From NCBI GenBank assembly GCA_964587565.1, contig CAZPLK010000001.1, positions 701 to 64,700 of the forward strand: 64,000 nucleotides of DNA, written 5' to 3'. This DNA comes from an uncultured Muribaculaceae bacterium (GTDB lineage Bacteria > Bacillota_I > Bacilli_A > RF39 > UBA660). Of the stretch, positions 1 through 64,000 are shown in pieces. Within the stretch, counting starts at the first letter, position 1, and every line of letters starts with the position of its first letter. The translations under genes and the position numbers were made by a program. The notes under the pieces were generated by a model. That model worked only from the letters and a program-made list of their open reading frames with translations. It was not told where the DNA came from and ran no database searches.

Positions 1-990
1 CTGACAGTTGATTCAGAGGTTAATGTCGCAGAAGGCGGTATTAAAAACACAGGAATTGAAAACTCAGTAAGAGTTGCATTCACACAAATAGGCCGTGTTA
101 AAGCTGATGTAACGGATCAAGAGATTATTACTGGCATTACTTGCGATGGTGATGAGTCTGAAGGAGTAACAGGAATTTGTAGAGATGCTCAAATTTGGGA
201 ACCAAATAACACGAGTCACGTACAAGGTGCTATTAACTGGTATAATAAATCTTGCCGTGCAAGAACTGGGGAAGATTTAAGAGAAAAGGAATCGTATGGA
301 GGAGATTGCGGTGTAGTAGTTGACGGTCAACATTACCCAACTTATGCGATTAATCAAATAATTAACTCAGAAGATAGAGTTGATATATACGATGGTAAAG
401 CATTTAACAGTTACATGGATACAGTTGTTACTGAAGATAATGCTGAAGGATTCTTAACAGATTATAAATATTTTACTGATACTGAAAAATATGAAGCAGG
501 TACAGCACGTTTACCGTTTATGTATTTAGCGCCAAACAGTATTACAAAAGTAAGAATTTATGTTTATATCGAAGGACAAGATATTGATAATTACGATTTC
601 GCACAAATTGGTAAGAAAATTACTGTAAACTTCGGTTTTACAAAACAAAGATTTACAGAAGCGGATATCGATTATAACGATCCACTTGTTAACCAGCAAT
701 TTGGACCAGAAGGTGAAGATTTAACTCCACCACGTTTAACATTATTGCCATACGGCGATACTGAGCAAACAGATTTAGTAGTTTTAACAAAAGGTGATGA
801 GTACGAAGAAGCGGGTGCTACTGCGGTAGATCTTCAAAAAGATGGAACAGAAGAAGAAATAGAAGATGTTAAAGCTGTAGGAGTAGTTAACACAAATGTA
901 CCAGGTACTTATTATGTTACTTATAAAGCTAAAGATAAAGCTGGTAACTTAGGTACAATTGTTAGAACAATTGTGGTCGAGAAAGAATAA
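1..990 (+). CDS. 5'-truncated secreted protein (open from window start), TasA/camelysin-like paralog with a C-terminal Ig-like (DUF5011-type) domain
   Basis: Frame 1 has no stop from nt 1 to 990. It shares the motif 'ITK[VL]R[IV]YV[YW]IEGQDID' with the next ORF. The C-terminal stretch 'TPPRLTLLPYGD...GATAVD...VPGTYYVTYKAKDKAGNLGTIVRTIVV' is a classic bacterial Ig-like surface-protein domain. Confidence 0.5.
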   Translation: MTVDSEVNVAEGGIKNTGIENSVRVAFTQIGRVKADVTDQEIITGITCDGDESEGVTGICRDAQIWEPNNTSHVQGAINWYNKSCRARTGEDLREKESYGGDCGVVVDGQHYPTYAINQIINSEDRVDIYDGKAFNSYMDTVVTEDNAEGFLTDYKYFTDTEKYEAGTARLPFMYLAPNSITKVRIYVYIEGQDIDNYDFAQIGKKITVNFGFTKQRFTEADIDYNDPLVNQQFGPEGEDLTPPRLTLLPYGDTEQTDLVVLTKGDEYEEAGATAVDLQKDGTEEEIEDVKAVGVVNTNVPGTYYVTYKAKDKAGNLGTIVRTIVVEKE

Positions 991-1114
991 TTAGACATAA
1001 CTTACAATTAAATATATAAAATACTGACTAATGGTTATGTTAGTAATTAATTATTATTGGAATAATGAAGAGTAGCCAAAGTTGGTTGCTCTTTAATTAT
1101 TATAGGAGGTATTT

Positions 1115-2188
1115 ATGGATAAAAAAGGGGAAAATGTGAAGAAGAAAAGAATAAAACCGTTAAAAATTAATACAACATTATTAAAAGTATTAATGTTTTT
1201 GACTGCAATTTTCTTAATAATCTCTTCGTATGCATGGTTCTCTACCTCATTAAATGTTCGAATTAAATTTTTTGATTTAGTAGTATCAACAGATACTGGT
1301 TTATTTATATCGCTTGATGGGGTAAATTTTTCTGAAAATATCGAAGTATCTGTCGATAGTATAATAAGAGATTTAAGGGCTGTTTATCCTAACCATACAA
1401 ATCAATGGGCAGTCGGAGGATTATGGCCAGTATCTTCTCTTGGAATAAGAAATTCAAATTCTGATAGGTTTGATATGTTTATTGGCGAAATATACAGACC
1501 AATTGGACGTGAAAAAGATGATGAAATAAAATATTTAAATACAAATAGGTATAATGAAATTGGTCCATCCGCTTCCAATGTTTATGTAGCATTTGATATA
1601 TTTTTGAAAAACGTAAGTGGTTCACCTTATAATGATAATTTATATTTTACTGATGACACTTACATAGATTTTGACGGTGAAGTCCATGAGGAAACACAAG
1701 AGAAAATGAGCGGAATTATGAATTCACTAAGAATGGGTATTGTAAAAATTGGAAGTGTTTCATTAAATGCAGAAGTAAATACAATTCAAAATATTAGATG
1801 TAATAATAATTGCCAAGCAATTATATATGAGCCAAATAAAACGAGACACTCTGATATATCAATTGAAAATGCCGCAAAATTAGGAATTGATTTAGTGGAT
1901 GGAGTTTATTCTCCTACGTATGCGGTTATCAATCCTGGTAAAAAATTAGAGCATTTTAGTGGTCACGGAGGACGCCCTCTTGATACTGATCACTTTGCAT
2001 TACAAAGAACAATTGCATTTGAAGAGTTTGATAATCCGATTTTTGATATTCCAAACGGAATTACAAAATTAAGAGTATATGTATGGATTGAAGGTCAAGA
2101 CATAGACAGTTTAGAGACGCATTCAATTGGAGCACCAATATTTATCGCAATAGGACTTGAAAAAGACTTAGCTGGTTATGAAGAATAA
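1115..2188 (+). CDS. TasA/camelysin-family (peptidase M73-like) secreted protein with a SipW-cognate-type signal peptide
   Basis: Strong RBS 'aggaggt'. N-terminal lysine-rich region, a hydrophobic core, then 'SSYAWFSTSLNV', which resembles the 'TFAYFSD / TWAAFND' cleavage region of CalY/TasA. The C-terminus shares the 'IEGQDID' block with the upstream ORF. Confidence 0.55.
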   Translation: MDKKGENVKKKRIKPLKINTTLLKVLMFLTAIFLIISSYAWFSTSLNVRIKFFDLVVSTDTGLFISLDGVNFSENIEVSVDSIIRDLRAVYPNHTNQWAVGGLWPVSSLGIRNSNSDRFDMFIGEIYRPIGREKDDEIKYLNTNRYNEIGPSASNVYVAFDIFLKNVSGSPYNDNLYFTDDTYIDFDGEVHEETQEKMSGIMNSLRMGIVKIGSVSLNAEVNTIQNIRCNNNCQAIIYEPNKTRHSDISIENAAKLGIDLVDGVYSPTYAVINPGKKLEHFSGHGGRPLDTDHFALQRTIAFEEFDNPIFDIPNGITKLRVYVWIEGQDIDSLETHSIGAPIFIAIGLEKDLAGYEE

Positions 2189-2202
2189 GAAGGAGTGATG
2201 TT

Positions 2203-2352
2203 ATGAAGAAAGGTGAAAACAAAGTTAATTTTGATTTATCAACATTAAAATTAGAAGAATTAATAGATGTTTATAAAAACATAAATGACTTTCTTAAATT
2301 TTTAGATGAATCAAAAATTAAACAAAGTGAGAAGGTGGAAAATCCGAATGGC
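2203..2352 (+). CDS. Small hypothetical protein (49 aa), translationally coupled to the next gene
   Basis: Good RBS 'gaaggagtgatgtt' before the ATG. The stop overlaps the downstream start (atggctaa). Not in the supplied ORF track (too short). Confidence 0.3.
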
Positions 2353-4000
2353 TAATTTTTTAAATTTTATTAATGATGATATTATTGCTAAAAAAACATT
2401 ACTTTCTACTTTACCAACAAAAACAAAAGCTAATATTAAAAATTATAATGATAAAATAAATTCAATTATAAAAGATTATGAAAGTTATAAGGAAAGTGTT
2501 AGAAAATATCTTATTGCAAAAAATAATTCCTTTGAAATTGATAAAAATTATCATAATGTCGATGTCTTAAAAAAAGAAATAGAAGAATTAGAACAAATAC
2601 GGTTGTTATTAAATCCAACCAATACTTTTTTTGAAAAGATGGGATTTGATACACTTTTATATAACATAAGAAATTATTCTGATTTTAATTTCACTTCTAT
2701 GAATGAAATAATAAATGAATTTTTAACTAATTTTGAAAAAGCTGGTATTATACTTACAGTAAGCGATTTTGATTACACATATTATGTTAGAGAATATATG
2801 TCGTCATTTTTGGATATTAGAAATTCAACAAGTAGAAGTTTTGATATGTTATCAAAAACATTTGAAGAAATTTATTGGGAAAACCCAAATCTAATTCAAC
2901 AAATAGAACTTAATTTTAGAAAATTAATCAAAAAAAATCGTCGTAAATTTGACGCATACATCGCTAATGCGCAAAAAGAAATAATGTGGAAAAATAATAT
3001 TGGGAATTATAAAGATTGTATAAATAAACTTAAAATAAAATATTCTGAGTTAGAGGAAAATGGCAAAGAAGATATTGCAGATATTATTGAATTAGCCAAA
3101 AAAGGTGAGTTGGAAATCAATAATTTCTTTGAAGGTAGTAGAGTAATGGAAACGACATACCAATCATTAACAATTGAACAATTAGATTTAAATAACAAGC
3201 AATCATTGGACAACTTTTACGCTAATTTAAAAAAATTAAAAGATAATATTAATGAATACAATAATTACTTAACTTTTATGCCTTTGTTTGAAAATTTTAA
3301 AAATGAATTTAGAAAACCTCAACCTTCCACAATACAAGAGCCAGCTAGAAGAAACATAAGTAAATTACGTGCTATAGAAACAAAAATAAATGAAAAAGAA
3401 AATATACTTGCAAAATTAAATCGTAATTTATTTTCAACCGGAAGAAGTTTCTTTGGTTTTAAAAATGATATTCCTCCTCGTCAAATAAAACAGGATTCAA
3501 TTATTTTGTCTTCTGAACTATATAAGCTTTATAATGACTTTGATCAAGAATTATTTAGAGAAAAAGTTAAGCAAATTTTAAATGATTTTTTAACTGTGCC
3601 AGAATTACTACATTTATACTATAGTTTTGATTACTTTAAAAAGAAAGATATTAAAAAGGCTTTTAATTTAGAACAATATGATGAAATAATCCAGCAAAGC
3701 AAAAAATTTGATGAATTTGCAAAGAATCCTAATAATTTAATAACTAATGGTGTATCAATATTCTCAAAAAGTGATATCAGTAAAATAATTGTAAATAAAT
3801 ACCGCCTCGATAATATAAATATCACAGAAGAAAATTTAGAGCAAAGAGAATTAGAATCGTTATTAAATCAAATTGAATATTTACTTAGAATAGAAAAAAT
3901 TAATAAAAGTGAAACTACAGTAGAAAAAATTTGGTTTATGGTGAAAGTTACTAATATATTAAAAAAAGAAGAAGAAGAAAAAAAGAAAAAAATTCCGTAA
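2348..4000 (+). CDS. Hypothetical cytoplasmic coiled-coil protein of about 550 aa, no signal peptide, lysine-rich C-terminal tail
   Basis: Long ORF. The ATG at 2348 is preferred (RBS 'aaggtgg', overlaps the stop of the small ORF) over the track start at 2306. No recognisable catalytic motifs; K/N/E-rich helical composition. Confidence 0.45.
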   Translation: MANFLNFINDDIIAKKTLLSTLPTKTKANIKNYNDKINSIIKDYESYKESVRKYLIAKNNSFEIDKNYHNVDVLKKEIEELEQIRLLLNPTNTFFEKMGFDTLLYNIRNYSDFNFTSMNEIINEFLTNFEKAGIILTVSDFDYTYYVREYMSSFLDIRNSTSRSFDMLSKTFEEIYWENPNLIQQIELNFRKLIKKNRRKFDAYIANAQKEIMWKNNIGNYKDCINKLKIKYSELEENGKEDIADIIELAKKGELEINNFFEGSRVMETTYQSLTIEQLDLNNKQSLDNFYANLKKLKDNINEYNNYLTFMPLFENFKNEFRKPQPSTIQEPARRNISKLRAIETKINEKENILAKLNRNLFSTGRSFFGFKNDIPPRQIKQDSIILSSELYKLYNDFDQELFREKVKQILNDFLTVPELLHLYYSFDYFKKKDIKKAFNLEQYDEIIQQSKKFDEFAKNPNNLITNGVSIFSKSDISKIIVNKYRLDNINITEENLEQRELESLLNQIEYLLRIEKINKSETTVEKIWFMVKVTNILKKEEEEKKKKIP

Positions 4001-4082
4001 GGAGTTTTTTTAATGTAAAAAAAGTCGAATTGTGTTATAATTATATTATAATAATACTATGGCTCTATAAAGGAATGATGTT

Positions 4083-7000
4083 ATGGTAAAGGGGAATATA
4101 AAAACAAATAATATTAAAAAAGTTAATTACATAATTATTTTAGTATGTATAATTTTTTTGTTGCTTATATCAATTCCTACTATGGCAAGATTTAAAAATA
4201 GAAACACTTTAAAAAGAGTAACTACATGGGATGGTAGTGTCGCTAAAAATTATCGCAGCGGTGACGGTTCAAAAGAAAATCCCTTTTTAATAACCAACGG
4301 TTCTGAATTGGCGCATTTTTCTGAACAATTAGAAACAAATAATTATTTAGATATTTATTTTGAATTAAATAACGATATCATTATTAATGAAGGAATATTT
4401 AAATATGATGCAAATAACGGCATTTTATATATTAAAGATAATATAACTTATTATGTTGATCACGATACTAACAAATATTATAAAACAAAAGAACGTGATG
4501 GTGAGGTTATAGGAACTATTAATACGATGAAATCATTTGATAATTTCAAAGGACATTTTAATGGAAATTCATTTTCTATATTTGGATTTTATTTATCAGA
4601 TGAAATTAGCAATGAACTAGCACCGTTTACTAATTTGAATGGGAATATTAACAATCTTTATTTAGAAAATACAATGATTTATGGTGGTAATTATACTTCC
4701 GGTGTAGTCTCAGTTGCAAATAATAGTGAGTTAGAAAACATTTTTTCATCTGGCTATGTAGTAGGTAACAAGGATTATACATTGAATGAAAAAATAATTA
4801 CGTTACCAAATATAGAAGAAACACTTTCAAATGATGAATTAATTAAAAATGTTGAACTACCTAATAAAATACCATTAATTCACAGTGACATTAAAAACAT
4901 TAGTATTACTGGTAAAGTGGATTTATTAAATAAATGTGATCAAATAACTTTATTTGTAAATGACGTTGAAATAGAAAAAGCTGGGGAATTTGAATTAGAA
5001 CTAAATAATGAAATTTCTAAAAACTTAAATTTTAAACTTGTTTCCCAATGTAATGAAGAAACAAATATAAAAATAACAAATTTGCAATATAATGTGAAAT
5101 ATAATCACTCAGCAACAGCTGGAATTATTGCATTATCGCATAACAATAAATTGAAAAACATAATAAACAAAAGTGAAGTTTATGGTGAATTTATAAGTTC
5201 TGGATTAATTGGTACCAGCATAGATTCATTAACTATAACAAACGCTTATAATAAAGGTGCTATTAACAGCGAGAACAAAGGTGCGGGTTTAATAGGAGTT
5301 ATTGAGCAAAGTGACGATGTAATAATTAACAAATCATTTAATGAAGGTAATATAAATTTAGAAGATAATATAGGTTTAATATCTAATATATATAACGTTG
5401 ATAATATGATCGTTCAAAATAGTTTTAACACAGCTAACACTAATTATTTAATAAACACAATTCAATATTCTGTTGTTAATTTTGAAAATGTCTTTTACAC
5501 AACTGGATTAACACCTATCAAAGACGGTATTTATAATGGAATGATTAACGTTACCTTTTTAGAAAACTTAAAAGACAAGGAATTTTTAACAAATTATTTA
5601 TATTTTGAAGAGTTTGATGAAATAGAAAATATAAGCGAAGGCAAAAAAGTTTGGATTTTTGAAGAGGAAAGTTTGCCAATATTATATATTGATGATTTAA
5701 ACAAACCTCTTGTTAATATAAATGCTTTAACATACTCATGGAATAATTATTCTACTTCATTAAATGGTTATAAATTTTCTAAAAATATAACTTTTAATAT
5801 AGAAGAAGCAAATGAATTAAATAAAGTGGAAAATATATATTATTATATAAGTAACACTAGTGAACCATTATTCAAAGAAGAGTTAAATCAAATTAGTAAG
5901 TGGGAAACTTACAATGACATTGTTCAAATAAAAGAAGAAGGAATTTATGTTATATATGCTAAAATAATCGATATAAATGGAAATGTATTTTATATAAACA
6001 CAGATGCACTAGTCCTTGATTCAACAGGTATAACTTTAAATATAAGTTATAAAGATTTTTCATGGTCAGAATTTAGTAACGATTTAAAACAAATTTATAT
6101 TTACGAGCCTGAAATTTTAAATGTATCTTATAACAGTGTAATTTCATCAATAACTAACGCTCAATATTATATATCAAATGAACAATTAACAAGCAAAGAG
6201 TTAGATCAAATCACTGATTATGGCTGGAACGATTTAGAAGATGATATTTTGGTTAGCAATGTAGGGAATAACATAGTTTATGTAAAATTAATTGATAACT
6301 TTGGTTATGTTACATACGCCAATACTGATAAAATCTATATGGATTCTTATATTAATTCTAAAACATTACTCGGTAGAGGTGTTAAAGATTACCTAAACAA
6401 AGATTATAATATAAACACGAAATCATCTATTACTTTAACTTATAAATATTTAAATGAAGAAGCAAGTGATGATGCAGAATATTCACACAACTTAATTACA
6501 AGTAGTTTATTACCGAAGAATACTATTATTACTTTAATAGATAACATAAAAGAAAAGGTTTACACATACCAAATTCCAACTGATGAAGATTATTATAATT
6601 ATAATAAATCATGCGAATCGAATGATGGTGAATGTTATAAATATGCAACATATCCCTTTACTTTATTTAAAGAGGTCGGAATAGCGAATAAACCATTTGT
6701 GGAAGAGAGTTATTTTGTAGCGGGTAAAATAGAAGAAAACTTTGATGTAATAATAGATTTTTCTAAAACAAACATTACTGAAAATTTAACTAATGTAAAA
6801 GTTAAATTAGAAAAAACTAATAATAATATTTATATTACTACTAATGATAAAAATATTAAAACCTTTAATGTATTACAAGATTCTAATTATAATTTGAAAA
6901 TAAATACTGATTATGAAGATGGTCCGATTTTATACAATACCGATTCAGTAACAAATATTAATTTAACTGGTGGCGTAAAGTATTTTAAAACTAATAATAC

Positions 7001-7757
7001 TGAAATAATTGATACTTCTATTGAAAATAAAATATTAGGACTAGCTATTAGATTAGTAGATAGTGATGGAAAAATTATAGATAAAAAACATCTTAAAAAT
7101 TTAACATTTAAAATAGATAAAAACCAATTTTATCCAGAAAACGATAATGTAATTAGGGCAAAAATAGACAATAATTTTGAAAACTTAAACAAAACCTTAA
7201 CAGTTATAACAAATAAAACAAATAATACATTGAAAAATGGTGAATATTATTTGGAAATAAACACTTATTTGTCAATTGATGGATATTACTTTGATGAAAT
7301 AAGTAAAGACAAAATAAGTATACCAATTATAGTAGATAAAAAAGATTATATGCCATCGCATCTCTTTGATGTCCAAGTGGATGTGGAAAGTCAAATTATA
7401 AACAAAGAAGAAGAAAATGTGGACTTGAATTTTAATATAATACAAGGTGGCGAATTAGAAGAGCCAAACATAAGAATTTCTTTGTACCAAAAAAATCAAT
7501 TAACCGCTTATGATCAAAGTTACTCACTAATTGATTTAGATGATTATATAACTAACAATTTAGAAATAACAAGTCCAAATGTATACTATTTATCAAAAAA
7601 ACCTGTTGAATATACCGAAAAGGAAAAAAACATTAATGAGTACACTTTGAATATAAAAACTAATTTATTAGAAAATCACTCATATAAATTTGTGTTTGAT
7701 TTATATGATAATAATATAAAAATTAGTTCATTAGATAAATATTTCATTGTAAAATAA
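4083..7757 (+). CDS. Large (1224 aa) N-terminally anchored or secreted surface protein with parallel beta-helix-type repeats followed by beta-rich (probably Ig-like) domains
   Basis: N-terminal 'K-rich + IIILVCIIFLLLISIPTMA' signal/anchor. 'GSKENPFLITNGSELAHFSEQ' followed by 'FKGHFNGNSFSIFGFYL' and repeated 'N.G.I.......GGLIG' blocks ('SSGLIGTSIDSLTITNAYNKGAINSENKGAGLIGVIEQS') are typical of adhesin-like beta-helix/GLUG repeats. Confidence 0.55.
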   Translation: MVKGNIKTNNIKKVNYIIILVCIIFLLLISIPTMARFKNRNTLKRVTTWDGSVAKNYRSGDGSKENPFLITNGSELAHFSEQLETNNYLDIYFELNNDIIINEGIFKYDANNGILYIKDNITYYVDHDTNKYYKTKERDGEVIGTINTMKSFDNFKGHFNGNSFSIFGFYLSDEISNELAPFTNLNGNINNLYLENTMIYGGNYTSGVVSVANNSELENIFSSGYVVGNKDYTLNEKIITLPNIEETLSNDELIKNVELPNKIPLIHSDIKNISITGKVDLLNKCDQITLFVNDVEIEKAGEFELELNNEISKNLNFKLVSQCNEETNIKITNLQYNVKYNHSATAGIIALSHNNKLKNIINKSEVYGEFISSGLIGTSIDSLTITNAYNKGAINSENKGAGLIGVIEQSDDVIINKSFNEGNINLEDNIGLISNIYNVDNMIVQNSFNTANTNYLINTIQYSVVNFENVFYTTGLTPIKDGIYNGMINVTFLENLKDKEFLTNYLYFEEFDEIENISEGKKVWIFEEESLPILYIDDLNKPLVNINALTYSWNNYSTSLNGYKFSKNITFNIEEANELNKVENIYYYISNTSEPLFKEELNQISKWETYNDIVQIKEEGIYVIYAKIIDINGNVFYINTDALVLDSTGITLNISYKDFSWSEFSNDLKQIYIYEPEILNVSYNSVISSITNAQYYISNEQLTSKELDQITDYGWNDLEDDILVSNVGNNIVYVKLIDNFGYVTYANTDKIYMDSYINSKTLLGRGVKDYLNKDYNINTKSSITLTYKYLNEEASDDAEYSHNLITSSLLPKNTIITLIDNIKEKVYTYQIPTDEDYYNYNKSCESNDGECYKYATYPFTLFKEVGIANKPFVEESYFVAGKIEENFDVIIDFSKTNITENLTNVKVKLEKTNNNIYITTNDKNIKTFNVLQDSNYNLKINTDYEDGPILYNTDSVTNINLTGGVKYFKTNNTEIIDTSIENKILGLAIRLVDSDGKIIDKKHLKNLTFKIDKNQFYPENDNVIRAKIDNNFENLNKTLTVITNKTNNTLKNGEYYLEINTYLSIDGYYFDEISKDKISIPIIVDKKDYMPSHLFDVQVDVESQIINKEEENVDLNFNIIQGGELEEPNIRISLYQKNQLTAYDQSYSLIDLDDYITNNLEITSPNVYYLSKKPVEYTEKEKNINEYTLNIKTNLLENHSYKFVFDLYDNNIKISSLDKYFIVK

Positions 7758-7768
7758 GAGGTGATTTA

Positions 7769-8314
7769 ATGAAACGTAAAATATATATAATTTTCTTATT
7801 TCTCTTTGCATTAACACTAATGTCAGGGATTACATATTCTATATTTCATTCAAACATTAATTTAAATTCTGTTGATCAAAATGTTGCAAAGTTTATTTTT
7901 AATTCTGAATATGTAGATGAAATAAAGTTGCCGCTTATTGATTTAAAACCGGGTGATAAGGAAGAATTTTTATTTAACGTTAGTAATTATGATAATGAAA
8001 AAACTAGTGATGTAATAATTGAGTACAATTTAATTATAAAAACTTATCATTTCTTACCTTTAAATATTGAATTATATAAAATTAATGAAGATAATGAAGA
8101 AAAAATTTTATCATGTGATGAAACTTTTTCACGAAATGAAGATAATTATTTAATATGCAATACGGATGATTTTTATTTAGATTATAATATAGAAACAATG
8201 GATAATTATAAATTAATCGTCAAATTCCCAAAAGAATTTAATAGTGAAAAATATGCAGGATTAGTTGATTTTCTTGATGTTGAAATTAAAAGTAGACAAA
8301 AAATTGTAAATTAA
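7769..8314 (+). CDS. TasA/camelysin-family secreted protein (181 aa)
   Basis: Signal peptide 'IYIIFLFLFALTLMSGITYSIF'. 'IDLKPGDKEEFLFNVSNYDNEKTSDVIIEYNL' aligns with B. subtilis TasA 'LSNLKPGDKLTKDFQFENNGSLAIKEVLMALNY' (identical 'LKPGDK'). Confidence 0.65.
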   Translation: MKRKIYIIFLFLFALTLMSGITYSIFHSNINLNSVDQNVAKFIFNSEYVDEIKLPLIDLKPGDKEEFLFNVSNYDNEKTSDVIIEYNLIIKTYHFLPLNIELYKINEDNEEKILSCDETFSRNEDNYLICNTDDFYLDYNIETMDNYKLIVKFPKEFNSEKYAGLVDFLDVEIKSRQKIVN

Positions 8315-8326
8315 GGTGGTGCTACG

Positions 8327-9226
8327 TTGAAAAAAAAGAAATATTTTTATTTAGGATTATTTACAATCTTAATGTTTGGATTAATATATTACGGTATTAC
8401 ATTTGCTAAGTATGTTGCAGACATTACACACGATTTTTATTTGCAATCAAAAGGATTTTATTTTACAAGTGATCAACTAAATGAGGAAACTCTTATTAAC
8501 TACAATAATATATGGGATGGTAATAGTGTTTTCTTTAATGTAAAAAACTATTTAAACGAATCTGTAATCTCAACATATGACATTTATTATGATGTTATAT
8601 GTGAAATAGAAGGTGACGCTTCAAACTATTATGAGTGTGATTTAAATGATTCAGGACAAAGTCATATTAATGGCGTACTATCAAATTTTCAAAGTTGTAT
8701 TAATGAAACAAATGATTCCGTTGATGTTAGTCAATTTAATAAAACAGAATGCGAATTAAGTGGTTATAATTGGGTTAATCATAAAATTGTTAAAGATTTA
8801 TTTTTTAATGTAATTCCTCTTAGTCAAAATTATAAAATGGAAAATATATCCGTTCAAATAAAAATAAAGAGTACAAAACCTTATAAAAAGAAATTAATAG
8901 GGCAGTTTAATTTAAGCAAAAGCAATCTTGAAGAAAGTAAGATAGTTTTAAATTATAATAATTATTCAAAATTTGATGAATTGATAATTTCAAATTCACA
9001 TGATGTTTCAAAGTGTGCAGACATTTCATGGGATCCAAACAATATCGTACTTGGTTCAAACGAAAAGCAATTCAATTCATATGTTGTGGAAAGCAATGGA
9101 TATATAAGTGGAATAAAATTAATGTTAAATCCTAAAATGAGCCAAAGTATTATATTTTATAAAAAAGATTTTTCGTTAAACTATAATGTAAATGAGTTTA
9201 CATTAACTGAGTTAGATGAGTGTTAA
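8327..9226 (+). CDS. TasA/camelysin-like secreted protein (299 aa), TTG start
   Basis: RBS 'aaggtggtg'. N-terminal signal followed by 'YGITFAKYVADITHD'. Cys-rich beta-type composition. Related to the minus-strand gene at 16878-17504 ('YSRYVADATGN'). Confidence 0.5.
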   Translation: MKKKKYFYLGLFTILMFGLIYYGITFAKYVADITHDFYLQSKGFYFTSDQLNEETLINYNNIWDGNSVFFNVKNYLNESVISTYDIYYDVICEIEGDASNYYECDLNDSGQSHINGVLSNFQSCINETNDSVDVSQFNKTECELSGYNWVNHKIVKDLFFNVIPLSQNYKMENISVQIKIKSTKPYKKKLIGQFNLSKSNLEESKIVLNYNNYSKFDELIISNSHDVSKCADISWDPNNIVLGSNEKQFNSYVVESNGYISGIKLMLNPKMSQSIIFYKKDFSLNYNVNEFTLTELDEC

Positions 9227-9294
9227 AAAATTATATTCAATATATTTGGATTGATAAGTGGAATAAAGTGTGTTAATATGAAAGTGGTGGTATA

Positions 9295-9831
9295 ATGAAA
9301 ATATTAAAAGTTGTTAAAAATGTTATTGTAACTACATTAGTAGTGCTGTTTTTTATCTTTGCACTATCAATGACTATGTTATTATTAAACTATAACCAAT
9401 ATGGTGTAACTCAGTTTGAAAATAAATCATTAATTATTATTAGAGATGAAATATCTTCTGATAAATATAAAAAAGGAGATCTTGTTATTACTGAAGCCGG
9501 AAGAGTTAGTAACTTAAAAAAAGGTGATGAATTGTTTGTATATAGATTAAAACGTGATAATACTGTTGAAATTGATTTAGGTATTGTTGATTATGTAGAA
9601 AATGATTCAGTTACATTTGTTAATGGCGAAACTTACAATTCGGAATTTATAGCAGGTAAATCAACAAAGATATATAATGATATAGGAACGACCTTATCTT
9701 TTGTAACTTCAAAATGGGGATTCCTATTTCTAATATTAGTTCCAAGTTTTCTCATTTTTGTATACCAAGTTTATGCATTAATTATTGAAATAAAATATGG
9801 TGAAGAAGATTACTTGTATGATTATGTGTAA
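9295..9831 (+). CDS. SipW-like (TM - beta domain - TM) protein lacking the Ser/His catalytic dyad; probable inactive signal-peptidase paralog
   Basis: Same topology and 'GDLVI...KKGDELFVY' blocks as the two SipW homologs downstream. No 'SGSM' serine box and no 'THR/THE' histidine box. Confidence 0.4.
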   Translation: MKILKVVKNVIVTTLVVLFFIFALSMTMLLLNYNQYGVTQFENKSLIIIRDEISSDKYKKGDLVITEAGRVSNLKKGDELFVYRLKRDNTVEIDLGIVDYVENDSVTFVNGETYNSEFIAGKSTKIYNDIGTTLSFVTSKWGFLFLILVPSFLIFVYQVYALIIEIKYGEEDYLYDYV

Positions 9832-9849
9832 ATTATTACATTTAATATA

Positions 9850-9877
9850 GCACGTTTATTAAAAACGTGTTTTTTTA
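9850..9877 (+). terminator. Rho-independent terminator after the first surface-protein operon
   Basis: Stem cacgttt / aaacgtg (9851-9857 / 9863-9869), loop attaa, followed by an 8-T run. Confidence 0.6.
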
Positions 9878-9909
9878 ATATTTCAAAAAAAATAAAATGT
9901 CTTAATTTG

Positions 9910-9938
9910 TTGTAAAAAACTAGCTAATATGGTAAAAT
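9910..9938 (+). promoter_or_regulatory. Sigma-A-type promoter (TTGTAA - 17 nt - TGgTAAAAT, extended -10) for the SipW-fusion/McrB-like operon
   Basis: Read directly: -35 at 9910-9915, TG at 9930-9931, -10 TAAAAT at 9933-9938. Gene start at 9976 with RBS 'ggaaggg'. Confidence 0.5.
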
Positions 9939-9975
9939 TTATATATGGTAGAGTCTAAAGAGTAGGAAGGGTACT

Positions 9976-12327
9976 ATGAATAATAATAAAAACGTTGTTG
10001 TTGAAAAAGCAATTAATTTTTTATTGAATATATTGATTTTCATGTTTAGCATATTTTTATTGATATCTGTTTATATTGGATTTCAAACAAGAATTATCGG
10101 TAACGACTATGCTAATTTTTTTGGATATTCTTTGTTTGAAGTGCAAAGCGGAAGTATGGAAGATGAAATCAAAATTGGTGATTGGATTGTTGTAAAGCTA
10201 ACTAAAAACGTTGATTTTAATGATATTATAACATTTGAATTAGACGGAGAATTTGTAACACATCGCATTGTAGAGGTATATAAAGGTACTTTTGTTACAC
10301 AAGGGGATGCAAATAATAAAAAAGATGATCCAATAGATCAAAGTCAAGTAGTTGGTAAAGTAGTAAAAGTTTTAGGAGGGTTTGGCATTATAAGAAAGAC
10401 ATTATTTAATCCAATAGTATTATTATCACTTATAATTACGTTATTGTTGTTTAACTTTGCTTTTAAAAGTAATAAAATTAGTATAAACAATGAGTTAATA
10501 AATAATTTGTTAGAAAGTTTAGGTAATTTCATTGAAAACATTACTAATAAATTTAATAAATTGCTCAATAAAGACGAAATAAATGAAAGTTTCTTTGAAA
10601 AACAAAATTTAAATAGTGGTTTTATGAGTATAGAAAAGCAAGATGATTTTTTTGAAACAAAAGAATATGAAAAATTAGAAGAAGAATTAAGTAAAACCGC
10701 ATTGTATAGAGTAGTGACGGTTGATAAAGATAACGTTAAAGAAGATTTTAAAGTTTTAACGCCACAAAAAAAGACAGTAGAACAAATAGAAGAAGACTTG
10801 AGCAAAACATCATTGTACAGAATTATATCAGCTAATACAGAAGATGTCCCAAACAAATATAAAAACACTGACGTCAAAGTAAGTAGTAAAACTCAAACTC
10901 AAAAATATGCAGAAATTGAGGATGAATTAGGGAAAACTTCAATTTTCAGGGTAATATCAGTTGATAACGAAGAAGGCGAAAATGAAAAGCAAGAAAAGAT
11001 AAGCGAAACTTCACTGCATCGCTTTGTATCGGTAAATAATAATGAAACTGATAAAACTATTTCTGAAATCGCAAAACATGAAATAAAAGAGGAGCAGAAG
11101 CCTGAGAATGTAAAAATTAATCAAGAAGATAAAGAAATTACAAAAGTGGAAAAAGAAGATGATGAACACACTAAAGAAGAAGGGTTAACGGATATTAATT
11201 TAGAACTATTAAAAAGTAAAAATAGCAGACGTGGTAAAAATATTATTGATAAAACAATGATTATTAAAAAAGAAGAGTTAGATGAATTAATTGATATTTT
11301 AGTAAAAGACGATCCTACATATGTATACCGCGCAAGGGTTAAAGACAGATTCATCATATCTTACACTGATGCAAAATATTATAATTATTATGGTGCTGTT
11401 GAAATCGAAACACGTGGCAGGAACTTAACATCTAGAATAAAAGTTATTATTAAAATCTTAACTGAAGATATAATAAAAGAATACAAAGGCAAAGATAAAA
11501 ATTACCATGAAATTATTGAAAAATACTTAAAATTATTTACACTAATTGCCGATTTAGAGCAAGCAAGGGATTCAGCAACTACTGTAACAGCAAAAAAGAA
11601 ATTATATAGCAAATACCTTAATGATTATTTTGGCAATGTTAAACAAAGTGAAATAAATAATTTGATTGATGAAATTATGGATGTTCAACAAAGATACTTG
11701 GATACTATTAATTACTTTTTAGATCAACTAAAAACGAATGCTTTCGTACTGACTCAAAATAAAATAGTAGGTGCTAGGAACATGTTTGGACTATCACTTG
11801 AACATAATATTACGTTTAGTAAAGTTTATAGCGATTACATTATTGATAAAACATATACCGAGGGAATTGTGGCGGAAGATAAAGTATCAGTATTACTATC
11901 ACTGTTATCAGTACAATTAGTTGATGATATGTTAAATGCCAACTTTGACAACAAATATGTTGTTCATATACCAGTAAGTTTATACGGGAAAAAGCGCAAA
12001 TTGGCAAGTACTTTAAGACTTATAGATAATGAATATGCTAAAAGTAATATTATAATTTTAATTGAATATAAAGACTTATTAAAAAACAGACAAGTTGTTA
12101 AAGAATACAAAAAATCAGGATATAGATTTGGCTTAACATTTCATAAAAATGATAATTTATTAAAAAAGGATCACTCGTTATTATATATAGTAAATTGTTT
12201 CTTTATAAACAGAAGAACAAATGATATGAAAAAGATAATTTTATCAATACCAGAAGAATTATCGGATAAAATTATATCAGATGATGTTATTACTAAAGTG
12301 GGTGATTTTGGGGGTGAATCAACATGA
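9976..12327 (+). CDS. Type I signal peptidase SipW (archaeal-type S26) fused to a 4x tandem-repeat linker and a large cytoplasmic C-terminal domain resembling a degenerate EAL domain
   Basis: N-terminal TM. 'SGSMEDEIKIGDWIVVKL', 'VTHRIVEV' and 'TQGDANNKKDDPID' match the B. subtilis SipW Ser/His/GDAN boxes. A second TM ('PIVLLSLIITLLLFNFAF'). Four repeats of 'EE[ED]L[SG]KT[AS][LI][YF]R[VI][VI][ST]V[DN]'. C-terminal domain has 'YGAVEIETRG', 'ILIEYKDLL', 'GYRFGLTFHKND' and 'LLYIVNCFFINRR', which resemble the EAL blocks GvEALlRW / lEiTE / DDFGTG / lKIDrsF. Confidence 0.6.
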   Translation: MNNNKNVVVEKAINFLLNILIFMFSIFLLISVYIGFQTRIIGNDYANFFGYSLFEVQSGSMEDEIKIGDWIVVKLTKNVDFNDIITFELDGEFVTHRIVEVYKGTFVTQGDANNKKDDPIDQSQVVGKVVKVLGGFGIIRKTLFNPIVLLSLIITLLLFNFAFKSNKISINNELINNLLESLGNFIENITNKFNKLLNKDEINESFFEKQNLNSGFMSIEKQDDFFETKEYEKLEEELSKTALYRVVTVDKDNVKEDFKVLTPQKKTVEQIEEDLSKTSLYRIISANTEDVPNKYKNTDVKVSSKTQTQKYAEIEDELGKTSIFRVISVDNEEGENEKQEKISETSLHRFVSVNNNETDKTISEIAKHEIKEEQKPENVKINQEDKEITKVEKEDDEHTKEEGLTDINLELLKSKNSRRGKNIIDKTMIIKKEELDELIDILVKDDPTYVYRARVKDRFIISYTDAKYYNYYGAVEIETRGRNLTSRIKVIIKILTEDIIKEYKGKDKNYHEIIEKYLKLFTLIADLEQARDSATTVTAKKKLYSKYLNDYFGNVKQSEINNLIDEIMDVQQRYLDTINYFLDQLKTNAFVLTQNKIVGARNMFGLSLEHNITFSKVYSDYIIDKTYTEGIVAEDKVSVLLSLLSVQLVDDMLNANFDNKYVVHIPVSLYGKKRKLASTLRLIDNEYAKSNIIILIEYKDLLKNRQVVKEYKKSGYRFGLTFHKNDNLLKKDHSLLYIVNCFFINRRTNDMKKIILSIPEELSDKIISDDVITKVGDFGGEST

Positions 12328-13850
12328 ATACATTTTTTAGATTTTTCTATGAATTTATTTCAGTTTTTATTTCGGGTATTACATTAGTAATAAAAGGATT
12401 GATTGCAGGGGTTATTCAAATTATAAACGTTAGAGAGTATCAAAAAATTATTAATAGTTATAAAGAAAACTTTAAAACCTCTCAATGGATTTTAGTTGGA
12501 TTTTCGATCGCACTTTTAGTAATCATTATAGCTCTTGTAATATTTTTAATAATTATAGGAATTAGAAGGTTTTTAAGATTTAGAAGAACAAGATTAAATC
12601 AAGAAGATTTATTAGATGAAATTGCAGATTTAAACGATCAAGTTAGGAAGTTAATGAAGGAAAAAGATGAAATAATGGCAATGAAAGTATCAAAACTGGG
12701 TCTTAAACCTGGTGAAGAAGGTTATGAAGATAGCTTAGAAGAGTTAGAAGATGGTGAAATCGATATGTCCAATATTAGATTTCCAAAATTACATAAAATT
12801 GATCAAGATTATAAAAACTTTAAAGCAAGAAATTATAATAATAACTTTACATTAGAAGAATTAGTTGATAATTTTCAAGCTTATGCAGCTAGTCAATTAA
12901 AGCTTTATTACGAAAAATCTTTATTAAGAGCATTTATAGGTGGTTTATCAACTGGACGTTTAATTATATTACAAGGTATATCCGGAACTGGTAAAACATC
13001 CTTAGCTTATGCTTGGGGGAAGTTCGTTAACAAGGATTCTTGTGTGGCATTTGTTGAACCGTCATGGCGAGATAAAACTGAATTTCTAGGTTATTTTAAT
13101 GAATTTACAAAAAAATTTAACGAAACAGATGTATTAGCAGAACTTTATGTCGCATCGCTGGATGATGATGTTCATACGATTATTCTTGATGAAATGAATA
13201 TAGCACGAGTAGAATATTATTTTGCAGAAATGCTTTCTATTTTAGAAATGCCATCACGTGATGAGTGGATTATTGAATTGGTTACAAGTTCTTGGAAAGA
13301 AGATCCGGAAAGGATTGTGGGTGGTAAATTAAAACTACCTGGTAATTTATGGTATATCGGTACCATTAATAATGACGATTCAACGTTTATGGTTACTGAT
13401 AAAGTTTATGACCGTGCGATGCCAATAGATATTAATAATCGTATTGATCCATTTGAAACAAGAGAACAAGAAGCGATGAGTATCAATGCTAGTTATTTAG
13501 AAAATTTATTTGAAGAAGCTACAAAAACTCATCCAGTGTCGGCGGAAAATTTACAAAAAATTAAAGACATGGATGATTATGTAATAAAACATTTTAGAGT
13601 TGCTTTTGGTAACAGAATTATGATGCAACTACAAACATTTGTACCTGTTTATGTTGCTGGAGGTGGTTCCGAAGTAGAAGCGATAGATTACTTTATTGCA
13701 CGAAAAATATTCCGTAAATTCGATCAATTAAATTTTGCACTTATCCGTAATGAAATCGATCCGTTTATTGAATATTTAAACAAAGAATTTGGAGACGGTG
13801 TTATGAAAGAATCAATTGATTATTTTGAATTATTAAAAAAATCAATGTAA
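12324..13850 (+). CDS. Membrane-anchored McrB-like AAA+ GTPase (AAA_5 family) with an N-terminal TM hairpin and a coiled coil
   Basis: 'LIILQGISGTGKTSLAYAWGKFV' matches McrB 'IILQGPPGVGKTFVARRLAYLL'; 'FVEPSWRDKTEFLGYF' matches 'QFHQSYSYEDFIQGY'; 'IILDEMNIARVEYYFAEMLSILE' matches 'FIIDEINRANLSKVFGEVMMLME'; 'NLWYIGTINNDDSTFMVTDKVYDRAMPIDI' matches '[31 protein letters not shown]'. N-terminus 'WILVGFSIALLVIIIALVIFLIIIGIRRFLRFRR' is a TM segment. 4-nt overlap with the upstream gene. Confidence 0.7.
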   Translation: MNTFFRFFYEFISVFISGITLVIKGLIAGVIQIINVREYQKIINSYKENFKTSQWILVGFSIALLVIIIALVIFLIIIGIRRFLRFRRTRLNQEDLLDEIADLNDQVRKLMKEKDEIMAMKVSKLGLKPGEEGYEDSLEELEDGEIDMSNIRFPKLHKIDQDYKNFKARNYNNNFTLEELVDNFQAYAASQLKLYYEKSLLRAFIGGLSTGRLIILQGISGTGKTSLAYAWGKFVNKDSCVAFVEPSWRDKTEFLGYFNEFTKKFNETDVLAELYVASLDDDVHTIILDEMNIARVEYYFAEMLSILEMPSRDEWIIELVTSSWKEDPERIVGGKLKLPGNLWYIGTINNDDSTFMVTDKVYDRAMPIDINNRIDPFETREQEAMSINASYLENLFEEATKTHPVSAENLQKIKDMDDYVIKHFRVAFGNRIMMQLQTFVPVYVAGGGSEVEAIDYFIARKIFRKFDQLNFALIRNEIDPFIEYLNKEFGDGVMKESIDYFELLKKSM

Positions 13851-13863
13851 AGGGTGATTAAAA

Positions 13864-14997
13864 ATGTCTAAGGCCATAAAGGTAAGTATAGATGAAAAAT
13901 TAAGGAAAAAAAGTAATACATTTAGCAACAGAATAAAATCAGATATGTACTTTAAGGGTGAGGTTTCTGGCGAATCAATTTCATTTGAATGGTTGGATAT
14001 AATTGAAGAAGCTTGCCCTTACTTAGATAATGTTATTAGAAATCCTAGAGTTGCACTTATTACTGAAGAAGAAATTGTTAAAATAGAAAAAGCTAAAAAG
14101 GTCTCTGTTGCTAGTGTTAAAAATTTAGCTAAAAACACACAATACATTGATAAAATTGATAAAGTAACAGAAGATGTGCAACCGTCACGACTTTTAATTG
14201 AAAGACGTGAAGAAACATATAATACATACGAAAACAGATTTCTTTTTACAGTTGTAAAATTATTAATAAGATTTGTCGCTGACAAAGAAGAATCATTAAA
14301 AGAATTGATTATGAAAAAAGATAAAGTTATGGAATATGCTGCTGTTACTAACACAGACACAGAAAGAGTTAATATTAAATTAAATATTTCTACAAGTGAA
14401 ATACCAAAAGAAGTTATGGCTGATGCCTATGAAAATGAAATTAATAATGTTAAAAATCGTTTAAAAGAAATTAATGCATATTTTTCTATGTGGCAAAGAA
14501 GTGATTTTATGACTTCATTAGAAAAAGCTAGAGTAACTCCGGTATCGCCTCCAATAAGAAAGACAAACTTAATCTTAAAAAATCCTAATTTTCAAATGGC
14601 TACAAAATTATGGGAGTTTTTGAGAAATTACGAAGATGAAGAAAAAGATGAAACAAAAGTTGATTTGGAAACAACTGGAAATAAAATGTTAAAAGGAATA
14701 TTGGATGATATGTTTTTAACAAATTATTTTGTTTTAGATTCAATAAAAGCTGATAAAAGTGCTGAAAAGGAAAAATTAACTAAATATGCTGTCTTAATGT
14801 TAACACAACAAGTTAGACGTGCAATTCAACTATTAATAGATAGTGGGGTTGAAATTTCAGATGAAGAGATAATTAGTATGATTTCAGCTGAAATTAAAGC
14901 AGACGAAGGGAAAACAACAGCAGATAGTTCTGATGTTAAGAGAAAATTTAAAAAAGCTGTTGATGATTATATAGAGAAAATGCAAGATTATTTGTAG
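13864..14997 (+). CDS. Hypothetical cytoplasmic partner of the McrB-like GTPase (possible McrC-N-terminal/DUF2357-like activator; no nuclease motif)
   Basis: Starts 13 nt after the GTPase gene with RBS 'aagggtga'. Contains 'ETYNTYENRFLFTVVKLLIRFV', which resembles the 'NxxENRF' block seen in McrC-like partners. No PD-(D/E)xK motif found. Confidence 0.3.
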   Translation: MSKAIKVSIDEKLRKKSNTFSNRIKSDMYFKGEVSGESISFEWLDIIEEACPYLDNVIRNPRVALITEEEIVKIEKAKKVSVASVKNLAKNTQYIDKIDKVTEDVQPSRLLIERREETYNTYENRFLFTVVKLLIRFVADKEESLKELIMKKDKVMEYAAVTNTDTERVNIKLNISTSEIPKEVMADAYENEINNVKNRLKEINAYFSMWQRSDFMTSLEKARVTPVSPPIRKTNLILKNPNFQMATKLWEFLRNYEDEEKDETKVDLETTGNKMLKGILDDMFLTNYFVLDSIKADKSAEKEKLTKYAVLMLTQQVRRAIQLLIDSGVEISDEEIISMISAEIKADEGKTTADSSDVKRKFKKAVDDYIEKMQDYL

Positions 14998-15005
14998 GTG
15001 GTAAA

Positions 15006-15569
15006 ATGAATATAATAAATGAAAATAAAATTTTAAAAATAATAATAAAAATTATTAAAACAGCTATTTTGATTTTTTTATTAGGATTTATACTAGTTGT
15101 TTGCTTACAGCGCTTTAGCAATAATAAGATTTCTTTTTTTAAATATCGAATGTTTATAGTAGTATCAGGCAGTATGTATCCGGTTTATGACATAGGAGAT
15201 GTATTAATAGCTAAAGAAGTCAAACCTTCAACGATTAAAGTTGGTGATGCAATTAGTTATGAAGGTAAAGTAGGAGATTTAAAAGGCAAAGTAATAACAC
15301 ACGAGGTTATAAAAATAGATTATGATAAAGATTCCAATAAATATAAATTTCATGCAAAAGGTCGTGCAAACGTTATTGAAGATCCAATTGTTTCAGAAGA
15401 ACAATTATATGGAATAGTAATCCATAAAACTTTGTTACTGTCAATGATTTATAAAATAATAGGTACTCAACTGGGATTTTTCTTAGCTATTATAATACCC
15501 TTATTATATATATTTACCTCTGAGATTATTGGGTTTTTACTAGAACGTGAGGCTAAAAGAAGAGGTTAA
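15006..15569 (+). CDS. sipW: Type I signal peptidase SipW (archaeal/eukaryotic-type S26)
   Basis: N-terminal TM, 'FIVVSGSMYPVYDIGDVLIAKEV', 'VITHEVIKI', 'AKGRANVIEDPI', C-terminal TM; matches the B. subtilis SipW boxes. Confidence 0.7.
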   Translation: MNIINENKILKIIIKIIKTAILIFLLGFILVVCLQRFSNNKISFFKYRMFIVVSGSMYPVYDIGDVLIAKEVKPSTIKVGDAISYEGKVGDLKGKVITHEVIKIDYDKDSNKYKFHAKGRANVIEDPIVSEEQLYGIVIHKTLLLSMIYKIIGTQLGFFLAIIIPLLYIFTSEIIGFLLEREAKRRG

Positions 15570-15595
15570 AAAACGTTAGAAAAGGGGAGATGTGA

Positions 15596-16834
15596 ATGAA
15601 AAACAAGTATAAAGTTTACTGGCGTATAAATTTATTGTCGTTATTTTTTATCATCTTATCATTCATATCGGTTACATTGGCTTGGTTTGCCTATAGTGGA
15701 CTTTCTAATGTATCAACTGAAATTGGAGTAAAAGCTTGGTATATTACACTGGAAAAAGACGGTGAAATGATCTCGAATGATATTGTTATATCATCATCGG
15801 AAATATACCCAGGTATGGAAACATTGACAGAGACAGTTAAAATTCAAAATTTAGGAGATTCAGATGCAAATATAAGGTATTCAATTTTATCAGCAAGAAT
15901 ATTAGATCAACCTGAAAATAATTTTGTTGTAAATGACAAAACTGTTACAAGTGATTATGTTGAGGATCAATTATCGCATAGTTATCCTTTCAAAGTTAAT
16001 ATAAATTTATCAAAAGGATATGTTCTTGCAAAAGGTGATGAAAGTTTTTTTGAAGTTTCAATATCATGGCCACTTGATTCTGGTGATGATGGGTTAGATA
16101 GTTATTGGGGAAGTGAAGCTTTTAAGTTTCAACAAAGTGAAACAAATAGGAAAAGTGCTAATCCAGAATATCAAAAAAAACAACCTATACAAATAGTAAT
16201 TAGTGTAATCGCTGAACAAGATGTTGGTGATGAAAATTCAAATGATCCCAACTTTAATTTGGGAGATCAAATATTATTTGATGTAATTAATAATAAATCA
16301 TGTAAAGAATTAAGTGAGACTTGTATATCAACGTATGTAATTGATAGTAATAATAAAATAGCAAATAACAAAGTAACGCTTTTACCAACCCCTAGAAAGA
16401 CTTATTTAAGTGGTATTTATAGTAATTACAATTCTTTATTAAAGGGGGTAACAAGTGATTGGAATGTTGAAACACGGGCATTATATATTGAAGATATATT
16501 AAACGTAATATCAACAGATATTTTTAATTCAAAACTATTAAGTGATGAAATAACTGGAGTAGTAATCGGTGATTTAAAGTATCCGAATCGAATTCAAACA
16601 GAAATAGAAAAAGTAAAAAGTACAAATGGTTATTATAATTTTCGCAATGAGAAATTCCAATACATTTCCACAGCAAACTGTTATTGGATTAACAGTAGAT
16701 ATAATTCATCTAAATCATTTGCTATTAAGAGAGTTAATGAAGAAATTTCAAAAGTGTATGGTTTAGATAATAATTCTACATGTAATGTTGTCCCTGTAAT
16801 TACAGTGGATAAAAACAAAATAAAACAGGATTAA
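15596..16834 (+). CDS. TasA/camelysin-family secreted protein (412 aa) with SipW-cognate signal
   Basis: 'ISVTLAWFAYSGLSNVSTEIGVKAWYITL' aligns with CalY 'GGGTFAYFSDKEVSNNTFAAGTLDLTL'. 'VKIQNLGDSDANIRYSI' aligns with 'LLQNSGSLTIKDVKL'. Confidence 0.65.
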   Translation: MKNKYKVYWRINLLSLFFIILSFISVTLAWFAYSGLSNVSTEIGVKAWYITLEKDGEMISNDIVISSSEIYPGMETLTETVKIQNLGDSDANIRYSILSARILDQPENNFVVNDKTVTSDYVEDQLSHSYPFKVNINLSKGYVLAKGDESFFEVSISWPLDSGDDGLDSYWGSEAFKFQQSETNRKSANPEYQKKQPIQIVISVIAEQDVGDENSNDPNFNLGDQILFDVINNKSCKELSETCISTYVIDSNNKIANNKVTLLPTPRKTYLSGIYSNYNSLLKGVTSDWNVETRALYIEDILNVISTDIFNSKLLSDEITGVVIGDLKYPNRIQTEIEKVKSTNGYYNFRNEKFQYISTANCYWINSRYNSSKSFAIKRVNEEISKVYGLDNNSTCNVVPVITVDKNKIKQD

Positions 16835-16850
16835 CAAATCCTGTTTTACT
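16822..16850. terminator. Bidirectional rho-independent terminator between convergent genes
   Basis: 10-bp stem aaaacaggat / atcctgtttt, loop taacaa (contains the stop codon), T-rich on both sides. Confidence 0.6.
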
Positions 16851-16877
16851 TTGCAATATTGAATTATTTATGCCATT

Positions 16878-17504
16878 TTATTCAAATATTTGCTTAAATG
16901 ATACATCAGCTTTAATTTGTAATGTTATGTCTTCCGTAGCTGCCAAATGTCCGATCATTGAATCGTCTTCATCATTCATTAATTCCTCTTCACCCTCATA
17001 CCATTCAAAAAATATTCTTATAGTAAATGGTTTAAATTTAAAGTCCTCTTCTTCTTTGTTAAAGATTAATGCCTTTTTAATTTCTTTATCGTTTAAATTT
17101 ATTATTTCTATCGGATCATCTTCAATATAAGAGTCAGGTAAGATTGCATATTTAGTAATTATTAAATCAGGTATATTTTCATTTTGGACTTCTAAATTTA
17201 CTAAGTATTCAAACGATACTTCAACATTACTAGCATCTATCTTAATATCGAAATACCCTTTAGATGTTGGGGCGATTTTATTAGGCGCAATGTACTCGCT
17301 TTCTTCAATAATTGGTTCAAACATCAATGAAGATTCTGAGTTATTTGTAATATCTTCATTATTAACGAGTATTTGCCATTTAGCAAAAGTAGCCTCAATA
17401 TTCCCAGTTGCATCAGCAACATATCGTGAATATGTGGTACTCATAAGACAAAGACAAATGGATAAAGATAACATCCCAATTAAAAATTTTATTTTTCTAA
17501 ACAT
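16878..17504 (-). CDS. TasA/camelysin-like secreted protein (208 aa)
   Basis: Signal peptide then 'TTYSRYVADATGNIEATFAKWQIL', paralogous to 8327-9226. RBS 'aaaggagg' upstream on the minus strand. Confidence 0.5.
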   Translation of the reverse strand: MFRKIKFLIGMLSLSICLCLMSTTYSRYVADATGNIEATFAKWQILVNNEDITNNSESSLMFEPIIEESEYIAPNKIAPTSKGYFDIKIDASNVEVSFEYLVNLEVQNENIPDLIITKYAILPDSYIEDDPIEIINLNDKEIKKALIFNKEEEDFKFKPFTIRIFFEWYEGEEELMNDEDDSMIGHLAATEDITLQIKADVSFKQIFE

Positions 17505-17530
17505 ACTAACCTCCTTTGCTCTTAATTATA

Positions 17531-17559
17531 ATTATAAATCATCGAACAAAGATTGACAA
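17531..17559 (-). promoter_or_regulatory. Sigma-A-type promoter for the minus-strand TasA-like gene (TTGTCA - 17 nt - TATAAT)
   Basis: Reverse complement of plus 17554-17559 is TTGTCA; reverse complement of 17531-17536 is TATAAT; the spacer is 17 nt. Confidence 0.45.
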
Positions 17560-17767
17560 GAACATTTACATAAAAAACACAGACAAAGAGTAAACTTTAC
17601 ACTTCGTACGACACACTTTACGCAAAGGTGAGATGATTTGGAATTGTAATGAAGGAGAGTTGTAAACGAAAAGTCATATTACCCGGGAGCTTTACAGTTT
17701 AATTTGGTGGTAAAAAGATAAATGGGTACTTGAATTTAATTAGCACAGCGTTAAAACATGTTATCAA

Positions 17768-17797
17768 TTGACAAAAATGCCATTAATGTGCTATATT
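17768..17797 (+). promoter_or_regulatory. Strong sigma-A promoter (TTGACA - 18 nt - TGcTATATT) upstream of the small ORF and tyrS
   Basis: -35 TTGACA at 17768-17773; extended -10 TGcTATATT at 17789-17797. Confidence 0.5.
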
Positions 17798-17819
17798 ACT
17801 AGCACATACAAGGTGAAAG

Positions 17820-18002
17820 GTGATAAGTATGAAAAGCATAAAAATTAATTATAATATTTTCAACCATAAATATAAAGTTTATCCTTTAACTCCAGTTCAT
17901 AGATCAGAAAACAATAAAAAAGAAAAAAATGAAGAAAAATTTGCTGAAAAACTTAGTAAAAAAAAGATTAAAACAAAAAATAAAACAGGAGGTTTAAAGT
18001 GA
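17820..18002 (+). CDS. Small lysine-rich ORF (60 aa) translationally coupled to tyrS (stop overlaps the GTG start); possibly a leader peptide or spurious
   Basis: RBS 'aaggtgaaaggtga' 5 nt before the ATG. Ends 'gtga' overlapping the tyrS GTG. Low-complexity K/N-rich translation. Confidence 0.2.
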   Translation: MISMKSIKINYNIFNHKYKVYPLTPVHRSENNKKEKNEEKFAEKLSKKKIKTKNKTGGLK

Positions 18003-19228
18003 AATTATTTGACGAATTAAAATGGAGAGGGCTTATAGATAACATAACTAGCCCGGAGCTTGAACAAAAATTAAATGAAGGATGTTTAACTTTTTATATA
18101 GGTACGGATCCAACTGGTGATAGTCTCCACATTGGACACTTATCATCTTTATTAGTAGCACAAAGGCTATTTAACGCTGGACATAAACCTATAATTTTAG
18201 TTGGTGGTGCAACAGGTTTAATCGGTGATCCTAAGCCAAGTTCAGAAAGGCCTATGATTACAAAAGAAAAATTAGACTATAATTATAAAATGTTATCTAA
18301 GCAAATTCAAGACTTATTTGAATTTAAAATGGTTAATAATTATGATTGGTCTAAAAATATTAATTTTATTGATTATTTAAGGGATTACGGAAAATATTTT
18401 AGTGTCAATTACATGTTAGCTAAAGATACTGTAAAAAAACGGCTTGAAATAGGAATTACATATACAGAATTTTCTTATATGATTTTGCAGGCACTAGATT
18501 TTTTATATTTATATGAAAATGAAAATTGTGTTATGCAAATTGGTGGTCAAGATCAATGGGGAAATATAACATCTGGAATAGAACTAATAAGAAAAAAAGT
18601 TGGTGGTCAAGCATATGGTTTTACAATGCCTTTAATAACTAAGGCTGATGGCGATAAATTTGGTAAAAGTGAAGGTGGTACAATTTGGCTGGATAAAACA
18701 AAAACATCACCATATGAAATGTATCAATTTTTAATAAATACCGAAGATTCAAAAGTAATTGAGTATTTAAAAAAATTAACATTTCTAAGTTTTGACGAAA
18801 TAAATAAATTAGAAAAAAGTTTAAAAGAAGAACCACACTTGAGATTAGCACAGCAGAGGCTAGCCGAAGAAATTATCACCTTTTTACACGGAAGTAATGA
18901 ATATAAAACAGCATTAAAAATAAGCGAATCGCTATTTAGTGGTGCAGTTAAAAATTTAAGTGCGGAAGAAATAACTGTTGCATTTAAAGGTTTGCCTAAC
19001 TTTAAAATTACAGAAAAAATTAATATAGTAGATTTTTTAGTGAAATTCGATATATGTTCTAGTAAAAGGGAAGCAAGAGAATTTTTAAAAAGCGGGTCCA
19101 TAACAATAAATGATAATAAAGTATTATCACTTGAAACTAATGTAGACAAAAACATGGCAATTTACAACAACTTTATAGTTGTAAGGAGAGGGAAAAAGAA
19201 ATATTTTTTAGGATATTTTGAAAGGTAA
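17999..19228 (+). CDS. tyrS: Tyrosyl-tRNA synthetase
   Basis: 'GTDPTGDSLHIGHL' (HIGH), 'KFGKSEGG' (KMSKS), C-terminal S4-like domain. GTG start with RBS 'ggagg'. Confidence 0.95.
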   Translation: MKLFDELKWRGLIDNITSPELEQKLNEGCLTFYIGTDPTGDSLHIGHLSSLLVAQRLFNAGHKPIILVGGATGLIGDPKPSSERPMITKEKLDYNYKMLSKQIQDLFEFKMVNNYDWSKNINFIDYLRDYGKYFSVNYMLAKDTVKKRLEIGITYTEFSYMILQALDFLYLYENENCVMQIGGQDQWGNITSGIELIRKKVGGQAYGFTMPLITKADGDKFGKSEGGTIWLDKTKTSPYEMYQFLINTEDSKVIEYLKKLTFLSFDEINKLEKSLKEEPHLRLAQQRLAEEIITFLHGSNEYKTALKISESLFSGAVKNLSAEEITVAFKGLPNFKITEKINIVDFLVKFDICSSKREAREFLKSGSITINDNKVLSLETNVDKNMAIYNNFIVVRRGKKKYFLGYFER

Positions 19229-19232
19229 CAAA

Positions 19233-20231
19233 ATGAAAAAAATAAAATTTTTAGCTTATAGCATAGCTAACATTAATTTAATTAATATGTTTAAAACTGT
19301 AAAACAAATTAGTAACAAAATAAATAAACCATATATAATTGTACTAATAGATGTAATTTGGTGTGGATTTAAATATCAAGCGGGTTATCATGATTATTTA
19401 GAGTTTGAGTTTTATAATTTAAATAATGAAGAAAGAAAAACTTATATAACAAGAGGAATTAATAACGAAATAATAAAAAGATTTAACGATAAAAGTAAAT
19501 GGCATTATTTTAGTAATAAAGCTTTATTTCATGAAAACTTTTATGATTTTACAAAGCGTGAATTTCTTTGCTTGCACAATAATATAAAAGAATTTGAAAT
19601 GTTTTTGCGCAAACACCAACAAGTAATTGCTAAACCAATTGAAGGTGAAGGTGGTGAAGGTGTTGAGATGATAATTTATAAATCAATTTCTGATATAAAC
19701 AAAATATATAATAAACTAGTTGAAAATAACCAGTTACTTATAGAGGAGTATATAAAGCAACATAAAGGAATGAATGAGTTATACTCTACATCAGTTAATT
19801 CATTAAGAATGTTTACTTTTATAAAAGATAATAATCCACACTTTTTACAGGCAGCATTAAAAATTGGGAATGGAAGTATTATTGATAATTTTGCTGGTGG
19901 CGGGATGTATACAATTTTAAACGATGAAGGAAAAGTAATTTACAGTGCAATTGATAAAAATGATAACATTTATAATGTGCATCCAGTTACAAATAAACAA
20001 ATAATTGGATTTCAAGTACCGTTATTTGACGAAGCTGTCGAGCTAGTTTGCGAAGCAGCTAAAATAATACCTGAGGTCGGTTATATAGGATGGGATGTAG
20101 CAATCAGTGAAAATGGCCCAGTTATTATAGAGGGTAATTGTTATCCAGGTGTTTTCCAAACAAAACCAAGTTTAAAAGAAGACAAAACAGGATCGTTGTT
20201 AAAATACAATGAAGTGATGAAATTGCATTAA
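19233..20231 (+). CDS. ATP-grasp family protein (sugar-transfer-associated ATP-grasp type)
   Basis: Glycine-rich 'KPIEGEGGEGV', 'GGGMYTIL' and a C-terminal 'GWDVAISENGPVIIEGN' ATP-grasp signature. ATG 19233 chosen over the track TTG at 19218. Confidence 0.5.
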   Translation: MKKIKFLAYSIANINLINMFKTVKQISNKINKPYIIVLIDVIWCGFKYQAGYHDYLEFEFYNLNNEERKTYITRGINNEIIKRFNDKSKWHYFSNKALFHENFYDFTKREFLCLHNNIKEFEMFLRKHQQVIAKPIEGEGGEGVEMIIYKSISDINKIYNKLVENNQLLIEEYIKQHKGMNELYSTSVNSLRMFTFIKDNNPHFLQAALKIGNGSIIDNFAGGGMYTILNDEGKVIYSAIDKNDNIYNVHPVTNKQIIGFQVPLFDEAVELVCEAAKIIPEVGYIGWDVAISENGPVIIEGNCYPGVFQTKPSLKEDKTGSLLKYNEVMKLH

Positions 20232-20232
20232 A

Positions 20233-20265
20233 AAAAATCCATTATTAAATGGATTTTTATTTTAT
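20233..20265. terminator. Bidirectional terminator between the ATP-grasp gene and rpsD
   Basis: Stem aaaatccatt / aatggatttt, loop atta, flanked by A-run and T-run. Confidence 0.6.
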
Positions 20266-20864
20266 TTGTTATAAAACTCTACAATTAAAGCCTCATCAAT
20301 TTCTTGATTTAACTCACTACGTTCAGGATATCTTAAATAAGTTCCTTCTTTTTTGTTTTCATCAAAACTGATAAAATCAACACGACGTCCTAAAGACTCA
20401 AGTGAAGATAAAACAGCTGGATGATTTTGTGATTTCTCTCTTAATGAAATTACATCGCCTGGTTTAGCTTGGTATGATGGAATGTTTATTTTTTTACCAT
20501 TTACCAAAATATGACCATGGTTAACTAGTTGACGTGCTGCTCTTCTAGTGTTTGCAAAACCAATTCGATAAACAATATTATCTAAACGGCTTTCTAATAA
20601 TTTTAAGAAATCTTCACCTAAAACACCTTTTAGTTTTTTAGCATTTTCAAAAGTTCTTCTAAACTGTTTCTCATTTAATCCATACATGAATTTAACTTTT
20701 TGTTTTTCATGTAATTGTTGACCGTAGTTAGAAAGTTTTTTCCCACGCTTCTGGCCATGTTGGCCTGGAACATAAGGCTTCTTAGCAAGTTCTTCTCCAG
20801 TTTCTAAAATAGAAAATCCAAATCTTCGTGATTTTCTATAAACTGGTCCGGTATATCTAGACAT
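20262..20864 (-). CDS. rpsD: 30S ribosomal protein S4
   Basis: '[14 protein letters not shown]...' canonical S4 with an S4 RNA-binding domain. Start at 20864 (RBS 'gaaggaggggaa') rather than the track start 20897. Confidence 0.95.
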
Positions 20865-21228
20865 ATTTCCCCTCCTTCGATATTTATGCTTAAACATCGA
20901 GGTTATTCGCCAAGTTTTAGGGTGTTTATTTTAATATCTTCACTTTGCAGCAAAAGTTACAAATAACCCTTAGGTAATAAACACATTAAATCTTTCGAAT
21001 AACGCTGCATTGATGAATAGCAGTTATAATTATATTATGTTTTACATTATAAGTCAATACAAAAAAGGGGTTATTTATATTAAAAGTTAAAAAAAGTCTA
21101 AATAAAATCATAATAAAAAATAAGTTAAATAATATATAATTAAATACGTAACAATCAAAAGCAAAAAATCAGTATTATTTTAATGCAAAAAAGATCGAAA
21201 TATGATAAAATTATATTAGGTGATTACT

Positions 21229-22944
21229 ATGGAAGACTTAACTTTGGTAATTATAACTTTATTTATAATAGCGGTTACTTTAATTGTAACTGTTTTGAAT
21301 GTTATACAAAATTATAAAAACAAAAAAATAAGAAAAAGAATAGAGCGTTTAGAATATGAAAAAAACATTATAGAAAGCGCTCCAATAAGCCCAGAACTAT
21401 CAAAGATAGAATCATTTTTAAAAAATGAAAAGTTAGAGCAAATGTATAATGACTGGAAAAAACGTTTAGAAAATATAAAAAGTAGTTATATACCTAAAAT
21501 TACAGATATGATTATCGAAGCAGAATATTCTTTGTCTCGTATGGATTATAAATCAACAACTTATAAATTAGCAAAATTAGAAATGGAAATATATAAAGTA
21601 AGAACAACAGCCGAAATTTTACTAGAAGAAATAAAAGAAATAACAACAAGTGAAGAAAGAAACCGAGCGATTATAACTACACTTAAAACTAAATATAGGA
21701 AATTATTTCATGCATTTACAGAAGCGAAACTTGAATTTGGTGAAATAGAAAAACCAATATCTTTGCAATTTGAAAATATAGCACATCGTTTTGAAAAATT
21801 CGAAGAGGCAATGGATCAAAACGAATATACAGAAGTTACGAAAATTATAAAAGCAATAGATGAAATGATTAAACATATGGAAATAGTTATTGAAGAAACG
21901 CCAATTATTGTTATGACAGCAATTAATATTTTACCGAAGAAAATAAAGGAAGTTCAACAAACATACGAAACTATGACGAATGGTGGATATCCTTTAAGTT
22001 ATTTGAATGTTGAGTATAATATAGAAGAAGCAAATAAAAAAATCGAAGATATAACTGCTCGTTTAAAAGTTTTAAATTTAGAAGATAGTTTATTTGAATT
22101 AAAAGTTTTGCTAGATTATTTTGATTCATTATTTAATGATTTTGAAAAAGAAAAGTTAAACCGTAACATATACGAGGAAGCTAAAACTTTATTTAAAACA
22201 AAACTTGATAAAACAAATCAATTAGTTAACGATATCTTTTCACAATTAGAAGATATCAAAAAAACATATAATTTATCAAATGATGATATAAAATTATTGA
22301 AAAAAATTCGTAAAGAATTAAAAATTTTAAATGAGGATTATAATTTATTAATATCACATACTACTAATAATACATTTGCATTTTCAAAATTAGTAAAGGA
22401 AATTGAAGGGCTTACATTAAAGTTGGCAAAAGTTGAAGAAAAATTAGAAAATTCTTTAGATGCAATAGGGAGTATGAAAGAAGACGAGGCGCGTGCACGA
22501 CAACAACTTGATGAAATAAAGTCAATTTTAAAAGAATCAAAAAGTAAGTTACGAGAATATAACTTACCAATTGTTCCCAAAAGTTATTATGTTCAATTAA
22601 ACGAAGCTAGTGCTGCCATTAGGGAAATAGTTGTCGAATTAGAAAAAACTCCTATTACAATAAGTATTTTAAACACAAGAGTCGATACAGCAAGAGATTT
22701 AGTTTTAAAATTATTCAGTACAACAAAAGAAATGCTTAAAACTGCTATGTTTGCAGAAATGGCTATTGTGTATGGTAATAGATATAGAAGTAACATTCAA
22801 GAATTAGATAAAAGTTTAATTTATTCAGAATTATTGTTTTTTAAAGGTGAGTACCATAAGTCATTGGAATTGACAATTAATGCTTTAAATAAAATTGAAC
22901 CAGGTATATACGATAAGCTTATAAATTTATACGGTAGCAATTAA
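21229..22944 (+). CDS. ezrA: Septation ring formation regulator EzrA
   Basis: N-terminal TM, about 560 aa of coiled coil. Conserved position between rpsD (divergent) and thiI, as in Bacillus. Confidence 0.7.
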   Translation: MEDLTLVIITLFIIAVTLIVTVLNVIQNYKNKKIRKRIERLEYEKNIIESAPISPELSKIESFLKNEKLEQMYNDWKKRLENIKSSYIPKITDMIIEAEYSLSRMDYKSTTYKLAKLEMEIYKVRTTAEILLEEIKEITTSEERNRAIITTLKTKYRKLFHAFTEAKLEFGEIEKPISLQFENIAHRFEKFEEAMDQNEYTEVTKIIKAIDEMIKHMEIVIEETPIIVMTAINILPKKIKEVQQTYETMTNGGYPLSYLNVEYNIEEANKKIEDITARLKVLNLEDSLFELKVLLDYFDSLFNDFEKEKLNRNIYEEAKTLFKTKLDKTNQLVNDIFSQLEDIKKTYNLSNDDIKLLKKIRKELKILNEDYNLLISHTTNNTFAFSKLVKEIEGLTLKLAKVEEKLENSLDAIGSMKEDEARARQQLDEIKSILKESKSKLREYNLPIVPKSYYVQLNEASAAIREIVVELEKTPITISILNTRVDTARDLVLKLFSTTKEMLKTAMFAEMAIVYGNRYRSNIQELDKSLIYSELLFFKGEYHKSLELTINALNKIEPGIYDKLINLYGSN

Positions 22945-22993
22945 AAACAGCCATCATTAATTTGATGGCTTATAATTTTTAGGAGGTGTATTT

Positions 22994-24181
22994 ATGGAAA
23001 AAATTATATTAATCAGATATGGAGAATTAAGTACTAAAAAAGGTAATAGAAATTTTTTTGTTAATTTATTAGAAAAAAACATTAAAAATTTATTAAAAGA
23101 CTTTAATATAAAAATAATAAAAGATCGTGTAAGAATGTATATATATGTTGATAATATACAAATTGAAGATGTAGCTTTTAAATTAAAAAATGTTTTTGGA
23201 ATACAAAGTATAGTAATTTGTTATAAAGTTAATAATAATATTGACGATATACAAGAAAAAATATTAAATACAATCAATAATGAAATAGATGAAACTAAAA
23301 ACACATTTAAAGTTATTACTAAACGAGCATATAAACAATTCCCGGTTAATAGTATGGAATTTAACAATTTAATTGGTAGTCTAGTTTTACAAAACACATC
23401 ACTTAAAGTTGACGTTCATAATCCTCATATAAAAGTAAATATAGAAATTAGACAAGAAGGCACATTTATATATTATAATGAAATAAAAGGTGCTGGTGGA
23501 TATCCAGTAGGTGTTCAAGGAAAAGGAATGCTATTATTAAGTGGAGGAATCGATAGTCCAGTTGCTGGATATTTATCGTTAAAAAGGGGAGTTGATTTAG
23601 AATGTATCTATTTTGAATCACCACCACATACTAGTATAAGTGCAAAAAATAAAGTAATTCAATTAGCTAATATAATTAATAATTATTCTGGGAATATAAA
23701 ATTGCATGTTGTGCCTTTTACAAAGATTCAAGAAGAAATTTATAAAAAGGTTAATAGTAGTTATAGTATTACCATAATGAGAAGAATGATGTATAGAATT
23801 GCAGAGAAAATAGCACTGGAAAGAAATTGTAAAATAATAATTAATGGTGAAAGCATCGGTCAAGTTGCAAGTCAAACACTAGATAGTATGGTTGTAATTG
23901 ATAATGTTGTAAATATGCCTGTTATTCGTCCGGTTGCTTGCTTAGATAAGTTGGAAATTATTAAATTGGCAAAAGATATAAATACATACGAAACAAGTAT
24001 ATTGCCATATGAAGATTGTTGCACTATTTTTTTGCCAAAACATCCAGTAATTCATCCACTTTTATCAAAATGTTTAATATATGAAGAATTGTTAGAATAC
24101 GAACAACTTATTAATGATTGTGTTAAAAACATAGAAACAATAACAAATTTCACAACAAATGATTTTCAAGATTTATTATAA
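22994..24181 (+). CDS. thiI: tRNA 4-thiouridine synthase ThiI
   Basis: THUMP-type N-terminus; PP-loop 'LLSGGIDSPVAGY'. Confidence 0.9.
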   Translation: MEKIILIRYGELSTKKGNRNFFVNLLEKNIKNLLKDFNIKIIKDRVRMYIYVDNIQIEDVAFKLKNVFGIQSIVICYKVNNNIDDIQEKILNTINNEIDETKNTFKVITKRAYKQFPVNSMEFNNLIGSLVLQNTSLKVDVHNPHIKVNIEIRQEGTFIYYNEIKGAGGYPVGVQGKGMLLLSGGIDSPVAGYLSLKRGVDLECIYFESPPHTSISAKNKVIQLANIINNYSGNIKLHVVPFTKIQEEIYKKVNSSYSITIMRRMMYRIAEKIALERNCKIIINGESIGQVASQTLDSMVVIDNVVNMPVIRPVACLDKLEIIKLAKDINTYETSILPYEDCCTIFLPKHPVIHPLLSKCLIYEELLEYEQLINDCVKNIETITNFTTNDFQDLL

Positions 24182-24258
24182 GACCATTAATTACCACCTT
24201 TAAAAATGTATTAAATTTTATCTTGTACACAAATTAATAGTGTACAGGAGGTGAAACT

Positions 24259-24489
24259 ATGAATAACGCAAGTGGTCAAAATACTCGTTCAACAAATAAA
24301 CTGGTAGTTCCAGGTGCAAAGCAAGCAATTGATCAAATGAAATTTGAAATAGCAAATGAATTTGGTGTTAATCTTGGCCCTGATACTAGTTCTAGAATGA
24401 ACGGTTCAGTTGGAGGCGAAATTACTAAAAGGTTAGTTCAAATGGGTGAACAAAATATTGGTAATCAATCAAATTTTCAATCAAAATAA
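24259..24489 (+). CDS. Alpha/beta-type small acid-soluble spore protein
   Basis: '[34 protein letters not shown]' is the alpha/beta SASP signature. Confidence 0.9.
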
Positions 24490-24566
24490 ATACCATAAAC
24501 TAACATCCTAATATATACATTGTTTGTATGTAATTGAACAACCTATTAATAAAGGTGGTGAGATTT

Positions 24567-24800
24567 ATGAATCATGCAAGTAATCAAAATACTAGTTCAA
24601 CAAATAAACTAGTAGTACCTGGTGCTAAACAAGCATTAGATCAGATGAAATTTGAAATTGCACGTGAATTTGGAGTTACATTAGGTCCAGATACAGCATC
24701 TCGTTTAAATGGTTCGGTTGGTGGCGAAATTACTAAGAGATTAGTGCAATTAGGACAACAACAAATCGCTGGACAATCGAATATGCAAAATATGAAATAA
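24567..24800 (+). CDS. Alpha/beta-type small acid-soluble spore protein (tandem paralog)
   Basis: '[30 protein letters not shown]'. ATG 24567 has RBS 'aaaggtggtgag'; the track start 24534 is rejected. Confidence 0.9.
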
Positions 24801-24804
24801 ATAA

Positions 24805-24845
24805 AAAACCGATTTCCTTGTCACAATGAGAAATCGGTTTTAATA
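24805..24845 (+). terminator. Rho-independent terminator after the SASP genes
   Basis: 12-bp stem aaaaccgatttc / gaaatcggtttt, followed by a T-run. Confidence 0.7.
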
Positions 24846-24900
24846 TAAAAAAATTTACTTTAATTATAGTTTATGTTATAATTTTTTTAGGAGGGAAAGA

Positions 24901-25398
24901 ATGAAAGATAAACTAAAAAAATTAAAACAGAAATTAAATGAATTAAATAATGAAATATCCGAAAAACAAAACCAGCTTTATGAAATATCCAAAGACCCAC
25001 TTGTTGATCACTACAATTATATTTTAATGCAACTTCAAGCATATCATAATGAAAAACAAAAAACGTTATTAGAGTATACTATATTAAACCAAAATTTATG
25101 TGAGCACCCGCTTTGGTATTTATTAAAAGAAGAAATAGACGGTTATGAAATGCGCGTATATTGGAAGTGTAAATGCGTTCAATGTGAAAAAGTTGTGGAG
25201 CAAAGATCGAATGAATTTCAAAATGTAGTTTATAATAGTAATTTTTTCAATAAAACAAATAAAGCTCTCACATATAATGATATTAAAAAAATTTATAATA
25301 ACATGATTAAAGTTATTAATAATGGAAAACTTGAAAAAAATCTTATTACTGAACACGATGTAGCAAAAATATTAGTAAAGAATTATAGTCAAAAATAG
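24901..25398 (+). CDS. Hypothetical protein with a CxC...CxxC zinc-ribbon-like motif
   Basis: 'WKCKCVQCEK'; N-terminal coiled coil; no other recognisable motif. Confidence 0.4.
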   Translation: MKDKLKKLKQKLNELNNEISEKQNQLYEISKDPLVDHYNYILMQLQAYHNEKQKTLLEYTILNQNLCEHPLWYLLKEEIDGYEMRVYWKCKCVQCEKVVEQRSNEFQNVVYNSNFFNKTNKALTYNDIKKIYNNMIKVINNGKLEKNLITEHDVAKILVKNYSQK

Positions 25399-25427
25399 AT
25401 TGTTATTTATCAATCTATTTTATTTTG

Positions 25428-26003
25428 TTAACATTCCAATATTTCATCTACTAAGCCATAATCAAGTGCTTCATTAGCAGTCATAAAATTATCTCTTTCA
25501 GTATCCATTTCAATTTTTTTCAAATTTTGTCCTGTATTGTTTGCAATCATAATATTTAATTTATCTTTAAGTTTTAATATTCTTTCAGCGGCGATCTTTA
25601 TTTCTGTTGCTTGTCCTTGAACACCACCAAGGGGTTGATGAATCATTACCTCTGAATTAGGTAAACAATAGCGCTTTCCTTTTTTTCCACTTGATAAAAG
25701 CAAAGCCGCCATACTAGCAGCCATCCCAACACATATGGTTGCAACATCACTTTTAACAAAGTTCATTGTATCATATATAGCTAAGCCTCCCGTTACACTA
25801 CCACCAGGTGAATTAATATATAAACTAATTTCCTCATTATTAATAGAATCTAAATATAATAGTTGCGCGACAATGGTATTAGAATTGAGATCATCTATTT
25901 CACCACACAAAATAATAATTCTATCCCTTAAAAGTCTTGAATAAATATCATATGCTCGTTCACCGTTAGAAGTTTTCTCAATTACAGTTGGTATTAGTCC
26001 CAT
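25428..26003 (-). CDS. clpP: ATP-dependent Clp protease proteolytic subunit
   Basis: '[11 protein letters not shown]...[11 protein letters not shown]...MIHQPLGG' canonical ClpP. Confidence 0.95.
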
Positions 26004-26119
26004 AATATCATCTCCTTATATTATGATAAGTGTAAACTAAAAATATATTCATGAAAAAATGTGACAAAAACATCTTTTTTTGATAAAATATAATTACAGT
26101 AAAGAATAGAGGGATAAGT

Positions 26120-27784
26120 GTGGAAAAAATGATAAAAGTCGTTTATCGGAATAAAAAAACTAAAACATTTCCGATTGGTACATCATTTTATGAAATAAGC
26201 AAAGAATTTCAAAAATATTATAATTATCCAATTTTGGTAGGCAAGGTAGACAATAAAGTAATTGATTTAAGTGAAGAATTATATCAAAGTTGTGCGATAG
26301 ATTTTTTTGATAGAAGTAGTGTCGTGGGTAATGGAGTTTATTCACGTAGTTTATATTTTATGTTAGTATTAGCAGTAAAAAGGGTTTTAGGACAAGATGT
26401 GAATGTTATTATTGAACATTCTATTGACAAAGGGGTTTATTGTGAAATTATAAATGCTGATATTGATAAACCATTAATTGATAAAATAGAAAACGAAATG
26501 AAAAGCATGAATAAAGAAGAACTGCTATACACTAAAATAAACGCATCAAGATATGATGCAATTAGATATTTTAAAGAAAATAATAGAGAAGATAAAGTAA
26601 AAGCATTAAAGTATATAAGCAATAGTTATGTAAATTTATATAAGTTAGATAATATATATGATTATTTTTATAGTGAGATGGCTTATAGTACTAAAGATAT
26701 TGATGACTTTAAATTAACTTTTGTCAAGGATAATGGTTTTGTTTTGAGTTATCCAGATATATATAACCCTGAATGTACATTAGATTACATACATCATAAA
26801 AAAATGTATGATGCCTTTTTAGACTATACTAAATGGGGACGAATAATAGGTATTAGTACAGCAGCAGATTTAAATGAATTAGTATCTACTGGTGGTTACG
26901 ACAATCTAATTAGACTCTCAGAGGCTTATTATAATGGTCAATTATCAAGAATTGCTGATGATATAGCACAGCACAATGATGACATTAAAATTGTACTAAT
27001 TGCAGGACCTTCATCAAGTGGTAAAACAACTACTTCAAAAAAATTAGAAGTATATTTACAAAGTCATGGATTAAACACGCATCAAATTTCATTGGATGAT
27101 TATTTTTTAAATCGTGAAGATACGCCAAAAGATGAAGAAGGTAATTATGATTTTGAATCAATTCGTGCGATAGACATTGAATTATTTAATCAACACCTGC
27201 ACAAACTATTAAATAAAGAAAGAGTGCTTTTGCCTGAATTTAACTTCATAAATGGTACAAGAGAATATAAAGACAAGTGGTTACAACTTGGAGACAATGA
27301 TATCATTATTATTGAAGGTCTTCACGGTTTAAATGAAGAACTTACAATGTCAATAGAAAAAAAACACAAATATAAAATTTATATTAGCCCATTAACTCAA
27401 TTAAATATAGATATTCATAACCGTATTCACACAAGTGATACTAGAAAATTAAGAAGAATTATTAGGGATAATAAATACAGAGGTTACAGTGCGGTTGATA
27501 CATTGAAGATGTGGCCTAGTATTAGAAAAGGTGAGGAAAAGTATATTTTTCAATACCAAGATGAAGCTGATGTAATAATTAACTCAGCGTTTGTATACGA
27601 ATTAGGTGTTTTAAAAACTTATGCAGAACCTTTATTATTTTCAGTTTGTGAAAATGACGAAGAGTATCCAGAAGCATTAAGGTTAATTAATTTTCTGAGA
27701 AACTTTTTACCTATACCTAGTGATAATGTGCCAAATGATTCTATTTTACGTGAGTTTATTGGTGGGAGCTGTTTTAAAGATTAA
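26120..27784 (+). CDS. TGS-domain / uridine-kinase (PRK) family nucleoside kinase-like protein
   Basis: N-terminal TGS-like domain; P-loop 'LIAGPSSSGKTTTSKKL' with a PRK/Udk-type downstream region. Confidence 0.65.
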   Translation: MEKMIKVVYRNKKTKTFPIGTSFYEISKEFQKYYNYPILVGKVDNKVIDLSEELYQSCAIDFFDRSSVVGNGVYSRSLYFMLVLAVKRVLGQDVNVIIEHSIDKGVYCEIINADIDKPLIDKIENEMKSMNKEELLYTKINASRYDAIRYFKENNREDKVKALKYISNSYVNLYKLDNIYDYFYSEMAYSTKDIDDFKLTFVKDNGFVLSYPDIYNPECTLDYIHHKKMYDAFLDYTKWGRIIGISTAADLNELVSTGGYDNLIRLSEAYYNGQLSRIADDIAQHNDDIKIVLIAGPSSSGKTTTSKKLEVYLQSHGLNTHQISLDDYFLNREDTPKDEEGNYDFESIRAIDIELFNQHLHKLLNKERVLLPEFNFINGTREYKDKWLQLGDNDIIIIEGLHGLNEELTMSIEKKHKYKIYISPLTQLNIDIHNRIHTSDTRKLRRIIRDNKYRGYSAVDTLKMWPSIRKGEEKYIFQYQDEADVIINSAFVYELGVLKTYAEPLLFSVCENDEEYPEALRLINFLRNFLPIPSDNVPNDSILREFIGGSCFKD

Positions 27785-27798
27785 GAAAGAGGGATAAA

Positions 27799-28806
27799 AT
27801 GAAAAAAGTAGCTATTAATGGATTTGGAAGAATTGGGAGATTAATTTATCGAATATTAGAAGATGATAATGAATTTGAAGTTGTGGCAATTAACGATCTA
27901 ACAGATGCCGAGCAATTAGCTTATTTATTAAAATATGATAGTAGTCACCGTACTTATTTGAGTGATCAAATAACTTACGATGATGAACATATAATTGTTA
28001 AAAACAAAAAAATTCGCGTCTTTGCTGAACAAGATCCTATCAATCTTCCATGGGATGATTTGGAAATCGATATTGTATTTGAATGTACTGGATTTTTTAC
28101 AAGTAAAGATAGTTCAATGGCCCACATTAACGCGGGTGCAAAACAAGTTATAATTTCAGCACCTGCAAAAGGGGATTTGAAAACTGTTGTATATGGAGTT
28201 AATGAAAACATACTAGATGGTAGTGAAAAAATTGTTAGTGCAGCAAGCTGTACAACAAATTGTTTAGCACCAGTAGTAAATTTGTTAGATAAACACTTTG
28301 GGCTTAACAAAGGATATATGACTACAATTCATGCTTATACAAACGACCAAACAGTGCTAGATGTTCCACATCGTAAAGGTGCAAATTCAAGACGTGGTCG
28401 TGCAGCAGCAGCAAATATAATACCATCATCGACTGGAGCTGCTAGTGCAATCGGTGTAGTTTTACCACAATTAAAAGGAAAATTAGATGGAACGGCACTT
28501 AGAGTTCCAACAACTACTGGTTCAATCATAGATTTAACTTTACAATTGAATAAAAACGTATCAGTCGAAGAAATTAATAATATGTTTGAAGAAAACCAAA
28601 ATGATACTATTGCAATAACTTATGATCCTATTGTTTCTAGTGATATTATTAGTTCACATTTAGGAGCACTTGTTGATGCTCAAATTACCGATGTTTTAGA
28701 TGTCGACGGTGAGCAATTAGTGAAAGTTATGGCATGGTATGATAATGAAATGGGCTATAGTGCACAAATGATTCGAATAGCTAAATATTTATCAAAATTA
28801 AAATAA
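27799..28806 (+). CDS. gap: Glyceraldehyde-3-phosphate dehydrogenase
   Basis: 'INGFGRIGR', 'ASCTTNCLAP'. Confidence 0.95.
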   Translation: MKKVAINGFGRIGRLIYRILEDDNEFEVVAINDLTDAEQLAYLLKYDSSHRTYLSDQITYDDEHIIVKNKKIRVFAEQDPINLPWDDLEIDIVFECTGFFTSKDSSMAHINAGAKQVIISAPAKGDLKTVVYGVNENILDGSEKIVSAASCTTNCLAPVVNLLDKHFGLNKGYMTTIHAYTNDQTVLDVPHRKGANSRRGRAAAANIIPSSTGAASAIGVVLPQLKGKLDGTALRVPTTTGSIIDLTLQLNKNVSVEEINNMFEENQNDTIAITYDPIVSSDIISSHLGALVDAQITDVLDVDGEQLVKVMAWYDNEMGYSAQMIRIAKYLSKLK

Positions 28807-28810
28807 TTCA

Positions 28811-28841
28811 AAAGATTGGAATTAAACTCCAATCTTTTTTA
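28811..28841 (+). terminator. Rho-independent terminator after gap
   Basis: 10-bp stem aaagattgga / tccaatcttt, followed by a T-run. Confidence 0.65.
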
Positions 28842-28918
28842 TTAAAAAAATAATTATCAAATTATAATTACGTAATGATTAAAACAATAACATACAAACT
28901 TTATCTTTTAAATATAAC

Positions 28919-28947
28919 TTGAATATTGTAAGGAAACAGTATAAAAT
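28919..28947 (+). promoter_or_regulatory. Sigma-A-type promoter (TTGAAT - 17 nt - TAAAAT) driving the pseudopilin-pgk-GT-tpi transcript
   Basis: Read directly from the sequence. Confidence 0.45.
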
Positions 28948-28970
28948 ATTAATAGAAGATAGGTGATAAA

Positions 28971-30029
28971 ATGAATAATAATAACAAAGCTTTTACTATG
29001 GTTGAGTTATTAGGTATTTTAGTTTTGTTAAGTGTTATAGCATTAGTTGTATTTCCTAACATAGTTACAACGATTAAATTAGCAACAGATAAAGAATATG
29101 ATAGATTTACAAAAGAACTATCAATAATAACTGAAAATTACATAGATAAAAATAATGATAAATTAGAATTATCAGAACCTGGAGACGTAATATTTATCGA
29201 ACTTGGCGATTTGGTAGAATCAGGTTATTTAAATAGAAAAACTATAAACCCTAAAACGAAAAACAAAATAGATTTAAACACAACAATATTAGTAACTGTT
29301 TTAAATGATTATACAAAGCATTTTGAATACACTGGAACAAAAGCTGCTATACATAATTATGAGATAGATAATTTGAAAATAATGTATGATGGTTACAAAA
29401 AAATAGAACAAGATGGTAATTTATTTATATGGAAAGATATTATGGGAAACAATGATGGTAGAGTTATTAATGGAAGTGGTGTTGAAGATTGGAGTAATTA
29501 TAAAATAATATTAGGCCGTGATAATAATTATATTAGTGCACACGGTTCATCATCTTTAATACCTGTTGATTCAGAAATAACGGTAGAGATTGTTTATGAA
29601 GGTATTGATCAAAAAAACAAATTATATTTAAACAATCGTGGCTTAGGTTTTTATTATTTCAATTTATATGATGATGGAATGATTAGATCTATGGTACGTA
29701 ATTCGGCAGATACCGCAAATTATTGGCCACAATCAACTGATATATCATTAGTGCAACCCAACAAAGTTCATACATTATCTGTAACAGTAAAGAAAAATGG
29801 AAATAACTTTGATTTTAATTATTTTGGTAACGGTAAAACATTAGTAACCTTGAATAAGACAGGCCAAAAACATTCTAGTTTAGATTTTACTATTGGAAAG
29901 GATTATACAACCGATTCATCTCCTGTATATATACATGGTTTTAGATTATATGATAAAGCTTTAAATGCAGAACAAATAAAAAACAATCATAAAATAGATA
30001 TGAACAGATATAATTGGAGGGGCAAATGA
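28971..30029 (+). CDS. Prepilin-type (type IV pilin-like) protein with a C-terminal LamG/concanavalin-like domain
   Basis: 'KAFTMVELLGILVLLSVIALVVFPNI' is a class III (prepilin) signal. The C-terminus 'VYIHGFRLYDKALNAEQIKNN' is the LamG-domain hallmark. Stop overlaps the pgk start (atga). Confidence 0.6.
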   Translation: MNNNNKAFTMVELLGILVLLSVIALVVFPNIVTTIKLATDKEYDRFTKELSIITENYIDKNNDKLELSEPGDVIFIELGDLVESGYLNRKTINPKTKNKIDLNTTILVTVLNDYTKHFEYTGTKAAIHNYEIDNLKIMYDGYKKIEQDGNLFIWKDIMGNNDGRVINGSGVEDWSNYKIILGRDNNYISAHGSSSLIPVDSEITVEIVYEGIDQKNKLYLNNRGLGFYYFNLYDDGMIRSMVRNSADTANYWPQSTDISLVQPNKVHTLSVTVKKNGNNFDFNYFGNGKTLVTLNKTGQKHSSLDFTIGKDYTTDSSPVYIHGFRLYDKALNAEQIKNNHKIDMNRYNWRGK

Positions 30030-31210
30030 AAACAACAATAAAAGAATTAGATTTAAATAATAAAAAAGTAATAATAAGGTGTGATTTTAATGTGCCGATA
30101 AAAGATGGGAAAATCACTGATGATAATAGGATCATCGAAAGTTTACAAACAATAAATCATGCAATAGAACATGGTGCAAAATTAATATTGATGTCCCATC
30201 TAGGGCGAATAAAAAGTGAAGAAGATAAGCAGAATAATTCTCTTAGACCAGTAGCGCAAAGATTAAGTACACTATTAAATAAAGATGTAATGTTTATTCC
30301 AAATACAAGAGGCCAAATGCTTGAAGAAGCCATTTCAAAAATGGGAAAAGGTGATGTATTATTAATTGAAAATACTAGATTTGAAGATTATCCAAATAAA
30401 TTAGAAAGTAGTAATGATTCAGAACTTGCAAAATACTGGGCAAGCTTGGGTGATATATATATAAATGATGCTTTTGGAACTAGTCATCGTGTACACGCCT
30501 CTAATGTTGGTATCGCAACTTTATTGCCAAATGCTGTTGGATTTTTGATCGAAAAGGAATTAAATGCAATTGGCGAAATTATTGTAAATCCTAAAAGACC
30601 TTTTACCGTTATTTTAGGAGGTGCCAAAGTTAGTGATAAAATTGGTGTAATTAAAAATCTTGTTAACGTTGCTGATCATATATTAGTCGGCGGTGGAATG
30701 GCGTATACATTTTTAAAAGCATTAGGTCATGATGTCGGAAAATCAATTATTGATTTAGATAGTTTAAAATTTTGTGAAGAAATCATGAGGGAAAATAATG
30801 AAAAAATTATATTGCCAATTGATATTGTTAGTAGTAACAAAATAAGTAATATGAGTGATGCGAAAATAAAACATATAAATGATATCGGAAAAGATGATAT
30901 AGGTTTGGATATAGGGCCTGAAACAATAGGTCTATTTAATAATTATATAATAAATAGTAAGGCTGTTGTTTGGAATGGTCCACTAGGAGTTTTTGAAATT
31001 GAGCAATTTTCAAATGGTACAAAAAAAATTGCTGCAACATTATCACAAAGTGATAAAATTACTATTATTGGCGGTGGTGATACAGCTGCTGCTGTAATCA
31101 ACTTTGGTTATAAAGATAAATTTACTCATATATCAACTGGTGGAGGTGCATCACTTGCAATGTTAGAAGGAAAAATTTTGCCGGGAATTGATATAATTAA
31201 AAATAGATAA
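30026..31210 (+). CDS. pgk: Phosphoglycerate kinase
   Basis: 'RCDFNVP', 'GGGASL'. RBS 'ggagggg' before the ATG at 30026. Confidence 0.95.
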   Translation: MKTTIKELDLNNKKVIIRCDFNVPIKDGKITDDNRIIESLQTINHAIEHGAKLILMSHLGRIKSEEDKQNNSLRPVAQRLSTLLNKDVMFIPNTRGQMLEEAISKMGKGDVLLIENTRFEDYPNKLESSNDSELAKYWASLGDIYINDAFGTSHRVHASNVGIATLLPNAVGFLIEKELNAIGEIIVNPKRPFTVILGGAKVSDKIGVIKNLVNVADHILVGGGMAYTFLKALGHDVGKSIIDLDSLKFCEEIMRENNEKIILPIDIVSSNKISNMSDAKIKHINDIGKDDIGLDIGPETIGLFNNYIINSKAVVWNGPLGVFEIEQFSNGTKKIAATLSQSDKITIIGGGDTAAAVINFGYKDKFTHISTGGGASLAMLEGKILPGIDIIKNR

Positions 31211-31220
31211 GAGGTGAATT

Positions 31221-32462
31221 ATGCGAATAGGGATATTTACGGATACGTATCCCCCTTTTATAAATGGGGTATCAACTAGTATTTTAGTACTACAAAAGGC
31301 ATTAGAAAAAAAAGGTCATGAAGTATTTATAATTACCGTTAATAATGAAAAGCTAAGCTATAATTTCGCAGAAAAAAATATAATTAGAATTCCAGGAATA
31401 CCTGTTGGCATATATGATTACCGTTTAACAGGTATATATCCACTTAGAATAATTAATAAAATTAAGAAATTAAATTTAGATATAATTCACTCCCAAACTG
31501 AATTCGGAATTGGAACATTTGCAAGAATAATATCAAAACAATTTGATATACCTCTAGTACATACTTATCATACAATGTATGAAGATTATGTAGCGTCTGT
31601 AACAAAGGGGAAATTTCAATGGCCTAGTCAAAAAATAATTGAAGAGTTAACAAAATTTTACTGTGATAAAACAGCATCTGAGTTAATTGTTCCAACTAAA
31701 AAAACTTATGACTTATTTAAAGAAAAATATAAAATTGATAGAAATGTTCATATAATCCCAAGTGGTATAGAAATAGAAAAATATTTTCATGAAAATTATA
31801 AAATTGAAGATATTTTCAAAATCAAAAAAAACTTAGGATTAAAAGCTGATGATTTTATTGTTTTGTTTGTAGGTAGATTAGGACCAGAAAAAAACATTGA
31901 ATTTTTAATAGACGCACACATTCAACTAGCTAGAAGAAATAAAAAATGTAAACTTGTTATAATTGGTGATGGCCCACTCAAAAATACGTTTCAAAAAAGA
32001 ATAAATGACTTAAAATTAACAGATAATATAATATTGGGAGGGAAAGTACCTTACGAAGAGATTGGAAAATATTATCAAATAGCATCAATTTTTGCAACAG
32101 CATCTTTTGCTGAAACTCAAGGGTTGACAGTTATTGAAGCTTTAGCGTCATCTTTGCCTATATTAGTTATTGATGATGAAAGTTATGATGATGCTGTTAA
32201 AGTGGGGATTAATGGCTTTAAATTTAAAAATAAAAGGGAATATAGAAGACATATTAATTATTTAATAAAAAACCCAACAAAACTTAAAGAAATGAAAGTA
32301 TCAGCAAGAAATAGTTCGTTAAAACATTCTGCTAATTATTTTGCAGATAAAGTTTTAGACGTATATAAGATAGCAATAGGAAATGAAATAACTAAAAATA
32401 AAAAAACATTTATAAGTCGTTTTAAAAAGGTGGTGAAAAACGCTTGGAAACCCAAAAAATAA
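31221..32462 (+). CDS. GT4-family glycosyltransferase (glycolipid/diglucosyl-diacylglycerol-synthase-like)
   Basis: 'MRIGIFTDTYPPFINGVSTSI' GT4 N-terminus and an 'E..G....EA' C-terminal fold signature. Confidence 0.75.
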   Translation: MRIGIFTDTYPPFINGVSTSILVLQKALEKKGHEVFIITVNNEKLSYNFAEKNIIRIPGIPVGIYDYRLTGIYPLRIINKIKKLNLDIIHSQTEFGIGTFARIISKQFDIPLVHTYHTMYEDYVASVTKGKFQWPSQKIIEELTKFYCDKTASELIVPTKKTYDLFKEKYKIDRNVHIIPSGIEIEKYFHENYKIEDIFKIKKNLGLKADDFIVLFVGRLGPEKNIEFLIDAHIQLARRNKKCKLVIIGDGPLKNTFQKRINDLKLTDNIILGGKVPYEEIGKYYQIASIFATASFAETQGLTVIEALASSLPILVIDDESYDDAVKVGINGFKFKNKREYRRHINYLIKNPTKLKEMKVSARNSSLKHSANYFADKVLDVYKIAIGNEITKNKKTFISRFKKVVKNAWKPKK

Positions 32463-33181
32463 TAGTTGGAAACTTAAAAAGTTATATGGATATTAATGAT
32501 GTAAGTAATTACTTAAAAATTATTAATGAAGAGGTTGTCGATAAACGTGTAATAATTTGTCCTTCTAATATATATATCCCATATTTTTTAAAACAAAGGT
32601 ACGAAGTAGGACTACAAAATATTTTTATTAATGAAGAAGGGCCGTATACTGGAGAAATCACACCGAGCCAAGCAAGTAGTATAGGTATTAATTATGTTAT
32701 TATTGGTCATAGTGAAAGAAGATTACATTTAAACGAAACTAATAATTTAATAAGTAAAAAAGTTTTGTCAGCATTAAAAAACAATATGAAAGTTATTTTG
32801 TGCGTTGGTGAAACTATTGAAGAAAAGCAACTATTGAAAACAGATCAAGTTATAAGGAAGCAATTAGTTGTGGCTTTAAACAGTTTAACAAAAGATATGC
32901 TTGATAATGTTATAATTGCATATGAGCCAGTTTGGGCGATAGGTTCTAATAAAGTAGCTGATTATAATGATATAAAACAAACATCAAAATATATTAAAAT
33001 GGTTGTAGAACAAATAACAAATTATTCTAATATAAAAGTTTTATACGGCGGTAGTGTTAATGAAACTAATATAAAAGAATTAAATAAAATCGAAAATATA
33101 TATGGCTTCTTAATAGGTGGTGCGTCCACAAAGGCAGATGTATTTTTAAAAATAATAAACGAAGTTATTGCAAAACAATAA
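32444..33181 (+). CDS. tpiA: Triosephosphate isomerase
   Basis: 'IIVGNLK', 'IIGHSERR', 'AYEPVWAIGS', 'GGS'. Confidence 0.9.
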   Translation: METQKIIVGNLKSYMDINDVSNYLKIINEEVVDKRVIICPSNIYIPYFLKQRYEVGLQNIFINEEGPYTGEITPSQASSIGINYVIIGHSERRLHLNETNNLISKKVLSALKNNMKVILCVGETIEEKQLLKTDQVIRKQLVVALNSLTKDMLDNVIIAYEPVWAIGSNKVADYNDIKQTSKYIKMVVEQITNYSNIKVLYGGSVNETNIKELNKIENIYGFLIGGASTKADVFLKIINEVIAKQ

Positions 33182-33299
33182 CTTTTTTTGATATTAAATG
33201 CTAAAATTTGACAAATAAAGCTAAAAATAACCCTAGTTAAACAAGTTTATTTTATGTTATAATTAAACTAGTGACGCAGTACTTTGAAGGGAGAATAAA

Positions 33300-34064
33300 A
33301 TGGAAAATATTAGTGTACTAATGGTTGATGATAATGTGAACCTAGTAGAAATGATTAAGGAGTATTTTAGTAGTCACAAGTTTATAAGTGTTGATTTTTG
33401 TGCATATGATGGTTTGGAAGGAATGGAACTAATAATTAATGAACAAGATCAATACGATGTTATAATTTTAGATTTGATTATGCCTAATAAAGATGGTATG
33501 TATGTTTTGGAAGAAATGCAAAAAAGAAGAATAGACAAGAAAGTTATAGTAGCCACCAGTTATAATTCAAGTGATGTTATAAGAAGAGTATCAGATTTTG
33601 GTGTAAGTTATTTCATTTTAAAACCATTTGAACTATCAGATTTGGAAAAGCGAATTATTGAGTGCAAAAATAGGGTTAGAGAAAAAAAGAATATCGATTT
33701 TCATCATAATAATTTACAAATATCAATTAGTAAAATATTACATGAACTTGGAATACCATCACATATAAAAGGATATCAATATATTAGAGAGGGAATAAGT
33801 ATTATATACGAATCACCTGAAATCATAGGTGGAATAACTAAAGAGTTATATCCTGAGTTAGCACTTAAATTTGACACAACTGTTTCAAGGGTTGAGCGGG
33901 CAATAAGGCACGCAATTGAAGTTAGTTGGAATCGCGGTAATTGGGATTTGATGGAAGATATATTCGGGCATAGTGTAGATATTGACAAAGCAAAGCCGAC
34001 CAACTCAGAATTCATAGTAACAATTGCAGATAAATTGAGGTTAGAATTTCATAAAGTAGGATAA
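33300..34064 (+). CDS. spo0A: Stage 0 sporulation protein A (response regulator)
   Basis: Receiver domain 'VLMVDDN...DLIMP'. Spo0A-specific C-terminal DNA-binding domain '[15 protein letters not shown]...[14 protein letters not shown]'. Confidence 0.95.
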
Positions 34065-34122
34065 CTACTTTTTTTAATTTGACAGCAATTAAAAAAAATG
34101 TATAATATATCCAGGTGATTTT

Positions 34123-34995
34123 ATGAAAAGAATCTTTATCGTTAATCCAATAGCAGGTAATGGTAATGCGTTAAAAATAAGTAAAGATATTAAACATATT
34201 TGTGCTGAAGAAAAATTCAATTATGAAATAATATTTACGACTGGCCCAGGGCATGCAAAAGCAATAGCCCAAAAGTATAGAACTAAATTAGGTGAAAATA
34301 TTGTTTATAGCGTTGGTGGTGATGGAACTTTAAATGAAATTGTAAATGGTATTGCAAATAGTAATACAATACTAGGAGTTATACCAGGTGGTACTGGCAA
34401 TGATTTTTATCGTTCGATTGGTTATTCATGTCGTCCAATTAATAAAATTGATATAGGTAAAGTAAATGACCGCTATTTTATTAACATTGCATCACTAGGT
34501 TTAGATGCTAATATAGCACAAAGTGCTAATGAATTAAAAACTAAAAATATACCTAATTCTTTAGTTTATTACATAAGCATTATCAAAGAATTAATAAAAA
34601 TAACAAATATTAATTTACTCGTTGATAACCGCCAACAAAGTGAAGACTTTACAATGTTATCCGTATGTAATGGTGCATATTACGGAGGTGGAATAAAACT
34701 AGCACCACACGCATTAATAAATGATGGAGTGTTTGATATATATGAAGTATCAAAGGCAACAAGAATAGAAATATTAAAAGTATTAAAAAAACTAATAAAA
34801 ATGGAACACGATAAATCAAAGTTTGTAAACTATTGGAAAACAGATTACTTAGTAGTAGAATCTTTAATACCTTTAATATGTAATGTAGATGGTGAAATAA
34901 TAAAAAGCAATAAATTTGTATTTGAAAATATTGAGGAAGGTTTACATCTGTTATACGAAGATCATCCTAAGATAATGAAATTGTATAAAAAATAA
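34123..34995 (+). CDS. dagK: Diacylglycerol kinase-family lipid kinase
   Basis: 'VGGDGTLNEIVNG', 'GGTGNDF'. Confidence 0.8.
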   Translation: MKRIFIVNPIAGNGNALKISKDIKHICAEEKFNYEIIFTTGPGHAKAIAQKYRTKLGENIVYSVGGDGTLNEIVNGIANSNTILGVIPGGTGNDFYRSIGYSCRPINKIDIGKVNDRYFINIASLGLDANIAQSANELKTKNIPNSLVYYISIIKELIKITNINLLVDNRQQSEDFTMLSVCNGAYYGGGIKLAPHALINDGVFDIYEVSKATRIEILKVLKKLIKMEHDKSKFVNYWKTDYLVVESLIPLICNVDGEIIKSNKFVFENIEEGLHLLYEDHPKIMKLYKK

Positions 34996-35049
34996 CTAAA
35001 TTATTATAAGAAAATCATTTTTATGGTAAAATATAATTGGAGTGATAAT

Positions 35050-36552
35050 ATGAGACCAGTTATATTATGCATACTTGATGGCGTAGGAATTAGAGAAACA
35101 AAAAAAGGCAATGCTTTTGAGCATGCTGTTAAACCAAATTTTGATTATTTGTGGTTAAACTATCCACACACACTCTTAGAAGCGAGTGGTGAACAAGTAG
35201 GACTCCCAAAAGGTCAAATGGGGAATAGTGAAGTAGGACACATGAATATAGGAGCAGGTAGGATAGTTTATCAACCATTACCATATATTAATCAAAAAAT
35301 TGCTGATAAAACATTTTTTCAAAATGAAAATCTTCAAGAAGTAATTAACCACACTAAAAAACACCAATCAAAATTGCACTTGCTTGGACTAATTAGTGAT
35401 GGCGGTATCCATTCGCATATAGACCATTTATTAGCTTTAATAGAAATGGCCAAAATTAATAACATCGATAAGTTATATTTACACTTATTTTTAGATGGAA
35501 GGGACACATTACCAGACGTAGCCCCTATTTTCTTAAAAAAAGTAACTGATAAATTAAAACAAGAACAAATTGGCTCAATAGCAACAATATCAGGACGATA
35601 TTATGCTATGGATAGAGATAATCGTTGGGATCGAATTCAATTAGCTTATGATGCAATAATTAATGGTAAAGGCGAAAAGTTTAATGATTATTCTAGTTTA
35701 ATAAATAGTAATTTGAAAAGAGGACTAACGGATGAATTTGTTATACCGGCTGTGTTAGATTCTAATGGAATTGTTGAAGAAGATGATGGTTTAATTGTTT
35801 TTAATTTTAGACCAGATCGATTAAGACAATTATGCAAATCTATAACAAATTCAAAATTTGATAAATTTGATAGAAAACCCATCGTTAATACAAAGTTAGT
35901 TACAATGATGCCAGTTAGTGAACAAATAACATCTAAAAGTGCATATCAACAAGAAAAATTAATCAATACATTAGGTGAGTATATTTCTAAACGCGGAATG
36001 AAACAACTTAGAATAGCTGAAACTGAAAAATATGCACACGTAACTTATTTTTTTGATGGAGGGGAAGAAAAACAAATTCCAAACTGTCAAAAAATTTTAA
36101 TACCTTCACCCAAAGTAGCAACATATGATTTACAACCTGAAATGAGTGCTTATAAAATAACAGAATCGGTATTAAACGAATTAGATAATGGTTATGATTT
36201 GATTATCTTGAACTATGCTAATGGTGATATGGTAGGTCATACTGGTAATTTCAAAGCTGCTGTGTCTGCGATCGAAGCTGTAGATAACTGTTTAGGAAAA
36301 TTATATGCAAAAGTTAATGAAGTAGGAGGCACATTATTAGTTACATCTGACCATGGTAATTGTGAATATATGATCGATAACAATGGGAATATAATAACAT
36401 CTCATACAACTAATAAAGTACCATTAATAATTACAAATAATCAATACAAATTAAAAGAAGGTAGTTTAGCAAACTTAGCGCCAACTATTTTGGAAATTTT
36501 AAATTTAGAAAAACCAAAAGAAATGGTAGAAACTAGTTTAATTAAAAAATAA
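35050..36552 (+). CDS. gpmI: 2,3-bisphosphoglycerate-independent phosphoglycerate mutase
   Basis: 'ILDGVG', 'SEVGHMNIGAGR', iPGM C-terminal metal-binding blocks. ATG 35050 (RBS 'tggag') preferred over 35023. Confidence 0.9.
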   Translation: MRPVILCILDGVGIRETKKGNAFEHAVKPNFDYLWLNYPHTLLEASGEQVGLPKGQMGNSEVGHMNIGAGRIVYQPLPYINQKIADKTFFQNENLQEVINHTKKHQSKLHLLGLISDGGIHSHIDHLLALIEMAKINNIDKLYLHLFLDGRDTLPDVAPIFLKKVTDKLKQEQIGSIATISGRYYAMDRDNRWDRIQLAYDAIINGKGEKFNDYSSLINSNLKRGLTDEFVIPAVLDSNGIVEEDDGLIVFNFRPDRLRQLCKSITNSKFDKFDRKPIVNTKLVTMMPVSEQITSKSAYQQEKLINTLGEYISKRGMKQLRIAETEKYAHVTYFFDGGEEKQIPNCQKILIPSPKVATYDLQPEMSAYKITESVLNELDNGYDLIILNYANGDMVGHTGNFKAAVSAIEAVDNCLGKLYAKVNEVGGTLLVTSDHGNCEYMIDNNGNIITSHTTNKVPLIITNNQYKLKEGSLANLAPTILEILNLEKPKEMVETSLIKK

Positions 36553-36634
36553 AGTTATTATCTAATAACTTTTTTCTTAAAATGTAAAGTTGTCAAAATC
36601 ATATATATATAATATAATAAAAAAAGGTGATTTC

Positions 36635-37594
36635 ATGTGGAAAATTGGAGATATTACAATCAAAAACAAATTAGTTTTAGCACCAATGGCTGGTATTTCT
36701 AACAGTGCATATAGAAAAATCGTAAAAGAAATGGGTTGTGGTTTAATTTATGCTGAAATGGTAAGTGACAAAGCAATTAGTTATGGAAATAAAAAAACAA
36801 TTGACATGCTTTATATGACTGAATATGAACGGCCTCTCGCTCAGCAAATATTTGGAAGCGATGTTCAATCATTTGTAAAAGCAGCACAATATATATATAA
36901 AAATATGCGACCAGATATAATAGATATAAACATGGGATGTCCTGTCCCAAAAGTCGCAATACGTGCTCAAGCGGGAAGTGCACTATTAAAAGATCCAAAA
37001 AAAGTTTATGAAATAGTATCAAAGGTAGTCAAGAGTGTGCCGATTCCAATTACAGTGAAAATAAGAAGTGGCTGGGATAGTAATAATATTAATGCAGTTG
37101 AAATTGCTAAAATGTGTGAAAAGGCGGGTGCAAAAGCAATAACGATACACGGACGCACTCGCAGTCAAGGTTACAGCGGTAATGTTGATTTAAACATAAT
37201 TAAAAATGTAAAAGAAAACGTCAGTATACCTGTAATTGGTAATGGAGATATCAAATCATGTTATGATGCTAAAAAAATGTTAGATTATACCAAGTGTGAC
37301 GCGGTTATGATTGGAAGAGCATCACTAGGTAATCCTTGGATTTTCAAAGAGTGCATTGAATATTTAGAAAAAGGAATCGAGCCAAGAGCAATAACAATTC
37401 AAGAAAGAATAGAAATGATAAAAAAGCATATTACATATTTAAAAAAACAAAAATGCGAAAAAACGGTGGTGTTAGAAATGAGAAGCCATGTAGCATGGTA
37501 TTTAAAAGGGGTTGCCGGAAGTGCAGAAGTGAAGCGGAAACTAAGCACTGCTTCGACAGTGTTAGAAATAATTGATATTTTAAACAGTTTATAA
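36635..37594 (+). CDS. dusB: tRNA-dihydrouridine synthase
   Basis: 'LAPMAGISNSAYR', 'INMGCPVPK'. Confidence 0.85.
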   Translation: MWKIGDITIKNKLVLAPMAGISNSAYRKIVKEMGCGLIYAEMVSDKAISYGNKKTIDMLYMTEYERPLAQQIFGSDVQSFVKAAQYIYKNMRPDIIDINMGCPVPKVAIRAQAGSALLKDPKKVYEIVSKVVKSVPIPITVKIRSGWDSNNINAVEIAKMCEKAGAKAITIHGRTRSQGYSGNVDLNIIKNVKENVSIPVIGNGDIKSCYDAKKMLDYTKCDAVMIGRASLGNPWIFKECIEYLEKGIEPRAITIQERIEMIKKHITYLKKQKCEKTVVLEMRSHVAWYLKGVAGSAEVKRKLSTASTVLEIIDILNSL

Positions 37595-37606
37595 AGGAGA
37601 TAATAT

Positions 37607-39683
<2,077 letters not shown>

Positions 39684-39697
39684 AAAGAAGGATTATT

Positions 39698-40876
39698 GTG
39701 AAAATATTAGCTATTAACGCTGGAAGTTCCTCTTTAAAATTTCAGCTATATAATATGCCAGAGGAAGAAGTATTAGTATCAGGTCTTTTTGAAAGAATCG
39801 GAATAGATAATAGTGCTTATACAATTAAAATTAATGGAGAAAAAATTAAAAATAAAGTTGTTTTAAATAATCATGAGGATGCAGTGAAATTTTTAATAGA
39901 AGAGTTAATGAATAATAACGTCGTTAATTCCCTAGACGAAATTGATGCTTTAGGACATCGTATTGTTCACGGTGGTGATAAGTATTCTGATTCGGTAATA
40001 ATTACAGATGAAGTATTAAAGGATATTGAAAGTTTTTATTCTTTAGCACCGCTTCATAACCCTGCAAATGTTTTGGGAGTAAAGGCATTTAAAAAATATA
40101 TACCAAATGCAATTGCAGTAGGCGTTTTTGATACAGCATTTCATCAAACGATGGAAGAAAAAGATTTTTTATACGGTGTGCCATATGAGTGGTACAGTAA
40201 GTACAAAGTAAGAAAGTATGGTTTTCATGGGACAAGCCATAAATTTTTATCGAATAGGATGAGTGAAATATTAAACAAAAAGGATTTGAAAATTATTACA
40301 TGTCATTTAGGTAATGGTGGAAGTTTATGTGCAATACAAAACGGTAAATGTATTGATACATCAATGGGTTTCACTCCTAATGCTGGTATTATAATGGGAA
40401 CAAGATCAGGGGATATTGATGTAACTATAATACCTTATATGATTGAACAAACCGGTAAAACACTTGATGAAATAATAGAAATACTAAATAAAGAAAGTGG
40501 ATTTTTAGGAATTTGCGGTATAAGTAGTGACTCTAGGGACGTGGAAGAAGGTATGTTAGATAATAACTACCGCTGTATACTAACACATCAAATGTTTATA
40601 AAAAGTGTCGTTGATTATATTGCCAGCTATTATGTTTTATTAGGGGGCGTTGATGCAATTTGTTTTTCAGCAGGAATTGGCGAAAACTCATCCCTTGTTA
40701 GAAAAGATATTTTAAATTCCTTAAGAGTTTTAGGAATAAATATTGATGAAACACAAAACAAAATACGAGGTAAAGAAGCAATAATTACTTCCTCAGATTC
40801 AAAAATACCTTGTTATGTTATACCAACAGACGAGGAATTAATGATTGTTAGAGATACTTATAAATTAATACAATAG
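39698..40876 (+). CDS. ackA: Acetate kinase
   Basis: 'ILAINAGSSSLKFQLY', 'HGTSH'. GTG start. Confidence 0.95.
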   Translation: MKILAINAGSSSLKFQLYNMPEEEVLVSGLFERIGIDNSAYTIKINGEKIKNKVVLNNHEDAVKFLIEELMNNNVVNSLDEIDALGHRIVHGGDKYSDSVIITDEVLKDIESFYSLAPLHNPANVLGVKAFKKYIPNAIAVGVFDTAFHQTMEEKDFLYGVPYEWYSKYKVRKYGFHGTSHKFLSNRMSEILNKKDLKIITCHLGNGGSLCAIQNGKCIDTSMGFTPNAGIIMGTRSGDIDVTIIPYMIEQTGKTLDEIIEILNKESGFLGICGISSDSRDVEEGMLDNNYRCILTHQMFIKSVVDYIASYYVLLGGVDAICFSAGIGENSSLVRKDILNSLRVLGINIDETQNKIRGKEAIITSSDSKIPCYVIPTDEELMIVRDTYKLIQ

Positions 40877-40889
40877 AAAGTGTGATAAA

Positions 40890-41852
40890 ATGAGTCGTAA
40901 AATGATCAGACAGATATATAGAAAAATAAAGCAATATGATAAAATTGTTATCGCACGTCATATTGGGCCCGATCCAGATGCTTTATCAAGTCAATTAGGT
41001 TTAAGAGATGCAATTTTAAAAACATTTCCTAATAAGGAAGTTTATGCGGTAGGAACACCAGCATCTAAGTTTAAATATTTAGGAACATTAGACCGATTTA
41101 AAGAAGAGATGTATAATAATTCACTTTTGATATTAGTTGACGTACCTGATAAGGCACGTGTGGATGGGGTGGATGTTGATAAATTTGATTATAAAATCAA
41201 AATAGATCATCACCCTCCAGTGGAGGAATTTTGTGATATAGAATGGGTAGATGATACCGCGAGCAGCGCAGCTCAAATGGTAATTGAACTAATATTAACA
41301 ACAAAACTAAAAATGACTAGGGATATAGCAGAAAAATTATTTATTGGTGTTGTTGCAGATACAAATCGTTTTTTATTTTATTATACAACACCTAAAACGT
41401 TTGACTTAATATCAAAATTAATAAAAAAGACTAAATTAGACTTTACCAATTTATATGATAATTTATATTTAAGACCTATTAAAGAATTGAAATTTCAAAG
41501 CTATATAATTGATCATATAACAATAACAGAAAATGGTTTAGGGTATATAAAGATAGAAGATCAAACATTAAAAGATTACGATATAGATGTTGCAACTGCT
41601 AGTAATATGGTAAATGATTTAAATTACATTGACGAAATGTTAGCATGGATTATTTTAACGGAAGATATTAATAATAAAAATATAAGAGGTTCGATTCGTT
41701 CAAGAGGTCCAATAATAAATGATGTAGCATCTAACTTCAATGGTGGAGGCCATATATACGCAAGTGGTGTAAGGCTTAAAACTATAGAAGAAGCCGATAT
41801 TCTTATAGATGAATTAGATAAAGAGTGTTTAAAGTACAAAGAAAAACAGTAA
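40890..41852 (+). CDS. nrnA: DHH-family phosphoesterase (NrnA-like nanoRNase/pAp phosphatase)
   Basis: 'IARHIGPDPDALSS', 'KIDHHP', DHHA1 'GGGH'. Confidence 0.75.
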   Translation: MSRKMIRQIYRKIKQYDKIVIARHIGPDPDALSSQLGLRDAILKTFPNKEVYAVGTPASKFKYLGTLDRFKEEMYNNSLLILVDVPDKARVDGVDVDKFDYKIKIDHHPPVEEFCDIEWVDDTASSAAQMVIELILTTKLKMTRDIAEKLFIGVVADTNRFLFYYTTPKTFDLISKLIKKTKLDFTNLYDNLYLRPIKELKFQSYIIDHITITENGLGYIKIEDQTLKDYDIDVATASNMVNDLNYIDEMLAWIILTEDINNKNIRGSIRSRGPIINDVASNFNGGGHIYASGVRLKTIEEADILIDELDKECLKYKEKQ

Positions 41853-41866
41853 AACTGTTTTTTTTA
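41843..41866. terminator. Bidirectional terminator
   Basis: Stem aaaacag / ctgtttt followed by a T8 run. Confidence 0.5.
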
Positions 41867-42247
41867 TGGCATTAAAAATGTTTCTTCTTCTATTGTTTCA
41901 CTCGGTAAAAATGTTGGTAGTAAAGCAATAACAATAGCTGATACAAATTGTAACTCATTAATAATTAAATTAATAAAAGAAGATTTTAAAGCGTTAATAT
42001 CGTTTGATTCTTTTCTTAAACTATATTCATTATAGCTGTTATAAACATATAAAAGGGAAACAATAACTAACAAAAAGCTAATTATATTACTCATTTTATT
42101 AGCTTCTTCTTTAGTAAAAATTGGTTTTTTCTTTTCTAATATAAGCAGTTCGTTATAAGAAAGAAGGATTAAAATTATTATTAGAAAAATGAAAATAATA
42201 GATGTTATTATATTCATCTTTCTTAAATTTATTTTTTTATTCATCAT
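41864..42247 (-). CDS. Small hypothetical membrane protein
   Basis: Two or three TM segments. Start trimmed to ATG 42247 (RBS 'aaaggt') to remove the overlap with the divergent gene. Confidence 0.35.
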   Translation of the reverse strand: MMNKKINLRKMNIITSIIFIFLIIILILLSYNELLILEKKKPIFTKEEANKMSNIISFLLVIVSLLYVYNSYNEYSLRKESNDINALKSSFINLIINELQFVSAIVIALLPTFLPSETIEEETFLMP

Positions 42248-42342
42248 AACAGTACCTTTATAAATTATATAATAAATAAAATAAATAATGACAATGTATA
42301 ATACTTTTAGAAAAAAACATAATAAAAGTAAGGAGGATATTA

Positions 42343-42891
42343 ATGAAAAAAACATTTTATGTATTTATATTATTAACTTTATTTACCGCTGCTTGTTCTG
42401 TAAAAGAAATGGCTAATACCCCAATAAAACAAACGGAAATATTTCTTAACAAATACCAAACATTAGATCAAAATGTTCTTGATGATTTAAATCGTGTTGT
42501 CGCTAAAGAAACTCAATTTAATACTGAACAAAGAGAAAGGTATAAAGATATTATGAAAAACCATTATCGGAATCTAGTTTACACAATAAAAGATGAAGAA
42601 ATAAATGGAGACAGAGCAGTCGTTACAGTAGAAATAGAAGTGATTGATTATTCCACGCATTTGCGCGAATCGGAAATATACTTAGCTGAAAATCCAGATG
42701 AATTTCAAAATGAGTTTGGAGAATATGATATTATAAAATATTCAGATTACAGATTAAAAAGATTAAAAGAAGCAAAAGATAAGGTAAAATATACGTTAGA
42801 TATTAATTTAACTAAAGATGATGATAACTGGAATGTTGAACAAATTAGTACAATTGATGAAGAGAAGATTCATGGCATATACGTTTATTAA
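42343..42891 (+). CDS. Hypothetical lipoprotein
   Basis: Lipobox 'LLTLFTAAC'; RBS 'aaggagg'. Confidence 0.5.
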   Translation: MKKTFYVFILLTLFTAACSVKEMANTPIKQTEIFLNKYQTLDQNVLDDLNRVVAKETQFNTEQRERYKDIMKNHYRNLVYTIKDEEINGDRAVVTVEIEVIDYSTHLRESEIYLAENPDEFQNEFGEYDIIKYSDYRLKRLKEAKDKVKYTLDINLTKDDDNWNVEQISTIDEEKIHGIYVY

Positions 42892-42894
42892 TTA

Positions 42895-42928
42895 AAACAT
42901 TAAGACAAACAAACTTAATGTTTTTTTA
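42895..42928 (+). terminator. Rho-independent terminator
   Basis: 10-bp stem aaacattaag / cttaatgttt followed by a T7 run. Confidence 0.65.
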
Positions 42929-42973
42929 TATTCTAAAATTAAGTTGTCCTCATATTATTAAATAGGTGATTGT

Positions 42974-44041
42974 GTGAAAAAAATAATATTTGTATTATTA
43001 ATATTTTTAATGTTACCGTGTAAAACAATGGCCTTTAGTACAAGTGCTGAATGTGCTATATTAATGGATCAAAATAGTAAAAGAGTACTTTATGAAAAAA
43101 ACATTCATAAAGTAAAGAGTGTGGCAAGTATTAGTAAAATAATGACAGCAATTTTGGCCATTGAAAGTGGTAAAACAAATGATATTGTATTAGTAGATGA
43201 GGAAGTTCTAAAAGCATACGGCTCTGCAATTTACATAAAACCAGGAGAAAATATTTTATTGTTGGATTTAGTTTATGGTTTAATGTTAAGGAGTGGAAAT
43301 GACGCTGCTTTAACAATCGCTAAATATGTATCTGGTAATGTTGAGAAGTTTATTACCTTAATGAATGAAAAAGCTAAAGAGATTGGAATGAAAAATACAA
43401 CATTTAATAACCCAAGTGGATTAGATAATGAAACGGGTAATTATTCAACTGTATATGATATGGCCATTTTAACAAGTTATGCAATGCAAAATGATATTTA
43501 TAAAAGAGTAACATCAACAAAAAAACATATTGTTAAAACTAATATGAATGTATATGAGTGGTTTAATAAAAACAAATTATTAAATTTATATAAATATACA
43601 ACAGGGGGAAAAACAGGTTTTACTGAAAAAGCAAAAAGAACATTAGTTACTACCGCAACTAAAAACAACTTAAACTTGGTAGTTGTTACATTAAATGATG
43701 GGAATGATTTTTACGATCATCAAAAATTATATGAAAACGCATTTAATGAATACAAAAATTACGAAATACTTAAAGGTAGTCGTATAGATATAATAAACGA
43801 AAATTATTACAACACAACATTTTACTTAAAAAATAATTTCCATTACCCGATGTTCAAAAATGAAATAAACAATATATATTTAAAAATACAACTAGAAAAA
43901 AAACGCAAATATAATAATGGTGAAAAAGTAGGTGTCGTGAAAGTTGTATTAGGAGATACCGAAATTTATAAAGATGATATTTTTGTAAGTAAAATAAAAA
44001 TTAAAAAAACTTTTTGGGGATGGTTGAAGAACTTATGGTAA
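42974..44041 (+). CDS. dacB: D-alanyl-D-alanine carboxypeptidase (sporulation-specific PBP, peptidase S11)
   Basis: 'SISKIMT' (SxxK), 'LRSGND' (SxN), 'GKTGFT' (KTG). GTG start. Followed by spmA-spmB as in Bacillus. Confidence 0.85.
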   Translation: MKKIIFVLLIFLMLPCKTMAFSTSAECAILMDQNSKRVLYEKNIHKVKSVASISKIMTAILAIESGKTNDIVLVDEEVLKAYGSAIYIKPGENILLLDLVYGLMLRSGNDAALTIAKYVSGNVEKFITLMNEKAKEIGMKNTTFNNPSGLDNETGNYSTVYDMAILTSYAMQNDIYKRVTSTKKHIVKTNMNVYEWFNKNKLLNLYKYTTGGKTGFTEKAKRTLVTTATKNNLNLVVVTLNDGNDFYDHQKLYENAFNEYKNYEILKGSRIDIINENYYNTTFYLKNNFHYPMFKNEINNIYLKIQLEKKRKYNNGEKVGVVKVVLGDTEIYKDDIFVSKIKIKKTFWGWLKNLW

Positions 44042-44619
44042 ATAAAATTTGGAGTTTTTTTATAATTACGGGATTAGTATATGCTTTATTAACTGGACAA
44101 ATTGAATTAATAAACAAAATAATATTAGAAAGTACAAGTTCAAGTTTTGAGCTTGCATTACAAATTTTTCCGGTAATTGCGCTTTGGTTAGGGATTATGA
44201 ATATTGCATCAGTAGCAGGTTTATTAAAAAGAATATCAGAAATTATTTCTCCCTATTTAGGCAAATTATTCCCTGGAATACCAAAGGGTCATGAGGCACT
44301 TAGTTTAATAGCTTCAAATATAGTTATAAACATGTTTGGTTTAGGTAACGCAGCAACGCCTTTCGGTTTAAAGGCAATGCAATCATTACAAGAATTAAAT
44401 GATAATAAAGAAGTAGCCAGTGATAGTATGGTTACCTTTTTAATAATCAATACAGGAGGAGTTACGCTAATACCTACTACTGTTATATCAATGCGCATGA
44501 TGTATGATAGTAAAAGCCCAACTGAAATTGTCATGGCTTGTATTATTGCTACATTAATATCTTTAGTATCTGGAATAATTATCGATTACATTATTAGAAA
44601 GAGGAAGAAAAATGCTTAA
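44035..44619 (+). CDS. spmA: Spore maturation protein A
   Basis: 'GLGNAATPFGLKAMQSLQELN' matches B. subtilis SpmA 'GLGNAATPFGLKAMQELQKLN' almost exactly. Start uncertain (44014, 44020 or 44035). Confidence 0.85.
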   Translation: MVNKIWSFFIITGLVYALLTGQIELINKIILESTSSSFELALQIFPVIALWLGIMNIASVAGLLKRISEIISPYLGKLFPGIPKGHEALSLIASNIVINMFGLGNAATPFGLKAMQSLQELNDNKEVASDSMVTFLIINTGGVTLIPTTVISMRMMYDSKSPTEIVMACIIATLISLVSGIIIDYIIRKRKKNA

Positions 44620-45139
44620 TTTTATATCTGAATTAATGATTCCTTTGTTGGTATTGTTTATTGTTGTATATGGGATACTAAAAAAAATAAATATATATGA
44701 TGCTTTTGTTGATGGATCAACCGAAAGCTTTCAAATGATATTAACAATTTTTCCGTGTATTCTCGCAATGATTTTTGGAATAAACATCTTTATCCAAAGT
44801 GGGTTATTAACCGGTATCCTAAATTTAATTAGACCAATATTACTAAAAATAAAAGTTCCTGTTGAAATAATACCAATGGCTTTAATTAGACCAGTTTCTG
44901 GTAATGCTACATTAGCGATTTTAAATAATTTACTAAAAGAATATGGCCCAGATAGTTTAATAGGGAGAATAGGATCAGTTTTACAAGGTTCAACCGAAAC
45001 AACATTTTATGTTTTAACTTTATATTTTGGCAGTGTTGGAATAAAAAAAATCAAACATGCAATGTGGACAGGATTAATAGTCGACTTAATAGGAATAATA
45101 TCTAGTATCACTATTGTCCTATTGTTTTTTGGTCACTAA
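44612..45139 (+). CDS. spmB: Spore maturation protein B
   Basis: 'LIRPVSGNATLAI...YGPDSLIGRIGSVLQGSTETTFYVLTLYFGSVGIKK' matches B. subtilis SpmB. Confidence 0.85.
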   Translation: MLNFISELMIPLLVLFIVVYGILKKINIYDAFVDGSTESFQMILTIFPCILAMIFGINIFIQSGLLTGILNLIRPILLKIKVPVEIIPMALIRPVSGNATLAILNNLLKEYGPDSLIGRIGSVLQGSTETTFYVLTLYFGSVGIKKIKHAMWTGLIVDLIGIISSITIVLLFFGH

Positions 45140-45155
45140 ATATGTATAATATAAA

Positions 45156-45887
45156 TTGGGTGATTTGGTGGAAAGAATACAAAAAGTAATAGCTAATTAT
45201 GGTTATTGCTCAAGAAGAAAAGCAGAAGAGTTATTACTTGCGGGAAAAGTTAAGGTTAATGGGCGAGTAGTTACCAAATTAGGGCTTAAAGTAAGTGCTA
45301 AAGATAAAATAGAAGTAAATGGAATTCCTATTAAAAAACAGGAAAAAGAATATATAATATTAAATAAGCCAAGGGGTGTTATAACCTCAACTAATGATAA
45401 TAAAAACAGAACAACAGTTACAGACATAGTTAATAGTGATAAAAGAATTTATCCAGTAGGGCGTTTAGATTACGAAACTACTGGTTTGTTAATTTTAACA
45501 AACGATGGTGAATTGGCGAATTTATTAATGCATCCTAAAAATGAAGTGCCAAAAACTTATATTGCAAAAATTGAAGGTATATTATCAAAAGAAGGTATAA
45601 AAAAGCTTGAAAAAGGGATAATAATTGATAAGTTTAAAACTTCACCTTCAAAAATAAAAGTTCGCAAAATAAACAGGAGAAAAAATACATCTATTGTTGA
45701 AATAACTATTCACGAAGGAAGAAATCATCAAGTTAAGAAAATGTTTTTATCAGTTGGTCATAAAGTTTTAAAATTAAAACGTGAAAGAATTTCTTTTTTA
45801 ACTTTACAAGGATTAAATTCAGGTGAATATAGGCATTTATCAAATAAAGAAGTGAGATTGTTATATAATGAAATTACTAAAAAGTGA
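45156..45887 (+). CDS. rluB: 23S rRNA pseudouridine synthase (RsuA/RluB family)
   Basis: S4 domain 'RIQKVIANYGYCSRRKAEELLLAGKVKVNG'; catalytic 'GRLDYETTGLLILTNDG'. Confidence 0.85.
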   Translation: MGDLVERIQKVIANYGYCSRRKAEELLLAGKVKVNGRVVTKLGLKVSAKDKIEVNGIPIKKQEKEYIILNKPRGVITSTNDNKNRTTVTDIVNSDKRIYPVGRLDYETTGLLILTNDGELANLLMHPKNEVPKTYIAKIEGILSKEGIKKLEKGIIIDKFKTSPSKIKVRKINRRKNTSIVEITIHEGRNHQVKKMFLSVGHKVLKLKRERISFLTLQGLNSGEYRHLSNKEVRLLYNEITKK

Positions 45888-47125
45888 GTGATGCAATGGG
45901 AGAATATATCGATAAATTGACCGGATTATATAATTTGTTTTACTTAAAGGATAATTATAACAATTATTTAATAAACGATTCAGTAGCGTATTTAATCTCT
46001 ATTGATTTTACAAAATTAAAATATATAAATGATAACTACGGTCATAGTTTAGGAGATTTAATTATCAAATTATTCGCCAATATAACTACGGATATATTTA
46101 AAGAATCATTAGTTGTAAGACGTAGTGGGGATGAATTTGTAATTTTCAGTCCACTAACCAAACAACAAATAATTATTAATCTTGAACAAATAATTAAAGA
46201 AATAAAAAAAGCATATGATAAAAAAATTATACCAATTGAGTTTAGTTTCAATTCAGGAATAAAAATGTGTGAAAGTGATTTTGATGAGACTTTGTTTAAG
46301 TCTGATATTACTATGTATGAAGCAAAAAGAAACAACAAATTATACGAAATTTATACATGCGAGATTTTATATAATTTAGAAAAACAAATTAATTTTATTG
46401 AAAATATTGATAAAGCGGTTAAAGAAGATATGTTACAACATAGTTATCAAAAAATTTATGATATAAATGGAAAAAGTAGTAAAATTACACAAATATATAC
46501 AAGAGATAATCATGGTAATTCGATTTTCACAAATAAAAAAATGAACACTTTAAAAACAAATTATAGATTAGGATTAATTGATTTATATAATGTTCAAAAG
46601 GCATTTGATGAATTACCAACAAATTCAAGTAGTGATTATTATATGATTAATATATTTTACTCTTCCTTATTTTCAACTGAATGTAATATTATAAACTATT
46701 TACAAAAATTAAAAGATACAGATTCGTATAATTTAAAAAACATAATAATAAGCATTAACGTTAATGGGAATAACAGACCAATTAATAAATTAGTTAATAA
46801 AATCGAAGAATTAAAAAACATTGGAGTAAAAATTTGTATTGACAATTTAAATTTTTCTAAATGTGATTCAGTTATTCCTTTAATTTCTACTACGGATATT
46901 AATTATGTTAATATTGATAAAAAGTTTTTAGTTAAAGCAATGAATGAAAAAAAATATAAAATTGTGTTAGAAACATTAACATCATTGTTTATAAAATTAA
47001 ATATCACACCTATATTTATCAATATTGATAACGAAAGTGAACTGAAATTTATAAAAAACATTAATAATAAAAGTTTAATTAGAGGGTATATATATTCAAG
47101 TGAACAATTAAAAAACAGTGCTTAA
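45884..47125 (+). CDS. Degenerate GGDEF-EAL domain protein (probable c-di-GMP receptor or regulator rather than an enzyme)
   Basis: 'LTGLYNLFYL...ISIDFTKLKYINDNYGHSLGDLIIK...RRSGDEFVI' is a GGDEF fold with SGDEF in place of GG[DE]EF. The C-terminus 'ICIDNLNFS...DINYVNIDKKFLV' is EAL-like with the DDFGTG box degenerated. Confidence 0.6.
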   Translation: MSDAMGEYIDKLTGLYNLFYLKDNYNNYLINDSVAYLISIDFTKLKYINDNYGHSLGDLIIKLFANITTDIFKESLVVRRSGDEFVIFSPLTKQQIIINLEQIIKEIKKAYDKKIIPIEFSFNSGIKMCESDFDETLFKSDITMYEAKRNNKLYEIYTCEILYNLEKQINFIENIDKAVKEDMLQHSYQKIYDINGKSSKITQIYTRDNHGNSIFTNKKMNTLKTNYRLGLIDLYNVQKAFDELPTNSSSDYYMINIFYSSLFSTECNIINYLQKLKDTDSYNLKNIIISINVNGNNRPINKLVNKIEELKNIGVKICIDNLNFSKCDSVIPLISTTDINYVNIDKKFLVKAMNEKKYKIVLETLTSLFIKLNITPIFINIDNESELKFIKNINNKSLIRGYIYSSEQLKNSA

Positions 47126-47136
47126 AAAGCTCTGTT

Positions 47137-47325
47137 TTATTCAACCCATTCAATTGCATCTGTTGGGCATGTATCAATCGCTTCTTGAACAAGTTCAACT
47201 TGATCATTATCCACATTATCTACAATTACTTTAGCAATATCTTCAACAACAAACACATCACTAATAATTGCTTCACAGACCCCACATGCAATACAATTTT
47301 CATCAATAATTTTAACTTTTTTCAT
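47137..47325 (-). CDS. 4Fe-4S ferredoxin
   Basis: 'CIACGVCEAI' and 'DTCPTDAI'. Start at 47325 (RBS 'aggagga'); track start 47391 rejected. Confidence 0.85.
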   Translation of the reverse strand: MKKVKIIDENCIACGVCEAIISDVFVVEDIAKVIVDNVDNDQVELVQEAIDTCPTDAIEWVE

Positions 47326-47428
47326 AAATCCTCCTAAAAACATTATAGTTAAAAAACAACTAAAATGCAATATCATGTTCAAAAAACTCATAAATTATGA
47401 TATTATAGTAATAGGTTGAGGTGTTATT

Positions 47429-48217
47429 ATGAGTAGCAGAATGGAAAGGTATTACAAAACTAACAATCGGGTGAAAAGTCGTGCTATTAAAAATGCCGAT
47501 TTATATAAAACAATTTACGATGTTGGTGAATATACTAATATTGAAGGCATTGCCAGTATAGAAAAAACAAATCAAATTGATTTAGAACAAATAAGGCAAT
47601 TATTAAAAAGTGTAGAGCCGAAAGAAAACACACAAACACGTGAAACACCAACTTATTCAAAGGAATCTGCTAAGAAATTTACGACCTCTATTATTGATAA
47701 TGAAGAAAAAAGTTATGATATTAGAGATGTTTTAAACAAAGCTAAAACAGAACGCGGTGAAACTAATAATGATTATCGCCAGTTAGATAATACTCAACAT
47801 AACATTTTAAAGAAAATTAAAATAGATGAGCCAATTGAAGAACAAGAATTAAAAGAATTGATACATACTATTACAAATACAAGTATGTTAAATAAAATGG
47901 AAGATCGTGAATTAAGTTTAAACTTACTTTCTTCATTACAATCTAGTGAACACACAATGGCTAATGAATCTAAAATGATTGAAGAAAATAAAAACAAATA
48001 TGCAACAAGTAAGTGCGATACATTAATAGATGAAATAGATAAATCATTTTTTACATCAAGCATGAACTTTAGTGAAGAAGATTTTGAAGATTTAGAAGAT
48101 ATTAAGAAAAATTTAAAACAAAACAACATATTAATAAAAATTCTTACATTTATATTAATTGCAGTTGTGGTTTCGGTTATACTTTACATAGCCTATAATT
48201 TTTATCAGCCAAATTAG
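47429..48217 (+). CDS. Hypothetical protein with a C-terminal TM anchor
   Basis: Charged N-terminal 230 aa; single C-terminal TM 'ILIKILTFILIAVVVSVILYIAY'. Confidence 0.35.
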   Translation: MSSRMERYYKTNNRVKSRAIKNADLYKTIYDVGEYTNIEGIASIEKTNQIDLEQIRQLLKSVEPKENTQTRETPTYSKESAKKFTTSIIDNEEKSYDIRDVLNKAKTERGETNNDYRQLDNTQHNILKKIKIDEPIEEQELKELIHTITNTSMLNKMEDRELSLNLLSSLQSSEHTMANESKMIEENKNKYATSKCDTLIDEIDKSFFTSSMNFSEEDFEDLEDIKKNLKQNNILIKILTFILIAVVVSVILYIAYNFYQPN

Positions 48218-48307
48218 AACGAAATATGTTCTTTTTTTGTACATTTTAAAGCATTATATTAATTGAAAAAAGATTATAAATAAGTTATAATAGTTTTCGA
48301 GGTTGTA

Positions 48308-49375
48308 ATGATGAGTGTAATTGTTGATGTCAAAGATAAAATGAATTTAGGCGTTGCTAATGGAGTTTTTCCTGGAGCAACATACGCAATAATATATAAA
48401 AATAATATTATAATGGATGCTGTAGGTAATAAATCGTTGTACCCAGTAAAAGAAATAAATTGTATTAATACAGTTTATGATACTGCGTCACTAACTAAGG
48501 TAATTGTTACCAATTTTTTAATTGGTAAATTAATTGAAGAAAACCAAATTAATTTAAAAGATGCTGTGCAAAAATACTTGCCTGAAATAAAACATAACGA
48601 TATTACAATAGAAGACTTATTATTACACGCTTCTGGACTACCTGCTAATGTTAGTTGGTGGCATATTAATAAAAAAGAAGAATATTTAAATTTAATATTA
48701 AACATAAATAAACAAACGAAAAGAAAAACAAAGGCAATTTATTCGGATATAGGGTTTATAATGTTGGGTGTAATTATAGAAAAAATTACAAATAAACAAT
48801 TGGACCAGCTAGCTCAAGAAATGATCTTCGATGTTTTAAACATGAAAAATACATCTTTTAACCCCAAAAACACAGAGAGTTGTGCCCCAACAGAATTAGA
48901 AAACAATACTTATATAAAAGGAATAGTTCATGATAAAAAAGCAAGATTATTTAACGGGGTGTCAGGACATGCTGGGATGTTTAGTACTATTAGTGATATA
49001 ACTAATTTTGCACAAATGATTTTAAACGATGGCTTTTATAATAATAAAAAAATAATTTCAAAAGATATTTTAGAAACGTGGTATAAACCAAGAATAAAGG
49101 ATGATAAAGATAGATATAGAACAATAGGATGGATAGAAGGGAAAAATAGTGGACTTTGTGATAGTATTTCATCAAAATCCATTTATCACCAAGGCTTCAC
49201 GGGTAGTCGTTTCTTGATTGATAAAAAAAGTGATTTGGCAATTATTGTACTATCTAATCGTATTCATCCTACTAGAGATAACGATAAATTTGGTCCATTT
49301 TGGGCCGAGTTTGTACAATTAGTATATAATAATATTAAAAACAGTGGTAAGGAGAAATATGAAAAATTTAATTGA
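48308..49375 (+). CDS. Serine hydrolase of the beta-lactamase/PBP (class C-like) fold
   Basis: 'DTASLTKV' SxxK, 'YSD', 'HQGFTGS' (K/HTG-like). Confidence 0.7.
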   Translation: MMSVIVDVKDKMNLGVANGVFPGATYAIIYKNNIIMDAVGNKSLYPVKEINCINTVYDTASLTKVIVTNFLIGKLIEENQINLKDAVQKYLPEIKHNDITIEDLLLHASGLPANVSWWHINKKEEYLNLILNINKQTKRKTKAIYSDIGFIMLGVIIEKITNKQLDQLAQEMIFDVLNMKNTSFNPKNTESCAPTELENNTYIKGIVHDKKARLFNGVSGHAGMFSTISDITNFAQMILNDGFYNNKKIISKDILETWYKPRIKDDKDRYRTIGWIEGKNSGLCDSISSKSIYHQGFTGSRFLIDKKSDLAIIVLSNRIHPTRDNDKFGPFWAEFVQLVYNNIKNSGKEKYEKFN

Positions 49376-51098
49376 ATTATTAAAAAATATAAAAACGTAT
49401 AAGAAGTGGGCTTTAATCGCCCCTCTTTTAGTCATTATAGAAGTGATAGTAGATTTGTTACTACCTACAATAATGGCTAATATTGTTAATATTGGTATTG
49501 GGACTAATAATCCAAAATACATAATTGCTAATGTTCTGCTAATGGTATTTTTATCAATTGTTGGAATTATATGCGGTGTAGGTGGGATTTACTATGCAAC
49601 ATTAGTTAGTGAATCAACGGTTGCTGATATACGTGAAAAATTATTTGAAAAAATAAATAATTTGTCATTATTTAATTTCACCAAATTAAAAACCGGAAAA
49701 ATAATAACGATTTTAACAAATGATACATCTGTTGTAGGCAATGTTATAATGATGTCATTGCGTTTTATTTTTAGGGTTCCTATAATTATGATAGGAAGTA
49801 TTGTTATGGCAATTTTAATAAGTCCTAAACTATCGTTAATATTACTCTTTTTTATTCCTATTATAGCGCTAACAATTGTAATAATAATAAAAAGAGCATT
49901 TCCATATTTTACGATAACCCAAGAAAGTGTTGATAATGTTAATTCAGTAGTAAGAGAAAATTTATCTGGCATTAGAGTAGTTAAGTCTTATGTAATGGAA
50001 GAATATGAGATTGAAAAATTTGACAAAGTGAATAAAGAAATGAAGGATGTTTTAATAATAGCTCTAAGGTTTTTAGTGTTAACAATGCCTTTGATGATGC
50101 TTTTTATAAATTTAGCAACGGTATTTGTTTTATGGTATGGTGGTAAAATGGTAATTGCAGGCTCTATGCAAATTGGTAGCATAATGGCCTTTATCCAATA
50201 TTTAACAAATATATTAACAACAATTTTAATGGCATCAATGGCTATTGCAGTTACTACAAGAAGTATAGTAAGTGCCAATAGAATTGCTGAAATTTTAAAC
50301 TTAGAAGAGGATGTAAAAGAAATAAAAAGCCCGATTTTTAAAGAAAGAATGTTAGGAAATATAACGTTTGAAAATGTCAGTTTTTCATACGAAAGTGGTA
50401 GTGGTGACTATGTAATAAAAGATATTAGTTTTAATGTTGAAAAAGGATGTAAAGTTGCCATTTTAGGACCAACAGGAAGCGGTAAAACAACTATAGCATC
50501 TTTAATAGCAAGATTTTACGATCCGCTCGAAGGTAGAATATTAATTGATGGAGTTGATATAAAAAAATATTCACTATCGACGTTAAGAAATAATATTAGT
50601 GTAGTTTTTCAGCAAGCAAAACTTTTTTCAGATACTGTTGAAAACAATATAAAATATGGGTGTCCAGAAGCATCTATTAATGATGTAATAAAGGCGTCTA
50701 AAACAGCACATGCACACAAATTTATAAATAATTTCCCGGAAAAATATAATTATATTGTAGAACAAAATGCAACAAATTTAAGTGGTGGCCAAAAACAAAG
50801 AATATCTCTAGCCCGCGCTATTATTATGAGATCACCAATTTTAATATTAGATGACACAACTAGTGCGATCGATATGAAAACAGAAAAATTAATAAGGCAA
50901 TCGTTAAAAAAGGATTTAAAGGATCAAACAGTTTTAATGATTACTCAAAGAATTGCCACTGCATTAGATGCAGATAAAATAATTGTGCTAGATGATGGTA
51001 AAATAACAGGAATTGGAACTCATAATTCATTAATCAAAACTAATGATATGTATAAAAGTATTTATGACTCTCAGTTATCTAAAGGGGTGATAAAATGA
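49344..51098 (+). CDS. ABC exporter, fused permease-ATPase subunit
   Basis: Six TM segments, Walker A 'GPTGSGKTT', signature 'LSGGQKQR', Walker B 'ILILDDTTSAID'. Confidence 0.9.
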   Translation: MVRRNMKNLIELLKNIKTYKKWALIAPLLVIIEVIVDLLLPTIMANIVNIGIGTNNPKYIIANVLLMVFLSIVGIICGVGGIYYATLVSESTVADIREKLFEKINNLSLFNFTKLKTGKIITILTNDTSVVGNVIMMSLRFIFRVPIIMIGSIVMAILISPKLSLILLFFIPIIALTIVIIIKRAFPYFTITQESVDNVNSVVRENLSGIRVVKSYVMEEYEIEKFDKVNKEMKDVLIIALRFLVLTMPLMMLFINLATVFVLWYGGKMVIAGSMQIGSIMAFIQYLTNILTTILMASMAIAVTTRSIVSANRIAEILNLEEDVKEIKSPIFKERMLGNITFENVSFSYESGSGDYVIKDISFNVEKGCKVAILGPTGSGKTTIASLIARFYDPLEGRILIDGVDIKKYSLSTLRNNISVVFQQAKLFSDTVENNIKYGCPEASINDVIKASKTAHAHKFINNFPEKYNYIVEQNATNLSGGQKQRISLARAIIMRSPILILDDTTSAIDMKTEKLIRQSLKKDLKDQTVLMITQRIATALDADKIIVLDDGKITGIGTHNSLIKTNDMYKSIYDSQLSKGVIK

Positions 51099-52855
51099 GA
51101 AAAGGATTTGAACAAATCAAACCTAATGACCCCAAATCAACAATAAAAAGATTGTGGGAATATTTAAAGCAATATCAACTAAGATTAATATTTGTTGTTA
51201 TGATGGTAATTTTATCATCTATTACAACAATAGTAAGTCCTGTATTAATTTTGCTCGCAATAGATAAATTTATTGCAAGTGGTAATTTACAATTATTATT
51301 TTATTTATTAATAGGGTTAGGTATATTGTATACTTTATCTTCTTTTTTTAATTACATGTCAGGTTTTAATATGGTATATATTTCAGAAAATTCATTGTAT
51401 GAAATTAGAAAAGATTTATTTGCACATTTAGAAAAATTATCATTAAACTTTTTCGATCAAAACAAAACTGGAGATTTAATGAGCCGATTTATAAATGATA
51501 TTTCAGTGATTAGCGATACTTTAAGTGATGCTATTATACAATTTATAAGTAGTATATTATTATTGTTTGGAATAACAATAATAATGTTTATAATAAATCC
51601 TATCTTAACAATTACAACAATTTTAACTGTACCACTTTTCGTTGTTTTTGTTACTAAAATCGGACGCAAAATCGGTGAATATTATAAAAAACGCCAAAAA
51701 TCTTTAGGTGAATTAAATGCTTACGCCGAAGAAAGAATAAGTGGCATAGAAGTAGTAAAAAGTTACGGTAAAGAACAAGAGGCTTTAGATGGGTTTAAAA
51801 AATATAATAATGAGTTTAAAAAAAGTTCTATTAAAGCGCAAGTGTTTTCAAGTTTAGTAATGCCTATAAATATGGCTATAACTAATATTGGTAATATATT
51901 AATAATAGCTATAGGTTCAATACTAACAATAAATAATATGGCGACTGTAGGTAGCATTTTAACATTCATTACTTATTCAAAAATGTTTAGAAGACCAATT
52001 AACCAATTGGCATCTATATATTCTTCAATACAATCATCATTAGCAGGTGCAGAACGAATTTTTGAAATTATGGATCATCCTATAGAAGTTAAAGACGCAA
52101 ACAACCCGATTCCATTAAATGAAATAAAAGGAGAAGTTGAATTTGAAAATGTCAGTTTTGGTTATAGTGAAAAAGAAATGATATTAAAAGATATAAACTT
52201 AAAAGCAAAGCCAGGTCAAAACATTGCAATAGTTGGGCCAACAGGAGCGGGTAAGACAACAATAATAAACTTGTTATCACGATTTTATGACTTAAATAAA
52301 GGGAAAATAACAATAGATGGCAACGATATTAGTAAAGTAAGAAAAAGTGATTTACGTAGTAAAATAGGAATCGTATTACAAGATACCTACTTGTTTAAAG
52401 GAACGGTATTAGAAAATGTTAAGTATGGAAATGTTAATGCAACTATAGAAGAAGTTATAGAAGCTTGTAAGAAATCTCAAGCACATTCATTTATTAGAAG
52501 ATTACCTAACGGTTATGACTCTTTTGTTGAAGAGGAAGGTTCAAATTTTTCACAAGGCCAAAGGCAGTTGATTGCAATTGCCCGTGCCCTTTTATCTAAT
52601 CATGATATATTAATATTAGATGAAGCAACTAGTAATGTTGACACAAGGACAGAAGTTGCAATTCAAAAAGGGATGAAAGAGTTAATGAAAGGGAAAACAA
52701 GTTTTGTTATTGCACACAGATTATCAACAATAGAAAATGCTGATAAAATAATAGTAATTAATAACGGAACGATTATCGAGAAAGGGAAACACGAATATTT
52801 AATTAGCAAAAAGGGTTTTTACTACCATTTATATAGTAGCCAGTTTGAAAATTAA
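51095..52855 (+). CDS. ABC exporter, fused permease-ATPase subunit (heterodimer partner)
   Basis: 'GPTGAGKTT', 'FSQGQRQL', 'ILILDEATSNVD'. 4-nt overlap with the partner gene. Confidence 0.9.
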   Translation: MRKGFEQIKPNDPKSTIKRLWEYLKQYQLRLIFVVMMVILSSITTIVSPVLILLAIDKFIASGNLQLLFYLLIGLGILYTLSSFFNYMSGFNMVYISENSLYEIRKDLFAHLEKLSLNFFDQNKTGDLMSRFINDISVISDTLSDAIIQFISSILLLFGITIIMFIINPILTITTILTVPLFVVFVTKIGRKIGEYYKKRQKSLGELNAYAEERISGIEVVKSYGKEQEALDGFKKYNNEFKKSSIKAQVFSSLVMPINMAITNIGNILIIAIGSILTINNMATVGSILTFITYSKMFRRPINQLASIYSSIQSSLAGAERIFEIMDHPIEVKDANNPIPLNEIKGEVEFENVSFGYSEKEMILKDINLKAKPGQNIAIVGPTGAGKTTIINLLSRFYDLNKGKITIDGNDISKVRKSDLRSKIGIVLQDTYLFKGTVLENVKYGNVNATIEEVIEACKKSQAHSFIRRLPNGYDSFVEEEGSNFSQGQRQLIAIARALLSNHDILILDEATSNVDTRTEVAIQKGMKELMKGKTSFVIAHRLSTIENADKIIVINNGTIIEKGKHEYLISKKGFYYHLYSSQFEN

Positions 52856-52912
52856 AGTACTATCTTTTTAAGTATATTTTTGATATAATTTATATACAAA
52901 GGAGATGATGGT

Positions 52913-53362
52913 ATGGAAAAAAAAGATTTTAATGATATTGAAATTATAGACGATTTGGAACTCCAAAATAATGTTAAAAATGAAACGATCAATAGTGATT
53001 GGCTTTCAGATTTTCAAAATGTTGAAAAAAACAAAAATAATATAGAAAATTTAAATGATGAAATAATAGAAATTGAAGATCTTGATATATCTCAAAATAA
53101 TAAAGTCGGTGAAAGTCTTCAAGTGCCATCTCCTAATAATAAGTTATCAACATCTAGTGTAAAAGAAATGTTGGAAAGTGTCGAGCCAACTGATATTTCT
53201 GAAAACATAAATTATAAACCCAACTTAGATAAAAAAGAAATTAATGAAGAGGTTGAAGCTGAGTTAGACAGTAATCGTAGCTTAATGTTTATAATAATTT
53301 TATTTTCGATATTAATTTTATTCATCATATTTTTACCGACAATTACAAAAATTATAAAATAA
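52913..53362 (+). CDS. Hypothetical acidic tail-anchored membrane protein
   Basis: D/E/N-rich N-terminus; C-terminal TM 'LMFIIILFSILILFIIFLPTI'. Confidence 0.3.
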   Translation: MEKKDFNDIEIIDDLELQNNVKNETINSDWLSDFQNVEKNKNNIENLNDEIIEIEDLDISQNNKVGESLQVPSPNNKLSTSSVKEMLESVEPTDISENINYKPNLDKKEINEEVEAELDSNRSLMFIIILFSILILFIIFLPTITKIIK

Positions 53363-53486
53363 TAATTTTAAAATCTCATACACTAAAGGAAATATTTAAT
53401 GTTTCCTTTTTATATTTATATATAATTAGGTTGTTTAAATTTATAAAAAATGGTAAATAATATAGTGAATAATATCAAAAATAAAT

Positions 53487-53559
53487 TTGGCAGTCATATA
53501 TTGACATTGCTAAAATATAATAGTATAATGAGATGGCATTCAAGTTTATGGAGTGCTAA
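53487..53559 (+). promoter_or_regulatory. hrcA promoter (TTGACA - 17 nt - TATAAT at 53501-53529) with two CIRCE-like inverted repeats
   Basis: First repeat 'ttggcagtc-N9-cattgctaa' (53487-53513). Second repeat 'atggcattc-N9-GAGTGCTAA' (53533-53559). CIRCE consensus is TTAGCACTC-N9-GAGTGCTAA. Confidence 0.4.
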
Positions 53560-53574
53560 TGTGGTGGTGATATT

Positions 53575-54564
53575 ATGTTGACTAAACGACAAGAACATTT
53601 GTTAAAGTTAATAATTGAAGAGCATATTAAAACGGCAAAAGCTATTAGTTCTAATTCACTTTGCAATAAATTAGATTGTTCTAGTGCAACCATAAGAAAT
53701 GAAATGGTTATATTAGAAGACTATGGCTTACTTGAGAAAACACATATATCTTCAGGTAGGCTTCCGAGTGAAAAAGGCTATCGCTATTATGTAGATAATA
53801 TAATGGAGCCCAAGCAATTAACCGGTGAAGATGTATTAAAACTTCAAACTATATTCCATAATAAGTCATTAATGTTAAATGATGTAATATTAAAAAGCAT
53901 GGAAATAATATCTGAATTAACAAGTTACACATCAATCGTACTTGGTGGTTCTTCTAAAGATAATCGTTTAAATAAAGTGGAAGCAATTCCAATTAATGAA
54001 AATAGGGTTATTGCAATAGTTATCACTGATAAAGGACATGTAGAACATAGAAATGTATTTATTGAACCAACTGTAAGTATAGAAGAAGTGCAAAAAACAA
54101 TTGATTTAATAAATAAACTTATAGTAGGGACTCCAATCAGTGAAATTAGTAGTAAATTGGAGTTTGAGATTAAACCAATAATTTCAAAATATGTAACTCA
54201 ATATGAAACACTATATAATGCATTTTATACAGCATTTAGTGATTTTTCAAATGAATCAAAAATTAAAGTTACAGGTGCTAGTAATATATTAAAACAACCA
54301 GAATTTAATGACGCTGATAAAATAGCAGCTATACTCAATAAATTTGATGATAAAAATTTAATAAGAAGTGTAATGGAAGAAGATAAAGGAATTAATATAT
54401 ATGTTGGCAGTGAAAATGAATTTGATAAAGATGTTGGATTAATTAAAACTACATTTGAAGTAAATGGCGAAGAAGGAACAATTGCTATTATAGGACCTAA
54501 AAGAATGGAATATGGCCGTGTTCTAGCTCTTTTAGAATATATAAAGAAAAATATAGGAGGGTAA
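53575..54564 (+). CDS. hrcA: Heat-inducible transcription repressor HrcA
   Basis: 'LTKRQEHLLKLIIEEHIKTAKAISSNSL' winged-helix N-terminus; position before grpE-dnaK. Confidence 0.9.
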   Translation: MLTKRQEHLLKLIIEEHIKTAKAISSNSLCNKLDCSSATIRNEMVILEDYGLLEKTHISSGRLPSEKGYRYYVDNIMEPKQLTGEDVLKLQTIFHNKSLMLNDVILKSMEIISELTSYTSIVLGGSSKDNRLNKVEAIPINENRVIAIVITDKGHVEHRNVFIEPTVSIEEVQKTIDLINKLIVGTPISEISSKLEFEIKPIISKYVTQYETLYNAFYTAFSDFSNESKIKVTGASNILKQPEFNDADKIAAILNKFDDKNLIRSVMEEDKGINIYVGSENEFDKDVGLIKTTFEVNGEEGTIAIIGPKRMEYGRVLALLEYIKKNIGG

Positions 54565-54566
54565 AA

Positions 54567-56965
<2,399 letters not shown>

Positions 56966-56968
56966 AAT

Positions 56969-56994
56969 GTAGAAGTCAAATGACTTCTACATTC
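56969..56994 (+). terminator. Stem-loop (attenuator or weak terminator) between dnaK and pepF
   Basis: 10-bp inverted repeat gtagaagtca / tgacttctac separated by 'aa'; the U-tail is poor. Confidence 0.35.
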
Positions 56995-57015
56995 GTTATG
57001 CAAAGGAGAACAATA

Positions 57016-58821
57016 TTGAAAACAGAAAAACTTAGAGAAGAAGTTAATATTAATTATAAGTGGGATTTAAGTTTGATGTATAATTCAATTGACGATTGGT
57101 TTATTGAATATAAAAAACTGGATAAAAAAGCTAATGATTTTTTAAATTACAAAGGGAAAAGCTTGCTTGACTCTAATAATTTACTTAATATTTTAGATGA
57201 TTATATAGCGTTGCAAAGAGGATTATCAAAATTGTATGTTTTTGCCAATATGAAAAGTGATGAAAACACACTAGATGTTGAAAATCAAAAAATAAAAGGA
57301 AAAGCAGAAAATTTAAACACTAAGATATTAGAAGTGACTTCATTTTTAATACCAGAATTAATTAAAGTTGATTATAATGAGGTAGAAGAGTGCATGGCTC
57401 AAAATTCAAACTTAAAACAATACGAAAGAATGATTAAAGAAATATTTCGATATAAAAATCATATATTATCAGAAGATATGGAAAAAATATTGTCTTCTTT
57501 AAGCAAAATATTAAATATTCCAACTAATGTATCTAATTTAGTTACAAATGCTGATTTAAAATTCGAGAGTATTAAAGATGAAAATAATAATTTAGTTGCT
57601 ATAACAAATAGCAATTATAATAAATATATAAAATCTGTTAATAGGGATATTAGAAAAAATGCGTTTTATTCTTTATATGGTGGATATAAAAGTGTTATTA
57701 ATACATTAGCCGAAACATTAGCAAGTGAAGTAGAAAAAAACAATACAATTGCTAGTATAAGAGGATATAAAAATGCTTTGGAACATTCTCTTTTTGATAG
57801 TAATATTAGTAGTGGTGTATATTTAAATTTAATTAAAACAGTTAACGATAATTTAGATGAAATTCATAAATACTATAAATTAAAAAAAGACACATTGCAA
57901 CTAACTGAATTAACATTATATGATGTGCATGTTCCTATTGTAAGACAACAAGTATCTAATTATAGCTTCAAAGAAGCACGTCAAATTATTACAGATGCTT
58001 TGAGTATTTTTGGAACTGATTATATAAAAGTTATAAACATGGCCTTTTCAGAAAAATGGATAGATATTTATCCAAACAAAGGGAAGAAAAGTGGGGCATA
58101 CTCTTGGGGATGTTATGATAGTCCCCCATACATACTAATGAATTATCAAAATAAATTAGATGATGTTTCTACATTAATACATGAACTTGGCCACTCTATA
58201 CATAGTTATTTTTCTAGTGAAAACAATAAATATCAAGATTCATCATATAAAATATTTGTAGCTGAAGTTGCATCCTTAGTTAATGAATTAATATTATATG
58301 ATTATATGCTAGAAAATACTAATTGTAAAAAAACAAAAATTAATATTATAGAAAGTAAACTGGAATTATTTAAAAACACATTATTTAGACAAACAATGTT
58401 TGCTGAATTTGAAATAAGCATACATCAAAAAGCCCTTGACAATGAGATTTTAACTAATGAATTGTTCTCGCAAATTTATTATCAATTAAATGATAAATAT
58501 TTTGGTAATGATGTTTTTGTAAACGATGAAATAAAATATGAATGGGCAAGAATACCGCATTTTTATCGAAGTTTTTACGTTTATCAGTATGCAACAGGAT
58601 TAGCAGCAGCTTGCACTATAGTTAATAACATAAAAAAACAAAAAGATAATGCAATTGAAAATTATTTAAAATTTTTAAAATCTGGAAATAGTGATCATCC
58701 ATTAGAATTGTTGAAAATAGTAGATGTAGATTTAACAAAAGCTTACGTAATTGAAAATGCAGTAAATGAATTTAGTGATACATTGGATCAATTTGAATAT
58801 TTAATAAAAAATAGGAAGTAG
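57016..58821 (+). CDS. pepF: Oligoendopeptidase F (M3B)
   Basis: '[11 protein letters not shown]' HExxH and an M3B C-terminal domain. TTG 57016 with RBS 'aaaggag' preferred; track ATG 56980 lies inside the hairpin. Confidence 0.8.
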
Positions 58822-58828
58822 GTGTCAA

Positions 58829-59926
58829 ATGGAAAAAAGGGATTATTATGATATTTTAGGGGTTAATAAAGATGCTTCTATGGATGAAATAAAAAGTGCT
58901 TTTCGAAAGTTGGCAAAAAAATATCACCCCGATGTATCTAAAGAACCAAATGCCGAAGAAAAATTTAAAGAAGCGCAAGAAGCATATGCTATTTTAAGTG
59001 ATGAACAAAAGAGAAGACAATATGATCAATTTGGACACGGGGCCTTTTCAGGTGGTGGTTTTCAAGATTTTGACTTTGACTTTTCGGATATATTTGGAGA
59101 TATATTTGGAGGAGGTTTTGGTGACTTTTTCACGGGTGGTCGTTCAAATCGAAACGCACCTAGAAAAGGTCGTGATACACTGGTAGAAATGAAACTTACT
59201 TTTGAAGAAGCAGTTTTTGGTACTAAAAAGAATTTAAAGTTAAATGTTGATGAAAACTGTACAGAATGTAAAGGTAAAGGTGGATATGGTGAGTCAAACT
59301 GTTCTGTGTGTCACGGAAGTGGTGAAGTGACTACAGAGCAGAGGACAATGTTTGGAACGTTTATGACAAGAACTACTTGTAATAATTGTTTAGGTAAAGG
59401 CACCTCATATGAAAAATCGTGTTCTAGTTGTCGAGGCAGTGGAAAACAAACACAATTAAAAAATATTGAAGTAACAATACCGGCTGGTGTTGATACTGGT
59501 AATCAATTAAGAATACGAGAAAAGGGAGAAGCTGGTACTAATGGTGGTCCAAATGGAGATGTATATTTAGAGTTTGTTGTAGATTTACATCCCTTATTTG
59601 AACGTCATGGTAATGATATTTATTTAGAATTGCCAATAACAATAACAGATGCCGTTTTAGGTGCTAAAATAGATATTCCTACATTAACGGGCAAAGTAAC
59701 TATGTCCATTCCAGCCGGTAGTATGACAAATGATAAGCACCGATTACGCGGTAAAGGTATTGAAGATGTCAATTCACGTCGTAAAGGGGATATGTATGTA
59801 GTCTTAAAAATAGATGTGCCTAAAAAAATAAATAGGGCTCAACGAAAATTATTTGAAGAACTTAAAAAAACGAATTTAGAAACAGACCCACAGTTTAAAA
59901 ACATAAGAAAATACTTAAAATCTTGA
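58829..59926 (+). CDS. dnaJ: Chaperone DnaJ
   Basis: J-domain 'DYYDILGV...KYHPD'; G/F-rich region; four CxxCxGxG zinc repeats. Confidence 0.95.
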
Positions 59927-59973
59927 TTATAATAAATTAATATACTATAATTATAGTATGAAAGGATGAAGTT

Positions 59974-60516
59974 ATGGAAAATATTTTATTAGATGCAGAA
60001 GGAAAGATGGATGAAGCGATTGAGACTATGGAATCTCGATTTGCTAACATAAGAGCAGGGAGAGCTAATCCAGCCATTTTAGATGGTGTTACTGTTTCTT
60101 ACTATGGTGTTGATACACCATTAAAACAATTAGCAACAATTTCAATTCCAGAAGCACGACAATTAAATATCAAACCATTTGATCCTGCAACATTAGGTGC
60201 AATAGAAAAAGCGATTTTTGAATCAAATATTGGACTAACACCTAACAATAGTGGTGAGACTATTATTTTAAATATTCCAGTTTTAACTGAGGAAACTAGA
60301 AAAGATTATGTAAGGCAAGTAAAGGCTATGTCTGAAGATTGCAAAGTCGCACTACGTAAAGTTAGACAGGAAGCAAATGATCGAGTAAAAAAACTTGATA
60401 TTTCAGAAGATGAAATAAAAAATGGTATGGATAATGTTCAAGATTTAATTGATAAATATAATAAAATAGTAGATGAAAAACTAAATACAAAAGAAGAAGA
60501 ATTGATGACTATTTAA
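59974..60516 (+). CDS. frr: Ribosome recycling factor
   Basis: 'RANPAILDGV...', 'VALRKVRQEAND'. Confidence 0.95.
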   Translation: MENILLDAEGKMDEAIETMESRFANIRAGRANPAILDGVTVSYYGVDTPLKQLATISIPEARQLNIKPFDPATLGAIEKAIFESNIGLTPNNSGETIILNIPVLTEETRKDYVRQVKAMSEDCKVALRKVRQEANDRVKKLDISEDEIKNGMDNVQDLIDKYNKIVDEKLNTKEEELMTI

Positions 60517-60630
60517 AAGTGTGGGAATAAAACCCCATATTTTTTAATTAAATAAATTATTATATTTTTTATAAGAATAGTATTTTATATTATATTTTGA
60601 TATAATGTTATATATGTAAGAGGTGATTAT

Positions 60631-61794
60631 ATGAAGAAGATTGGATATTTTATTTTAATGGTGATATTTTTGATGCCACTTTTTATGACTTCTTATACTG
60701 TAGATGCTAGTTCTAAGACATTAAGAGATTTATATAACGAATTATTAGCAATAGAAGATGAGTTAAGAAAAATTAATAATGACAAAAATAGAACAGAAGG
60801 CAAAATAAATGAAATAAAAAATAATGTAGTCCAAATTGATAATGAAGTTGTAACTATTGAAAAAACAATTTTAAATATAAATAACGATATCTTGCGATTA
60901 AATGAAGAGATTATAGGGAAAGATGACGAAATAAAAGAACTTATGAGTTTTTTTCAATTATCAACAGGCGAAAACATTTATTTAGAATATGCTTTTAGTG
61001 CCAATAGTATGACAGATTTTATTTATAGATTGGCAATAGTAGAACAACTAACTAATCATAATAATCGCTTAATTAATGAGATGAATGAAATGATAATTTC
61101 ACAAGAACAAAAATCAATTGAACTTTCTAAACATCAGAAAGATATTTTAGAAAAGAAAAAACAATTACTAAATGAACAAGTTAAACTAGGAGATCAAGTT
61201 AATTTGTTATATAAAAATTCACAATCATTATCTGATGAAATAGCGGATGCAAAAAAAACAATAAAAAATTATGAAAGATTAGGTTGTAAACCATCCGACA
61301 TATTAAGTGAATGTATAAAAATTAATAGGGATGTTTCATTTGCACGTCCAACATTGAGAGGTAGAATTACTTGTGGCTGGCTTTGCTATTCTGGACATCG
61401 TGCTGTTGATATCGGCGGAATTGCCGGTGAAAATATATATCCTACAGCCAATGGAAGAGTAGTGGATATTACTTGGGGATCATCTTGTGGTGGCAACTAT
61501 GTAACTATTCAACATAATATTAATGGTGTACCGTATGCATCACGTTACATGCATATGCAAAATATATATGTGAGGTTTAATGATGTAGTAAGTCGAGACA
61601 CCGTAATAGGAACTGTTGGTGGATGGGCAGGCGGAGTTGACAAGTGTACTACTGGGCCTCATTTACACTTTGCAATTGCAAGAGGTACTTATGCACAAGA
61701 TTTCTGGAGTTTTGGTAATTATGCTATAAATCCATACTCCGTAATAAAATTACCACCAGAAGGTGGATGGTTTTCAACACGATACGGTAATTAA
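60631..61794 (+). CDS. M23-family peptidoglycan metalloendopeptidase with an N-terminal signal peptide and coiled coil
   Basis: Signal peptide; long coiled coil; 'SGHRAVDIGG' (HxxxD) and 'GPHLHFAI' (HxH). Confidence 0.8.
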   Translation: MKKIGYFILMVIFLMPLFMTSYTVDASSKTLRDLYNELLAIEDELRKINNDKNRTEGKINEIKNNVVQIDNEVVTIEKTILNINNDILRLNEEIIGKDDEIKELMSFFQLSTGENIYLEYAFSANSMTDFIYRLAIVEQLTNHNNRLINEMNEMIISQEQKSIELSKHQKDILEKKKQLLNEQVKLGDQVNLLYKNSQSLSDEIADAKKTIKNYERLGCKPSDILSECIKINRDVSFARPTLRGRITCGWLCYSGHRAVDIGGIAGENIYPTANGRVVDITWGSSCGGNYVTIQHNINGVPYASRYMHMQNIYVRFNDVVSRDTVIGTVGGWAGGVDKCTTGPHLHFAIARGTYAQDFWSFGNYAINPYSVIKLPPEGGWFSTRYGN

Positions 61795-61810
61795 TGTAAA
61801 GGAGAATTTT

Positions 61811-64000
61811 ATGGAAATAAAAAATAAAAAACCTAAAATATATATATTAGCAGGCAAAGCAAGAACAGGAAAAGATACGGTAGCTCAAATAATAGGCGAA
61901 ATTTGTAGTGAACAAAAATTAAAACACATTAATTTGCAATACAGTTCATATCTTAAAGAAATGGCACAAAACATAAGTAATTGGGATGGGAGCGAAGAAA
62001 CAAAACCGCGTTCATTACTTCAATTTTTAGGAACAGATTTAATCAGAAAAGAAATTGATGAATTGTTTTTCATTAAAAAGATGTGTTCTGATATAAAGGT
62101 TTATTCAAAATTTTTTGATGTAATTACAATAAGTGATGCTAGATATAAAATTGAAATAGATATAATAAAAGAAAAATTTGATAATGTTTATTCCGTTTCA
62201 ATGGTTCGGCCAAACATCAAAACTACATTATCTAAAACAGAGCAACAGCATATATCAGAAATTGATTTAGATGATTATGATAAATATGATTATATTATTA
62301 ACAACGATGGTACTTTAAAAGATTTAGAAAAAAAAGTACAAGAAATTTTTAATAAAGACAATAAAAAAAACATTAAAATAACGCATAATGAAATGCGCCA
62401 GATGTGGTTTGAATTTTGGAAAACAAAAAACCACGACATTATTCCAAGTGCATCATTAATCCCAATTAATGATCCGACTTTATTATGGATTAATGCAGGG
62501 GTTACACCATTAAAAAAGTTTTTTGATGGTTCTGTTGTACCAAATAATAAAAGAATGGCTAGTAGTCAAAAGTGTATTAGAACAAACGATATAGAAAATG
62601 TTGGAAAAACAGCCCGACACGCAACATTTTTTGAAATGCTTGGAAATTTTTCTATTGGTGATTATTTTAAGGATGAGGCAATAAAATGGTCTTGGGAATT
62701 TTTAACAAGTAATAAATGGTTAGGATTTGATCCAAAAAGATTATATATAACGATTTATCCTACTGATGAAGAAGCCTTTAATGCATGGGTAAAAGTTGGG
62801 GTTGATTCAAATAGAATTATTAAAATGAAAGATAATTTTTGGGAAATAGGGCCGGGACCAAGTGGGCCGTGTAGTGAGATTTTTTATGATTTAGGACCAA
62901 ATTATGATCCTGATAATCTTGGTATTAAAATGTTAAAAGAAGATATTGAAAATGATCGATATATTGAAATATGGAACAATGTATTTAGCATGTATAACGC
63001 TAAGGATGGGATAAAGCGACAAGATTACGAAGAGTTACCAAGTAAAAATATAGATACTGGAATGGGGCTTGAAAGAATATTAACTATTTTACAAAATGTT
63101 GATAATATATATGAGACAGATTTATTTTACCCTGTAATAGAACAAGTAGAAAAACTTTGTAATAAAAAGTATGACGGTAGTGTTGCATTTAAAGTAATTG
63201 CTGATCATATTAGAACAATTACTTTTGCTCTTTCTGATGGCGCAAATTTTGGTAATACTGGACGTGACTATGTTTTAAGAAGATTATTAAGAAGAGCAAT
63301 TAGACATGGCAAAAACTTAAATATTACGGAACCATTTTTATATAAATTAGTACCGACTGTCGTACAAATTATGGAAGAACCTTTCCCTTATTTAAAAGAC
63401 CATGTAAAAAAAGTTTCAAATAAAGTCAAAAAAGAAGAACAATTATTTTTAAAAACTTTAATAGAAGGTGAAAAAAAATTAAATGAATTAATGGATTCTA
63501 GTCAAAGTAAACAAATAAGCGGTGAAGAAGCTTTTAAATTATATGATACATATGGTTTCCCATTTGAACTAACACAAGAAATAGCCCTAGAAAAAGGTTA
63601 TGAAGTATGTAAAAAAGAATTTGATTTAAGTATGGAAAAACAACAAGAAAGAGCACGACAAGCGCGCTTACAAATTAGTAGTATGAGTGTCCAAAATGAA
63701 GATTTAATTAATTTTCATGAAAAAAGTGAGTTTGTTGGTTTTGACAAAAGTTCAATTTCGACAAAAATTATCGGTTTATTCGATGGAAATAATTTAGTAC
63801 CAATTTTGGATAAAGAAGGTTATATAGCACTGGAAAAAACACCTTTTTATGCAGAATCAGGAGGGCAAATTTCTGATAGTGGAATAATTAAAATAAACGA
63901 CCAACAATTAGAAGTTTTAGAAGTGTTTAAAGCTCCTAATGGACAACATTTTCACTTTGTTCAATTTGAAGGTGAGTTAAAAACAGAAAAAATAGTAGAA
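61811..64000 (+). CDS. alaS: In-frame fusion of a T4-gp1-like dNMP kinase P-loop domain (about 190 aa) with alanyl-tRNA synthetase (3'-truncated by the window end)
   Basis: 'KIYILAGKARTGKDTVAQ' matches T4 dNMP kinase 'LIFLSGVKRSGKDTTADF'; 'RSLLQFLGTDLIRKEIDELFFIK' matches 'RRLMQALGTDLIVNNFDRMYWVK'; 'YIINNDGTLKDLEKKVQEIF' matches 'LVITNDGSLEELFSKIKNTL'. No stop before 'HNEMRQMWFEFW...SASLIPINDPTLLWINAGV', which is the AlaS N-terminus. The ORF is still open at 64000. Confidence 0.8.
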   Translation, partial: MEIKNKKPKIYILAGKARTGKDTVAQIIGEICSEQKLKHINLQYSSYLKEMAQNISNWDGSEETKPRSLLQFLGTDLIRKEIDELFFIKKMCSDIKVYSKFFDVITISDARYKIEIDIIKEKFDNVYSVSMVRPNIKTTLSKTEQQHISEIDLDDYDKYDYIINNDGTLKDLEKKVQEIFNKDNKKNIKITHNEMRQMWFEFWKTKNHDIIPSASLIPINDPTLLWINAGVTPLKKFFDGSVVPNNKRMASSQKCIRTNDIENVGKTARHATFFEMLGNFSIGDYFKDEAIKWSWEFLTSNKWLGFDPKRLYITIYPTDEEAFNAWVKVGVDSNRIIKMKDNFWEIGPGPSGPCSEIFYDLGPNYDPDNLGIKMLKEDIENDRYIEIWNNVFSMYNAKDGIKRQDYEELPSKNIDTGMGLERILTILQNVDNIYETDLFYPVIEQVEKLCNKKYDGSVAFKVIADHIRTITFALSDGANFGNTGRDYVLRRLLRRAIRHGKNLNITEPFLYKLVPTVVQIMEEPFPYLKDHVKKVSNKVKKEEQLFLKTLIEGEKKLNELMDSSQSKQISGEEAFKLYDTYGFPFELTQEIALEKGYEVCKKEFDLSMEKQQERARQARLQISSMSVQNEDLINFHEKSEFVGFDKSSISTKIIGLFDGNNLVPILDKEGYIALEKTPFYAESGGQISDSGIIKINDQQLEVLEVFKAPNGQHFHFVQFEGELKTEKIVE

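Follow-up and report, generated by a model that had tools for sequence, protein, structure and literature searches.

Results

An uninterrupted reading frame covers a kinase domain and alanyl-tRNA synthetase

The window, i.e. the whole stretch of DNA that was analysed, is 64,000 nt long with a GC content of 27.5%, and all coordinates given below are relative to its position 1. Approximately 90% of it is covered by long intact ORFs. At its end, an ORF on the + strand extends from 61811 to 64000, where it is cut by the end of the window. Translation yielded 730 codons with zero stops in a single frame, in which the Pfam domains DNMK and tRNA-synt_2c were both matched. The ORF is separated from the M23 peptidase gene by 16 nt, and a Shine-Dalgarno (SD) sequence, AGGAG (61800-61804, + strand), is located 6 nt 5' of the ATG at 61811. 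An earlier note on this DNA had described an ORF with a strong ribosome-binding site (RBS) at 61811, which runs in frame and without intergenic space into the N-terminus of AlaS at about nt 62380. The AGGAG element and the stop-free 730 codons agree with the first part of this description, and position 1 of tRNA-synt_2c, which falls on residue 194, agrees with the second.

The features along this frame, all on the + strand, are as follows. Residues 1-183 (61811-62359) form the kinase domain. An Asn-Lys-Lys linker (residues 184-186, 62360-62368) was delimited by the alignment of fused and unfused junctions; at these three residues, the relatives carry the kinase C-terminus and a stop codon. Residues 187-194 (NIKITHNE, 62369-62392) represent the remnant of the alaS 5' end, as judged from the comparison with unfused alaS starts, and an internal ATG (Met195), the sole in-frame start codon near the junction, is present at 62393-62395. 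The aminoacylation and tRNA-recognition region of alanyl-tRNA synthetase (AlaRS) spans 62390-64000. The junction reads ...EIFNKDNKKNIKITHNEMRQMWFEFW, and a stop codon and an intergenic space are both absent from it. A run of eight A residues (A8, 62363-62370) lies at the junction and is the only spot where a 1-nt miscall could make or break the fusion.

The N-terminal domain is a dNMP-kinase-like P-loop domain

The kinase domain is homologous over its full length to the stand-alone kinases of the relatives, which are 175-200 aa long. Its assignment to the T4 gp1-type dNMP kinases, as proposed in the earlier note, was corroborated by sequence and structure searches. Residues 1-192 matched Pfam DNMK (PF21448) with an E-value of 4.8e-17 and 62.8 bits (cutoff 27.1), the match spanning model positions 107-232 of 232. 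A full-length match to PHROG 139, 'deoxynucleoside monophosphate kinase', was obtained for residues 3-182 (E=1.7e-34), and the T4 dNMP kinase 1DEK was matched by profile with an E-value of 2.2e-14. The AlphaFold (AF2) model of the domain had a pLDDT of 92.6, and the best Foldseek match of this model was 1dek_A (E=3.5e-9, TMq 0.71). T4 gp1 (PDB 1DEK/1DEL) is the best solved relative of the window kinase by both profile and fold.

The Walker A motif, or P-loop, GKARTGKDT (residues 15-23, 61853-61879, + strand) was identified in the family alignment, with G15, K16, A17, G20, K21 and D22 as its invariant residues, and pairs with SGVKRSGKDT of T4 gp1 in the profile alignment. L73, G74, T75, D109, R111, R133, H147 and E150 are also family-invariant and aligned to T4 gp1. 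The blocks common to the two proteins are GxxRSGKDT, LGTD, D-x-R, VVRP, H-x-TE and NDG-(S/T)-LE-(D/E)-L. In alignment A1, 37 columns were invariant among 30 sequences, and all 37 are conserved in the window kinase because its own sequence is one of the 30. The invariant residues of the kinase family are all kept in 5/5 fused sequences.

The full architecture of T4 gp1 was not matched in the profile alignment, which splits into T4 residues 2-29 and 129-239 with a query gap of only approximately 27 residues. Most of T4 residues 30-128, a stretch of approximately 100 residues from the P-loop helix to LGTD, is missing from the window kinase, whose length is approximately 185 aa compared to 241 aa for T4 gp1. 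Furthermore, the window kinase is cellular and fused to AlaRS, whereas T4 gp1 is phage-encoded. The substrates of the T4 enzyme are dGMP, dTMP and hm-dCMP.

The second-best relative in sequence and structure was the animal-type phosphomevalonate kinase (PF04275; PDB 7XND, 3CH4). It was matched by profile with an E-value of 2.3e-8, the whole domain being aligned and the size being similar, and by Foldseek with an E-value of 3e-8 and a TMq of 0.69. However, the PF04275 score of 26.5 was under the gathering threshold of 33.8, and the similarity to the dNMP kinase was much stronger. Phosphomevalonate kinase, like dNMP kinase, phosphorylates a phosphate acceptor; since it is the next-closest relative, the phosphate acceptor of the window kinase is uncertain. 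A label of dephospho-CoA kinase, given to a homolog in JGI, was unsupported (TIGR00152, E=0.013 over 22 residues).

The C-terminal part is the housekeeping AlaRS

Starting at residue 194, tRNA-synt_2c (PF01411) was matched over positions 1-544 of 552 with an E-value of 1.6e-189. TIGR00344 (alaS) reached 654.4 bits (cutoff 457), despite the truncation of the protein by the window end, and the catalytic and tRNA-recognition region of the canonical bacterial AlaRS is matched full-length. The similarities of the kinase and AlaRS parts are both far beyond chance. The window stops at residue 730, ahead of the editing and C-Ala domains; the fused proteins of two other species described below, L014 and L012, carry tRNA_SAD and DHHA1. 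Compared with the canonical AlaRS, the window AlaRS has an additional N-terminal enzyme domain of approximately 190 aa and lacks a start codon and an SD of its own.

Decay of the junction, with one or both halves being non-functional, was also considered. Decay can bring the loss of a stop codon, but nothing specific points to it at this locus. By score, each half is a full-length member of its family, every invariant residue of the kinase is retained, and the 730 codons contain no stop. In addition, synteny identifies the locus as the housekeeping alaS, the order in the relatives being alaS-ireB-ruvX-DUF1292-mltG, which is the same downstream synteny as that of the Bacillus-type alaS-ireB(yrzL)-ruvX(yrrK)-yrzB-mltG(yrrL), and a second alaS is absent from the window. 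Pseudogenisation is effectively refuted by these observations.

The kinase gene lies directly upstream of alaS in unfused relatives

The kinase was found by a scan in 401 GTDB species, and the neighbourhoods were counted in the best-matching 80 of these 401 species loci. In 72 of the 80, alaS immediately followed the kinase gene, whose stop codon usually overlapped the alaS start, and 4 of the 80 loci were fused. At least 50 of the 80 carried a short form of alaS, approximately 588 aa in length and 36-44% identical to the window AlaRS; the kinase adjoins alaS across two AlaRS architectures, of approximately 900 aa and 588 aa.

In the operons of uncultured Bacilli that are RF39-like or related to these (e.g., Firmicutes bacterium CAG:822 and Candidatus Coprosoma), the kinase is 52-63% identical to that of the window, and its gene directly precedes alaS on the same strand, mostly overlapping it. 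The two genes are separate in these operons, with a strong SD before alaS, whereas in the window they form one frame. The kinase/alaS boundaries in the examined unfused relatives were a TAATG overlap, a 19-nt spacer and a 20-nt overlap, and such boundaries, at which the stop and the start overlap or abut, imply translational coupling.

The earlier note had regarded separate genes with an intergenic T-box in relatives as evidence against a genuine fusion. Separate genes were indeed found in most of the more distant relatives, but the T-box was not, and the genes overlap or nearly abut. Neither a T-box (RF00230) nor any other Rfam family was detected at the gathering score in the window and seven fused or unfused relatives. 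In this respect, the window alaS differs from the alaS of B. subtilis, which has a T-box leader. The unfused relatives are the ancestral state behind the fusion and not counter-evidence to it.

The fusion is shared by four other species

Four other species (L012, L013, L014, and L016) carry an in-frame kinase-alaS fusion, and their kinases are the closest to that of the window, with 68-70% identity. The spacing of the conserved blocks is 28, 31, 94 and 115 nt in the four species and 36 nt in the window. The frame is kept despite this differing spacing, as would be expected under selection for an uninterrupted frame. The complete fused orthologs are 1086-1112 aa long, and those of L014 and L012 comprise the domains DNMK, tRNA-synt_2c, tRNA_SAD and DHHA1.

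The fused protein of L014 is HHU54498.1 (1086 aa), which belongs to a 90% cluster of 26 members. Of the 15 members listed for this cluster, at least 10 have the length of 1086 aa; these originate from ENA, Logan and NCBI, and the protein thus recurs across many independent assemblies. Three short members were considered as counter-evidence and rejected: the one of 189 aa is a C-terminal fragment on contig FZPS01000142.1, where the rest of alaS is not found upstream; the one of 892 aa results from a gene call that begins at the internal Met; and the one of 900 aa differs at its N-terminus. HHU54498.1 is annotated merely as 'alanine--tRNA ligase', and the kinase domain is therefore invisible in the annotation.

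These orthologs bear on the assumption that a sequencing or assembly error, namely a 1-nt miscall in the A8 run, has falsely joined a separate kinase gene and alaS. The run lies exactly at the junction, and with one A fewer the kinase would stop at the TAA at 62377-62379 after ...NKKTLK, giving the size of the stand-alone homologs; separate genes are also the arrangement in most relatives. However, either of the shifted frames leaves alaS without its ancestral start codon or SD, which makes the split gene model the worse one. Moreover, the in-frame architecture recurs in the four other species and in the 26-member protein cluster, and L014 has a homologous in-frame linker, KSKNKITHNEM, in which the A run is interrupted. 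Another 18 runs of at least eight A residues in the window are all within intact ORFs. A miscall is therefore very unlikely, and the sharing of the fusion by four related species argues that it is real.

The same organism was recognised, by exact matches of neighbouring window proteins, on short Logan contigs only (L009-L011; SRR8925797/SRR8925798), which end before the junction, and DNA pattern scans of JGI metagenome contigs gave no match to the window junction. In a search of 1.84 billion cluster representatives, no protein of at least 900 aa was present among the best 150 of 5359 kinase matches, suggesting that the fusion is rare or is hidden in clusters with an unfused representative. When residues 1-400 were compared to a database of 5.8 billion proteins, partial AlaRS fragments and no fusion were found among the matches listed. 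In the NJ trees, which carry no support values, two unfused species (L004 and L018) nest among the fused ones, suggesting that the fusion state is labile and possibly nearly neutral.

The start signals of alaS have been lost in the window

Unfused alaS genes start 9 codons before the residue that matches R196 of the window (MKKLSHNEM-R), and the SD duplex energies at these starts range from -6.5 to -10.5 kcal/mol. The ancestral start position is occupied by AAC in the window (Asn187, 62369-62371), with no SD before it. The start codon and the SD are both gone in L014 and L012 as well, suggesting that AlaRS is essentially made only as a fusion in these three. Nevertheless, the ancestral start of L013 is still an ATG preceded by a good SD (-6.5 kcal/mol), and weak candidates are present in L016. 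The earlier note had stated that alaS has neither an RBS nor a T-box of its own, and this is upheld by the Rfam result given above and by the SD duplex energy before Met195 in the window (+1.8 kcal/mol).

Could much of the AlaRS be produced by internal initiation at Met195, or at the ATT/ATA codons 188/190, beside the fusion? An in-frame ATG is available at 62393, and in the predicted fold of 62340-62460 the A-rich region 5' of it is largely unpaired. However, the same fold places the ATG itself in a small hairpin. The SD duplex energies before the internal Met are +1.8 kcal/mol in the window, +1.7 kcal/mol in L014 and -0.1 kcal/mol in L012, i.e., no SD is present, and in unfused AlaRS the residue aligned with Met195 is not a start but lies inside the protein and is conserved as hydrophobic (M/L/I). 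Promoter-like sites were at the chance level (22 found versus 19 expected), and no + strand terminator was found between the kinase and AlaRS domains. Substantial internal initiation is thus unlikely in the window; the start signals retained by L013 and L016 make dual expression plausible in some fused lineages.

A stand-alone kinase beside the fusion might also result from programmed -1 frameshifting or transcriptional slippage on A_AAA_AAC (62365-62371), with termination at the TAA at 62377. This heptamer is in frame at the junctions of both the window and L014, and a stop in the -1 frame follows within a few codons. However, in-frame A_AAA_AAN heptamers are common at this GC content, with 95 in 19,182 codons, and the slippery-heptamer idea was rejected on this ground. 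The heptamer is also absent in L013, and the RNA structure at the junction was not significant (z=-1.75). Such recoding is extremely unlikely.

Discussion

The locus very probably represents a genuine, evolutionarily retained kinase-AlaRS gene fusion. The earlier note had left open whether a true fusion, an artefact or a pseudogene was present. The four fused species, the recurring 1086-aa ORF, the retained invariant residues and the lost alaS start all favour the first.

Most likely, two translationally coupled genes lost the stop codon that separated them, and a bifunctional kinase-linker-AlaRS polypeptide resulted. In the ancestor, the housekeeping alaS would have been directly preceded by a gene of approximately 185 aa for a T4-gp1/PHROG-139-type (d)NMP-kinase-like protein. 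The kinase stop was probably lost, and the frames joined, in a small clade of uncultured low-GC Bacilli/'Mollicutes' MAG lineages to which the organism of the window belongs; the alaS start codon and SD would have decayed afterwards in most members of the clade. Translation from the ATG at 61811 would then yield a single polypeptide of approximately 1080-1120 aa, in which a short linker, variable and rich in Lys/Glu, connects the N-terminal P-loop kinase domain to a complete AlaRS with catalytic, tRNA-recognition, editing and C-Ala domains. We infer that the predicted kinase and AlaRS would both be active and would act as independent enzymes, the former using ATP to phosphorylate a phosphate acceptor of the (d)NMP type and the latter charging tRNAAla with alanine. 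The fusion may fix a 1:1 ratio that was earlier approximated by translational coupling.

To our knowledge, whole enzyme domains are rare on bacterial aminoacyl-tRNA synthetases (aaRSs). The nearest described analogue is the MetRS of Mycoplasma penetrans, which has an N-terminal appended aminotransferase domain (PMC7694997; PMC13215547) that provides the synthetase's own amino-acid substrate (PMC7694997). Both are aaRSs of low-GC bacteria with a whole metabolic enzyme at the N-terminus. However, the synthetase and the enzyme are different ones, and a dNMP kinase has no evident metabolic connection of this kind to AlaRS. Gene fusions of aaRSs are now recognised as common across life (PMC13215547). 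No description of the kinase-AlaRS combination or of a kinase-alaS link was found in the literature searched. The domain combination appears to be new, whereas an aaRS with an appended enzyme domain is already known.

The locus adds a natural, multi-species AlaRS bearing an N-terminal nucleotide-kinase domain. The very widely conserved pairing of the kinase with alaS (401 GTDB species with the kinase; alaS adjacent in 72/80 loci examined) hints, in the 'Rosetta-stone' sense, at a functional link. The adjacency, its persistence across two AlaRS architectures and the covalent fusion in at least five species would fit a physical complex and an activity tied to the chemistry of AlaRS. That the kinase is a dedicated partner of AlaRS and not an unrelated neighbour is nevertheless doubtful. 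If it were so, the substrate of the kinase could be a nucleotide that arises as a product or by-product of aminoacylation, or a tRNA-linked one, as in the case of the same-fold kinase PSTK, and a bacterial aaRS would then have an accessory activity that has so far gone unrecognised. If the link is merely neutral, the locus would still be a clean case of the fusion, and possibly the fission, of translationally coupled genes.

The kinase and AlaRS domains share one reading frame

Translation of the + strand gave an open reading frame (ORF) of 730 codons without a stop, from the ATG at 61811 to the window's final base, and a Shine-Dalgarno (SD) sequence AGGAG (61800-61804, + strand) lies 6 nt before this ATG. 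An earlier note, written from the sequence alone, had described an ORF with a strong RBS starting here. The ORF is preceded on the same strand by an M23-peptidase gene (60631-61794). In all relatives examined, the fused ones included, the M23-peptidase and kinase genes flank an AI-2E-family transporter gene (4865-5980 in locus L001, 4843-5988 in L004, 1220-2362 in L012). This gene was found neither at 61795-61810 nor anywhere in the 64-kb window, so that the M23-peptidase stop is separated from the fusion ORF by just these 16 nt.

Residues 1-192 form a dNMP-kinase-like domain according to Pfam, PHROG, profile, and fold. They matched Pfam DNMK (PF21448) with E=4.8e-17 and 62.8 bits (gathering score 27.1), and residues 3-182 matched PHROG 139, 'deoxynucleoside monophosphate kinase', with E=1.7e-34. 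In a profile search with 30 homologs, the best solved relative was the T4 dNMP kinase 1DEK (E=2.2e-14), and animal-type phosphomevalonate kinase came second (E=2.3e-8). The AlphaFold2 model of the domain (mean pLDDT 92.6) had 1dek_A as its top Foldseek match (E=3.5e-9, TMq 0.71) and phosphomevalonate kinase as the next. The T4-like character claimed in the earlier note was thus confirmed, and score, motifs, and fold all place the domain in the DNMK/PHROG-139 family. It differs from T4 gp1 in lacking most of the ~100-residue stretch (T4 residues 30-128) that separates the LGTD block from the P-loop helix. From this family assignment, with phosphomevalonate kinase as the next relative, the acceptor is probably a (d)NMP.

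The kinase runs without a stop into the AlaRS N-terminus, also as claimed earlier, and the junction reads ...EIFNK-DNKKNIKITHNE-MRQMWFEFW. Position 1 of Pfam tRNA-synt_2c aligns at residue 194 (E=1.6e-189), and TIGR00344 alaS scored 654 bits against an equivalog cutoff of 457, despite the protein being cut by the window end. The C-terminal part conforms to canonical AlaRS.

The fusion recurs in related species

GTDB was scanned with one genome per species, which detected the kinase in 401 of them; the 80 best loci, all from uncultured 'Bacilli/Mollicutes/Tenericutes/Firmicutes CAG' MAGs, were retained. Among these, the four kinases nearest to the window's (68-70% identity) all run into alaS in the same frame: L012 (CAYXLG010000021), L013 (JAQVMY010000044), L014 (DUPI01000036), and L016 (JAAYMD010000056). 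Between a genuine fusion and a lost stop or frameshift, the alternatives of the earlier note, this in-frame fusion common to four further species supports the former. The junctions vary in length and content, being KDNKKNIKITHNEM in the window, KELKSKNKITHNEM in L014, KDLKKPMISHNEM in L013, an acidic linker of 39 residues in L012, and a linker of 31 residues in L016. Unequal linkers that all keep the frame are expected from selection for a continuous ORF, unlike random assembly errors.

The whole fused ORFs of L014 (1086 aa) and L012 (1112 aa) each carry DNMK, tRNA-synt_2c, tRNA_SAD, and DHHA1; therefore, the AlaRS part is whole. An exact look-up identified the L014 protein as NCBI HHU54498.1, whose annotation is just 'alanine--tRNA ligase', and at least 10 of the 15 members listed for its 26-member 90%-identity cluster are 1086 aa long (from ENA, Logan, and NCBI assemblies). 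The cluster also has three shorter complete gene calls, all compatible with the fusion: the first is a C-terminal fragment with no remainder of alaS upstream on its contig, another has its start placed at the internal Met, and the third differs at the N-terminus. The fragment is that of L092 (FZPS01000142.1, a 1.36-Mb contig), where the final 189 aa (DHHA1 part) of an L014-type fusion protein are encoded at 4001-4570 beside an oppositely oriented S8 peptidase gene, and the kinase and the rest of alaS are missing upstream, suggesting a misjoin or rearrangement in that scaffold.

The one weak point of the fusion is a run of eight A at the junction (62363-62370), where a 1-nt miscall would break the frame. 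However, in either shifted frame alaS would be left with neither a start codon nor an SD, the homologous L014 junction has an interrupted A run, and the window's intact + strand ORFs hold 18 other runs of at least eight A. Long intact + strand ORFs (at least 120 aa) cover ~90% of the window. The kinase domain keeps 37 of 37 invariant columns in an alignment of 30 kinase sequences, the window's own among them; the P-loop, LGTD, D-x-R, R133, and H147/E150 are kept in all five fused sequences; and the window has no second alaS. These observations argue against a miscall. The window's organism also occurs in the Logan assemblies of SRR8925797 and SRR8925798, only in short contigs ending before the junction, and JGI pattern scans gave no match to the junction sequence. 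A programmed frameshift was rejected, since the window has an in-frame A_AAA_AAN heptamer roughly every 200 codons.

Kinase and alaS are neighbours in unfused relatives

Kinase homologs were sought in a 5.8-billion-protein database, and the closest 120 were all stand-alone proteins of 175-224 aa (51-67% identity). Their contigs keep the neighbourhood pepF - dnaJ - frr - M23 peptidase - AI-2E transporter - kinase - alaS - ireB - ruvX - DUF1292 - mltG/yceG - O-methyltransferase - U32 peptidase. No protein of at least 900 aa was present among the best 150 of 5359 representative matches to the kinase, indicating a fusion limited to a small clade. Several representatives (P0281, P0309, P0325, P0343, P0358, P0403) reach 285-397 aa and carry the kinase at either the N- or the C-terminus, so the family is also fused to other domains.

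Among the best 80 of the 401 loci, alaS directly adjoins the kinase in 72: 4 fused, 15 separate with a ~900-aa alaS, 50 separate with a ~588-aa alaS, and 3 separate with alaS truncated at the contig end. A single gene is inserted between the two in 2 loci, and 6 are without alaS (5 with other genes downstream of the kinase, 1 at a contig end). Separate kinase and alaS genes meet tightly, with a TAATG overlap in L001, a 19-nt spacer in L004, and a 20-nt overlap in L006. The short alaS, found in at least 50 of the 80 species (L021, L026, L027, L031, L057 from ~4539 to the alaS stop, L063, and ~45 more), shares just 36-44% identity with the AlaRS of the window and is too short to include the editing and C-Ala domains. 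The linkage of the kinase thus extends to two AlaRS architectures that differ greatly.

Neighbour-joining trees of the kinase, AlaRS, and their concatenation, built without support values, placed the five fused sequences together; L004 and L018, both unfused, are nested within this group, and L001, also unfused, is its sister. This nesting would reflect either a single fusion and a later fission or independent fusions on several occasions, and under either history the fused state appears labile.

Start signals of alaS

The start codon of the unfused alaS lies 9 codons before the residue aligned to the window's R196 (MKKLSHNEM-R...), with an SD/anti-SD duplex energy of -6.5 to -10.5 kcal/mol. 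In the window, this ancestral position is AAC (Asn187, 62369-62371). The sole in-frame start codon near the junction is Met195 (ATG 62393-62395, + strand), which has no SD (+1.8 kcal/mol) and aligns to a conserved internal hydrophobic position (M/L/I) of unfused AlaRS. L014 (+1.7 kcal/mol) and L012 (-0.1 kcal/mol) resemble the window in this loss, L016 has just weak start candidates, and L013 retains an ATG with an SD (-6.5 kcal/mol).

An Rfam scan of the window and of seven relatives, some fused and some not, detected neither a T-box nor any other family; the earlier note had likewise seen no RBS or T-box leader for an independent alaS start. Promoter-like matches were at chance (22 vs 19±4 expected), and a scan found no + strand terminator between the two domains. 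Without T-box, promoter, or terminator signals, alaS is likely expressed with the upstream genes across the whole group.

The Met195 AUG is enclosed by a small hairpin, ACGCAU / AUGCG(C) (62380-62400), of which L014 has a weaker form and unfused L001 none evident; the local fold does not reach significance (z=-1.75), too little evidence for a function. The gap before tyrS is the expected site of a T-box leader; in L006 and L007, the 300-nt non-coding gap upstream of tyrS (1320-1619) gave no Rfam family at gathering score. No tRNA gene was found at threshold anywhere in the 64-kb window. The GC content of the window is 27.5% and the GC skew is positive in each sliding window profiled (56000-64000), which fits a long co-directional stretch of the leading strand in a small low-GC genome.

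Discussion

The fusion is a real feature: its architecture, the conservation of that architecture, and the disappearance of internal start signals were all observed, and the combination originated by the joining of neighbouring genes. The best-supported origin is that two translationally coupled genes, kinase then alaS, lost the stop codon between them. The product would be a bifunctional polypeptide, in which a P-loop kinase is followed by a short variable Lys/Glu-rich linker and AlaRS; both domains are probably active and independent, and the fusion would fix their ratio at 1:1.

An aminoacyl-tRNA synthetase with an appended enzyme domain is a known type. The nearest described architectural analogue is the MetRS of M. 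penetrans, which carries an aminotransferase at its N-terminus (PMC7694997, PMC13215547). This analogue differs in its synthetase and its appended enzyme, and its metabolic logic is known. The kinase-AlaRS domain combination is new, and full-text literature searches found nothing relevant to it. The linkage across two AlaRS architectures leaves room for a functional kinase-AlaRS partnership behind it. The fusion is mechanistically unsurprising; the deep kinase-alaS linkage is undescribed and open to experiment.
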